A DNA stretch of 64,000 bases. Origin: Styela clava (Eukaryota). This document shows positions 1 to 64,000 of the stretch, one piece after another. Below the pieces are notes generated by a model, which saw only the letters and a program-made list of their open reading frames with translations, was not told the DNA's origin and ran no database searches. Where the stretch lies: contig NC_135251.1 in the NCBI RefSeq assembly GCF_964204865.1, positions 20,522,001 through 20,586,000 on the forward strand, read 5' to 3'. Within the stretch, counting starts at the first letter, position 1. Every line of letters starts with the position of its first letter. Made by a program: the position numbers and the translations under genes.

Positions 1-56
1 AAAAAGAGATTTTGTTTTGTCATTAATGTTATTGAACAGGTTCATATTCTTTTCAG

Positions 57-203
57 GAATCTTACAAAAATCCGTTGGTGTCAATTCAATGTTGGCATGT
101 GCATTGCGAAAAATGTTGGTTGAAAGCTTTGGGAGTTAAAAAATTATGTCCACAATGTAATATGATTACGCCTGCTTCTCATCTCCGAAGAATCTTCTTA
201 TAG
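57..203 (+). CDS. RNF220: E3 ubiquitin ligase RNF220, terminal coding exon (C-terminal RING finger); rest of gene lies upstream of the window
   Basis: After acceptor tttcag (51-56) reads ESYKNPLVSIQCWHVHCEKCWLKALGVKKLCPQCNMITPASHLRRIFL*, matching the RNF220 C-terminus (SIQCWHVHCEECWL..LGAKKLCPQCN..LRRIYL). Not in the ORF track. Confidence 0.92.
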   Translation, partial: ESYKNPLVSIQCWHVHCEKCWLKALGVKKLCPQCNMITPASHLRRIFL

Positions 204-1332
204 TATTTTTTATTATTTCATTAATAACATTTGCTTTATGCTTTTCCTTCAATACAAACTTTTATACATACTCGATCGTATGAAAAAAAAGTTGGCCTCC
301 TGTGTGAAAGGAGAGCTTCAGAACGAATGTAGTGAGCTGTACAGGTCGCGGGCGATTATGACTTTTAATAATAATAAATCACAAGTCAATTGGCAAGTAA
401 GTAGTTTTTGCATCTACCAATTATAATTCTGTGCCATGTCCTAAACAACGTCGCTGAAAGCGCCGCGACTAATGGAAAAGTTATAGTCCTCTGTGGGATT
501 GGTACGTACATGTGCTGTTTTTGCAGTTGGGAAATTTTTGCTGTGGATTAAATCCGTATTTGATATATCCCAAACCTGTCTAGATATTTAGTATCAGTTT
601 TTGCAATTCCCAATTCATCTTTCAACACGCACGAGAAAAGCCTTGGCGGGTTGGGAACAATAATAGAACTGTTCATTTTCTTTTAAAATGCTGAAAGCTA
701 CTGAAGAAGAGAGGTTTGCACCACGCTTTGGGTTGGACCCCCTCAGCACCAAGAATGTGACGATGCCATACGCGCTGAGATCTTTTGGTGATATGTGCGC
801 CAGCCAAAATACTTTGTTAAATACTAGATTAGTAGTAAATATGGGTATTGTATTTGCGATAGGAAAGACTCAAATGCGATGCTTATTCAAATGTGAAGAT
901 AAAAGTAATAATGCCTATAAGGTTACACACCTATTATCCCCAAGTGGTGCGGGCCCCGCATGTCGTTCCGATGCCTCAAATATTTATTTCGAAGGCATCC
1001 TCCATAGCCGGGGTATACAGAACTGGGTAAAAACTGAAATGCAACAAAATCTTGAAGTTGCAGGTGTTTATGTAAGTAATCAATACACCGCTATGAATTT
1101 AACCTCAGGTTCCGCTTATTGAAGGCTGGAATAGGATTTAAAAACCACGAGACAGTATACGCGGGGACACCATCGGGGTGTAAATGGGTCTTAAAATAAA
1201 AAAAAGAGACCTTAAAATCTTTTGTGACTTGGATGGTATGTCACTATAATCCTTTAAACTGTCGGATAGAAATGTATGGTAAACAATCAAGCGAAACTGA
1301 ATTAAAATGATTCACAGCTTTTTAATTGCAAA

Positions 1333-2424
1333 TCAAGTATCTCCTACAGTTTCTGTTAGCTTTTTACTATTCTTCATTCCCTTCCACATTTTGTCGAGTT
1401 TTTGTGATGCATATTTCCACCCTTTGACGGGGCCTACGCCGATCAGAGACTTCCGACTCTGTGACCAGGAAGATCTTTTTACAGTATAAATTAAAGCATC
1501 TCTAACAGGATCTTCAATATTAGCATACCGCGCTATGTTGCGAAGAATTTCTTCAGTGTCTCGAATTTGTATTGCATTTCTATCAAATTCCCTCGCCATT
1601 CGAATCTGCACTCTCAACGGAAGTTTGTCCAAGTAAACATGTCGCGCTTTTGGTGAACTGTCAACTTCTACCATCGCACTTTTTACGTTCCAAGACACAA
1701 ATTCTTTGCAATCGGCTGCTATAGATTCAAGAATCGGGTGGTAGAGGTCTTGAAATCTTGTATAATTTGGCTCGACTATGTTGCTGACTTTATTTTTGTC
1801 TTCGCCAAACTTCATTCGAAAATCGCCTAAATAACTCAAACCAGCAATGGTGTGGTACAGTTGCCACTCAGAAAATACTTCGGGAAGCATTAGAAACGAT
1901 GCATACAGCGCACTATGATAATTACGTCTCATAGCAAGCATTAATTTCGGATTGTTCTCAAACCTATGTCGTATAATATTTACAGGTTTGTGAAGTCTCC
2001 CTGCGACATATAAATTGTCCCAATTCAATAAATCGCTTTCAAGTTTTTCATTACTTATTATGCCGTATTTTATTATTCGTCCTTCGCATATAATCAAAGT
2101 ATTATAAAATATATTTGCACCATAGTTTTCTTGAAGTTGGGCAATTCGTTCAGCGCCTAATTTTTGCATCAACAATGAATAATGGTTCTGATTTAAACTC
2201 AAATTTTCGCTGTGCCATTTTAAAGGATCTTGGACAGCAAATATGAAGTCTAACATGTTAGCTGTGGGATTTTTGTGACCTTTTTGGGCAAAAACACCAG
2301 ATCCATAGGCAAATGCAAGGGACATGTTTCCTCCATCCGGGAAATGCATCAATATTCTCTGAAATATACTTGATGTATTGGACACTATTGGTACATTCGA
2401 TAGAAGACAACTTAATATTCTCAT
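1333..2424 (-). CDS. TAMM41: Mitochondrial phosphatidate cytidylyltransferase Tam41, single coding exon (363 aa)
   Basis: Family motifs AFAYGSGVF, MLDFIFAV, YVAGRLHKPV, GLSYLGDFRM, GEDKNKVSNIV. Confidence 0.96.
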   Translation of the reverse strand: MRILSCLLSNVPIVSNTSSIFQRILMHFPDGGNMSLAFAYGSGVFAQKGHKNPTANMLDFIFAVQDPLKWHSENLSLNQNHYSLLMQKLGAERIAQLQENYGANIFYNTLIICEGRIIKYGIISNEKLESDLLNWDNLYVAGRLHKPVNIIRHRFENNPKLMLAMRRNYHSALYASFLMLPEVFSEWQLYHTIAGLSYLGDFRMKFGEDKNKVSNIVEPNYTRFQDLYHPILESIAADCKEFVSWNVKSAMVEVDSSPKARHVYLDKLPLRVQIRMAREFDRNAIQIRDTEEILRNIARYANIEDPVRDALIYTVKRSSWSQSRKSLIGVGPVKGWKYASQKLDKMWKGMKNSKKLTETVGDT

Positions 2425-3976
2425 CTTTTATATGTAATGGATTCACTATCACTGAATAACAATGACAAATACAGTAAAGCAATGTTAAATGAAAATACCT
2501 ACTCAAAATTAATAAACAGATAGAAGGTCCAGTCAGTTTTTCACTTGCTTATTTACTGGTATTAAATTTTTCTAGCTATGTTAAACTACAATAATTTTAT
2601 ACAAGCTTGAGTTCCAAAATATGGCAAATAAAAGGTGACCATTACAATGCATTGATTTAATACACAAGAAAACCAACAAAAATATTCAAAATGCAACTTG
2701 GCTTATCTCACATGACAAGTATTCTTTTACTTAGGACTTGGCATACAAATTTTGATGGCTCCTTCCTAAAAATATTCAAGTCTTGCAGATCCCCTGAACA
2801 ATTGATATTATAATCCAGTCCAACCCAACCTTACTTCCACTTTGAATACCGTATATGCAATGGGGCAATTCATCAATTTTCTACAAAATCGTATACTGGC
2901 AAATGGCAATACACATAGGATATTTGAATGTCCAGTACCTCATACCAGTAACTGTCTCTTAAAAGATGTGGGGCAATCAATGTTCAACTGCTTTGCCTTT
3001 GATTTCAAAATACAACAACTACAATAAAAAAGACAAACTACACAGAAAATAGCAAGTGGCATGTATCAATAATAGCAAGATATACCCTCATGCAGAACAG
3101 ATAAGACTATCTGGACTACAAAATAATTGAATTGTCTAAATGGCTGCAGTAAAATACTAATGTTGCTGCATGAAGCATGCACCCACTCAACATTACTAAA
3201 TTTGTGCTCATCAGTCGTAAAGGAAGTTATTTCCTCTACAAGGCAATATTCTCCATTTTAAACAACTATTTCAAAGGTTTTTCTCAAGTTGAGCAAAATT
3301 TCAGAATGATACATAATATATTTACCAGTTGAAAATCAATTACTGTATTGGCTGTAATAGATGTTGGTAACTTGCATTGACTAATTCTAAAACTTAATGG
3401 AACTGAAGGGCGTATTGGCTGTATTTTTATACCTGCACATTCAATAGTTCTGTGGACAAGTTATTGAAATAACAAACTTAGAACAGCTGATTTATGCATG
3501 AAATTCTTTCATTTGAAATTGATTGATTCATTTCCTGCCAAACATGGTGAAAGGTATTTGAACTGCAATTTAACTACGTAACTTTGCAAAACCCATACAC
3601 GATTTTGCCATTTGCACGATCAAAACTACCAAAAAATGCATTCTGAAATAAATTGGACAAAGTGACTTTTCAGCTGTTCAAATTCGATATTTTTATTTAC
3701 ACACTGTGCCACTGAAAGTTTAATAATGTGCTCATATGGAATAGATTGAAGACCGCTGATATAATTTCTATTTAAGAACATTATACAAAGTCCACGAAAA
3801 CACTTCTACTAATGTATCATCCACATGATTAAATTATTTCATACATACCACTTCCTAATTTTTTAATGTGGCATCAACTAAGGTATTTTCACCAGTGTAT
3901 TCTATTACATTGAACTTTAAAAACAGCATATTTTCAGTTAGACAAGTTTTTTTCTTACATTGTATATGTAGATAAT

Positions 3977-4393
3977 TTAGAATTCCAATCCTTCTGGTGG
4001 TTGTTTAAGACGGCTACACTCTTTCAGTGACATCTTAACCTTCAGCTCTGACAATACAGATTTTATAGTATAAGCAGGTTGCCATCTCGATAAACAATCA
4101 AATGAACTTTCACAAATATGTCCGTTCGAATCGACCCATGGTGCATTAAGCTTCGATACAAATTTGACTTTAGGTGGTTCATATGGGTAGTTTGGCCCAC
4201 AATGGATGTGCACTGTATAAAATCGACCTTCATATGGCGACCCATGAGGTCCCATAATTGTACCAGTCCATTCTGTCATGAACATGTCATCTTCCTTTTG
4301 TAAACCCCAACTTAGTGTTCCATCACCACCTTTTTCTCCATCTTCTAGCTCCTCGAGAAGTTTAAAGCTTCGAGGTATTTTTATCTTAGCCAT
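3977..4393 (-). CDS. UBE2V: Ubiquitin-conjugating enzyme E2 variant (UEV1/MMS2-like), single coding exon, divergent
   Basis: PRSFKLLEELEDGEKG, SWGL, WTGTIMGP, CGPNYP..PP and C-terminal QPPEG are UBE2V/Mms2 hallmarks. Confidence 0.9.
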   Translation of the reverse strand: MAKIKIPRSFKLLEELEDGEKGGDGTLSWGLQKEDDMFMTEWTGTIMGPHGSPYEGRFYTVHIHCGPNYPYEPPKVKFVSKLNAPWVDSNGHICESSFDCLSRWQPAYTIKSVLSELKVKMSLKECSRLKQPPEGLEF

Positions 4394-4631
4394 ATGTTAC
4401 AATTTATAAACTGAAATACTCTGTAGTAAAAAGTAAACTAGTCATATTCACTTTGACAGGAAATAGATCATCACAATTTGAAAATGAACATTCAGCATTG
4501 AAATTACAAATGACCAAGACCAATAACGTATCTTACATATTGATCTGAGTTGTTAATGATGCTTGAACTTTTGATTCAGTTAACCTATTTTTCCCCGCAT
4601 GCACAATGTCACACTAAGCCCCAAGCAGAAT

Positions 4632-4902
4632 AATAGGATAGGATTTACATATTTATCCCGGGGGAGAAGATAGCCGAAAAGGCATTTTAATCATAACCTG
4701 AACAACGGACTTTCAACCTGTTATCACTTATCAGTCCTGTTATGTTCAGATGTTGGGTATGGCATGCATGGAGTTCATGGTGGAGAAAGCGGTAACCGCC
4801 CTCAGTTACGTGAACCACCCGACAGGCTGCGGGTGCCGGCGAGGAGTCCAGCAATCCTCTCGCACATAATTATCTCTACAAAGGATTTGAACCTATGCAT
4901 GG
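4632..4902 (-). mobile_element. tRNA-derived SINE copy (family A), 5'-truncated
   Basis: Reverse complement carries a B-box-like GGTTCAAATCC, the body GAGGATTGCTGGACTCC and the tail GGGGATAAATATGTAAATCCTATCCTATT shared with the copies at 29.3, 39.7 and 46.7 kb. Confidence 0.8.
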
Positions 4903-5149
4903 TAATCAAAGCTTACCAAAATAACAGAAGTCAGAGATCAAACTCCTGAACATCTATTTTTTCACATTCATAATATTTCAACTTTCTGACAATTTTATGC
5001 TGTTTGCACTGTTTTCCAGTTTTCAGTGAGTTTTTTTCGGTAAGATATTTTTTTCAGTAAGCTAGATGTTACAAACCAAATTCTACGTCAATTCAGCAAT
5101 TAGTCAATTTAAAATGTGAGGATACACAAACAGATAAATTCAACAGTGA

Positions 5150-5900
5150 AATGGTGCATATATTCTCACGCTAGAGTAAACCCAAACGGATTGAAACAAA
5201 ATTGACGGCTAGAAGTCTAACTACAGAACTACCTTATGTATTCCCATCTGGTTGAGAAACTCCGATGGATGGGATCGTTCTAAATCTAAAATGTCATGGC
5301 TCAATGATACCCCCGTAGTGGCGAAATCCGAATCTTGCTAGGAATTTTAACGAAAATTGTGCTTGTTGGGCACGAAATGTACCCACCGTGTTTTTCTGTA
5401 AAAGAGACTAAAAGATTGTATTTTCCGATAGAAGTTTATCACATTTATTTATTTCAAAAAGTGTTTCAGTGGGTGAGATTTTCCATGCGGTAGGCCAAAA
5501 AAGTCTCATTTTTGATTGAATGATAAAATATTTCTGAGCTGCTGTCTGAGCTCTTGCTGATTAGCCAATGTTACGGAAGTAAACAAAGAAGTCGATGTTA
5601 GGGTAAACTAAACATCCAATTCCAGTTCAGTTTGAGGCTCCGTCATTGACCCGCGCTATCTCTCATGTCCATTGTCTAACAGGCAGACGGTGACGATTTG
5701 GTGCTCACAGGTTAGCGGTAGTGGGCTAGTTTATCATCACGGACGTATTGACTAGAATGCGGGAAAAGCTGGACAGTGCCGTAACATTCCATTCTTCAAT
5801 ATTTCGTTTGCAGCCTAAAGTAAAATATGTTACCGGTCAGCCGGTACCGGTACCGTACTTTGTTCTGAATTTTGGTGCAGTTCGTTCTCAATTCTCATCC
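5150..5900. promoter_or_regulatory. Putative bidirectional promoter between UBE2V(-) and MEMO1(+)
   Basis: Head-to-head genes; visibly more CpG than the flanks; CCAAT near 5565 and CGGAAGT (ETS-like) near 5574. Function is inferred. Confidence 0.5.
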
Positions 5901-6030
5901 AACTGATTATTCATGAATTATTTATACTGGTATTATATTTTTTAGTTTCTGACCGATAGAAGCATAGGCTCTTATCATACCTACCTGACTAATAAACTTT
6001 TATTAACAAATAGTTTGTATAAAAATCAAC

Positions 6031-6915
6031 ATGACCACTAGAATTGCTTCTCATGCTGGAAGTTGGTATGTCAGTTCTAGAGAAGATCTTGATCGACAGC
6101 TAGTTGGATGGCTAAATAATGCCCAAAAAGTGGGAAATCAAATTCGTGCAATTATTTCACCTCATGCTGGATATTCTTATTGTGGTTCCTCTGCAGCACA
6201 TGCTTACAGACAAATTGAACATGAAAATATAAAACGGATATTTATTCTAGGACCATCGCATCATGTTTATCTTCCTGGATGCGCTTTATCTTCTGTACAA
6301 AAGTATGAAACACCTTTGTATTCTTTGACAATAGATCAAGCAATATATGCAGAATTGAAACAAACTAACAAATTCACCTCGATGACAAAGCAAGTCGATG
6401 AAGATGAGCACAGTATTGAAATGCAACTTCCTTATATTGCAAAAGTTATGGAAAAATGCAAAGATAAATTCACAATTGTGCCTGTGCTAGTTGGAGGTCT
6501 TGATAGAGACGCCGAGAAGCTATATGGCGAAATCTTCAGCAGTTATTTGGCCGATCCACAAAATTTATTTGTGATCTCTTCTGACTTTTGTCACTGGGGT
6601 CAACGCTTTAAATACACATACTTTGATGAAAAATATGGAGAAATATACAAGTCTATTGAACATTTGGATAAAATGGGAATGAAATTCATTGAGGAGCTGG
6701 ATGCAACAAAATTCCATAAATATCTTAAGCAATACGGTAATACAATATGTGGACGTCATCCAATTGGTGTATTGCTCAATGCAGTCGAAGCGTTGCAAAA
6801 TCAATCACAACCAAAATTCACATTTAAATTTCTCGATTATAAACAATCTAGCAAATGTAAGCACCAGAGAGACAGCTCAGTAAGTTATGCTGCTGGGGTG
6901 TTGGAAAATGTATGA
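6031..6915 (+). CDS. MEMO1: Protein MEMO1, single coding exon (294 aa)
   Basis: [59 protein letters not shown]. Confidence 0.98.
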
Positions 6916-7899
6916 ATTCTGCTTGTGGACATGCTGTCCGGCAAAAATGTCATCTATTTGTTCTGCTATGATTTATGCATTGCATGTAGCACGCCCTATT
7001 ATTAGTAAAGCTTGGATAACACATTTTTAGGTAATGAAATTTAATTTTATCATTGACAGACCAGCTCAGTTTTAATTTCACTTGTGATGTATATGTGTAA
7101 TGTTCGATGTTGTGCTTTGTATCCCTTTTTGTAATAATATTATGTACTTGGTATGAAATGACTTTATATGTAGCTTATGTCAGAAATTTACCGTAGTTGC
7201 CAGTTGTTTATATGTTGGTTTTGTCAAATAAGCCCTCTTCAGCCAACATAGGAAACTTCTGTATTCAAATTATATGGATGGAGTTTCATTTGTATTTCAG
7301 ACTTATTAATTCAGTTTATTTCTTCAATAAGATACATGAATGTCATAACTCATAAAACTACAATTTTTATCATCCACATACATATTTTTCGAATAGCATT
7401 AATTTCTACTTTAATCCAAACCAATATCCTTTGGGCATCCCCAGATAGTGGATCCAATTAAAAAAAACTTCACAAGAAGTTGGGCTATTATTGGACATTA
7501 CATTATAATTTCACCAACTGCCATGGTCTACTCATAAATATATAAATTCAGTGCAGATTTATGTTTTCTTAAATGAATTTCATTGACAGTTGTATGATAG
7601 ATCCTATTTGGTAAATCCTTATTGTCACATAAACGAACAATCGGAACCGTATGTCATTCCATAAACAGCCACGCCAATTCATTTGGTTGGAGTATTGGAA
7701 GAAGTACTACAGATTCCCAAAGTGGAAGAAACCTGGCATAAAATATTATCTGAACGATAACCATTGAAATTTGCACTTATATTCCCCAAGAACGTGTAGT
7801 ACAGGACAAAATTTGACAAAAAAATACACAGAGCAAATAGATGAAATCAATCCAGATTATTGCACATTTACACAAAAAGTAAAAAGATTACAGCAAAGG

Positions 7900-10800
7900 C
7901 TAATGCATTTCTCCCACGGAATTAACGTAATCTTGATAAACTCTGTAGTTGGTCAGCAGGGTTGTAGGATATTGGGTACAGCAGGCTACACTTTTTTCAT
8001 ATATTTGTCGAGACTGTCGACCTACTGTGGGCGGTTCAACATGATAAATGCTGTCTTGGCTGAAGACCGAATTGGGAATGAATTTATTATGAATGTCCTC
8101 AACAGCAATATACCGTCGGTACAAATTCAGGTCCTTCCTTGAAGGAGTCCACGATATTTTATCCCCATATGATTCTCTAGGTGAAAACTCATCTAGAGGG
8201 TTAATGGGGTCAGATGGAACAGGATATTTCAACATTGATTTGGTTGCAACGTTGACAATGTCATCAGCGGTATATCGCACTTCTAGAACCGAATCATCAT
8301 CAGAAGATGAACTTTGATCTAGAGAACTCTGTGATGACAAGCTATCTGATACTTTATTCTGGTTCTTGATTTCCTGCCATTTGTCAGCTCTCAAAGCAAA
8401 GGGACTAATATTGTTGTAACCATTAGCTAAACATCCCGTCATTGAGTCAACTATGGTCAGACCAAATAGGTCATCAAATGAAGTTAATTCCCCAGTCCTG
8501 CAAAATTGAAGAAACATAGATGATAACAAAGTAATGTTTCATTATTTTATATATCCATGACAAAACTTAAATACCACCACCACTTAATGAATTTAGGTTA
8601 TTTTGCCCAAATCTTCACCTCTAATTTCGCAACTTCTGGACATAAACCTAGCCAGCTTTATGGCGACACAGTATTTTGAAAACACTGGTCTACGAAGGGG
8701 CAATATGATTAAGCCTTTCCATTAGTTGGTTATCTGATAAGAATCATACATATTATGCTATGCAAAAAAATGGTATCCATTACTAACCTGTAAAATTCAT
8801 TAAACCAATCAACTTTTGAATCACTAGCTGTGAAATATTTCATTTCCGTCATATGATTCTTCAAACAATTGGCAGTTTGAAATGACGTCACGAAATCTAA
8901 CGGCAATGGTAACACTGATCGTAAAGCAGAATTCAGCCACATAGTGTAATTATTGTTTTCGAATGATGCCAAGATATCATCCCCAACATTGTGAAGATAA
9001 ACATCTGTAGATAAATCCCACTGTGGGCAGTCGTGCTCTTCTGGTCTGTAGATACCAAGAAACAGGTTGATTGCAGACTGTTTGTATGTATCGGAGAATG
9101 TATTGCTGTAGTAACGAGAAAGTGTTGTCACAATATCTCTGGAATGAGATGCTAATACTGCAGTCTGTCGGTATGACTGGATGGTATGTACCAGTTGAGA
9201 TCCACCATATTGCAGAGCTATTATGTCTCCATGTTCCTCAAACAGCTCCTCGAATAATCTTGTGGCATCAGTGTCAAACTCTATTTCAGGAGTTTGGAGC
9301 AATCCAAGAGAAAACAGCTGATATGCTAGAGCACATTTCGATGATATAAACTGTGCAGAGTTTGTGCGATCTAAACAGTCAACACAATTTGATCGAACAA
9401 CGCCAGTTTGTAGTCGAAATGGTCCAAATTTCACCCCTTTCAACTCAGCCCACTTTGGATTTTTATTCAAAGTGTGTTGGAAAAGTTGCATATTGCTCTG
9501 AAAGAAACCAGTACGCTGTAAATCAGTTTCTGCTATCATTGCCAGTTTTACCAGAACATCAGACTTGGTTGAATGAGATAGATTTGCCATATCCAGAGTT
9601 TGATAGATAATTTGCTGGTCAACTGGCAAAAATAGGTTTAAGTAATCAATCGCTGATTTGAATGCTTTGCCAAGCTGACTTTCGTGGGTCCTCCTCTCGT
9701 GTTTTCTTACTAAATTAAGCACAATAATGGGTGATCCATAACGATGGTATAGTTGGGAGAAATGTTTTCCTGTAACTTGTGCATAAGGATTTGACATTGC
9801 TATAGTAATCGGGGGTTTTGCTGGCACAACACTTGCGGTAATATCTTGAAACCAATGCACAGGTACACTGCCTCTATGCTGAATATATGCAGTATAATGT
9901 CCTTTTAGAAAAGATGTCACTGTTGCTGAATGTACAATTTGTTCAGTTTCCACCTCATTGGCAATATCCCCATGAATATTACATCCTCTTTTCAAAAATC
10001 TAGTACCAGCAAAACAACTCGATCGTCTAGCAATTAGAGTCACATAAACAGGCTTTCCATAAACATTAATCTTTATCTGCCCAAGAAAACCATGGATGAC
10101 ATCTACTGTCCAATCAGAAGCTATGTGACTTAGTGATTTCGGTATGGGTTCTTTCAAAAAACTGTTCCATATATATCTTTTGCATGGGGTTGCTTCTATG
10201 CACATTGCCAATTTTTGAACATTATTTTTAGTTTCTTTACCGTTACTACTGGCTCCATCCTCTTCAGCAGACTCTTCATAATGCCAAGATTCTGGGGTAG
10301 ACCCGCTCGCAGTACTCGTATCAGCATCCAAAAGATTATCTTCATTATCAGAACTGTTAATATTTGTACAAGCATACTGGAAGGTTACATTTTGTTGGAG
10401 ACTATTGCTTAAATCATAACTATTACTGTAGTAGAAGTTGCTGGATAAATCCACCATTTGAAAGCTTTTCAAATATCTTGATTCGTCCGGATGACTTATG
10501 CGAGCATTGCTGTTTGGTATATATATCATAGAAGTATCTTCAACTTTAAATATTCTGTGGCCACCTAATTCTGCTGCGACTGAGCGCTTTGTGACCAATA
10601 TCATATAATAACCTTCCAAAAAACGAACGAATCCTATAATTCCAAATGCTGTCAATGTTTGCACAAGGCCTCTTTGTCTCCATGACGACTGACGTCTCCC
10701 CCAATTTCCAGCATGTAATCGCTCTATAATCTCTTTTACTTGCGGCAAGGTGTACTCAGCTTTGTCTTCTTCTATTACAAGATTTTTTGGTTCACTTCTA

Positions 10801-10946
10801 TCTATTTTCAAAACTTTGAATTTTGTTTCAGCATTGTTTGAACCGATAACAAAATATTTTGTATGAGTTTTATAAATCTGTAGCAGTTGAATCCAGTTTA
10901 TTTTGAAATGACATGAATGGTTTCCAGTAGACGATTGGTTTGTCAT
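7900..10946 (-). CDS. FIG4: Polyphosphoinositide phosphatase FIG4/SAC3; two coding exons 10946-8788 and 8497-7900 (~918 aa)
   Basis: SAC domain with FAGTRFLKRG, ANEVETEQI and catalytic CVDCLDRT. Intron AG|GTTAGT...TTTTGCAG|G joins FNEFYR-TGELTSFDDLF in frame. First ATG at 10946 (the ORF track starts at a TTG). Confidence 0.95.
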
Positions 10947-11699
10947 AATGCAGTGGTTACAATTCAATAATGAAATGACAAATATGCTATGTTAGTATCT
11001 GCAACCCAATGACGATGATACCGTAACTAGTTTATCACTTACATACTGCAGTACTGTTGTTATTTGTTTATAAAGAAAATAAAAACAGCAAATTTCAGTG
11101 AAATTGAGAAATATCGTGTGGAATTATGGAAACAAGTTGCCACATTTAGTATAAGCAATAAATAGTCTATAAACTTATAATATTATTGGAAGCGATTTTA
11201 ATCTTCCTGAACCCAAAGTTTTTTTAATAACAAACCAACAATGTAGATATTCAATAAGTGAATAAAATAAAAATAAATAGAAACATATATTATGCACAAT
11301 AAAGTAAACAAACATATAACTTATATTATTCACGCTGCCACGTGCATTATTTCGTGATGATCCATAATATATATTTGTTGATTTCGCCATACATTCGTAA
11401 GTGGTCTAGTTTATTTTAAATTATTAAGTATGGGAAACAACATTTATAGGTCATAAGCTATTGCATATCATGTCAAGTTCCTTTACATAGCCCAAAGTTT
11501 TAACCATCTTTCTGAAGGCAGCTCTTAATATGTAAGCTAAATTTCGGAATGATCATTTAGTAGTCAGCATAACAGGTAGACCAGGGATGGCGAACCATTG
11601 ACCACCGAGTCACACCCAGATACAAATTCATTCAAAAAACAAAGTGACAATCCTGTAATAAAAATTGATAATAATGCCGGCTTCAGCTCATATAATACC

Positions 11700-12500
11700 G
11701 TAATGCGTAATGCACTATAACAACTACGGTACCGGTACTATAATAAACCAGTACGGTATGCTACAGTTACATACAACGTTAATGAAATAACAATTCAACT
11801 TATCTGTTCACGGTGAAAGGAGACGCGAAGAACCGATGTTGGTTACAGAGCATATTTACACAAATGAATATAGACACGAAAATATAAAGATATGCAATGT
11901 CACCAAAATGTAAATACAGTACCAGTACTGTAATTGAAAGGGAAGTAATTTACATCCGCTAGGTTGCGCAACACGAAAATGTTATTTTTTGCTAACGTTT
12001 TCCGCGTATGCAGATGTGCGTATTGAACTGGAAAATGTATGTTGAAAAATAATTATAAAACATTTGAATCTATTTATGTCATCAATTTCATTTTTCGAAT
12101 GTATTGATATTATACTGTTATTTTAGATACCGTATAATATTTGGAGTCTTTTTCTTACACTGACCACACGAGGTGGCATACGACGAATCATAATAACGTA
12201 CAAATACATGCGAATTTATTGTATTTTCTCCTTTATGCGACGTTTATTGGCGCGTTTCGCTCCGAACCAGGCTCGAAACAAGCAGCAACTGATATCTTAC
12301 CATATGTGAGAAATTACTTTTATTTGGAATGACCGGGAACTCTTCCGTTCTAAATTTGTTTTAGCAACGATTGAAAAGGCGCCAAAATTCGGTTAGACCG
12401 GAGTGCTGCAATTTGTCAAAATATTAATAAGAACGCGGTCAAGACTGCAAGACAGCAATAGCGTATCGCACGGTACCGGTACCGGTACGCGTATTACTTA
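11700..12500. promoter_or_regulatory. Putative bidirectional promoter between FIG4(-) and RNLS(+)
   Basis: Divergent genes; CpG-retaining stretch bracketed by GGTACC tracts at 11725-11740 and 12471-12490. Function is inferred. Confidence 0.45.
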
Positions 12501-13962
12501 TTACTCAAAGCCCATATATACCTCTTATACTTACTGACTTATAATCATTGTTTATTTAGCATACTCCCATACCAGTACTGCTATAGGGTAAATTAACTTT
12601 TAACCTGTTTGGACAAATCATCTTGGCAAATACATTAATGGAACACTATGCAGCTATCTGCTATGGTTTAACTTACTGACTTAACTGGAAATAATGCATG
12701 TCTGCATGTAAGGGAATGATTCTGTTGTTAAGTGTAAATGGTTTAATGTAGACTAGGTCTATATCGCTATTATTTCAGTATTTGTTATTTTTTCCTTATG
12801 TATTTGTACTACCATATTTGGGCCATTCCAAGCAAAAGTTGAATTCCATCAATTTTTTTAAGTCTAGTGAAAGTAATTTTTTGTATTTTTTTTAAATCAA
12901 ATGACATTGGAATTTTATTGAACTGCATTCCTTTCACCGAAAAAGTTGAAATTTCACCCAGGTTTTGATGGTTTTAAAAATGGCCTAAAATGTAGAAATT
13001 TTGGTATAATTGACATATTTTGTGATGATTCCTGTTTTGATTGTGTGATACAGTTATTTCATATGGTCTAAATGGACTCATTGAATTTAAGTTAATAAAG
13101 TTTAAATGGTTGCAGTGCTGTAGGACATTTCTTCACCCTTTTAACGATTTATTACCATAATTTTGAGAGATGATAGAGGCCGCTGTTCCGAAGTGGAAAA
13201 ATGTCCTGTGGTGTCACATACAATATCCACATTATTGGCATGGATTTACACTGTTACATTAGGGGAATTGAGCAACACATAGAGGGGTCCTTCAGCTACT
13301 GCACCAGAAAATATTATGGGCTCCTGCTGTACCAACGCAAAAATTTACAGCACAACATAATGTACTGTTAATGCATGGTGGATTTACCGTCCTGTAGTGT
13401 CACACTATATTTTACTATATTTTTTATATCCACTAAGAATGGGTGTGTCTCTTGGGTTGAACTTTTGTTGAATTTTTTTCCATATTCAATAAAGCAACTG
13501 ATTGGACAATGAAACAAAACATGTAGCTGAAAATGTAAAAATATATTGCATCTAACAACATGAAAATTTTCTGAAATTGTCCTGTAGTGTCTCTTGGAAT
13601 AGCCCATTTATGTAGCCTATTGCTTCATTAAAAATCATTGCTTTTTCATTAAATATCAGTTTATTATACTAACTCTTGGTCTGATTCTTATGCTCAGCTA
13701 TTTAATATGCAACTATTAAAAAAATATATGTGGACTATATATTTTGAATAATCTGCCCTTGTATGATAGTAATTATTGTCATTAGTGCCCAATTGCAGCA
13801 TTCAAAAAATGGACCTTTTCCATTTACTCCCACCCTGACTAATATCCATAATTCATTTCATTTTTTGTTTGATAATGCTGCAAATTTTTAGGATTTAGTC
13901 GATTAATGGTGAATGCATTGATAAAGATGAATGGGCCCCATAAAAAAAATAGTATCCAAATA

Positions 13963-14398
13963 TTGAGGCGCAGTTCTTACCACTTTATGGCAGCTCCTGC
14001 CACAAACGAACCGCGGCAGCTCTTGCAATGGTTTTATAGCGCTTTTCAGTAATCAGTATTAACGGTATATTCACAAATTAATGTACCAGATTTTAATTGA
14101 TCATGCGGAATTATATCTACTCAAACCCTAACCCCAAATCCATCAAAACTGTATCCATAAGAAAAACGTTCCAACTCACCCAATATTTTTCACCATAAGG
14201 GACAGCCCTTTCTTTACGACCCACCTGCCGTGGTTATGGCAGCAAAATTTTACCTGCCATTGGTTTTCAATTTGCTGCCGGGGTAACGGCAACCTGTCAT
14301 TGGTTTGTGGCAGCTAAAAAGTCAGTCGCCATAGGTTTGGCCGTAGCGGCCATGGTATGGAAAAACCGCCATGGTTTTGCGGAAGCTGCAGGCGCAAC
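13963..14398. mobile_element. Probable non-autonomous DNA element with degenerate termini and internal GGCAG/CTGCC repeats
   Basis: GC-rich patch with repeated TGGCAG/CTGCCA words, loosely inverted ends (GAGGCGCAGTTC.. / ..GAAGCTGCAGGCGCAAC) and an internal ACCCTAACCC. Confidence 0.4.
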
Positions 14399-14698
14399 AA
14401 AATACTTAAAACTGCACTTGCAAATATTAGTGGGGGTGGGTTCATTTTTTTCACATATTCACATTTTTTTTTTACTTTATGTCATCTGACATTATGTTTT
14501 AAATATTAAATTATTAATATTCATCCGTCCACCAAATGACAGAATTATGTGATAGATTATTCTTCAATATACTGATATACTTGCTCTGTATATCATCACC
14601 TTTTGCCCTATGATACAACTACAAGATATACATCTGACCAACTTACAGTTACAGTAATCACCAAATTGTTTTATCAATTACAGTATACAAATATTATC

Positions 14699-16298
14699 AT
14701 GGTTCGAGTATTAATTGTTGGGGCAGGTTTAACTGGTGCACTTTGTGCTCATATGTTACGAAGGCACCTTCCAACACAACTTCAATGTCAGATTGTTGTT
14801 TGGGAAAAATCTCGCGGAGTTGGTGGAAGAATGTCTTTGTCAAGACCATCTGAAATGGAAGACTGTTCTGCTGAACTTGGTGCCCAATATGTTGAACAGC
14901 ATACCAAGTATATTGAACAACATAAATATTTTTATAATGAATTATTGGAATCTGGAATACTGAAACCCCTTGAAGGCAAAATTGATGGTTTTCGTGAAGG
15001 GATAAGTGAGAATTTTACTTGTGGTGGCGGTTTAAATATGATGGCAAAACATTTTTTTGCCAAATCTTTGGTAGAAACCTGTTTTAACGTTAGACTGGAC
15101 AGTCTGAGACTTACTAGCGATGACCAAGAAGCAAGTTGGAATGTATGGGAGGCTGCAACAACCAGTGGAAAGCATGATCACTTTGATGCAGTTTTTCTGA
15201 CAATGCCTATACCCCAGATTTTAGGAATTGAAGGTATTACAGACAATTTGCAGAAGCAGCAAATTTCAGATCTTGAAGGGGCAAGTTATTCCTCCAGATT
15301 TGCAGTGGGGTTGTTCTATGAACCTGGTGCTTATAATATCGATCTCCCCTATGTTGCTAAATTTGTTGTCGATAATGAAGTTATCTGTTTCATATCTGTT
15401 GATCAAAAGAAAAGAGGAATCGAAAGGTGAGAGAAAATATGATTTCTGATTGCTTTTTCATGTGCTTATGCGGTGATGGATGTTGCCAAGAGTCTGCGAG
15501 TGATACAATTGTTTCTAAATTATGGATGACATGGCTTTTATTAATAAGTCCAAAAAACATCTTGTATGGAATATTTTAGTGTTTTTGTGGTGATATTCGA
15601 GTATTGAATTTGAATTGGCCATCCCTGTTTTTATGTGCGTAAATCACTAAATCAAACTATTTTTTTCAGAGATGTAGTTAACACATAAATTTATAAAGTC
15701 GGGGCCCAGTGATGAAATCTTTTTTATAACTTGGAAATGATTTCTGGAGTATGATTGGGTCTATTTTTCTAGTGCAATATTTATTTAAAATTTGCATTTC
15801 TCCCAAGGGATGCATTTTCTTGTCTTGCTTCATAAACAAGTCTTGTTTTTCATGCTACCTTTGATTATATTCAACTATCATGTAAACTTATTTTTTATGG
15901 TGTCATCCTTTTGTGCTTCAATTTTTTGTTAATCTTTTTAATACTAGCATTTATATTTTTGAAGGAAAACTCAATCTATTGTTGTTCATACTTCTGCACC
16001 ATTTGGAAAATCACATTTAGAAGAAGACGCTGAAAAAGTTGGCCCACTCATCATTGAGGAACTTAAAAAAATTATCCCTGATCTTCCAGAACCTACCTAT
16101 GTCAAATATCACAAATGGAGATATTCTCAAGTCACCAAAGCAACTGAATCTTCTTATGGATGCTTGGTACCAAGAAATAAACCTTTGCTGGTATTGGCAG
16201 GAGATGGTTTTACTCACTCTAACTTTGATGGATGTGTTCAATCTGCTATAGTTGTTGAAAAGGAAATTTCGAAATGGCTTTCAAGTAGTGTACTGTAA
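14699..16298 (+). CDS. RNLS: Renalase; exons 14699-15426 and 15965-16298 (~353 aa)
   Basis: FAD-binding VLIVGAGLTG, WEKSRGVGGRMS, LGAQY, TMPIPQIL, YSSRFAVGLFY. Exon 2 gives SIVVHTSAPFG, KWRYSQV, LAGDGFTHSNFDGCVQSA. The GT-AG intron is in frame. Confidence 0.94.
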
Positions 16299-16395
16299 CC
16301 TATTTACAAGCAAATTTACAATTACTTAATTAAGATAAAAAGTGCATTTCTGTGCTTTTTCCTTTACATGAAAGATACGGTATTCATGTACAGAC

Positions 16396-16608
16396 CAGTG
16401 GTTTTTTAATCGGGATTCCTCGGAAGTTGGCAGAACCCTAGTACAGCCCGGGGGTTACGCAAGTTCACATTACCTATTTGCAACTATTATTTTCTCCACT
16501 AAAGTTCATTTTGATTAACAGTATTTCGTTCGCTCTTATTATATTTATAGTTAATACAATTTAGACAATAAAAGACAGGGTTCCTCCAAGTTTAATAAAA
16601 ACCACAGG
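16396..16608. mobile_element. Degenerate hAT-type MITE in the RNLS-POLE3 spacer
   Basis: Ends CAGTGGTTTTT... / ...AAAAACCACAG, with internal GGGTTCC/GAACCC words. Confidence 0.45.
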
Positions 16609-16781
16609 CACAACCCTTTCTGGTTAGCTCTTCAAATATTTTGTGCACTTATTATGCTTTGCTGTTTCATGCTTTTATGTGACTTCACTAAAAACTTACC
16701 ATATCTTTCGTTAACTTAATAATGACTGATCACAAATTTTCCCATTTTCAGGGATATAGCGCTATAAATAATTTAACAAAA

Positions 16782-17174
16782 ATGGCTGAAAAACCAGAAG
16801 ATTTGAACCTTCCTAATGCAGTCATAGCGAGAATCATGAAAGAAGCTCTTCCTGAAGGAGTGATCGTTTCAAAAGAAGCAAGAGCAGCAATATCAAAAGC
16901 AGCCAGTGTTTTTGTTCTTTATTGTACTTCTTGTGCTAATAACTCTGCAATGCAACAAAAGCGTAAAACTTTGAAAGACATTGATGTCCTATCAGCAGTT
17001 GAAGAAATGGATTTTGAAGGCTTTATACCAAGCTTAAAACAAAGTCTTGATGCATTCAAGGCCGAACAGAAGGAAAAGAAAGAAGCATCTGAAAAAAGGA
17101 AAAAATTAATAAAAGAAGCTCAATCTGTAGATGTAGAGAATGAACCCGTGACTGAAACTGTTGTTGTTGAATAA
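16782..17174 (+). CDS. POLE3: DNA polymerase epsilon subunit 3 / CHRAC17 (histone fold), single coding exon (130 aa)
   Basis: [47 protein letters not shown]. Start taken at 16782, downstream of acceptor ttttcag (16751). Confidence 0.96.
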
Positions 17175-17948
17175 TTCTTTATTATAATAGTACTCAAATT
17201 TCTGGCGCATTAAACTTGATTCCAGTTATTCTCGGAGACTTGCAGACTTGAGTGAGATCTTGTTTTAGTTTCCAGCCATGTGGTGCGCCTGCAAACTCAT
17301 CAGAAAATCCCAATTCTACAACGTGAGAGTGCCTAGGAGAATAAAATTATATTCTGATTTAGTGACTGTGCATCCTGGTATCAATAACTAACAAATTAGT
17401 TTTTGTAGAATGACTCCCAATTGTAAACTACAAGTTCATTTATGTGATAAATGTACTATCTTGTTATTATACTTTGATTTTGTTTGTTTATAACAGGGAT
17501 GTCCGAATCCATTTTTCAAATTAATTATATTTAGTATTTCCAGTTCTCCAAAAATTATCGTTTGGGTATTGGAAGTCCTCAAACTTTTGATGTTTAAATA
17601 CTCTTTATCCTTACTATTGCGTACTTCCAAATTTTCTCCTAATGTGTTCTTCGTTGAACGTGACACAATTATGTATACATTTAATATTTGAAAAGATATT
17701 TTAATGTGTATTTGAAAAGTGAATTTTTCTGACCATCCTTGTTATGTTCGATCAAACTATATTATATTGGTAGTATGTATGTTGCAAACCTGCCCACCTT
17801 TCTCATTTCGTCACACTGCCCTGAAGCAATTATTGCACCTACTGCCTTTTTATCAATACCAGTAAATAATGTTGATCGATATACAATTTACTTGAAAAGT
17901 TTTTTTCTCACCTTTTTTAGATTATTTCATAGAGATTGTTCAAATATA

Positions 17949-19175
17949 ATGGAAGGTAAGATATACTTCAGATCTCGTTCTGGTATTCAATCTTTGAAAC
18001 ATGTAGCATATACCTCTGATGAAATCGGAGTTAAATATCATCAACAACTCTTAGGAACAAGACATCTTGCTATCAAGAAGAATGCTAAGCTCCAAAGAGA
18101 AAATCAAAGAAATAATAAAGATTGTCAAAGCGATGTACAAACTTTATATGAAATTTGCATGGCATTGATTGTCAATAATTTAGACCATGTAGATTCTTTC
18201 TATGGTTTGCCTTCATTGATTGGTGAACAGATATTTGATGAAGCTTTGGAGAGTGATCGATTTACCAACAAAGAATTTGATGTTACCAAACTTAGATTGA
18301 GTATTTTCATGGACGCATATGGTAATGAGATGTTTCAAAGACTGAATTTAAGTGGACAGACGATGTTCTTGGCACAACATATTGATGAAATTTCGCTATT
18401 TTTATCTTATCTTCACTCTGTGAGACTGTCAAACTGTGGCATCGGCGATTCACATGAAATTTTGTTTGAGTTGGGTAAATTACCACAGCTAGAGTGTCTG
18501 TGTCTTGATGGAAATGTAATTGGTGATATTGGTATCAATAATTTACTTCAATTACGCAGGAGAAATCAACAAGGTCTCAATAATCTACAATATTTAAACT
18601 TATCTGATAATAAGAAAATTAGTGCTTCATCTTTGTTTAATTTGGGTCTTTTACCATCTTTGGAGGCACTATTAATATCATCGAGTGTTAAAACTGTTAA
18701 AACCAGCAAGTTTGGAAAGTTTTCAATGCGATGCAAAAATGGTGCAAATCATATCAAAGGCCTCAATTTAAACAAATTTGGCAATAAGAATATTGAAGGA
18801 TGGGGATGTAAATTATTTGATAAATGGCTCTCAAATTTTGATATTGCTGAGAAAGAAAGACTTGTAAAGATGAAAAAAATGAAAGAAAATTTTAGTGGTT
18901 TTTACAAAACTATAAAAACGAATAATTGTCCTTTACAACATTCTGTTCAAACTACGTCAGTTATGAATGACAGGGAACCTTCAATTCTACTTTGTTTGTG
19001 TGAATATAGATCTTCCCCGAGACCATTAATAATTACCAAAAAGAGAAAATTTGTTATTGAAGATATTGCTAGTATAAATTTAGCGAAATCAAAAAGAGCT
19101 AAATTTGAAGAATTTGACAAACATCTATCAAACACTCCTACTGAAGATCAGGATCTGTTGAAACTCTATGGATAA
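17949..19175 (+). CDS. LRRC42: Leucine-rich repeat protein 42, single coding exon (~408 aa)
   Basis: NNLDHVDSFYGLPSLIGEQIF, FMDAYG, LSNCGIGDSHEIL, GLNNLQYLNLS and terminal DLLKLY resemble LRRC42. ATG follows the acceptor ttttttag at 17920. Confidence 0.82.
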   Translation: MEGKIYFRSRSGIQSLKHVAYTSDEIGVKYHQQLLGTRHLAIKKNAKLQRENQRNNKDCQSDVQTLYEICMALIVNNLDHVDSFYGLPSLIGEQIFDEALESDRFTNKEFDVTKLRLSIFMDAYGNEMFQRLNLSGQTMFLAQHIDEISLFLSYLHSVRLSNCGIGDSHEILFELGKLPQLECLCLDGNVIGDIGINNLLQLRRRNQQGLNNLQYLNLSDNKKISASSLFNLGLLPSLEALLISSSVKTVKTSKFGKFSMRCKNGANHIKGLNLNKFGNKNIEGWGCKLFDKWLSNFDIAEKERLVKMKKMKENFSGFYKTIKTNNCPLQHSVQTTSVMNDREPSILLCLCEYRSSPRPLIITKKRKFVIEDIASINLAKSKRAKFEEFDKHLSNTPTEDQDLLKLYG

Positions 19176-19769
19176 CATTTAGATTTCAGTGACTGTCAAA
19201 TACCCACTCTGCTTCTGTTCTGTCATCCTGATTATTTTTTACTCAGTCTCACCCGTTTACAGTCAGTGTACTTACTAGACAAAAAAAATTTGCTCAAAGT
19301 TTTTTGAACGAACCTGAGTTATATGAAATTCACTACCTCGTAGCTGTTTTCTTGATCATTTTGATTGACATGAATTACTTTGAGTCCTGCACCAATCGGT
19401 ATTCACCAGTGTCGCAGTGTGCCATTCTGCACTATAATTCCTCTTTTTGCTTTGAGATCCATTCCCTCTATTTCTAAGTGGGTTTGTGTAAACCTGGCTG
19501 AGCAAATTTCTCTGAAAAAAGGGACAATGATATGGATACGTACATCAAGAGATTAATTTATGTCAACCTTTGGTATTAGAAAATTCTTTCATTTTTTCCA
19601 GGCATATGGTGATGAGTGCTACTGAGTACACTGTTCATTCGTAAGCCCCACAATGGGGTTACTTCGCTTTTTGAATAGTTGCTTTTGTTTTGAATGAAAA
19701 TAATAACCATATAAGATATATGTTACAACAACAACATTTTTTAGATTTTTAATTTAGCTTCAATTAACG

Positions 19770-22700
19770 ATGGCACAAAGTACAGATACAAAAGTGAAAG
19801 CATTTTTCAAGTTACTTACTGAAGATCTCAGATTTGAGGATTCTGTCAAGATATCTTCAGCCAAAATACAACGATTGCTTGAGGTGAGAAATATAGATTA
19901 CGTTGAATTAATAGGAATGAAGCTCGTTTTTGTTTCCTTGGTATTAATTTCAGGGTCGGAGAAGCCGAGGCATTATGTTAAAGCAGGAACTGGAGCTAAT
20001 TGTACTATAATAGATAGAGAGCCTGAGCTACCAAATTTAATGATCTTAGCTAACGTAATTATTCATTCGTATCAATGATTTTCTTGTAATTCTACAAATA
20101 ATCGGATCTACCTTTTTTTTTCAAATTCATTTTCTAATATTAATTTCAAATTTAAATTTGCATATTTTAAGGTTTAATTTATATATATGATATCATCATT
20201 CCTATTCCGAGAATTTGCTTTTGGGCTGATGTACCATGGTAGTCGAGGTGGTCATGCCCAAACCACGATGGCTATAGAGATTCGAGGTTTGAAGTTTGAG
20301 CCACTGTTTGAATATACTGGAGCTGCAGCCATTGCGAGTTTAAACCAGTTCCCCAGCCCTGATTCATTTGTGTGACCTCTGGTCCTAAGATATACCGGTC
20401 AATGATGACCGGTATGACCGCTTAAATGATGATTCTTATTTCTTTTCTTAGAACCCGGCTACTGGACCTTTCCTGTCAGAGTTTATTCAAACTGTTACTA
20501 AAGATAATATACTTACACCGACGGAGCTAGAACAATATAATATAATCAAGACCCAAGGAAGGACAAAAGTTGGTGATGAATTGCAGAAAGCGATTAATCA
20601 ACATGAAGAATTAAACGCAGGTAGTTTACAGTTGATTTTACACTTTTTTTAGGTTGTGTTTTATATCTCCGTCACTGAAAGATTGGAAAAATTTACTTTG
20701 ATGCAGTATTTTTACAGAGGAATTTACGAAGCCGATGGGAAATTTGAATACATTTCGAAGTGGTTACATTCGAATAAAGGCAGTTAAGGATTGAAAAAAT
20801 AATTTAAAATATACTGAAATTTCTAATTTCGAAGTTAGATCGTAACAACTAGTGGTCCAGCCGGAAAACCTAGGTTTTCAAGCGTCTTGAGGGTCCAAAA
20901 GCCTTTCAAGCTCCGAAAAATTGCTATGTATGATATGAAAAAATGCCCCTTTTTAACATTCCAAAAAGGGGAGCTAAGTCCATGATTTTTTGTTGTATTT
21001 ATTCGATACTACAATCTCAGCAGACTCATTTTGTATTCAATTTAGCTTACATTGCTCAAAATAAGGAATTGGAGCTTAAAATGAAGAATGCCAGACTGAA
21101 GAAAAAGAGATTAGAATACGAGTTAGCACAAATGAATGAAATGAAAAAACAACAACAAAAACGCTTAGATGGAAATTTAAGTTTGAAGAAACAATCCGCT
21201 CAGACACTTCGAGATGACAAAAATGAAAATATATCAACCAGTGAGCAGGTACTTGTTAATTGTTCTTAATGTTTTTTAATAAAATGTAAATACTGTATTT
21301 AACAGACCATGGGGTGCACTGGGTTAAAAGGCGCACAGTTAATAAACTGCTTAGGTTGGGGTTTTGTTCATACTCAACAGTTATTGCAGAGTGTCGGTTT
21401 ACCATACAAAGCTCATTAAACAAAAAGCTCAATAATTTTCACAGTTATTGTATTTTGTTCAAAGAAAACGTAAAACGGCGATTTGTTTATTAAATGATAG
21501 TACACTTCACTAGTTTTAAGTGTGGGCAATGAAGCATTACCTGCTCCTTACACTGGCGCACTGGCTTATATGTCTCATGATCCATTTTTTTTGAAAAGAA
21601 TATTCAAAATGCGCCTTGCGGTCCGTAAAATACTGTAGTGAAACTAAAATTTATCACACACTGCTAAAATGATCTTATTTGTATAGTTATCTTCACTTAT
21701 CTTCTTACAGATTTCAGAAACAGTGAATAGTCTTGACGCTACTTTTCAAAGTTTATGTGGTATAGTTGAGGTAAGAATATGATATTCAATGTTTAGATTA
21801 TTAAATATCTTTTATGAATAATGGTAACCCAGCCGTCTCATGCCATGGACGTATTTGATGGTTTGCCTTAAGTTTGCGGGTCTCTTTCAAAATCAATTGA
21901 TATTTTTACGTACAAGTGGCATGAATAAAATAGTGTCAGACATCAATTCACTTGATTGAATAACACTATGAATAATTCTTTGAGGAAAATGACCCGTTCG
22001 TTCATGTAAATTAGATTTTGAGTTTATGAAATTGTCCTTGATTCGCCATCTTTCGCAGTGGCGAATGGCTAGTATTTTTTTTTTGCTATTTGGTTTTTAC
22101 ATTTTGCATACAAAGCTCTTATATTTCTCAAAATCCAACTGTGGGCCCCGAGGGGTCCATGGACCCCCATTGTTGGGAACCACTGTTCTATGGTATTTAG
22201 ATAAATGTTCACGTTTTCAGAAAGTTGATGGGAAAAGTTATCTTCTCTCACAAGTTGATTTGCAAGACTTGATAATTGCAGAAGAGAAATATAATTCTCA
22301 GCTGACAAACTTTGTGAAAAAACAATTTTTTGAGGTATGATGATGACGAGCACAGTAGTGGTAGTTTTTCTATTTTTATTGACATTGTGTACCATATTTT
22401 ATGAACCCTAAAGTGCACTTTGAATCATCTCAATCGTCTTGTAAGCTTGTGCCCTTAATGTTTAGATCAGGACATCAGGTAGTACTGTATGCTTCATTGC
22501 CTACAATACCTACAAGAAAATTCAGTACCAGTACCCGATGCACGTCATGTATGAATGAAAACCCAATCTAAGCAATTTGTTGACAGTGTGTCTTATGACC
22601 AGTGCGCACTATGGCCCGTGAAATAAAGTATTTACCACAGTGATTCAATGTTAGACGTAGCAAAATTTGAGAATAACCCAGAATTAGATAATTTAGATGA

Positions 22701-25700
22701 AAAGTTACCAAATATGTGAGTGTTGCTGCTCGTTAACCAGTATTGGTTTCTCATCCCTCCCTTCAAGCTAAAATACCATATTCAAAATCCTTCACTATTT
22801 TGTTTGCATAAAGTGTATTTTCTGTATGGTGAAAAAATTAAATACTGATTATCCAGAGATGCAACCAAATTTTAGAATAAATCAGAATAGATAATTTACA
22901 TACACATTACCACATTTTTTCAATCATTGTTTTACATCATTCATCAATTTTTGTCTGCATTTTTCAGATATTTGATTCCAATAATCATATTGTTTTATTT
23001 TTTATTTTTTGCTGCTGCACAATTTGGGTATTGTCAATTTATAGTTATTTATTTTAAGATATCACAAACAATTGCTGAAGATTTGAATGAACAAGAAAAT
23101 TGTCATAAACTTCATTCTCTCAATGATGAAAATTTATTTGCAAGTGAGAGTGAAGAAATTAAACATACAATTGCTAATGCAGTGAGAAGAGCAAGACATG
23201 GGTGAGAGGTGTTTTTCCCATATTGTTTTAATTAAAATTTTAAATTACATTACGAAATGATATTCTAATGAAAAATTGAATAAATGGAAATTAAATTGAT
23301 AGTCATTGTTTTAATTAAAATTTTAAATTACATTACGAAATGGTACTTTTACGAAAAATTGAATAAATGGAAATTAAATTACCGTAATAGTCATTGTTTT
23401 GATTAAAATTTAAAATTACATTCAGAAATGGTATTTTTACGAAAAATTGAATAAATGGAAATTAAATTAATAGTCATTGTTTTAATTAAAATTTGAAATT
23501 ACATTCAGAAATAGTATTTTTACGAAAAATTGAATAAATGGAAATTAAATTGATAGTCATTGTTTTAATTAAAATTTAAAATTACATTCAGAAATGGTAT
23601 TTTTACGAAAAATTGAATGAATGGAAATTAAATTGATAGTTAACTGAAAATGTATAAGCTTTTTGCTAACCAGGATATCTATTATCTACCCAATTCATTA
23701 CCCCCCTGGATGAAGTGGTGGGCATGGGATTTGAACCCAAGATTTTAACTTGCGACACCATTATGGTTAAGCCCAACGCTTTTACCACAAGGCCACCAAG
23801 CCCACTACAAGCAGATGATTGAACACAATGTATACAGTTTATTCGAATAAAAAACTCTATTTTGCATCTCTCGCAGATATCCGGATCGTGAAAAGAAATT
23901 AATATCTGTTCAAGCACAAGAATCAGCTGCTCAAACTGCACTGTCATTTCTTCATCAGAAACGAACTGAGATACAACAAAATCATCCTCAAATTACTGCT
24001 GAAGATCTTAGGTATGGTACCATCATATATAATTACAGTGGCTTTTGCTCCATTTCTAGATGTGGGACAAGTGTGCCCCAGAAATTTGTAATTTTCGATA
24101 TAGGAAATCCATTGATGAGACTGAGTAAAACAAAAGAAATAAAGTGACTTCTGCGCCATTTCTAGTTGTAGGACGACAAAAATGCTCTATAAATTTTCTA
24201 ATTTTCTTTATAGAGAATCCATTGATGAGACCGTGAGTAAAACAAAAGAAGTAAAGGAAGAAGTTCACAAGCTTTCTCATGTTCAAATTCCAAACCTAAT
24301 ATCGGAGGGAACTCCTTTACAAACCACTCATTTATTAACAGGAGATTATCGGAGAAAATGGATTCGACAACAATATTTCATAGAAAAACAGCAAAAGGTG
24401 AACTGCTATTAATTAGTCTATGGTTCGCTGCTTCAGTCAATGGGCTAACATTCTTAAATTTTTCTTCATTTAGAAGAAAAAGTATTTTTAGTGTCAATGT
24501 ATTTTCATACTTGCACGAGTTGCTTCTCACCTCCATAATTTAGTGAAATTGGGATATACATCATCTGATATCCAAATAACAGTTTAGGGCAAAGTTAGAA
24601 AATTACCAAGATTGTTTGATGTGGTCTTGTCTAAAAAATTAACTGAAAGGGATAGCGCGGGCAGACATATTTTGGACCTCCAGAAGTATGCGCACCAAGA
24701 TGGCGCACAACATGAACATAGTATGTGGGTGCCGGTTAGGATTCAGTTTGTGCGACATCTTGGTGCGCATACTTCTGGAGCACCCATTTTTTTATACAAC
24801 ATATATTCACGCCTTTGCTTTGAATGAGGCCCCAGCTGATACTGATATGTAATGAGCTATCATTACTTGGAAGCACCGGAATCTTTCTGGTTTGGCATTG
24901 CTTACCCAATTTATTACACCCTGATGGGGGTAGGGGCTATATGGGGCAGCTGCCCCAGGCAGCATGTTCTAGGGGGCAGCAAATCCATGCTGTAGAGTCT
25001 TTTGTGACTGATTGTGGTGATGATTACTCCCACTAATGTGATCTGGTCTGGTCATTGCATGATTTAGCGTAATAATACAAACATTTCACTCTTACTTGAC
25101 CTTTTATATCGCCTCGACCTTTTATAACTGCTAATCCATTGTTGACTAAAATAAGATGAACATAGTCTATATTTTCAAAATACTGAAATTTAATTGAACC
25201 TAAACAAAAGTTTTTAGGAAATATTTAGAATATATTACTAATACTGTACCCAACATATTTTATTCACTAAGCACTCAGCCTGTCGATTAAGTAAGAAGGA
25301 TCCATGTTTCATCCATGCATAGTTCAACATTGCTTTTCTATTATCTACACAGGTAATATCACTTTTACAACAACAGCAAGCTAGATTAGATCTACTTTGG
25401 AAATTATTGTTGGTTGAGGAAGTAGGACATGAGAAAACTGGAGAACAGGTTGATGTTGTTCTCAATCATTTGCAGGCTATGTTAAATGAAGGAATGGCTG
25501 AATCTGAATGGTATGAACATATGATACAAATATCCTTGCAATATTACTGATTTATAGCTTTAACTATTTGTTAACTGCTCTTAAATTGTTCTGTTTTTTC
25601 GAATTATTAATAGGTGATCCTTTGAGCTATATTAGGTCTCACTTATTTCCTCTATATTATAAATCATCATTGTCTCTATCAGTGGTAACTCGTAACATTT

Positions 25701-27977
25701 GTAGTTCCTTGCTTTTCAATAAAAATACCTAGTTCTGCGGTAAACTTGTTCCCATCAGTTATTTTATGCATCATGTTTAAAAATAAAAAGTCAGAAATGA
25801 AAGCAAAAAAATAAACAAATGACAGTCTTATTAATGTAGTCATACCGAGGGTATGTGGTAAGGACATTTGCTTGTGGTCCCCAGAGACACCATCTCTGTG
25901 ACCCCCATGTGGGCCAGAGGGATGGATTCAACAAGAATTCCTTCGTTCCTTCTGAAATGACTTGCCGTGCATGCACTTTGACTTACAGAGCTTTTTGAAA
26001 AAAAATTCTTTTTATATTTCTGGACCTTTTTTATCAAGCTTGTCGTGTTTTTTTTTGTTGTCACAGGTTTGAAAAAAATCAGCAAGGAAAGGTAGATACA
26101 ACAACTAAGAGCGTTTTCAATGAAAATGATAAGTTAGCAATTTCAACTCACAAAATGTTAGGTAGGTTGAGTACATTATTTTGCTGTTGTAATGTAATCA
26201 AACTTGTCATCAAGGTTCACATATTTGGGTCCAAAATCACACATAACTGTAAGGGAGCTCGAGCTTAAAAGTTTTTTCCTGTATAACTTTTATATGCATA
26301 TAAACAGTATTTCTTTTCTTAGACCAGAGGTTTTTCTCCTTTTTCATTTTCCTATATTCCTAAAGAGAATTTGTCACATTTCTCATTATTGTTGTATCCT
26401 TTATGTAGGGGTGGGATTTCCGGGAATTAGCGCAGGTAGCAGTTTGACAAAGTCATTATAATCAGCATAGGTAAAATATAAATCCTGACAAAATATTACA
26501 CAATTCTATGATGTAACTTATGAGTATACCCAGTGAAGATTAAAGTTCATTTGGTCAAGCTCCCAAGATTGTAGAGACAAGGGTTCAGCTCTGTTTTCTT
26601 GTTGGAACTACACTCGTATATCTGCATTTACCAGAGTTGGCATGTCAAAATTTTGAGCAAAATTTCTATAAGTGTGGAAGTCACCATCAAATCTGAAATT
26701 TGGCAAAAATTGCAAATTTGTTTATTGTTAATCAAGAGTCAATTTTCTTGTTCCACAGTCGCCCTCATACGCTCATGAAATTGGTAGTGAAGGTTGTCTT
26801 GTTTTTAATTTTTATATAAATACATTCAGGTATTGAAGAAGCTGGTTCAATTGATCCTGATTCCACCATATTTCATCCTTTCAATACTTTGTCAGATGCT
26901 TCTCATAATTTGTATAAATGCCTCAATGATTTACGAAAAGTTTCCAATATGTCTCCCGGTTCTCATCCAGAAGAGGTTGTTTTGAATGATATGTGAGTTG
27001 TTGCAGGTCTTGAACATAGTTTTTTTTTTGTACAATAATTTAATAGGACATAGCTTGCACAATTTACCATATTTTGTGGACCATAAGGGCAGGCACTCTT
27101 TAATACGTTTTTTTCTTCTAAAAACTTGATCGTGTCCTTTATAAGCCTAATGTTTGGATCAAAGCTTTATTGCTCACTCTTAAAATCATTAACAGAAGGG
27201 GTTGTGCCTTATGTATGGACAAAACCCCGATCTGAGCAATTTATTGATTGATCAATTTATAGATAGAACCACCTGGTCTACCAATGCCAAAAATTGAGTC
27301 AAATGTATATTTAAGGGTGGTGGTTATGAAATGAAGTCATTCTTTATAACTATTGTACCAGAGAGTTTGCCCTAAAAATTTCCATATATTAATTTTCCAA
27401 TCGTACTGAACCAGGCGAATGAGATGAAATTCGCTTTTATTTTGTAACATTAGTCATCTTATTGTAGTATAACACCTAATCTTAAACATATTTCTAAGGT
27501 CTGACGCGATGTCAAATTGCAAGAGTTTGCTACAAACACAGAACAGCCAGCATGATAGTGGTGATCATGATAATGTGGTTCTTACTCCGGATGAGGTCAC
27601 TGAAATGACAAATCATATACAAAGTGAATTTCAGAACTTGTCAGGAATAGTTACACGTTGCACAAAAGAGGTATGCATTCAGTTTCTAGCATTTTTCTTT
27701 AATCGCAATGCTCTGGAAAAATTATTAGCACCAATGAAGTATAAAATAAGTTGAATTTCATCCCTTTGTTCATCTTTAACATAGCAATATGCTATCCATT
27801 GTCGGAATGCAGCTTTTGATGCATGTCTTCATTGCGGTTCTATTTTCTGAATTGTTTTAGATTGATCAGAAGAAAAACTTCTTGCAATACAATGAAAGAG
27901 CAGCCAAAATGCGTACTTTGTGGATAGATTTCCACTTGAACCCAAGCAAATTACCCAAGTTGGACGTGGAGGATTGA
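19770..27977 (+). CDS. HAUS3: HAUS augmin-like complex subunit 3; 13 exons: 19770-19883, 20452-20620, 21046-21248, 21711-21770, 22221-22334, 23059-23201, 23877-24011, 24214-24397, 25353-25510, 26067-26161, 26830-26992, 27499-27670, 27861-27977 (~608 aa)
   Basis: All junctions are GT-AG and phase-compatible (1827 nt total). NILTPTELEQYNIIKTQG, LLSQ..EEK...FVKKQFF, LLTGDY..RQQYFIEKQ and QQARLDLL resemble HAUS3; length agrees. Confidence 0.8.
19951..20361. mobile_element. hAT-type MITE, older relative of the 41.1-43.1 kb element
   Basis: Termini CAGGGTCGGAGAA / TTCCCCAGCCCTG; 8-bp flanks ATTAATTT / ATTCATTT (1 mismatch); GGAGCT/GAGCC subterminal words. Confidence 0.65.
21291..21637. mobile_element. 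Tc1/mariner-pogo-type MITE; related copies at 22390-22630, ~27065 and 35451-35706
   Basis: TA-flanked inverted ends TACTGTATTTAACAGACC / GGTCCGTAAAATACTGTA, with AAGGCGCAC-like internal words shared by the other copies. Confidence 0.6.
23222..23640. repeat. AT-rich minisatellite, 5 copies of an ~83-88 bp unit, in HAUS3 intron 6
   Basis: The unit ATTGTTTTAATTAAAATTT..AAATTACATT..GAAAAATTGAATAAATGGAAATTAAATTGATAGTC is repeated in tandem. Confidence 0.95.
23716..23806 (-). mobile_element. tRNA-derived SINE head or tRNA pseudogene (family B)
   Basis: Minus strand has A-box TGGCCTTGTGG, B-box GGTTCAAATCC and 3' GCCCACCA; the cloverleaf does not close properly. Confidence 0.6.
24674..24784. mobile_element. 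Short palindromic MITE
   Basis: CTCCAGAAGTATGCGCACCAAGATG..GCACAA is inverted against TTGTGC..CATCTTGGTGCGCATACTTCTGGAG. Second copy at 50933-51042, fragment near 53695-53720. Confidence 0.88.
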
Positions 27978-28439
27978 TAATCATTCGGTTTGCTCTTCTT
28001 GCAATTTATTACGGTTTTGTTTAGTAAAATTTCAATCATTGTCTGTTTTCAAAAATAATATTCGTTTCAGTTTTTCATTTTTCTCAAAATTTTACATATA
28101 ATATTGTATTCCTTATATTTTTTGCAAATAAAAACGACTTTTCAATTGCGAAGTTTTCTTATTTGCAAACGAACAGTGCATAGAGACCTAAATTTGGCTG
28201 GGCAGATTTTGCAATTTGCACAAGATCCACAGTGTCGAGTTTTTCGAAACATCTATTTATTTTATAGCTATTGATGAGTTGTTCATGGGAAAACTTGGTG
28301 GCGTTCCGATTATGATAGCCTGAAGTATATGGAGTTGTGAAACTTTAAATATTTAAGTCTTTGGCTATGAGAATATGACATTGTTTACTTGAAATAGGTG
28401 CTCCAAAGACGCAGCAAAGTTTATTGTTTGTGTTGTATA

Positions 28440-28722
28440 CAGGGCCGGGTTTTAAGTAGCATTAGTTAAATGTTTAGTATTTCGCCAAACCTTCAATGAT
28501 GTTAAAAAGCGTCGGTAGTTATACGTTTAAATAGCGTTTCACCATAACTTCAACACTGTTATGAATGTTCCGTGCCGTACGTTTGTTACGTAAAACAGTA
28601 AGAGTCGTCAGACCAACACGATTTATTTCAGTAAACACTGAATCGCCATTGTTCGGTGATAGCCCCTTTCCTTTGGTGCCTCAAGCACATGCCCATTTTG
28701 CTTAATGATTAATCCCGCCCTG
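28440..28722. mobile_element. hAT-type MITE between HAUS3 and AP1M1
   Basis: Ends CAGGGCCGGGTTTTAA / TTAATCCCGCCCTG; flanks GTTGTATA / GTTGTATG (7 of 8 bp TSD match). Confidence 0.7.
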
Positions 28723-29093
28723 GTTGTATGGAATTAGGCAAACTTGAAGATGAAGCAAATGCTATTGCAGCCGCATGCAGAAATGATTGCTATCAATAGA
28801 ATATTTTTTTTAAAAGTATTCTTTATTTCCTTGAAAGCGTTTTGGTGTTTTATTTACCTTATTTCACTCAGCAAACTGAATCAGCGGACATTGTGGGTGT
28901 CGCTGCATAAAGACCTTTTGAGGTCCCTCGCGACTCTCCTGTCACAGAATTGTTAAGTTTGTTTCCCTTTGTTAATTGTAAAGTTTTTTCCTGTGATAGA
29001 TTATTATTGTGTTGACGAATAAAAGACTGATATTCGCTAATTTTTAGTTACGTGCTTGTGTTTAACTTTGTTCTCATTAAGACCACATAAGCT

Positions 29094-29235
29094 CGGCGAT
29101 GTGGCGCATCGTGTTAAGCTCTAGAAATACGCTCGCCACCGCATCTCTAATTACCCCTGCGTGGGTTCGCAGGTTGAAATCCCGTGGGTGATATTTATGT
29201 GCGAGAGGATCGCTGGACTTCTTTTTTGAGGGTGC
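29094..29235 (+). mobile_element. tRNA-derived SINE family A, head fragment
   Basis: GTGGCGCATCGTGTTAAG...ATACGCTCGCCACCGCA...AGGTTGAAATCCC aligns with the 39.7 kb copy. Confidence 0.8.
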
Positions 29236-29321
29236 CGCTACTCGATAACCAATGTTGTATTTCTGCGTCTCCACTCACTCTGAAACCATAATTTAGTGCT
29301 TGTGCAGCGTGATTTCAATAT

Positions 29322-29448
29322 GGCGCGGTGGTGTGGCTCATCGTGCTAAGCGTTAGGAATATGCTCGCCACCGCGTGGTTTGTCATATGGTTAATCCGTC
29401 TTATCGGCTTTCCTCTCCCGGGGATAAATATGTAAATCCTATCCTATT
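29322..29448 (+). mobile_element. tRNA-derived SINE family A, internally deleted (head fused to tail)
   Basis: Head GTGGCTCATCGTGCTAAGCGTTAGGAATATGCTCGCCACCG is joined directly to tail CGTGGTTTGTCATATG...GGGGATAAATATGTAAATCCTATCCTATT. Confidence 0.8.
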
Positions 29449-29692
29449 ACTGATTAACTGGCTTAACTTTAGGATGAATCAATTTTTTTACGACTTCAAC
29501 TCGAATTTGGGTAATTTGGGGCTTCTGTCGGTGACGTGGCTGGTGGCAATACCGGTAAGGTTTTAATGGGGTCAAGGGTCGAGGAAGCAACCGGTAAGGA
29601 GATTTTGTTTCAGCACTTTCAGAGCCATATTGCTGTTCTATCTATCTATCGTTACGTCTGTCGGCAAACTTGGGTGGAATCACAAAACTACG

Positions 29693-32600
29693 ATGGTTGC
29701 TTCAGCTATTTATATATTGGATTATAAGGGAAAGGTAATGTTCAGAAAATTGTATCTCTATCCTTGGTACAGCAGCACAGTACAATTTCCACGGTTTCCG
29801 TATGCATTTAGTGTATTTCATGTGTGGTGAAAAAATAAACTACTGATTACTGATTACTGATTCCACGCAATGGAGAAATAGAAACGTAGGGTAACGTTGT
29901 TACCGGAACCGTCTGACCGTACCGGTACCGGTACCGTACTAAATAAGAAGTGAAAGCCAAAATTTAATCCTAACTTACCACGGTACCGGTACCGGTAAAC
30001 TGGTGCAGGAACACCTGCATGTCTGCCGTTGTTATACAGTAATGGTACGGTCCGACAGTCGGCAGGTCGGGAACCGTTCAAGCCAACATTGCTCAAACTC
30101 TATTTACTGATTTACCAAGTTTTATAGTAAAGTCCAACAGGATAAATACTGAAATATAAAATTCCCAGACACTTAAATATGAGAAATTTGATAAATCTGT
30201 GGTACCGACATATTGATAATGTTATACGAATACTGAAAGAGTTTTATTTTATCTCAAAAAAAAATTTGGAAATTGTTTTATTTTAAATATAAATTTATTT
30301 TATTTTGCTTTTTAGGTTCTAATATGCAGAAATTACAGAGGAGATATTCCTATGAATACAATAGACAATTTTCCCAAGTTATTGATGGAACAAGAAGATG
30401 TATGAATTATTTTTCAATCAATATATTTTTTACTAAGAGGCTAACTATGCAACGTTACTTGGAAACTATGGAAATGATATTTCTCTCTTTTATATATATT
30501 TTTAAAAAGATTTTGTTTTTAACAATTTACGAACAATTCTAATTTTAATGAAGGAGTAACACTATGTTAACACCTCGCATACTAATAGGGGGCATTGCCG
30601 GAGCTGGCAAGACACTCCTGGTAAAGTAGCTCCATTCTGCTTAACGTACCTCCCTGCCCTGATGAAGTTTTTCTGTATAGAAATTCGAAACGTCGGCAAA
30701 TTACATCGTTTTGCTAACACCGGTTGTGCTTCATTTATCATCAACGTACCTCGCCTAATGTTAATGATAGTTTTCTTTTATATGACATTTCATCTCCTTC
30801 ACATTGGGTAAGGCCCTGCATAAGCAAACTGTCCATTTCAGCATTTCCTACCCTATTTACTATGCTTGGTTGTCAACGGGTTAAACAATAGAGAATTGAA
30901 TACAGCACCTGAGAGTCTTTCTCCAAATTGTCTGTTTTCATATCAATAGTAGTTTAGTTTAAATATATAAAATTAATATCATCTGTCTATTTCAACTCAA
31001 ATATTTTTCTGTGTGCATTTTTAGGAAGGCGCAATGTCACCAATCATTCAGCATGGAGATGTTACTTTTATTTTCATCAAATTTAGTAATTTGTATGTTG
31101 TTGCTACAACAAATAAAAACGCAAATGTTATGATGATAACAAGTTTTATGCACAAAATGTGTGAGGTAAGCATAACTCATTTGTGTTGCTAATCATATAT
31201 TCTTACCCTTTGCTCCAAACAAGATCTTGTACAGATAACCACTTATATCCAGCATTGCTTACCTAATTTGATACGCCTTGGGTATGGTAAGGGGCATGAG
31301 GTAAGGGGCATGGGATATGAGATGTGCAAGCTACAATGTCATCATATTCAAGTGTAATGCTTTTACCATCAGGAATTCACGCCCAATCTGTTATGTTTTA
31401 TATTTCAATTCAACGAAAACGATTTTATTACTCATGTGACACATTCTGAAAAAAAATACTATTTACGCTAACAATGTAAATTTTGAATATAGTGTTGATT
31501 TCAAATCTCATATAGCTTAAATTTTTTCAGTTATTTCCAGACCATACAAAAGTTCCATCTTTGATTGGTCAGCATAGTTTTTATGATACTCAAAAGTGGT
31601 AGTTTCTCGTGTAATATGATCAGCAATTGGGGGGGGGGGTCACCTCTCCCCAGGAATGAATATGAAATTTCTATCCTATGTAAATTATGTATATTTTGAA
31701 TAAAATGAGTTTAAATGCATGGAAGATATGATTTCTCTGTGGTGTAAATTTTAAAAGTTTACAAAATAGAAATTGCTTTTTATAAATGGAAACTGTTGGT
31801 CTTCAAAGACCCATTTGATATTTTTTTCGGTGCTTATGCCTACATATATGTGATTGATTACTCAACATTTTGTATATGTTAATGAGTTTAAACTAAATAA
31901 TTTGGTGTTTATTTTTTAGATCTTCTGCCATTATTTCAAAGAATTAGAAGAAGAATCCATAAAAGATAATTTTGTTATTGTATATGAACTTATGGATGAA
32001 GTGATGGATTTTGGATTGCCACAATTTACTGATCCGAAAATCTTACAAGAGTAAGTTTTTGCAAATATTTTATTTCTGTCATCACATCTAGACTGTCTGC
32101 CTTTTAGGAACTTTTTTGCTAGATTGTTGCTATTGAGATGATTGTTGCTGTCGTTAGAAGGTTATCACTTTTTTCAAAATTTTGAGTCCTATGTGACACT
32201 ATATTTTACTCAAAACTTTGATGTTTTATTTAAAGGGGAACACTTTTTAGTCCATTGTGCTTGATTGCCTTCGTCATGTTTTTCGTCCGGTTTCAGCAAT
32301 CTCTGTGCTTCCAAGCTTTACCATACCAGAAAAATATGAAATCTTCTGTGTCCATATATTAGAGAATCGCTCTATTGTTTAACAGAATATTAAATTTTAA
32401 ACTTTTGTATTATCATGTTTAGTCATTTTAACTTCTTTTTATTAGGTATATCACCCAAGAAAGCCATAAGCTTGAAATTCAAACACGGCCTCCTTCAACA
32501 GTGACCAATGCTGTTTCATGGAGGTCTGAAGGCATCAAATACAGAAAGAATGAGGTGAATGTAGTTTTTCAGTTGATGATTCTTAAAATTCGTCTGTTGT

Positions 32601-35600
32601 TCCATTTGTTCCTGGTACATCAGATGTACGGTATATATATCCCATGTTTATACTGTGAGTCCAGCAATCCTCATATACATATTTATTCCTCACAGGATTA
32701 AGACCTGCGGACATTATTTATTAGGAGGTAATTGGATGTGCGACGGTAAGCGTATTTCTAGCTCTAGTTGTGCTACATCAAGCGAAGCGTCTGTAAACAA
32801 GTATTTACGATATTTGCCAACATTTTTTTTTCTAAAAATAGTTATTTGCTGAGATTGCTAATCTTTGTTATTGTTACGATACTTTATGCAGTTTCTTTCC
32901 ATTTTCAGGTTTTTCTTGATGTTATTGAATCAGTTAATCTCCTGGTTAGTGCAAATGGTAGCGTTCTAAGATCAGAGATTGTCGGCAGTGTCAAAATGAG
33001 AGTGTTCTTGACAGGGATGCCTGAATTGAGGTTGGGACTCAATGATAAAGTGTTGTTCCAGAACACAGGAAGTAAGTATAAAGATTTACTTCACAGCGAC
33101 TCGAACTTCATTTTCCCACTTTTTAATAGGACTCTGAACAAAGCCCTGTGTAAGCAGCAATTCTAACCATATTTAAGGAGCTACTATTTTCTGGAAGGAC
33201 GCCTATCCAATTTATCACGCTCTGGTTTTAGGGGTGGCTAGGGCTGGACTTTTCGAATCGAATAGTGAATTATTCGAATCGGTTCAGACGAAGATATCAA
33301 ATCGCCGCCATCTTGTTTTTTGTTCGTCTGCCATATGTCGAGATGAATCCCTCTACTATTATTGAAGCCATGTTTTTAAAATGCAATTCTGGCGTATTCT
33401 GACTCTTTTCTTCCTAGAGAGGTCTTAATTGTGTGTGAACACTCAGTGAACTGAGTGAGTGATAGATTCTATGTTTTCAGTGATTTATGTGGAGAAGCCA
33501 TAGCAATAAGGAGGCAAATATAATTACATATCTTCCTAGTATTCAAGATTCGATTTGTTTTGAAAAAACAACCACTAGGTCATTGCGCTGGGCACGATAT
33601 GTCTTATTCTTTGGATTTGTTAAGCATCCACTTTTCCTTGGGCCATTCTGGTTTCATTTTTAATAATGCACTTTACACGAGTATAAATTCGATTTCTGTA
33701 GGAGGGAAAAATAAAGCCGTTGAAATGGAAGATGTGAAATTTCATCAATGCGTTAGATTGTCAAGGTTTGAAAATGACAGAACTATCTCATTTATTCCTC
33801 CTGATGGGGAATTTGAACTGATGTCCTACAGGCTCAACACCCATGTGAGTAGATTTTCGAACTAGTTCATTCCTAATTATTAATGGTTGCTTGTTCATAG
33901 GAACCATACTATTGTTTTCTACACATGAGTGACAACATGATCGAATCTATAAATATAGTTAGGGCAGGGCTTCTCAAACTGAGCCCTCAGCCTCCCGCAA
34001 AGGAGGCCCATGAGCAAAGACCTTGAGGTACCATTTGTGATGACTGCATCAATATAAAGTAAATTAACTTTGATTTTTTCAATTCTTTGACCTGATTTAT
34101 TTATTGTTTGATTCCGTAGTTGGCTTCTTATCGTAGGTTAATGCTGCGTATAACCTTATCTAATGTTAAAAATCTTGAAAGTTCAAAAACCACTGGTAAA
34201 GTCTGATTACATTTTCTATATTACAGGTCAAGCCATTGATATGGATAGAATCTGTAATAGAGAGGCATTCACACAGCAGGGTTGAAATAATGGTTAAAGT
34301 AAGTATTTACACTACTGTTAGTATGATTAGTTATTTTGAATAATTTAATAATAATATTTCTCTCAATGGATAATTTGCAGAATTTCAGTTAAATTCTATT
34401 AAAATATCATCATCTTTTTTAATGAAAGAGCGAGTATGTATAAATATTGTGGAAAAGAATTGTCGTTCTGATTCGTCAGTTTTAATACTATCACAAGTAG
34501 GAAGAAGACAAAGACAAAAGGCCTTCAATTCAATACACAATATCCTAGTACTTTCTATTAATAATTTTAATTTTGGGATACTTTCATTAAACTAAGGGGC
34601 TATTCGAAAAATGTACTATTCCTCTATCTTTGACAAACTAGAAATTGGTAACAATGAGCTGTTACAATCCGCACTATAAATAACCCTTTACTCATCTCTA
34701 AAATTTCAGGCGAAAAGTCAATTCAAAAGAAGATCAACTGCAAATAATGTTGAAATCCATGTATCGGTACCAAATGATGCTGATTCACCGAAGTTCAAAA
34801 CTACGGTTGGTAGTGTGAAATGGGTTCCAGAACAAAGCATAATTGTGTGGACCATAAAATCATTCCCGGTAAGCAGTGGAATAGATTTTGGTAGTTCAAT
34901 GATTTGATTGAATTGAACTTCATTTTAGATAGTATCTGTTGGTCATTGTATTTCATACATAGGCTTGTCATCTATTATAATCTTGTCAGTTTGTCACCGC
35001 GATTTTCTTAGCAAATTTTACTAAGGATCCCATTTCCTCTGGATAGAATATAACACTCCTTCAGTATCTCTTTACCAAATTTGCCTACTAGACACAATAC
35101 ACGACACGGTCTCGAGCCATCTCTTGGATGTTTTTCAATATAAACTTGTTTTTTAATCAATAGACTTTCAGATCATTAAAAGTCGTGAAGGTAAATTTTT
35201 TATAATTATTCCTAATAGGGTGGAAAAGAATATCTGATGCGAGCTCATTTTGAATTACCAACTGTTGAGAGTGAAGAAATCGAAGGAAAACCTCCAATAC
35301 GTGTCAAGTTTGAAATTCCATATTTTACTACATCAGGAATACAGGTATGCTGTAGATTGGTCGTGGGCAGTTGTTTTTCAGCACAACCTCATTTGGCTGC
35401 AAGAAAAACATTATTTTTGTCTCATAATAAAGACATATCAAAGTTTATTTTACCGAATTTTACGCACCATGAGGCTCACTGTCAATAAATTGCTTAGATT
35501 GAATATATTGGGTTTTTGTTCAAACATAAGGTGCACAGCCACTACGGTGATTTATATATAAAACAAAGTATCAGCCAGCACTGGTCTTGAGTGTAGGCAA

Positions 35601-37037
35601 TAAGCATTAAGCAGCAACTGATCCTTACGTTAGGTGCACATCGGCTTATAAGGCACTCGATAGATTTTGAAAAAATAATAGGATTTAAAGTGCACCCTAT
35701 GGTCTGTTCATTGGTCATAGACCGTGCTAACCGGGGCGGGGGAGCTGAAAGTTTGAAAATACAATGGCTCTTGAGCTTCATTTTTTAAATCAGAGCTGGG
35801 CTATTTAGTCTTTTACGTTTTCGTCCACTACTATGAAGCACTAGTCTGAATGTAGTTTTATGGTAGTGGGATGCAAGTTGTTACGCAACAATTAATTATA
35901 CCAGTGTTTGGACATTTTATAAATTTAACTTGAAACCTAAAAATTAAATAAGGAAAAAAAATCATAAGCTGAAAAAGGATAGTTTTATTTTATTATTTGT
36001 ATGTATGTGCATGAGAATGTTACAATAGTAAAAAGCAATGAGCATCATGTTGTTAGAAAAATGAATAAATGTGATTGTGATATTTATCTCAATGCCTCTC
36101 CTTTTTACAGGTTCGCTATTTGAAAATCATTGAAAAAAGTGGTTATCAGGCGTTGCCATGGGTTCGATACATTACACAAAACGGAGGTTGGTTGAATGAA
36201 CTATTACATCTATCAGAGAGTATTTGCTAGGAATGTGAAATAACAGATGGGCCAAAAAACAGAACCTATACATTTTTTAATCAAGGTCTCAGTAATCGAG
36301 GATGCTTTGCACAAAAGTTATGTTCTCTCTAAAACAGGGGTTCCCTAACCAGGGGTTGCGACTCCAAATTGGGTGATGAGTAGGTAGGGTCGCAAACAGG
36401 TCATGGGGGCGCTGAGGTATGGTAGAGGATGGATGTACAAAACATCTAAGATTTGACAAACCATGTTAAATTTAGCAGTTTGTACCATGGCTTACTGTAA
36501 AACAGGCACCGCTCTATGCCTATGCTATTGAAAATGTAGGTGATAATTGTGACATCACTGTTTGGTTTTAGCTTATTTTACTTGATACCATCACATGACC
36601 AATCTCAAAAATCCAGTGAAAAAAGCTATAAAGTTCCATGAAAAATATATATATTGATCTGGGGTCGCACTGGACACTTGAAAGCTTGGGTACCCTGCTC
36701 TAGAATTTGTTCCAAAGGTTTGGTTCTGTTTTTTTTGGCGCCACCCTGTATATGAGAAATGCCTCTTTTTCTTCATACCAAAATACTGTGCATAGAAGAG
36801 TTAGGTCAATATATGTTTGGAATATAATGAAATGGCTGATGATGACTTTTGAGTCTAAGCTGAATTCTCAACTTGAAAAACAATAAAGTTGGATAATTTC
36901 GATTTTTGTTATACGATGCCTCTGTGAAAGAGGACTCTCATCGTCTAAATCCGACCTTTCGATATTACTACACTTATTGAAAAATATTTGAATGCCTTTC
37001 ACTTTATTTTGCAGACTACCAATTACGGACCAACTGA
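29693..37037 (+). CDS. AP1M1: AP-1 complex subunit mu-1; 12 exons: 29693-29734, 30316-30399, 31025-31165, 31920-32050, 32446-32554, 32909-33071, 33702-33844, 34227-34298, 34710-34868, 35219-35344, 36111-36186, 37015-37037 (422 aa)
   Basis: MVASAIYILDYKGK|VLICRNYRGD, ELEEESIKDNFV, VSWRSEGIKYRKNE|VFLDVIESVN, DVKFHQCVRLSRFENDRTISFIPPDGEFELM, SGYQALPWVRYITQNGDYQLRTN*. All junctions GT-AG and in frame. Confidence 0.97.
30571..30757 (+). mobile_element. Short Penelope-like pLTR / retrozyme-like insertion in AP1M1 intron 2
   Basis: Flanked by the direct repeat ATGTTAA (30564-30570, 30758-30764); contains a hammerhead core; internal repeat AACGTACCTC occurs twice. Confidence 0.6.
30655..30698 (+). 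ncRNA. Minimal type I hammerhead ribozyme motif (Penelope-type)
   Basis: TGCC-CTGATGA-A-G TT TTTCT GTAT AGAAA TT C-GAAAC-GTC-GGCA: stem I TGCC/GGCA, intact CUGAUGA and GAAA core, hairpin stem II, palindromic ACGT helix III, GUC cleavage triplet. Confidence 0.75.
33239..33578. mobile_element. Probable degenerate hAT-like MITE with ATTCGA/TCGAAT subterminal repeats
   Basis: TAGGGCTGGACTTTTCGAATCGAAT... at the left end, ...ATTCAAGATTCGATT..AACCACTA at the right end; no clear TSD. Confidence 0.4.
36335..36697. mobile_element. hAT/Charlie-type MITE in AP1M1 intron 11
   Basis: Ends CAGGGGTTCCC / GGGTACCCTG; flanks CTCTAAAA / CTCTAGAA (Charlie-like nTCTAGAn target); GGGTCGC repeats. Confidence 0.75.
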
Positions 37038-39051
37038 GCAGATTGCAGCAATCACCACTGTTCCAATTCCCCTATACTATAATTTTGAAACAACGTGCTA
37101 ACCGTCTCAGTGATGAAGATGCTCTGACCTTTTGCATTTGCACTATTGATTGTATCCTCCCAGTCTGAAGTTTATGGCATAGCTTTGAAATTTCATATTA
37201 TTACAAGAAGCTCAAATATTTTAGACTGGGATCTATTATTATACATCTTATTATATATATATAAAAACAAATCATGGACGCTCTATATGTTATTCCTAAA
37301 CTCCATAGAAACGAAGACAATATCTCTATCCAGTGAAGGGCTATACAGATAAATAAAACTTACTCATTTATACTACTGAAGCGTCGCCGCTTGTGCAGTC
37401 AACGACCCTGGCTGGATATGAGAACAGATATTCATCCTGTCCAAATGTATTGACTTTGAATTTTGACAGCAAAATTGCTGAATAAATGAGGTAAAAATGG
37501 ATTTTTGTTGCCGTAACCCGCTACTGGTCGAAAATAATGTATTGCCAATCTTAGCATGACACACAAAAAGACTTTATCGTACTGTCACAAGCTACAGCCA
37601 AGTATTATGAACTCTTAAGAAGTAACAGCGTTTGATAAAGGACTCTTTTACCATTTGGCAGGGTAGGCAGAAACTTGAAAGTCCTCAACATTCCATTTTT
37701 AGGTCCTTAAATTATAAAGCAGTTTTCAGTCTGCCGGGGGTGCAAATCTACATTCAAATTTGAAAATCTATCTCTACTATTGTATGTATATTAAATAAAT
37801 ATACTCAAATACACTGGTCTGATTTGATCATATATGGAGTGTGTTTCACATGTGCTCTGTGACATATTTTATGATGACTTCAAATCTACAAATCAATTTC
37901 ACAGCGCTATCTCGAGCGACTGGAATGGATGAAAACTACTATTGTAAAGGATTGTTCCATAACATACCCTTTAAAAAGGTTAAACATTGAAGAAGAATAA
38001 ATGAATTTGTCTAAATGTGGAGGACTCCATACCTTGAATATGCCAATTTCAATGTCCTGTTAATCATGGGAAAACCTTATGGGCATGAAATGGACATATG
38101 TCTTGTTTTGTTATTATGTTGTAATCGCTTTCTCTTCAACTACTGGACCTATTAATCCGAAATGTTCAGTGGTTAAAGCTTGTTGTTGTCGCTAGATCAT
38201 TTCGATCATTTTTTTCCACTTCGACTATTGGTACTCATAAAGATTTGATACTATTTCGTTTTGGCTTTCATTTCCATATACTTGAGCATTTTTCTCTTGT
38301 ATTACACGGGGAATAATGAGCTCCAAGTTATGTTGCCAATTAGATTTCAATGCATAAACATTATCCACATAGAAGAAAGCTAACCTGAATAAATACGTGA
38401 ATTCTACTCCGATTCAGTGCAAATGTTTGAAACTGCGGAATTAACGCCTTTGGTTATGTGTTTTGCTGAAAACTCTTTAATTATTAGCACTTTGATCCCA
38501 AGCTAAATACATTTTGTAGACATATCTGTACACTGTGCGTGCCATAAATTTGAATACAATAGGCCGATAAAACGCTCCACTAAACGGACCGACCATAATG
38601 TCTCCAGAAGCGTAATAATGATTTCTCGAGAAATTCAGTATCACAAAACCAAATTACAGTGCTTTTTGTAGGTAATAGAAGTGAAGAATGAAGTTATCAC
38701 AGACTGTTTGTCTTGTAAAGAAAACTATGTGAATTTATAACATCTTATGGAGGAATTACAGTGTTTTGCGGAGTAGAATATATTTAATGAAACAAACCAT
38801 TGTAAACATTGCAACAAAAAAGGTACATTTCAAAAGGGGAGATTCATTTACATAATTGGACGAGCATGGATCAGAAAAAATAACTCCTGTCCGCTTGAGT
38901 GAAGTAGTTTATGGCAGTTGTCACTCGAACGATGAGTCCTTTAGACAAAATCCTGAAACACTTCCATGGAAACCGGTTTTAATAGTACGCAGCAGGCCTG
39001 GAAAACTGATTAAAATTGTCCCATCCATAGACAGAAACGAAAAATAAACTT

Positions 39052-42000
39052 TTATCGGCCCTTCTTTTTCGGCTTTGGTGCATTTTCCAACCCCTTTAAA
39101 TATTTCCTTGGTATTTTATATTCAGATCCAGTAAGCAAAGATTCAACTAATGATACTTGGTTGCCTTGTATTAAAACCTGAAAGTTGTACGTATAAATAG
39201 TGAACTTTTGTCTATTAACATTTCTTACACAACAAAATATCTATAAGCATATCCCACCGCTTTCTCCTTGGCTAGAATCACACAACATTGGCAAGTTATA
39301 ACAGTTTATGGTAGTGAAGGATGTGAGGTAGGGCAAGAAGACTTAATATCATCTGCTAATGCTTGATAGTAGAAGTCTCAATCTCAACTCCAGACTACTT
39401 CAAAGTTAGAAAAATAGGAATGAGAATATGGTCCACTCCTTAATGATTCACTTTCAACTATGTTATACTGGGTGTGGTACCAGAGTATTTTAGGTTTACT
39501 CATCATTAGTTACAAGACTCCTACCTGTTGTAAATTTTTATTTGATGCTCCAGATGTTACAGGAGATATCGAAGTACTTGCTTGGGCTTTCCTCCTCATT
39601 AAATCAGCAAACTGTTGAGGTTCAATTAAGAAACTTTCAAGATTTTCTACAATGGTCACCTGCAACAATATAAATGGTAATTATCTTACAGCTTATTTAC
39701 CGGGTCCGCAATGTGGCGCATTGGGCTAAGTGTTAGGAATACGCTCGCCATCACACCTCTGATTACCCCGCATGGGTTTGCAGGTTCGAATTCCACGTGG
39801 AGTTGATGAAGAGCGAGAGGATTGCGGGACTCCTCGACAATGTAGGGTGGTTCACATAATCGCTGGTCGGTCACAGCTTTCTCCACCATCAAGGCAATGC
39901 TTCCGAAAACAAATAACTGGCCAACCAATCTCATACCGACATGGACTGGTAACTGGACAAGGGCCATGGTTCACCATATTATTAGGCCGTACTATCGCTT
40001 TCCTCTCCCTGGAATAAACATGTTAATCCTATCCGACCAATCCAACAAGCACAATCTCACCCATTCACACTCCTATTTTTGTTATTGAATGTTAAAAAAA
40101 TACCTTTTTATTACTTGCTCGTTGTTGCACTATTAATTTAATACTTGGTGGTCCACCAGTCCTTATAATTGGAGCCATTCCTTTAAATTTCAGTTGATGA
40201 CATGCTTGCAGCTTTGATATAACTCTAAAAAGTATAATTCATGGAACTGCAAGAGATTAAAAAAAAACTTGAGCAAAAAGACTATGGGATCAATAATGTT
40301 GATATTTTGAATATGAGAGAATTTTTTGGGAAACTTCACTAGCATCAACAAGATGAATCATTTCAAATTTTAATTACAGAGGAAATTGAAAATACTAAAC
40401 TATTAGCCTACTACGTGGAAACATCCACACTCTACAACGTATTACAAATGACACAAATTGTCAGTCTTCCGCATTTTTTCTACAAAATTGAACAAAAAAT
40501 AAAATTTACTAACTTTTTAAAAATATCTTCCCAAGTGGCTTCAAGTATATTATGTCCACCTTTGTCATACATTGCTCGATGCAGCAAGGGGTCAAGGGTC
40601 ACCATTCTAGGATTACTGACTTTCGTGAGGTCGTGTTGTCGAATATATTTAGTAATATTTTCACGAATTTCAGAAAGTGTCATTGGAGAACCCTGAATAA
40701 TGATAATAGAAATTTGAAAGACAACTGCAATGGACAAATAACATCCCCATGTATGAATAGACCAAGAGAAGTAGAGACAGAACTCTGAAATATGATATTC
40801 TTAAAGCCTTTCTGGGAGACACTTTTAACATCAACCATCAGTTGAACTGTTTTCAATCGCAAAAGTCGCAGTAAGAACATAAGATCTGATGATAATCTGA
40901 TTTTTCCTGATGACAGAGAAATCATTAGATACCACTGAAAAGAAGACTTTAATTCATTCAAGTACACATTAGGAGGTAAACAGCTTAGTTGAAGCGAATA
41001 ACACAATGAGTAAGTTTTTGAACAAAAGCATTCAAGGAATCATTTCCATTCAGCTGTGTATTTTTTGCCAACTTTACAAAATGTGCAATGCTACAAAATA
41101 ACGTTACAGTCAGGGCTGGGGAGCTGGTTCGAAATCATGATGGCTCCGGCTCCAGCGTCGCAGTCTATTCAATCTTTAGCTCCAACTCCGGAGCTTCATT
41201 TTTTTATGCCGGAGCTGGCTCCAGCTCCGGCTCCATAGCCATTATCAGTAGTGCAGCCCAATAACGCATTTTGCTAATTGTTTTCTAAGTGTGGCATGTT
41301 ATTTAGGCTGTAAACACCCTTCAAGTCGGTGTCATGATAATTCCTTTTTGCTCCTGCATGTAACTTGTGAATCCACTGAGAGTTATTATATGCTGTATTT
41401 CTGGGCGAATTGGTCTACCCAGCATAGAAGGGTTTTACATATAACCCACCCCACAATAAGACAGGAAGGAAAATCGGCTTCTGGAATGGTCGCAGCGTTT
41501 GCGCATTCGGTAAAATAGCTCATAATGACTTTTTCTACCACATAATATTTAACCCATAATAACTGTCTTTTTATTTTAATTTAATTGTGTTCAACATAAC
41601 TGGCAATCATGCCGGCCAAATAAAATCTGTCGTGGGCCATTCTAAAGGAAAACTTATTGTTTTCTGTTTTATTTTTAGTATTTTATAACGTGCTTTTTAA
41701 TCAGGAAAATTTGGTTTGCGTATTGACTTCTTTATTTATCTTAGAATTTCATCACCGATTATTATGTAATAACTCGTTTTCTCACAAATATGGTGAGCGA
41801 CACAAAACATATGTCTTGAAAAATTGTGATTAAGGAAAAAATAAACACTGAAATAAAAGATGTTATGGCCTAATGTTTATGGCGACTAAAACAATTGACG
41901 CTTTTCACGAAATGCAACGCACATGTGATAGTAACGACAATAGCCCTTCAACTCATGCTAATTTAAACTGGCCTGACGGGGAGGCAGTATTTTATGGTCC

Positions 42001-45000
42001 AAATTGAATAAGCAGACCCAAAATAATGGAAATTACCGTCGTCACCCAATTAGATGCCGTCCCCCTCTCCCAAATCAGGCCAAAAGTTGGTTCTAGAATC
42101 GAGGCATTTCATAATCATCAGCGATGAGATGTTAAAGATAAATTCGCAAAAATCAATTCGCAAGCCGAATTTCCACATTGGAGAGTTATTATAAGATACT
42201 AAAATGAAACGGAAAACAGTAAAACACTATAAACTTTGTTCTAGGAGACTCCCAACAGCTAAAAAAAAATGCCTTGTTAATCTCATTATTTTTTTTGCCT
42301 ACGTCATATTATTTACCGGTTGACTTTGAAAATTATACAGTCACTAAAATAAATCTAAACGCAATCAATCTTACTCGCGATATACTTTTTATATATTCAA
42401 AAAATAACAACAGAAATCGATGAGACTTTTCTCCAGAACATGCTATGTTATGGATCAAAACAAGATATATTGGGGCACTTTGCCATACATTTTTATGCCA
42501 GGTGACTGCTGCGGATCATTTTGGAGTAATTAAACCTTTCTTTTGTCGAAAAACGACTCAATCTCGAGATCCGTTGAACAGAATTGAAGACATTTGAAAT
42601 GGATTGGATATTCAACGCCACGAAAAAATCATAATATGTTACACGGAAATTCCAAAATCACTTCTTCGAAAATCCCTGGCCTTTAGGGTTTTTGAGATTG
42701 ACCGCAATCATGAAAAATTGCAGCTTAGTGGAAATGAGAATCAAAATTTTGATAAAAGTGAACCGCTTCAAATTTTGATACTAAACTTTCAAACATACAG
42801 AATAGCTGGAAACTTTTTGAAAAATATTAAGAACTAAAACTTTTAAAATGAATTATAAGCTGAAAAGAAAAGAATTTATCATTTGTAACGTTATCAGAAA
42901 AAAATTATAAATTTGAAAAACAAAAAATGAGATATTTAGGAGCTGGAGCCTGGAGCCACTAAATTTTTGGCAGCTCCAGCTCCGGCTCCAGCTCCATCTG
43001 TTATGAAAAGCTTGGCTCCAACTCCGACTCCATCAAAATGTAACGGCTCCATGGCTCCAGGCTCCGACTCCCCAGCCCTGGTTACAGTAATAACGTTTTT
43101 TATTTTTCAATGTGTTAACAATGCGAGCATGGTTGTTCAGGTATTTTTGAATGTAAATGTTAACAATGGGCCAGAAGTGCTTTGGTCGAAAGGTTTGAGA
43201 TTTTATATACAAGGTACTTTTATGCAGTAATATTGCCTACCTTTTTATAACCTAACTCGGAGAATAAAGGTACTGTCACAGCTGAAACACAATGTATGAC
43301 TGATATTTCAGGAGGTTCATACTGCTTCTGTGTTACTATTCCAAATGATGACACTGTGTTAGCTTCTGGTTCTTCTTTATCATCTGTAGATTCTGTGGCT
43401 GGAGGTTTGAATGATCTTAAACTGAGGGTACAAAAACAATAAATTTGAATAAATAAATGTATGTTAATTAACAGGTACTTAAGTTGAAAAAATCTCTATT
43501 TGGGAATGAAGATATCGAGTGTTCTTGCAAAATTGACCTTGAAACTTTCATCCCACTGAACTGCATCAGAAACTGTCAAGGTCAGTCGGGATTCCGAGGA
43601 AGCATTACATACAGAAGGCATTACATACAGGACACAACTACACAAACTGCATATTTGACACTTTGCCAATTTTATATCTTCCGCTTACTTTTTGGTTATG
43701 TTGAAACTATAAGTACACATACAATCAATTTGCTGCATGATAAATTTTAATAATCAACATTGGGGAAAACTACAGAAAAATAATTTATAGCTTAACAGCA
43801 TGTATATAGTTAGTTATATAATATACCGGTAATTCACATTCGTAAAGCCATAGCATTAATTTAGCAAGTGGATCGCTCTACATAATTATTGAATATACTT
43901 ACTCAGGATGTGCCCTGGTTACTGATATAATATTATCATTTCCTTTACTTAATTCTTTTACTTGAATTAATCCTGTAGATTCAATATGCTTTAAATACCT
44001 GTATTCAAGGAAAACAATTGAGAATTGAGATAATAATGTAATCGATTTTATATAGTAGATGACTAGATGTAAGGTTGAAAGAGCTTGAAGACTTAAACGA
44101 GGTGTGTAAGCATTTGTAATATTACGATTCAAACCTCATTATGTTTTGATCAATGTGTTTTGGCCAAATTCAATCATTTTATGATATTCCTTCCAGTGGC
44201 GATAAGTCAAATTTTGTCTTGTTCGGAGTAACCATTTATCAAGTGCCTACTGTTAGTCTGTCTGAAAAAACACCATATTAATTTTAGTATCCTTGTATCT
44301 ATTTACTTTTAAGATCACTAGATTTTTCATTGATTGAATAAAACAATTATCTTCAAATCTGAATGATCAATAATCATACTTGCTCAATTTCTTGTAACTT
44401 GATTTCTTAATGTCTAGAAACTGATTTCCTGGGCAACACTGAAGAACATGAGTTCTGTAATAAAAAACAAAGCATGAGCCTTCACCAGCCTCAGTGTACA
44501 ACAAAACCTAGCATAAGACGATAATAAAACTTTGTGAATCGAATGAAATTTGCCAAATTCCAGATTAAAAAATTTCCCATTCATTCATAATGAAATTTGG
44601 AACCGACATTATATCGAGTACGCTTCAGTAATAAGGATTGCAAGGATATTTACTACATTAAAAAGGTACAATGATCATGATTAATAATTCTCAACACTGT
44701 CTATACTATACTACTGAACTACTTTGATCTACCATATATTTCATATAAGAATTACCTCATCAGTGAATGGCAAAAAAAAGTTTGATCCTGTTAAAAATCA
44801 AGTGTTAATTTCACCTTGCCTGTAAAAAGTGCTTGTTAATATAGGAAGTTCTGAATCTTTTAATTTCTGCTTCAGAGCAGTCATGAAACAATGATGTAAT
44901 AGTTCATCCATTATTTCAATTTGAGATCTTGGATCTTCCTCTTCTTCTAAATTTTCCTCAACTTTTTGACAATCCTCCAAAGTCATTGATGCCACATTTT

Positions 45001-47318
45001 CTATATTTGAATCGTCAAAATTTTCGTTTTCTATTTTCGATTCAGAGCCATTTTCAAAATGATCCACTTCCACCTGAAAATTTTCAGAAACAAGTGGAAA
45101 TTCTCCACCTAATTCCATAGGAATTTTTGGTGGCTGTTCCTTATCTCCGGCCATCCATAAGTGATCACCAAATGTATGCATTATCTTGATACCCTTTCCT
45201 TTCATACCTGTTATAAATGGAAAATAGTGAGATATTTTGTAATGGGTACATGTACCATTTCTACAGCAGTTCTAATCAATTCAATCAAACCATTACAACG
45301 GCAGTAAATGGATCAGAAATCAAAGCCAAACTAGTACAACGACTGGTATCTTTTCTTGACGAATGTATTGAAAGATATATAACAATTAGTACCAAATACT
45401 AGGGAATACCGAAACACCAGTAATATCAGCCCTCATCAATGTTGTTAGCAATACAGATATTATATAAGTAGATATTTAAAAAGTAAGTGGATCGAACCTT
45501 TGAAATTAAATACGGGTAATAAATATATTCAATACAAAAAACATGGGTATAATACCTGCCAACTCCACCATATCTTTGCTTGATAGAAGAGCATATCCTA
45601 CGGCTAATGGTGCCTTATTTCCCAATACATTCACTGCAACAACTTGCCCTTTTTGTACTTTAGGTAAACCAGATGAAGGAATAATAATACCGGGAAGCAT
45701 CAAATCTGAAATACAAATGGTGTGTTTTATTAATACAAGAACAGAAGTAAGCTTTCAGTTCTTTTGATTAATTAGTTTTAAGTCCAAATTCATCATCTAC
45801 TATTCAAGTATAATCAATGATTTCATGTTCACTGATGTTAAAATGCCAGTTTTTTTTTATATGATACGAACAAATAATAATCCATCAGGATCAATGAAAT
45901 TATCCAAATCATAATAGGAACAAGACTTTGTTGAAGTAATAGAGTGATTCTAGAAGTCATTTTACTAATACATACTTCCAAAAAAAGGGCAGTGGAGTTT
46001 GGCTTATTTTATTGATATTGAATACTGAGTCATATTTCAAAATTCCCAAAAGTCAGTGAAAAGTCTTCTAGTTCGAATGATGGAAATTGGAATAAAAAAT
46101 ATTTGACAAAAAACTATAAAAGTATGAAGTTGACTGGGCATGCTCAACTGACAATCAGATATTGTTTGCATATGCCAAATTTTTTTTATTGAAAACTGGG
46201 TTTTCTCAGAGATCGGGAAATAGTCAGAGTTTTAGAGGTCAAGTCTGGAGTCAAACACAAGATTAATTAGCTGACTTACCTGCTCCTGCAAACAACCTTT
46301 CAAACACTGGAGGTTGAGTTGTGAAGCATGGTAGCAGGGTAGGAAACCTCCAAGCTGTATATACTGTTGGGTACAAAATATGTTCATGCTCGAATACGAT
46401 GGGACTTTTCTTGAGGCAGTATACCAAAATATTTTCACCCCTGCAAAAAGGATGTAATTATTTTACATAGGAAAAATTAAGAATATAATAATGAATTCAC
46501 AATGATAGTAGGCTATATCATCTATCAGTGATGCTTCTCCGTCGCTGCTGATAAGGGTTTATTATATCACATTCATAAACAATAACTAATTCTACAAGAG
46601 GAGTCAATGTAAAAACGTATAAAAGTGATTCAAGCGCACTCCAATGAAATTGTATTTTTGTAATTGTATTCTCAAGTTAATGCATCTGAAACAAATAACT
46701 GGCCAACCAATCCCATACCCGACCTCGACTGGTAACCAGACGAGAGGCCGTAAGTATAGTTTTATCTGTTTTCTTCTCCCCCCAGGATAAATATGTAAAT
46801 CCCAACCAAACATTTCTTCTGACCAAAGGGCTGCGTTAGGTTTTAGCTACGTTATTGCAGATAAACAATTCAATTATATAGTTCTCAGAACCTGGTGTAG
46901 AGATGAGAAAGAAAGAATATTACACCAATGAAGCTTAAATTTATTAAAAAAAACTTTTAATAGCAGAATCGTTCATAATCTTGCTGCAATATATTTTAAC
47001 CTTTAGTTCAGTAAAATGTGAATAGATCGGTCTCATTGCTGTTATGCGTTCTTGATGTTAACCGATGTATAGAAATTTGATAAAAGCATATCGACCAAAT
47101 CTATGTAAAACAATGTTTGAGAGAACCATATCAAAATGCACTTACTTGTGGGAATATAATTTCATGACAGTCATTTCCTCTTTGTTTGGAACCAACTCTG
47201 ATAAATTTTCACTAGATATCCCTTCTCCAATTAATTTTGCCAAATCAGATCTTAGACGCTTCCTGTCAGATCCTTTAATAGCAACATTGGTTTTTGTTCG
47301 AAAAGGTTTAACAAACAT
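39052..47318 (-). CDS. EIF2D: Eukaryotic translation initiation factor 2D (ligatin); 11 exons: 47318-47146, 46440-46280, 45705-45556, 45207-44820, 44454-44380, 43998-43903, 43421-43241, 40692-40514, 40224-40104, 39659-39525, 39177-39052 (~594 aa)
   Basis: MFVKPFRTKTNVAIKGSDRKRLR, PUA domain GADLMLPG, GMKGKG..HTFGDHLW, LDIKKSSYKKLSK, VKELSKG, SWIB-like region, SUI1 NKKVTIVENLE..IQGNQ and terminal YKIPRKYLKGLE. Intron 4 is GC-AG. Confidence 0.94.
39701..40043 (+). mobile_element. tRNA-derived SINE family A, near full length (~340 bp), antisense in an EIF2D intron
   Basis: A-box-like TGGCGCATTGG, B-box GGTTCGAATTCC, and body and tail shared with five other copies in the window. Confidence 0.88.
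41111..43080. mobile_element. Non-autonomous hAT DNA transposon, 1970 bp, in EIF2D intron 7
   Basis: Perfect 13-bp TIR CAGGGCTGGGGAG / CTCCCCAGCCCTG; perfect 8-bp TSD GTTACAGT (41103-41110, 43081-43088); GGCTCC/AGCTCC subterminal arrays; no transposase ORF. Confidence 0.95.
46685..46805 (+). mobile_element. SINE family A, 3' fragment
   Basis: AAACAAATAACTGGCCAACCAATCCCATACC...GGATAAATATGTAAATCC matches the tail of the 39.7 kb copy. Confidence 0.8.
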
Positions 47319-48516
47319 GATTAAGAAAAAAAATTATTACGCTTTTAATAATACTGCAATAAATCTGAAATTTTTGAATATTAGAACAACAGATTGCAAT
47401 TGAAAACACTTTTCAGAAATCAAATAACAGGAAACAACAAACAATGTAATTTAACAAACAACATCATAGAAACGAAAAAAATAACATTCAATAGCTCCTG
47501 TCTATTTTAGTTCGTTTATTATTTTTGTTAAGAACACTATTTTTTAAATTTGGCACAGTACTATTATATAGGATGCATTATTATTGTCAATAGAAATGCT
47601 TTTCAAAATTAAATGTTTATATGGCCACATTTTTAACCTAAAATTATAGCAAAATAAAGAATATAAACATTTGGAAATAAATAATTTTCTAACAGGAAAT
47701 AACCAGAAACTGCAATGTTCACAATTAGTGTTATACAGATACAATGATTGCACCAATTAACTATAATGTCGAAAAAATTAGATATAAAATTGATTAAGTT
47801 AAAGAAAATTGACAGTTAAGAACTACAACTTTCAGATGAATTCTTTCACAGCAGGCCAAGTGTGTCGAAAAATAAGATATTATTAAAACGTTTCAATTAT
47901 AGTATCCAAATTCAAATTACAGACAGAATATTCACGATTGATCTCTTGTGCAAATACTATTAAAAAACTCGATATACAAGGTCTTATCCTAATACAGCCA
48001 TCTGTAGATTATAAGTTTACTGCATAAAACCAAAGTAATGAAAAAAAATGATTGATAAATAAATTTTTCTTAACATTTTGAGTACCATCAATCAAGAAAC
48101 TAATTTAAATAATAAATTTCTGACATCTTTATTAGTAGCTTCTTATATTGCATCAACATTACATTTAGAAATAAAAATTATTACACTAATTAGGCTTCCC
48201 GCTGCTTGTCAGCAGGGAACCTATTGTATTCCTGTGTTTTATTATTATTTATTTAGTATTATTATTTTTTCAAATTGATCCTACAAACTTGAAATTCACC
48301 TCAAATGTGCAGAAGTTCTCAGCTAGCAATAAAATGCAAATTTTATTTTACGCGGGAAGCCTGTTAAAGCTGCACGCAGCTCTAGTTTATCATATATTTA
48401 TTTGCTATTTTCGATATAAAAAAGCCAATTGCACGCTCCGAAAAAATTGCATTTTCCTAATTTATTGCATGTGAACATAAATTAATGTACTGACAATTAA
48501 TGTAGAAAAGTGGTTT

Positions 48517-49389
48517 TCAACCAAGAAAAGTTGACATAAACACTGAAGTTTTCAAATTCAGTGTTGAATGCCACCAACGATCAGGAAAATATAGAACATC
48601 GCCTGGTTTTATCGTGCATTCTAATGGTTTATTATCTTTTGTGAGTTTGGGATATTCATCCAAAACCCACCTCAACATATTCTGATCTGGATCAAATTTT
48701 GGCATTTTCTCATAAGGATACAAAAACCAACGTTTACTTCCATGAATGACTTCTGAAAAACCAGGTCCGTGAAAGTGAAAAGGTACGCCAGTCCCAGCCG
48801 CCGCAATACCAAAACTATATGCACCAGTTTTTTCAGGGAGACTGTAAGGTGGTTGCATATAAGTTTTAAAAATTTCATTCCACTCTGTATAATTGTTGTT
48901 TCCGAAAAAGTACAAAGTATCTTTGCCAAGTTTATTAACCGATTGGGGTTTTAAAATTCGTTCAATGTATTCTTTTAATGACATGTCAACTTTATCATAT
49001 GAATGTGTATTCGCAGTACTTAAAGTAATTGTATTATTTGCATATTTTTCCATTAGAGCCTTTCTTGAAGTCAGGCGCCGGAATTCTGTATTGTCACTGA
49101 CGCCAGTAAAAATGACTGGTCTATCAAAAGCATACTGCATCAGAAACATATCATTGGTTATGGAAGATACTTTATCAATGTTACAAATGCCTTCATCTAA
49201 ACCAAGAATGTTATCTTCATCATATTCTTCCCACTCATAAGCGCGGCCGTTAAAGCATGTTTCGTTCTCCCCACCGCCACTGGAGATACATTGTTGCGTC
49301 TCATGATTCACTGATGAGCACTCCACACTTTCGAAGTTCGCAAGAATTACACATACCCACAGAACACTGCAAATAATCTCTCCTCTCAT
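48517..49389 (-). CDS. JMJD8: JmjC domain-containing protein 8, single coding exon with signal peptide (~290 aa)
   Basis: LSTANTHSYDKVD, DTLYFFGNNN, SFGIAAAGTGVPFHFHGPG, KRWFLYP, YFPDRWWHSTLN and terminal FMSTFLG. Hydrophobic N-terminus from ATG 49389 (the ORF track starts at a TTG). Confidence 0.96.
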   Translation of the reverse strand: MRGEIICSVLWVCVILANFESVECSSVNHETQQCISSGGGENETCFNGRAYEWEEYDEDNILGLDEGICNIDKVSSITNDMFLMQYAFDRPVIFTGVSDNTEFRRLTSRKALMEKYANNTITLSTANTHSYDKVDMSLKEYIERILKPQSVNKLGKDTLYFFGNNNYTEWNEIFKTYMQPPYSLPEKTGAYSFGIAAAGTGVPFHFHGPGFSEVIHGSKRWFLYPYEKMPKFDPDQNMLRWVLDEYPKLTKDNKPLECTIKPGDVLYFPDRWWHSTLNLKTSVFMSTFLG

Positions 49390-49794
49390 CTCCGAAACAA
49401 TTGGGAATGCCTGCAAAACATCCAAACTTTTCTCGAATGTTGAATTTCACACGTGAATTATAACAGCTGTTATATCACTTCCCTATTATGCTCGACGGTT
49501 CCGCGTATTCATCCAATCCATCGAAACTCTATCATTTGAACAGTTCAAAGGTAAAATAAGATTGTGAGAAGTTTATTGAACTCTTCTGTCATCTACCGAT
49601 TCCTAAAAATAAAAAAATGCGAATGATATAAAAAAAAAAACACTCGTGGAGGTCGATAGATGATCTCGAAATGGGTATTCTGAGTTTTTGCGTAGTCAAT
49701 TGGTGATAATATATTATAATTGAATTGTAAATATCATTCCACTACTCAATTTTCTTGAGTCAAGATTTTATTACTATTTACAGCTGTTAGAATA

Positions 49795-50140
49795 CCGTGT
49801 TTCCCCGAAAATAATACCTAGTCTGAATTTGAAAATGATTTTAATATAAGCCCTCCCGTCAAAATAAGACCTAGTCGATAGCGCGAATTTTTTTTTTTTT
49901 GACCTTGTCGGTGGCAAGAAATCTTTTCTACACGTTTTAAATGATTAATCTAGTCATGGTATTTGTAAGTAATTGAATATCGGTTTTCAAATTTTGTATA
50001 TTTGAAATTTCGTCATTCTCTACTTTGTAATTTCGTTTTCGATAAATGAAAATAATAGACATCCCCCGAAAATAAGCCCTAGTGTTATTTTTCGAAAGAA
50101 AATTGAAACAAGACCCAGTCTTATTTTCGGGGAAACGCGG
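49795..50140. mobile_element. Tc1/mariner-pogo (Tigger-like) MITE
   Basis: TIR CCGTGTTTCCCCGAAAATAA / TTATTTTCGGGGAAACGCGG flanked by TA on both sides; internal AAAATAAG(A/C)CCTAG repeats. Confidence 0.9.
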
Positions 50141-50145
50141 TAGGA

Positions 50146-50471
50146 ACCAGTCCATGTCGGATTGGGGGAGCGAACCACCCAACCACACCGACGGCGGCGA
50201 GGAATCCAGCAATCCCCTGGCACATAATTAGCCCCCCCCCCCCCCACAGGATTCGAACCTGTGAGCCGAAGAGGGTAATGAGTAAACTGGTACATGTACT
50301 TCCACGTGTTTGAAACCTTTTTAGAGGTTTCGCCAATTTGTGTACATTGTTTTGTGTATGTTTTATAGATATGGTGTGTATCGGGGAAATCAAAATAAAC
50401 TTATGCTCGTAATAAGAGGTGCGATGGCAAGCGTATTCCTAAGGTTTAGCATGATGCGCCATACCGCCGAG
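50146..50471 (-). mobile_element. SINE family A copy interrupted by a 129-bp insertion (50280-50408)
   Basis: The head with A-box (50414-50471) and the B-box/body (50146-50279) are separated by foreign sequence with GTAAT on both sides. Confidence 0.75.
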
Positions 50472-50932
50472 ACTGTTATTGTAGTCATACGATTGCTTAT
50501 ATACAGGGCATGTAATCGATCCGGGAGCCTCGATAAATCCTATATATCCTGCATACTTATCAAGTATAAACAATGTTCAACCACTTACTGTTATAATATT
50601 TCCCATTCCCCGTTATTATCCCTACAATAAGAAGTTTAAACATGACTAGCGATTGACACATTTATGGATGTGCAGAAATTTAAAAATCCATTAGCCCAAT
50701 AGTTGTGGAGAAAGACAATTTTTATCTTCAACAACAATCACCCCAATAACAACAATAATTCAGCCAAACTATTCATTGATCCAGTATGTGTCCAATCAAT
50801 AATATTTTTTCAATGTCACAATAGCTCACTCAAAAAGTTTAAAAAAAAAGTCGTCAAGTGACGACTAATGTACCGAAAATTTTGGAAATGACAGTCCAAT
50901 CTTGGTATTTTCATAGTTAGAGTATTATGCGA

Positions 50933-51042
50933 GACGCTCCCGAAGTATGAGCACCAAGATGGCGCACAACCTGAACCCTAACCTGGTACACATACTACGT
51001 TCAGGTTGTGCGCCATCTTGGTGCACATTCTTATGGAGGTCC
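50933..51042. mobile_element. Short palindromic MITE, second copy (inverted relative to 24674-24784)
   Basis: GCACCAAGATGGCGCACAACCTGAAC / GTTCAGGTTGTGCGCCATCTTGGTGC perfect inverted arms. Confidence 0.88.
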
Positions 51043-54000
51043 TTATGTGAACCACCTACTCGTGAAGTACTCTTATATTAAAAATTGTGCTTTTTCTACA
51101 CGATATTATCACGCCTAGATATATTTCAGGAAAATAAACATTCGTGCCAATCTTCCGCTACATTTATCTATATGTCATAATGCTTTTTATAAAATTTGGA
51201 TCAGCTATATTCTGCTCACATCAGAATTAGGAACAAATTTTTAGGTCAAAATGAGATTGTTTTCGAACTGAATTGAAAGGCTATAAAAATCATTCTTCAA
51301 AAGTGTTTTTATTTTCTATTTCATTAAGGAAGTAAATTCATGAATGTGTTATAATTCCTTGGAGAAAAATTGTGTTCATGCGGTATATTCACACGATTGT
51401 TGTTGGCATTTGGCGAGTTATGGTGTTCAATCTGTTTGGTAGAGGCTGTAGAAGGTCGATGGGTACTTTTTTGATACAAAGGTAAATATTTCGTTAATTT
51501 CTGCGTTTTACTTCGCCTTTCACAGAGAGAATTTATTGTCCAAACATAGGGTAGTGAATGTGCTGAATTCATAAAATAATAATACTTTTATAGAAAAACT
51601 ATGCACAATTTATTCGGATAAATTTGCAAATCCGTCAGATTCAAAAAGTTTGAATCTTGCTGGAAACGTAAGTATTTGTTTACCTGTCGAAAGCTAATAA
51701 TATTTTGGAACGCTATTTTTGAATTCTAAGCAAAACCCTTCACATACAATTTAAAGCAAAACAAAGTGCTTACAATTATCGGATTTATATATTTTATCTT
51801 CCAGAAGATTCGTGATAAAATCATTTTGTCAGGTTATACGTCCCATACTTGGTTGGAATCTGGTTTGCCGCTCGGCCAAAGTATTACCTCGACTGAAAAG
51901 TTCGTTTACGTCAATTTTTCGTTGAAAGCGATAAAAATGATAAAATCAAATGCACTGCAAAAAATCTGGCCAGATGTCCGGAATGTGGAGATTTCTTTCT
52001 AGGGGGTGTGATTTTCTAATAAATATTTAAACGTCATCCGAAACCGAAGCTAACAGAAAAGAATGTCGTAGTATTGTTCATTCATTCTAAAAATAATGAC
52101 TAACAACAGCCTCGTTACAGACGTACAACCTTAAACAGATCAAAAATGTATCGCAATATTTTTTGTTTCTACGCTGAAAAGATATAAACTGTTATTGATT
52201 AAAGAAAAGAATGTAGTAATAAACAAATTAACAAATGAATAAACAAACAAATAAATGAATACATCCATAACTTTTCGGGGAAATTGTTTTTTAAAATTTG
52301 TTTTTAATTTGTTGAGCATTGAGCCAAAGAGTAACCCGTTTTAGCTGATGCTCCATGGATAGTTTAATTAAAATGTGCAGTATTACATACTTTTATGTAT
52401 ATAGGCGGACTAATAATTGTGTTTTACATTACTTAGTGACATCGTCATCTTATCTTGACGTTTATTTCTACTCCATCTCACGCATACGCCGATGGCAAAA
52501 GACTTTAAAGGGAGAAACGGGGTACGATCTTCTATGACTGCTGTAGGGAGGATTCATGTTTTGGATGGGTAATGTATTTGAGCATAACGTAATAACCTAA
52601 TATATTTAAATCCCAAATGCGACTTAACCCATTAGTAATTCTGGGCAATAAACGATATTATCAAATAAATGATATAAATTCCGTGGTTAAAACTCGTTGC
52701 ATATTGTAAATATTGCAAAAATCGTGAAAGAAGTGTTATAAAAGTAAAAAAGTTGAAACATTTCGAGGTAAAAATAATATCTGATTACGGTTTATGAAAA
52801 TAAACATATCCAGACTTAAAAATGGCCAACCGTGCTGTTAGCAAAAATTAGACAAATTCCTGCAATTTAACGGCATTTTCAAATGACTTTTCCGCTTATA
52901 TCGCCACAACTATAATAGCCTACCTTGGATATCTAGAATAGATAAAACATCTCAATTGGACTGTTTCGTGACTTCAAATAAATGCTTTCAATCTAATACG
53001 CCGGTTTGGACGGCGCACGCAACAACAAAATTACTTTCCCTAATGAGGAACAAATCACTTATTAATGACATCGACCTGAAGGGCATGCACCGCCAACATA
53101 TCCTTTCATGAATCTCACGAAATCAAAATATATAATAATAATGCATTTGCTGAATTTTTATTTGCATTTATTCAATTTGAACGAAGTGTCTGCATGCGGG
53201 AGGAATAATCAGCTTCTCGGTTCATCATGAACCTGAAATTTGCAGTAACCGAGGCCGGGATATTTGAGCAAGAATATTTCAATTTTTTTTTACAGTGTTT
53301 TGTAGGTTTTTATGGTATGCAAATTCGGGTATACCGGAAACAGCAAGACACGAAAACTGTAATTGAAATCAAATTGCGCAATAAATTGCTCCACCTCAAT
53401 GCGATGCGAATTAAAATTTTAAGATAAAACGAACGATTAATGTACATCTTTTTGAATTTTAGACCATAAATTAGTGAGAAGAAATTTACTGAAATATAAC
53501 AAAATGAGAATGGTTTCACATTTATGTTAAGAGATATTTTCCACATTCTATATCTATTTGCAAACGCTATTTTTATTTTCTGTTTATTTAATTTTGACGG
53601 GTTCAACATATTTATAGATATATTTCAAGCTAAGCGATATAGCCAAAAATTGGAAATATTCGAAAATAAAGTAGGCGAAAATTAGTTACCTCAATTTTGG
53701 TACACATACTTCTGGGGCGCCTATAATTATACTGCAATACGGCATGACATGATATGACAAATATTCTCCAGGTCAGTACATCTCAAGCCCACGAAGAAGG
53801 AAATATTTGTTACATTGAAAACTCCATTCACAATCAGAATAAGACCTTATTTTGAGGAAATACAAAATTCACATTCTGCAACATTTTTAATTTTTATTGG
53901 CATTGTGAAATTAGTAGTAAAATATCACCACGTTGTATGACCATTTTACTTTTTTTACCACTTTTACGTATCAATTCATTCAGCACACCAAAAAATAATA

Positions 54001-54927
54001 TATAATATAAAAGGTATATTAGTAGATGCTCTCTCTTTGTATGAAGAAACTTAAATATTCCTCGAGTTTGCACAGAATTTTAATAACCATATTGGGAATC
54101 AAAAGATTTCACTCACAAATTACACATTCAGTTCCGAAGTAAAAACTCGAGATGTAAAAAGCACAAAATGTACGTCAGGAATCTAAGTTACGACCCAAAT
54201 AAATACTAGATATGTTCGCCAGTGTAGGTCAATTTTATTTTATTACTTTACTTTTGATAGTTCTCACTTCACTGAGTCTATCGTTAATCTATCGTGCTCT
54301 CGTCTATAGAGCAGATAATTGAAAAATGATATTGGTATCGTTGCAGTACGAATGGCAAGAAGGAATATAAATCACAGTGACGATTCGATACGAATAAGAC
54401 AAATTTAGATGCAGTCAGTTTCAACTCAAATTCAATCTTTTCAGCAAAGTACCATTGTTTATATTAAACATGGGTGTAAGTAGCGGATCAACACTCGTGC
54501 AGAATGACAAGGTTGCACACGGAATGATTATTGAACGGTTTATCGCCCGACCAATCAGCTGTGCCAAGTTGAAACGTATTGTACAATTGAGCTCCAGTGA
54601 ATACGATCCGTTTTTTTTTTTTAAATAATAGCACTCTGTATTGCCTGCTGCTTCGTTGCTAGCAGATACTGCTGTTGGAGATATCCGTTGAATGACATAA
54701 TCTATTCGTTTTGCAACTACAATGCAAATTATCGATACAGACTTTGAGTCATAGAAGTAAGTATTGCTCATGCTAACATTACATAAAAGAAAAGTCTAAC
54801 ATTGCACCCGATATCAAATTGCTCATTCAGCCGAAGCTTTTGTTCTTTTCAAGTGTCAAGTTATTGCTATTCAGCTTCCATAGTGGAATTTGCTCAAATC
54901 GTTTCATGTATCAGCGGCCATCGGACG

Positions 54928-57235
54928 TCATCGTTCATGATAATTTTCATTTGAAAACACTCGCTGACCAAACGATGCGTCTGATGGAGCGGGTGGAACA
55001 TACTTTGCCCTTTTTGACTGCAGACGATCACATTTAGGAAACAGTATATGACGCCAGTTTGCGAAACACCCAACAACAAAAATAGAGTTAACCACCAAGT
55101 TGAAATCAAAAAGAAATCGGGAAAAGACTTCGGAGTTTCGTGTTTGTAAGTGACGATGCGCCGTCACCATAAAAATACCGGCGACGACGTCGCTAATAAA
55201 TGCCACTGAAGCACATACAACGCATCTACGTGCAGCCCGATACATGGGACTTGCTGACTCGAGGTTTGACCTTTTGACTGATGATCTTGAACCATTCCGT
55301 TTCCAGGAAGAGCTAACAGTAAAAATATTCGAGTCTCGAATCCCAATTCCAATAACATTAGACTCTTGAGCACCTAATGTCCTACTCGGCCCACTATTAG
55401 AGTGCTTCTTTTTAATATTTCCGCCACCTAGTGTCTTCCGTCGATCCTGTCCGTGTTTTAGCAGGGGATACAAGAAGAGTGCCATCAACGCAGATTGAAC
55501 CAAAACACAACCAATGAGCCAGGTTAGATAGACCCACGTCGGGTCGCTGAAGTCGTGAAGGAAGCATGTCAGTATGATCTGAAATTAAAATATTTAAAGT
55601 ATGTATTATGAACAGGTGCGTAATCACGTCATACGTCTATAAGCTTGTTTAATTATTCAGGATTGTGAAGTTTACCTTCCACAGACTGTAGTAAGGAATT
55701 ACGGATCACTCAAAAACATTTTCGCACACGATGAGAAACCTGACGATACATACACGGCTACAAACATATTTTGCAAGAAAGGAAAACGCTTAAATTTTCC
55801 ATTTCATATATCGGTAGAATGATTCTGGCGTGTTTTATCAGTTCACCATGAGCTACTAATACAGTCCATCACCTAGCCTACAGGATTAATTGGTAGTCAG
55901 CTAATTTTTACCAAAGTAATTGAAGACCTATCTTTTGCTCGACTTGTGTAAATATGTTTGAACTTATTTCACTGATCGTTATATAAAATACTTAAAATTA
56001 TCACCTATACGGCTATACATTACATTGAGTGACATGGGAACATATTTTCGGAGTCACCTGTCTGTATTGAGTACTTGGTATTAAAGATATGTATATGTTC
56101 ACAGTAGATAATTATCAATCCATGAGTCACTACAGGAAATGCGTTTAGTTCCAGATATTTTTACACATTATAAAAATCACAAATTCACCAAAATTAATGA
56201 AGGAGGACGAGGATGACAAACTCACTAACTTTACCAAAAACCACATCCATATTCGATAACGAAGCAAACACAATACTATATTTACCTGTGCAGCGCTGTT
56301 TATTGCCACAAAAATTAGGGATAACCAACTGAGACTTCGGAGAAGCCGACTGTTGAAAAGCCTCATAGCAGGTGCATCGTATAAAACTCTTTGTCTCAAC
56401 CAGAAGAAAACATAACCGAGCATAATGACGATACCATATATTAGAACACTTAGTTTGTTCATAATAAAGTCACAGCAGTTTGAATGCAGAAGAATCTAAA
56501 ACGAGAACAGGTCATCATGATAGATTAATATTTCAGTAGGCTGGAATGGTCTAATTTTGTGGATTATCATATGGGACTTGTATACAATTAAAGATTTAAA
56601 TTTATTTAGCCTTCCAAATACCCAAATCTCGTAATTATCGGCAAATGATATACTTTATTTCATATTTAAAGCGTAATATCTTTTAAACATCAAAATTGGT
56701 ATCTCTATAGGTGAGGCGATGTGTGTGAAATGCGTGTATGGCATTTATGATTTATTTAATAGGAGTACTAATTCAAATAAAATCAATTACATTCAAATTA
56801 ACATAAACAAATTTATATGGCTTAAACACTTTGCGATCGCAGAAAATGAATGAATGCTATGAATGAATGAAATCTTACTTGCTCAAATATAAAGTGGACG
56901 AGGCAGAACAGCGATATAGAAGCAGCAACAAATCTCATTGACAATGCTATTTTCCCATAGCCATTCGCCAAAGCTGCTGATGTCACTGTTTTCCGGGAAC
57001 GACGTCTCTTTTGCAGAAATCGGTGCAAATAAATGCATAGTACAACAAAAACGTACAAAGATATTCCAAAGAGAATTATAGACACTGAATAAAATACAAT
57101 GTCTATAGCATTATTCTCAAGTGTCACATTTTGACTGCTTGTTGAAACGGTGGCGCTTGTTGTCTTATCCATTGTTGTCGCTACATCGACTTCTCTTGAT
57201 GAAGTCATGCTGCGGCGTTCAACCATGAAACTCAT
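54928..57235 (-). CDS. Uncharacterised seven-transmembrane (GPCR-like) protein; exons 57235-56879, 56495-56286, 55578-54928 (~405 aa)
   Basis: Two phase-0 GT-AG introns join three ORF-track fragments. Seven hydrophobic segments, Ser/Thr-rich N-terminus with NVT sequon, Cys pair before TM3 and a long basic loop between TM5 and TM6. Confidence 0.82.
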
Positions 57236-60200
57236 GAGCTATTCGGTACTATACCATTGAACTATTGATGTTCTGTAAATAATATATTATAGAACTGTGA
57301 GATTTTTTACGCTATAGATTTTCTCCGAAACACGTTCTCTGAAACTCTCTTTTCTTTCTCAGAACCCTTAAAAAGAGGTAAATGTCAATCTATACAGTGA
57401 ACAACAGTTGTTAAATTTATGAGCATGTTCTTGGCGAAGTTACCGACCGACATCATTCTCTATAGATTGAATTAATCACCACCAGATGAACTGGGTATTC
57501 CCCGCTTTAACTGATTTTGTTCTCAGTCGTGCGTCTGCTTTGGAGAATAGTTTGGGGAATTTTAAAGTTGACCTAGCCACGTGATTACAATGATAAAGTG
57601 TTGAACCGACAGAGAGTACAATATAGATAAAATCAGGTACAAGATATCAAATAGAGTTAAATTGACACATCAGCTTAATAATGAAAAGAAAGCATCTGAT
57701 TACGCGTGATACCGGTAGGCTACCTATGCGATAGTATCACTTTTATAGAGATGTAGGCTACCTTAAACTTTATCTTCTTTCACATTCAGATTTATACTTG
57801 AACTTGAATATATAGTGTATAGTCACTGTATCGTGAACATAAATATTATGATCTCAAGTTGGACATGATTCTGTTTTTGAGTTTTAAGTCCAAGCAATAT
57901 GCTTTATACTTGACCTCGTTTCACGTAATTGTTCTGTAATAATAGGGCAATTTTGCCGCCGGTCAAGCTTAAACTAGAAATTACGGTAAGTGAAAAATAA
58001 ACAATCATCTCATATGTGGATGAAAACAATAAGAATCTATATCTAAAGTATAAAAAATGAGATCTCAGAAATCTTCACACGTGCGCTCCGACACATTTTA
58101 CAATTGATTTATTTGGTTTTGAATAAATAATCATCGATCAATTTGGAATGAGCAAACGATTTCTAAATGCCAGAACAACGGTAAACAAACCTTTTACGAG
58201 TTGCACGATTTCTTAGCACTTCTAAAATCACTTAGTTTAAATTACCATGATGGAAATTTCCCCAAATGATACAAACCTCTTTCAACTTTTGATTAATTGT
58301 ACAAGTGAAAGTTATTTAAGACTGTTTTGGGGCAATTTTCTTCACAAGAAACTGCGTCATTTATCAAATATGTCAGATTTTAAACGTAAAATGTTACGTG
58401 TGACTAAAATCTGATGCAATTTCACTTTTGAAATTCGCCCCGCTTGAACCACATAAACACGTTTAGAGACATATGAAGATGTCTTGTATATGCTCTGTTG
58501 TTAGTCATTGAACAACGAAACTGACATAGGACACGTTCAGATTTGTAATATTTATAAACGACTTGGAGTTACACTAAGTTGAAAACTTTATTTGTGTACC
58601 TCTATCTACGTTAAGTATGCTGCTAGTAATATAAAATATTGAATTCCGAACGATACTCCGCTAACAAATTTTAATATATATATATATATAACAACTGTTC
58701 TTTATCCTTTGGTCGTTTCTGGTTTATGCTAGCAACAAACATTTTGATAACGATCTGAAAATAAACAAAGATCCTAAGATAGGACCGATGTTTATTATTA
58801 GTTATAATAAGGAAGTGGATATTTTAAAATAATAAATAAAAATAAATATGCGCATTTAAAAAAATTAAACGTGTCTAAGGGAAATATAAACATCCAAGTG
58901 TCATGAGCATGTCCCGAGACAACGATTACCAGGTTAAAATAAGGTTAAACACGTATACGATTGGTTAATTATATATAGCAACTAAAATACATGAAAATGT
59001 GATCAGTTGGCTTATACTTCGAAATTAAACTTCACTTTAAATCTATCGTTATAGTGAAAGTATTCAAGGTTATATACATAAAAATACGGCATGATTTTAG
59101 CAAATTTCCCCCGCATAACTCATGCAAGCAATATAAAAGTATGAACAATATTTCCACACGTAGTGTTTTGTATAAATCAATAATTACGTGTGGCAATATG
59201 TAGGGAATAATGTGAAACTCAATTCAAATGATCGTTTTTTTGTATTATCATCATGATCCAGGTGATAATATCATTCACAAAATCAAACAACCATTTGAAA
59301 TGAAAGTCACTATTTGACTTGATAGCTGTTCAACTTTGCTATTAGCCAAGAAATTTCATAATAATTTTCTCCTATTTTTTGCCATCTCGCCCAGTTTAAA
59401 ATCTAAAGTGATGACTCAGTATATTCCCTGTAAAGTTTAACTCGAGGTCAAGATTACATGTTAAGTACAACTGAATGAATCTAACAATAGGGCAAGCCTT
59501 GTATTCCAATTTAAATATTGCGATTTCATGTCAAACATTTAAACCCAGATCACATAAACTATTGTTTATTCGATGATGTGACGTAATGATACGAGGGTGT
59601 GTCGAGATATTATCACAATATTTATAATAAACTGCTTAATATTTTTGTAACATTACCATATTTCCCTCATGGCAAATATCGCGGCCTTGCTCGATTAATT
59701 AAACGGTACCTTTAGCCAGTACAAAAACGCAATAAAGCATACTTACGTGTTTATATCATTATGATTTTGCAATGTTATTACAAATATCATGACAAGTATT
59801 TTTTCTCAATATTCTGTTTTGTGAATGTCAATATATATATGTTTCTGAACATATTAAATTAAAATACCCCTCGTTGGAGTCAATCCATGTTCACTCCTGT
59901 ATGCTCACAAAACTCCATTGAGATTTAGGTAAAATTACGACTGAATAAGGCTTATGTCCCTCTTATAGTTAACCGAAAACATTTTCGAAGATAGAGTTGT
60001 AAACTAGTGTTCTATAATGCAGTGGCTTATAACTATTTCATGGCATCGCAGCTTTAAAAAAGCTCTGATTTGAGTCTTGCTAAGTTTGATAATTTTTTAG
60101 TCCGAGCCCTTATTAAAGTGAAACTGATAAATTTATTATACAAATAATGTCCTCCACAAAAATGAGTTTACTTAGCAGTTCTCGCTACTCGAGAATTATA

Positions 60201-63200
60201 TATTTATATTTTCAGAGCTTTCCTGATGAATAAAAAAATCGCAACAACCATAATTCCATGTAAATTATATTTATCTTTGTTGTTTAATATTACCTTGATC
60301 TACTCTCAAAATAAACTCTTCTAACATAGTCGTTCTGTATAACTAACAGTATAATGTTGTTGTAAAGTTTAAAACCACCATCACTAGAAATTACGACTTA
60401 TTCCATAACGGCTCATATCTACAAAGCAATTTCCTCGCGTATACGTATGTCATGGCCACTAGTTACACCAGATTTAATTTTAGTGAAATAACAAAACATT
60501 TGCTCATAATTAGTATAACCTTTCAACAACAGCTATCTAACATTATATCGCAATTACTTAGTAATAGATCAAGTATTACCAAGTAAATATTTCCTGCGAG
60601 ATAGAGAAACCCCTTATGCCGACGAACGCATTAACCGGACTGAATGTAAACTCGTGCGCTTGTGGGTTTTGATGAATGATAGAATTTCTCAGAAAGTTTC
60701 CCGTGGCGTTTTTCTCGTAGTTGAAGCAACGAAAGAAATCTTATTGAATTCTGAGACGGCGGTCTCATAAAATTTTAAATAGGTTTTGCCCATAATACCT
60801 GTCGATACACGCGGATTCAATTGCTAAGCCTAATGTTGAGAAAATTCAGTAAAATTGAGTCAAGTTGAGACTGAAGTAAATGATGGTCTAATACTCTAAT
60901 ACATGATTTACCCGAAATTCGCTTTCGAATTACAAATTATATTTTATATACGACCTCGCCGTTTTTATTTCAGAGATATTATATCGGACGGATATTTAAA
61001 TCTTTCGACATTGTCTCGCTAGACATGCTTTTTTTAGCTGTCGTGCCCGGTTTGATCTTATTCTTTTACTGCCAGTGGATCTTATTTCTCAATAAAGTCA
61101 CCTCGTTCAGGCTCAATTTTTATAAAATATCATTACAACGATTCAAATAGCTGTACATTTAGTTCCAAGGTAAATATTATTAATGCAGTTACAATCATTC
61201 GTTTTCTTCACTGACAACGCTTATTTCTATACCACGCTTCCAATAAATGTTAAAATTTACATCTTAGTACTAAAATGGGCAAGACAATCTCTAACTGCAA
61301 TGAGGATGATACAATATTTTATTACTTTCAATGTTCAATATAGAAATACGCTTCACCTAAGTGGAATACGCCAGTCGTAGACTAGTACGGTGTTTACTGT
61401 ATGTATCAGGATTAAGTGGATATGGAGTTAGCTACTATCATTAATAGATAAAAATGTTTAGATAAAAATATAACTTCGTGATTGTAAAAATAAATCCTCA
61501 CTATAAATAACTAAAGCAGAAGCACGAAAAAATATTGAGGTTAGATAAAGTCGTTGCACGACGATTTGCACAAGACAATGAAGGAAATCGGTACCAATAT
61601 GTACCGCTAACACGAGCGTCGTTCTATAAATGTTACTGACTCACAGTAGACCACACACGAGTGCGGATGTGAATTCGAATCGAGAGTGATTTTACTACAC
61701 ATTCTTTTAATGTTAACGATATATTAGTAAAGATTGTCAAACAATTTTTAGACGGAAATGAAATAAAAATCAAATTGCAAAATATCGTCAAGAGTTATTA
61801 TTCCAATAACTTGAACAATTTGGATAAACTATTGCTACGTCCTTAAGAAATTAATCCCGACCGGCCCTGTCTTTCTGTCAAATGTTTAAAAAACGCAATG
61901 TTACTTCCCAATCAAACTCATAGCTGCCTCCACTATAATTCTGCCAAAAGTACCAATTTCGACATTTTTGGCATAAATATTTAAATTTTCTAGTGATTGA
62001 TCCATACCTGCGCATTTTTTGTCGATTTCAACATTAGGGTGACATCATTGCCTACATGACCGAGGACGTCATTGAGGATTTGCACGCGATATAACTTTCC
62101 TTTTTTATTTTTGAATTTTTGAAACATTCAGTAACAACGAGCACATTAAATAAATTTAATAATAGCAAACGGTACACCGCGCGATTTTAATCAGGTAGCA
62201 AGTCATGATGTTGGTCAAAGCCAATAAACAAGTGCATATTTAGCCGACCCGACTCGAGTGATGATAAGGCATCATTCTCAGTCGAGTACTTGGTTTCCAG
62301 ATAATATCATAAAATTTTTCTAATAACTATTTGAAGTCGTTGGAGGGAATTAGAATTGTATTCCAGTCTTCAATTACCGTATTAACGTATCTTATACAAA
62401 ATGTAAAAAAATCCTTCGTTATAACACTGTCAGCAATGAAATCAAAAACGTTTTGTTAAAATCAGATAGAGTGACTTGTTTAACGTGTCTTTCTGCTAAG
62501 TATATACTCCAGTCTGGCGCATTTATCCATTAATCCCTAAAAAATTGATGGGGCGGCCATAAAAAAGGCTATGACAGAGCAATACATGTTATACCTTGCA
62601 TATATCGTGCTCATCTAAGTCAAATGGTTTCGCAAACTTCCTCTAGTTTCCCCTCCCTCACCGCTGTACTCTAGACTAAATTAAAAAATGTTATATGAGC
62701 GAGTACGTTTTTAGCAAAGGTTATTTTTGTTTTTGAAATGGTGGCGGGCGGTATACAAATAATCTCTCTCCCCGCTCTTTATGGAGTTTCATCATATTTA
62801 CCCTAATACCTAATTCTACCAAAAACCAACGAAAAGCCTAAACATCTACCTACGTTATTGTTGTACAATATAAAATTTATGTTTAGTATATAGATTAATA
62901 TTTAATCATAATAGTAATCAGCGCCTTCACATCGCACTTTTCTACAATCGTATAATCTTTTATAATAACGTATGAACTTCTTATAACCTTGACATTTACA
63001 AATACTCTACACAGCAGTTTTAAAAAGATTTTAATCGCGCTTCCCCGATTTTTATATGGTTGTATTAAAGGTGCGATTTTTCTTTATATACGTGACAAAC
63101 AATAGTCGAGTTGCCCTGAACTAACATGACTTGCAATTGGCGCTCATTCAATTCTGTAATCATTGATCGAGAAAAATATTTTGAAATCAAGAACGGACAA

Positions 63201-64000
63201 CGAGCATCAGAAAGTATCGGACATATATATTCTAAGCTTGACTGGACAAGGTCCTACGAAGACCTGGGGAACAGCTTCGTGACTGTCACATAATATGCTC
63301 AAAGATGTAAGAATGACAGGACAAAATCAAACTGTCCTAAAATGAATAAATCAAATAAATTGTTTCGACACAAAGAAATATATTTTGTGTAAAAAATATT
63401 ATTTCGAGTTGTGAATAATTGATGCGATTCTGTCATTTTTCATAAATTCAACTTCTCCTGGGTTGAAGAGCGAGTTCATTAATTTAAATTTAAACCGTTA
63501 GACTAAGGTAAAGTTATAGTTATGTCAAATATTTTTGCTACTACCGGCGCCACACCTCCGACTATGGATATTAATGAATGACAAGCCTGTCGGTTGGAAA
63601 TTTGGTTAACGATTCTAAACAGCAGTGTTTGAATATTTTATTTTGGCGATGTTCTTCTTTTACATATCTATTTATATTTTTTATATTTGTTCATTGATTT
63701 GCTATATTAATGGATTTGGTAGTTACAACAACCCACCTTTTCCGGTTGAATATTTGCAGTCAGCACTTCAATTACACAATATATTGGGCCACAATTGAGA
63801 ATGAGGATGGTACATTTCATCAAAACATGAAAATAGTATCACAACAAATCTCGAAGGACACCAATTATGGCAACTACTCATCACCTCCAGTTATGATGTC
63901 ACACATACAGATGATTTTATTATCAATAATCAATTTCAATTACTTCCTGGTTCGTCTCGATTCCTGATTAACATCCAATCAGACTTGAGATTATTAGGAA

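Follow-up and report, generated by a model that had tools for sequence, protein, structure and literature searches.

What kind of sequence has entered the second coding intron of the AP-1 mu gene in this genome, and does it give the pre-mRNA a means of cutting itself? The window analysed here is the whole 64,000-nt stretch of Styela clava DNA. A sequence-only reading had described an insert of about 187 bp (30571-30757) between ATGTTAA duplications, and took it for a solo pLTR or retrozyme, perhaps of an undescribed family, with self-cleaving potential in the host transcript. Our analysis indicates that the locus very probably holds a haplotype-specific insertion of 100 bp, consisting of the 91-bp hammerhead end of a young Penelope-type element and a 10-bp target-site duplication, and that the ribozyme is predicted to be inactive. 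The features are collected in Table 1.

Table 1. Features of the insertion and its host intron (window positions)
Feature	Position	Strand	Basis or remark
Coding intron 2 of AP-1 mu gene, 625 nt, GT..AG	30400..31024	+	Spliced contig, exon matches
Host intron DNA, outside the element	30571..30642		Single-copy; kept in the empty haplotype
Target-site duplication, left copy (10 bp)	30643..30652	+	Identical to 30743-30752
Two extra bases at the 5' junction	30653..30654	+	CC in the window, ...ATCA in family copies
pLTR piece of Penelope/Poseidon-type element, 91 bp	30655..30745	+	Tail-less 3' end; 5' end is the first base of stem I
Minimal type I hammerhead	30655..30698	+	4-bp stem I, full core, weak stem II
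Predicted cleavage site, after GUC	30694..30695	+	Position from the hammerhead consensus
Target-site duplication, right copy	30743..30752	+	First 3 bases common to the element end

The host gene was identified from its exons and from RNA. A contig of run X5 joins 30399 to 31025 (GT..AG) at a depth of 88; X5 was taken as RNA from this spliced contig, which fits either allele. The exon at 31025-31165 matches AP-1 mu-1 (E 2e-10), a later exon matches AP-1 mu (E 5e-26), and the first coding exon is at about 29703. Among 5 candidates examined, no other close copy of the gene was seen. Intron 1 contains an inverted-repeat element with ACCGGT-rich arms (29898-30059), possibly a MITE. In intron 2, upstream of the insert, 30552-30626 (+) encodes a Walker-A-like peptide with a weak Pfam match (E about 0.1). 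This segment is single-copy and present in both haplotypes, and represents either a chance resemblance or a decayed NTPase fragment.

The extent of the insert is defined by comparison with the second haplotype. Its contigs in runs X1 and X3 retain 30571-30640 but are shorter by a net 100 bp, and the joint of the empty allele passes from 30613 to 30741 with 27 letters between. In the genome, 30555-30654 is single-copy and only 30655-30745 is repeated. The 10-mer AACGTACCTC is found on both sides of the repeated part, the two copies lying 100 bp apart. Thus, the insert is composed of the 91 bp of element, two further bases at its 5' junction and one copy of the duplication, with an overlap of 3 bases between element end and target that brings the net length to 100 bp. 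The extra CC may be untemplated, or may be what is left of a 13-bp duplication minus one base. The single-copy flank, the empty allele and the 10-bp duplication together rule out the 187-bp insert. ATGTTAA is host sequence, and recurring 7-mers are frequent in the intron (35 observed versus 23.9 +/- 6.1 in shuffles).

Both alleles are present in X1 at similar depth (7.5 for the filled allele and 6.8 for the empty one), and X1 may come from the very sample that was assembled. In X5, which comes from another study, an intron contig with a depth of 4 follows the window haplotype as far as the fourth base of the insert. This is suggestive, though not proof, of the filled allele in that sample as well. 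The haplotypes differ strongly over 30493-31046 (17 differences in 224 bp and 10 in 120 bp).

The 91-bp piece belongs to a repeated family. There are 48 other matches to it at 94-100% (with 40 of 433 candidates scored), and exact 21-mers taken from it occur 91, 118 and 105 times in the genome (0 for reversed controls). More than 100 near-identical ends of the family are present; the copies are very uniform and the family is young. Longer copies extend upstream to a GIY-YIG endonuclease and a reverse transcriptase (RT). The order RT followed by C-terminal GIY-YIG was found in L009, L030, L047 and L051, all of them broken copies. In a linked copy, the Pfam match to RVT_1 was below the cut-off for that model (E 3e-6), and the match to GIY-YIG exceeded its own (E 2e-5). 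In all three copies checked, the distance from the GIY-YIG stop codon to the start of the hammerhead is 143-152 nt. An extra cysteine motif in the linker is absent from the translations of this family and present in other, intact PLE families of the genome. By the criterion of PMC8557442, the translated sequences point to an element of the Penelope/Poseidon type.

No intact autonomous copy of the family was identified among the 67 candidates, all scored, which gives a lower bound from one haplotype, and no full-length ORF was found between direct pLTRs of the family in that haplotype. Two same-strand copies on C4, spaced 2394 bp, were considered as a full-length element; this was rejected, as host DNA has been duplicated in tandem there. 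This duplication (L057:2175-6941, G000 C4) places two sense hammerheads of the family in one stretch, and the pair is a candidate for a natural dimer, if transcribed. Also on C4, at 1.8-3.2 Mb, are copies of a sister subfamily (L040-L046), about 77% in RT, that are repeated at a spacing of 130-330 kb and likely lie inside segmental duplications; all those seen are broken. An ORF start at the core AUG, as in the Poseidon element of Anolis carolinensis (PAc), is doubted, given a stop 4 codons on in the sister subfamily.

The ends of the family copies show further regularities. The 3' ends are bimodal and about 30 nt apart, with 59/143 at 30741-30749 and 58/143 at 30772-30775; the window copy belongs to the first cluster. 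Among neighbour pairs within 10 kb (147 positions), 29 of 33 are inverted. A MITE with terminal inverted repeats was considered and rejected, because the inner ends of the inverted pairs are ragged and the family is linked to RT and endonuclease. In intact copies a TATA-like box occurs 32 nt upstream of the point at which the window copy starts, at stem I, and 5/143 copies start at 30651-30655. These sequence features suggest that the window copy may be a copy of the RNA start rather than a random truncation. Formation of the insertion may have involved nicking of the site by the element endonuclease, priming of RT near 30745, which is the first of the element's two internal start sites, and a stop after 91 nt. 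The stop would represent ordinary 5' truncation or arrival at the start of the element RNA.

It is very improbable that the window copy represents a monomer from a hitherto undescribed family of non-LTR retrozymes with units of about 187 bp. Retrozymes are reported as derived from Penelope pLTRs (bioRxiv 10.64898/2026.07.22.740005), and most copies of the window family are indeed short and non-coding. However, the repeated part is only 91 bp, the family runs on upstream into the GIY-YIG ORF, its 5' ends are ragged and often inverted, and same-strand tandem units of 150-450 bp number 0 among the 147 positions listed (18 further matches lie outside this set). Same-strand pairs within 10 kb make up 4 of the 33, at distances of 30, 2394, 6362 and 6368 bp, and none is a short tandem unit. 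The genome search for copies gave RT/GIY-YIG-linked copies and, among the positions listed, no short tandem arrays. With the motif placed behind a GIY-YIG stop and short tandem units lacking among those positions, the proposal of a retrozyme or a new retrozyme family does not hold: the insertion is a PLE stub.

Hammerhead positions follow the standard numbering, and the cut is placed by the standard rule. In the window motif, the 5' strand of stem I (30655-58) is followed by CUGAUGA (30659-65), an extra A, the G10.1-C11.1 pair (30667/30686) that closes stem II, GAAA (30687-90), CGUC (30691-94) and the 3' strand of stem I (30695-98). All core elements (CUGANGA, GAAA and NUH) are present, and the intact core is the same as that of the commonest family form. 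Both the extra base before 10.1 and the G10.1-C11.1 pair are family traits: across the fetched loci, the extra A was found in 116 of 118 motifs and G-C at 10.1-11.1 in 105 of 118. Stem II is built from this G-C pair, two U.U mismatches and 5 bp, and alone is worth -1.3 kcal/mol. Helix III is reduced to an ACGU palindrome (30690-30693) with no loop III, and its within-molecule pairing probability is 0.

A minimal-hammerhead descriptor gave 1 match on both strands of the 64-kb window and 0 in 200 shuffles, so no second motif or partner was found there by this search. Rfam reported no hammerhead at E<=5 within 28000-33000. Stems I and II show no compensatory change within the young window family. 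Support for the stems is cross-family only, from Neptune-type families of the same genome in which the core is kept and the stems are wholly different yet paired. The sense orientation and the core at 30655-30698 given by the sequence-only reading stand, but stem II is weaker than it implied; it was right that this is a Penelope-type minimal hammerhead that would need a dimer.

Folding was assessed with nearest-neighbour energies, which leave out tertiary contacts and proteins. In the monomer, G5-A6-U7-G8 pair with C15.2-G16.2-U16.1-C17 with probability 0.87-0.95 in 4/4 context lengths, and an active-like monomer reaches -7.3 versus -9.5 kcal/mol for the favoured fold. The double-hammerhead dimer is predicted at -13.5 versus -19.0 kcal/mol for two monomers, and an inactive duplex at -31.6 kcal/mol. 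Because helix III is unable to form, the core is sequestered, the window holds no partner and the intron is spliced, the lone hammerhead is predicted to be inert in the host pre-mRNA. Cleavage of AP-1 mu pre-mRNA is, on these models, unlikely. Rare cleavage in trans may occur, since the family ribozyme may be active in vivo. A single minimal hammerhead gave no cleavage and dimers gave little (PMC4209133), and the anole Poseidon hammerhead was cleaved only with the protein of the element (PMC11167929). The hammerhead would serve the RNA of the element, where two pLTR copies could pair via the ACGU palindrome, likely with protein aid. The lone intronic copy would lack helix III, with G5-G8 base-paired to the cut site, and would most likely be a neutral passenger that is removed with the lariat.

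Family transcripts or element protein might pair with or refold the intronic copy, so that the pre-mRNA is cut and the output of the allele lowered. An intact core in the commonest family form, the sense orientation, the occurrence of family sequence in the RNA-like run X5 and the peak of family 5' ends at the cut site (see below) would all fit such conditional activity. Against this, the inactive monomer and the inactive duplex both beat the active dimer, the window piece stops short of the tail region, introns are short-lived, and the intron contig has a depth of 4 versus 88 for the spliced mRNA. Even dimers cleave at low rates in vitro (PMC4209133). We consider conditional activity improbable and retain the inert copy as the preferred reading.

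Loose ends before 30695/30696 in the contigs of runs X1, X3 and X15, which rank with the best-supported ends there, led us to map the 5' ends of the genomic copies. The cut site had been fixed beforehand by the hammerhead consensus; the peak itself was an unplanned result. An anchor at 30722-30742 gave 100 listed matches of 105 and 3 more, leaving 96 copies after removal of 7 with shared flanks. Six of these start at 30695, 14 at 30694-30697 and 43 in 30655-30717. Relative to the downstream density, p is 3e-4 at 30695 (6/96 versus 0.9 expected) and 2e-5 at 30694-30697. Addition of a second anchor gave 143 distinct copies out of 152, with 7 starts at 30695, then 5, 3, 3, 1 and 3 at 30696-30700; there are 1 and 2 at 30693-30694 and 0 at 30690-30692. 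Position 30695, the first base past the predicted cut, is the commonest 5' end between 30640 and 30722. The copies that start near the cut are mostly inverted junctions, a point against cleavage. Predicted unwinding cost is highest at 30696-30700 and has fallen by 30695.

A second set of 5' ends was obtained from the Neptune-type PLEs of the same genome. These elements (L179, L182 and L184 on G000 C5, C18 and C10, also L180, L183, L185 and L186) have open frames of 799-977 codons. Several of the frames lie between direct pLTRs, each pLTR with a minimal hammerhead that has a perfect 7-bp stem II. An 18-mer common to these families occurs 1,280 times, and the first matches on C1 among these provided 77 distinct copies (L187-L256, G000 C1). 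Their main 5'-end cluster (17/77, at -53 to -48) lies about 15 nt upstream of the core and is likely the transcription start. Only 2/77 start at +1 and 19/77 within +1 to +12; internal deletions account for some of the short ends. There is no sharp peak, and a cut-site peak in these families is equivocal. Also observed on C1 is a fold-back array (L226:286-2841; G000:C1:6694000-6697200) that comprises three units of about 588 bp on one strand and two on the opposite strand. A Neptune-type hammerhead is present in each unit, and the array is a retrozyme-like mini-array of another family.

The peak in the window family may be a genomic fossil record of germline cleavage after GUC, with RT running off the cut end, a reading that we hold tentatively. 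RT proceeding from the internal start sites to the cut end would yield copies of 50-80 bp that start one base past the cut, and the window copy would be the uncut counterpart that reaches the RNA start. The peak might instead reflect stalling of RT in stem I, helped by short junction homologies, and this too is a real possibility. The maximum of the unwinding cost at 30696-30700 holds 15/143 ends and can explain the shoulder, one chance-matching base would shift an end from 30696 to 30695, and the inverted junction in L093 uses a GCAAA homology. The scarcity of +1 ends in the Neptune-type set also fits stalling, as does the anole Poseidon, for which no read ended at the cut site (PMC11167929). 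Stalling accounts less readily for a mode at 30695, where the predicted cost is already down, for the excess at that base over the downstream density, for the empty positions 30690-30692, and for the well-supported loose ends in X1, X3 and X15. In literature judged mostly from listings, we met no report of genomic PLE copies that start at a hammerhead cut, which is a weak negative.

Penelope hammerhead stubs number hundreds to thousands in animal genomes. The insertion itself is thus of little consequence, being a stub of a common kind that is predicted to be inert. The segregation of filled and empty alleles makes a carrier a natural test of a lone minimal hammerhead on a host pre-mRNA. The 5'-end peak at the predicted cut supplies a test that needs only genome sequence and could be applied to any assembly. 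If cleavage is its cause, the 5' ends of copies would read out minimal-hammerhead activity in vivo across animals. In vivo evidence for Penelope hammerhead cleavage is noted as lacking in PMC4209133, and no reads end at the cut site in PMC11167929. We conclude that this is an ordinary insertion of a known type, plus one testable lead in the 5' ends.

The window motif resembles the metazoan PLE pLTR hammerheads (Cervera and De la Pena 2014, PMC4209133) in its 4-bp helix I, extra base 9/10.1, G10.1-C11.1 pair, palindromic 15.2-16.2 and absent loop III. That set also consists mostly of solitary motifs from truncated elements, with opposite-strand pairs 100-700 bp apart. It differs in having a clean helix II of 7-8 bp, whereas helix II of the window has two U.U mismatches after G10.1-C11.1, and in that copies of the window family are very uniform. 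Similarity to PAc (Frangieh et al. 2024, PMC11167929) extends to RT with C-terminal GIY-YIG, a pLTR hammerhead, and 3' ends in two classes separated by about 30 nt, a tail signature tied in that work to two RT start sites. The PAc ORF starts inside the hammerhead, whereas the sister subfamily of the window family has a stop after the core AUG; PAc lacks RNA reads ending at the cut, whereas genomic 5' ends of the window family peak there. Solo, truncated and inverted pLTR insertions of Penelope (PMC3846280, PMC8557442) share the 8-10-bp duplications, the optional 30-40-bp tail, inverted 5' copies and an upstream TATA box. Unlike these insertions in general, the window copy is direct and tail-less and starts at stem I. 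Non-LTR retrozymes (PMC7229834, bioRxiv 10.64898/2026.07.22.740005) are likewise short, non-coding, hammerhead-bearing mobile DNA of animals, but the window family has no 150-450-bp tandem units, has a minimal rather than a canonical hammerhead, and is linked directly to an RT-endonuclease ORF.
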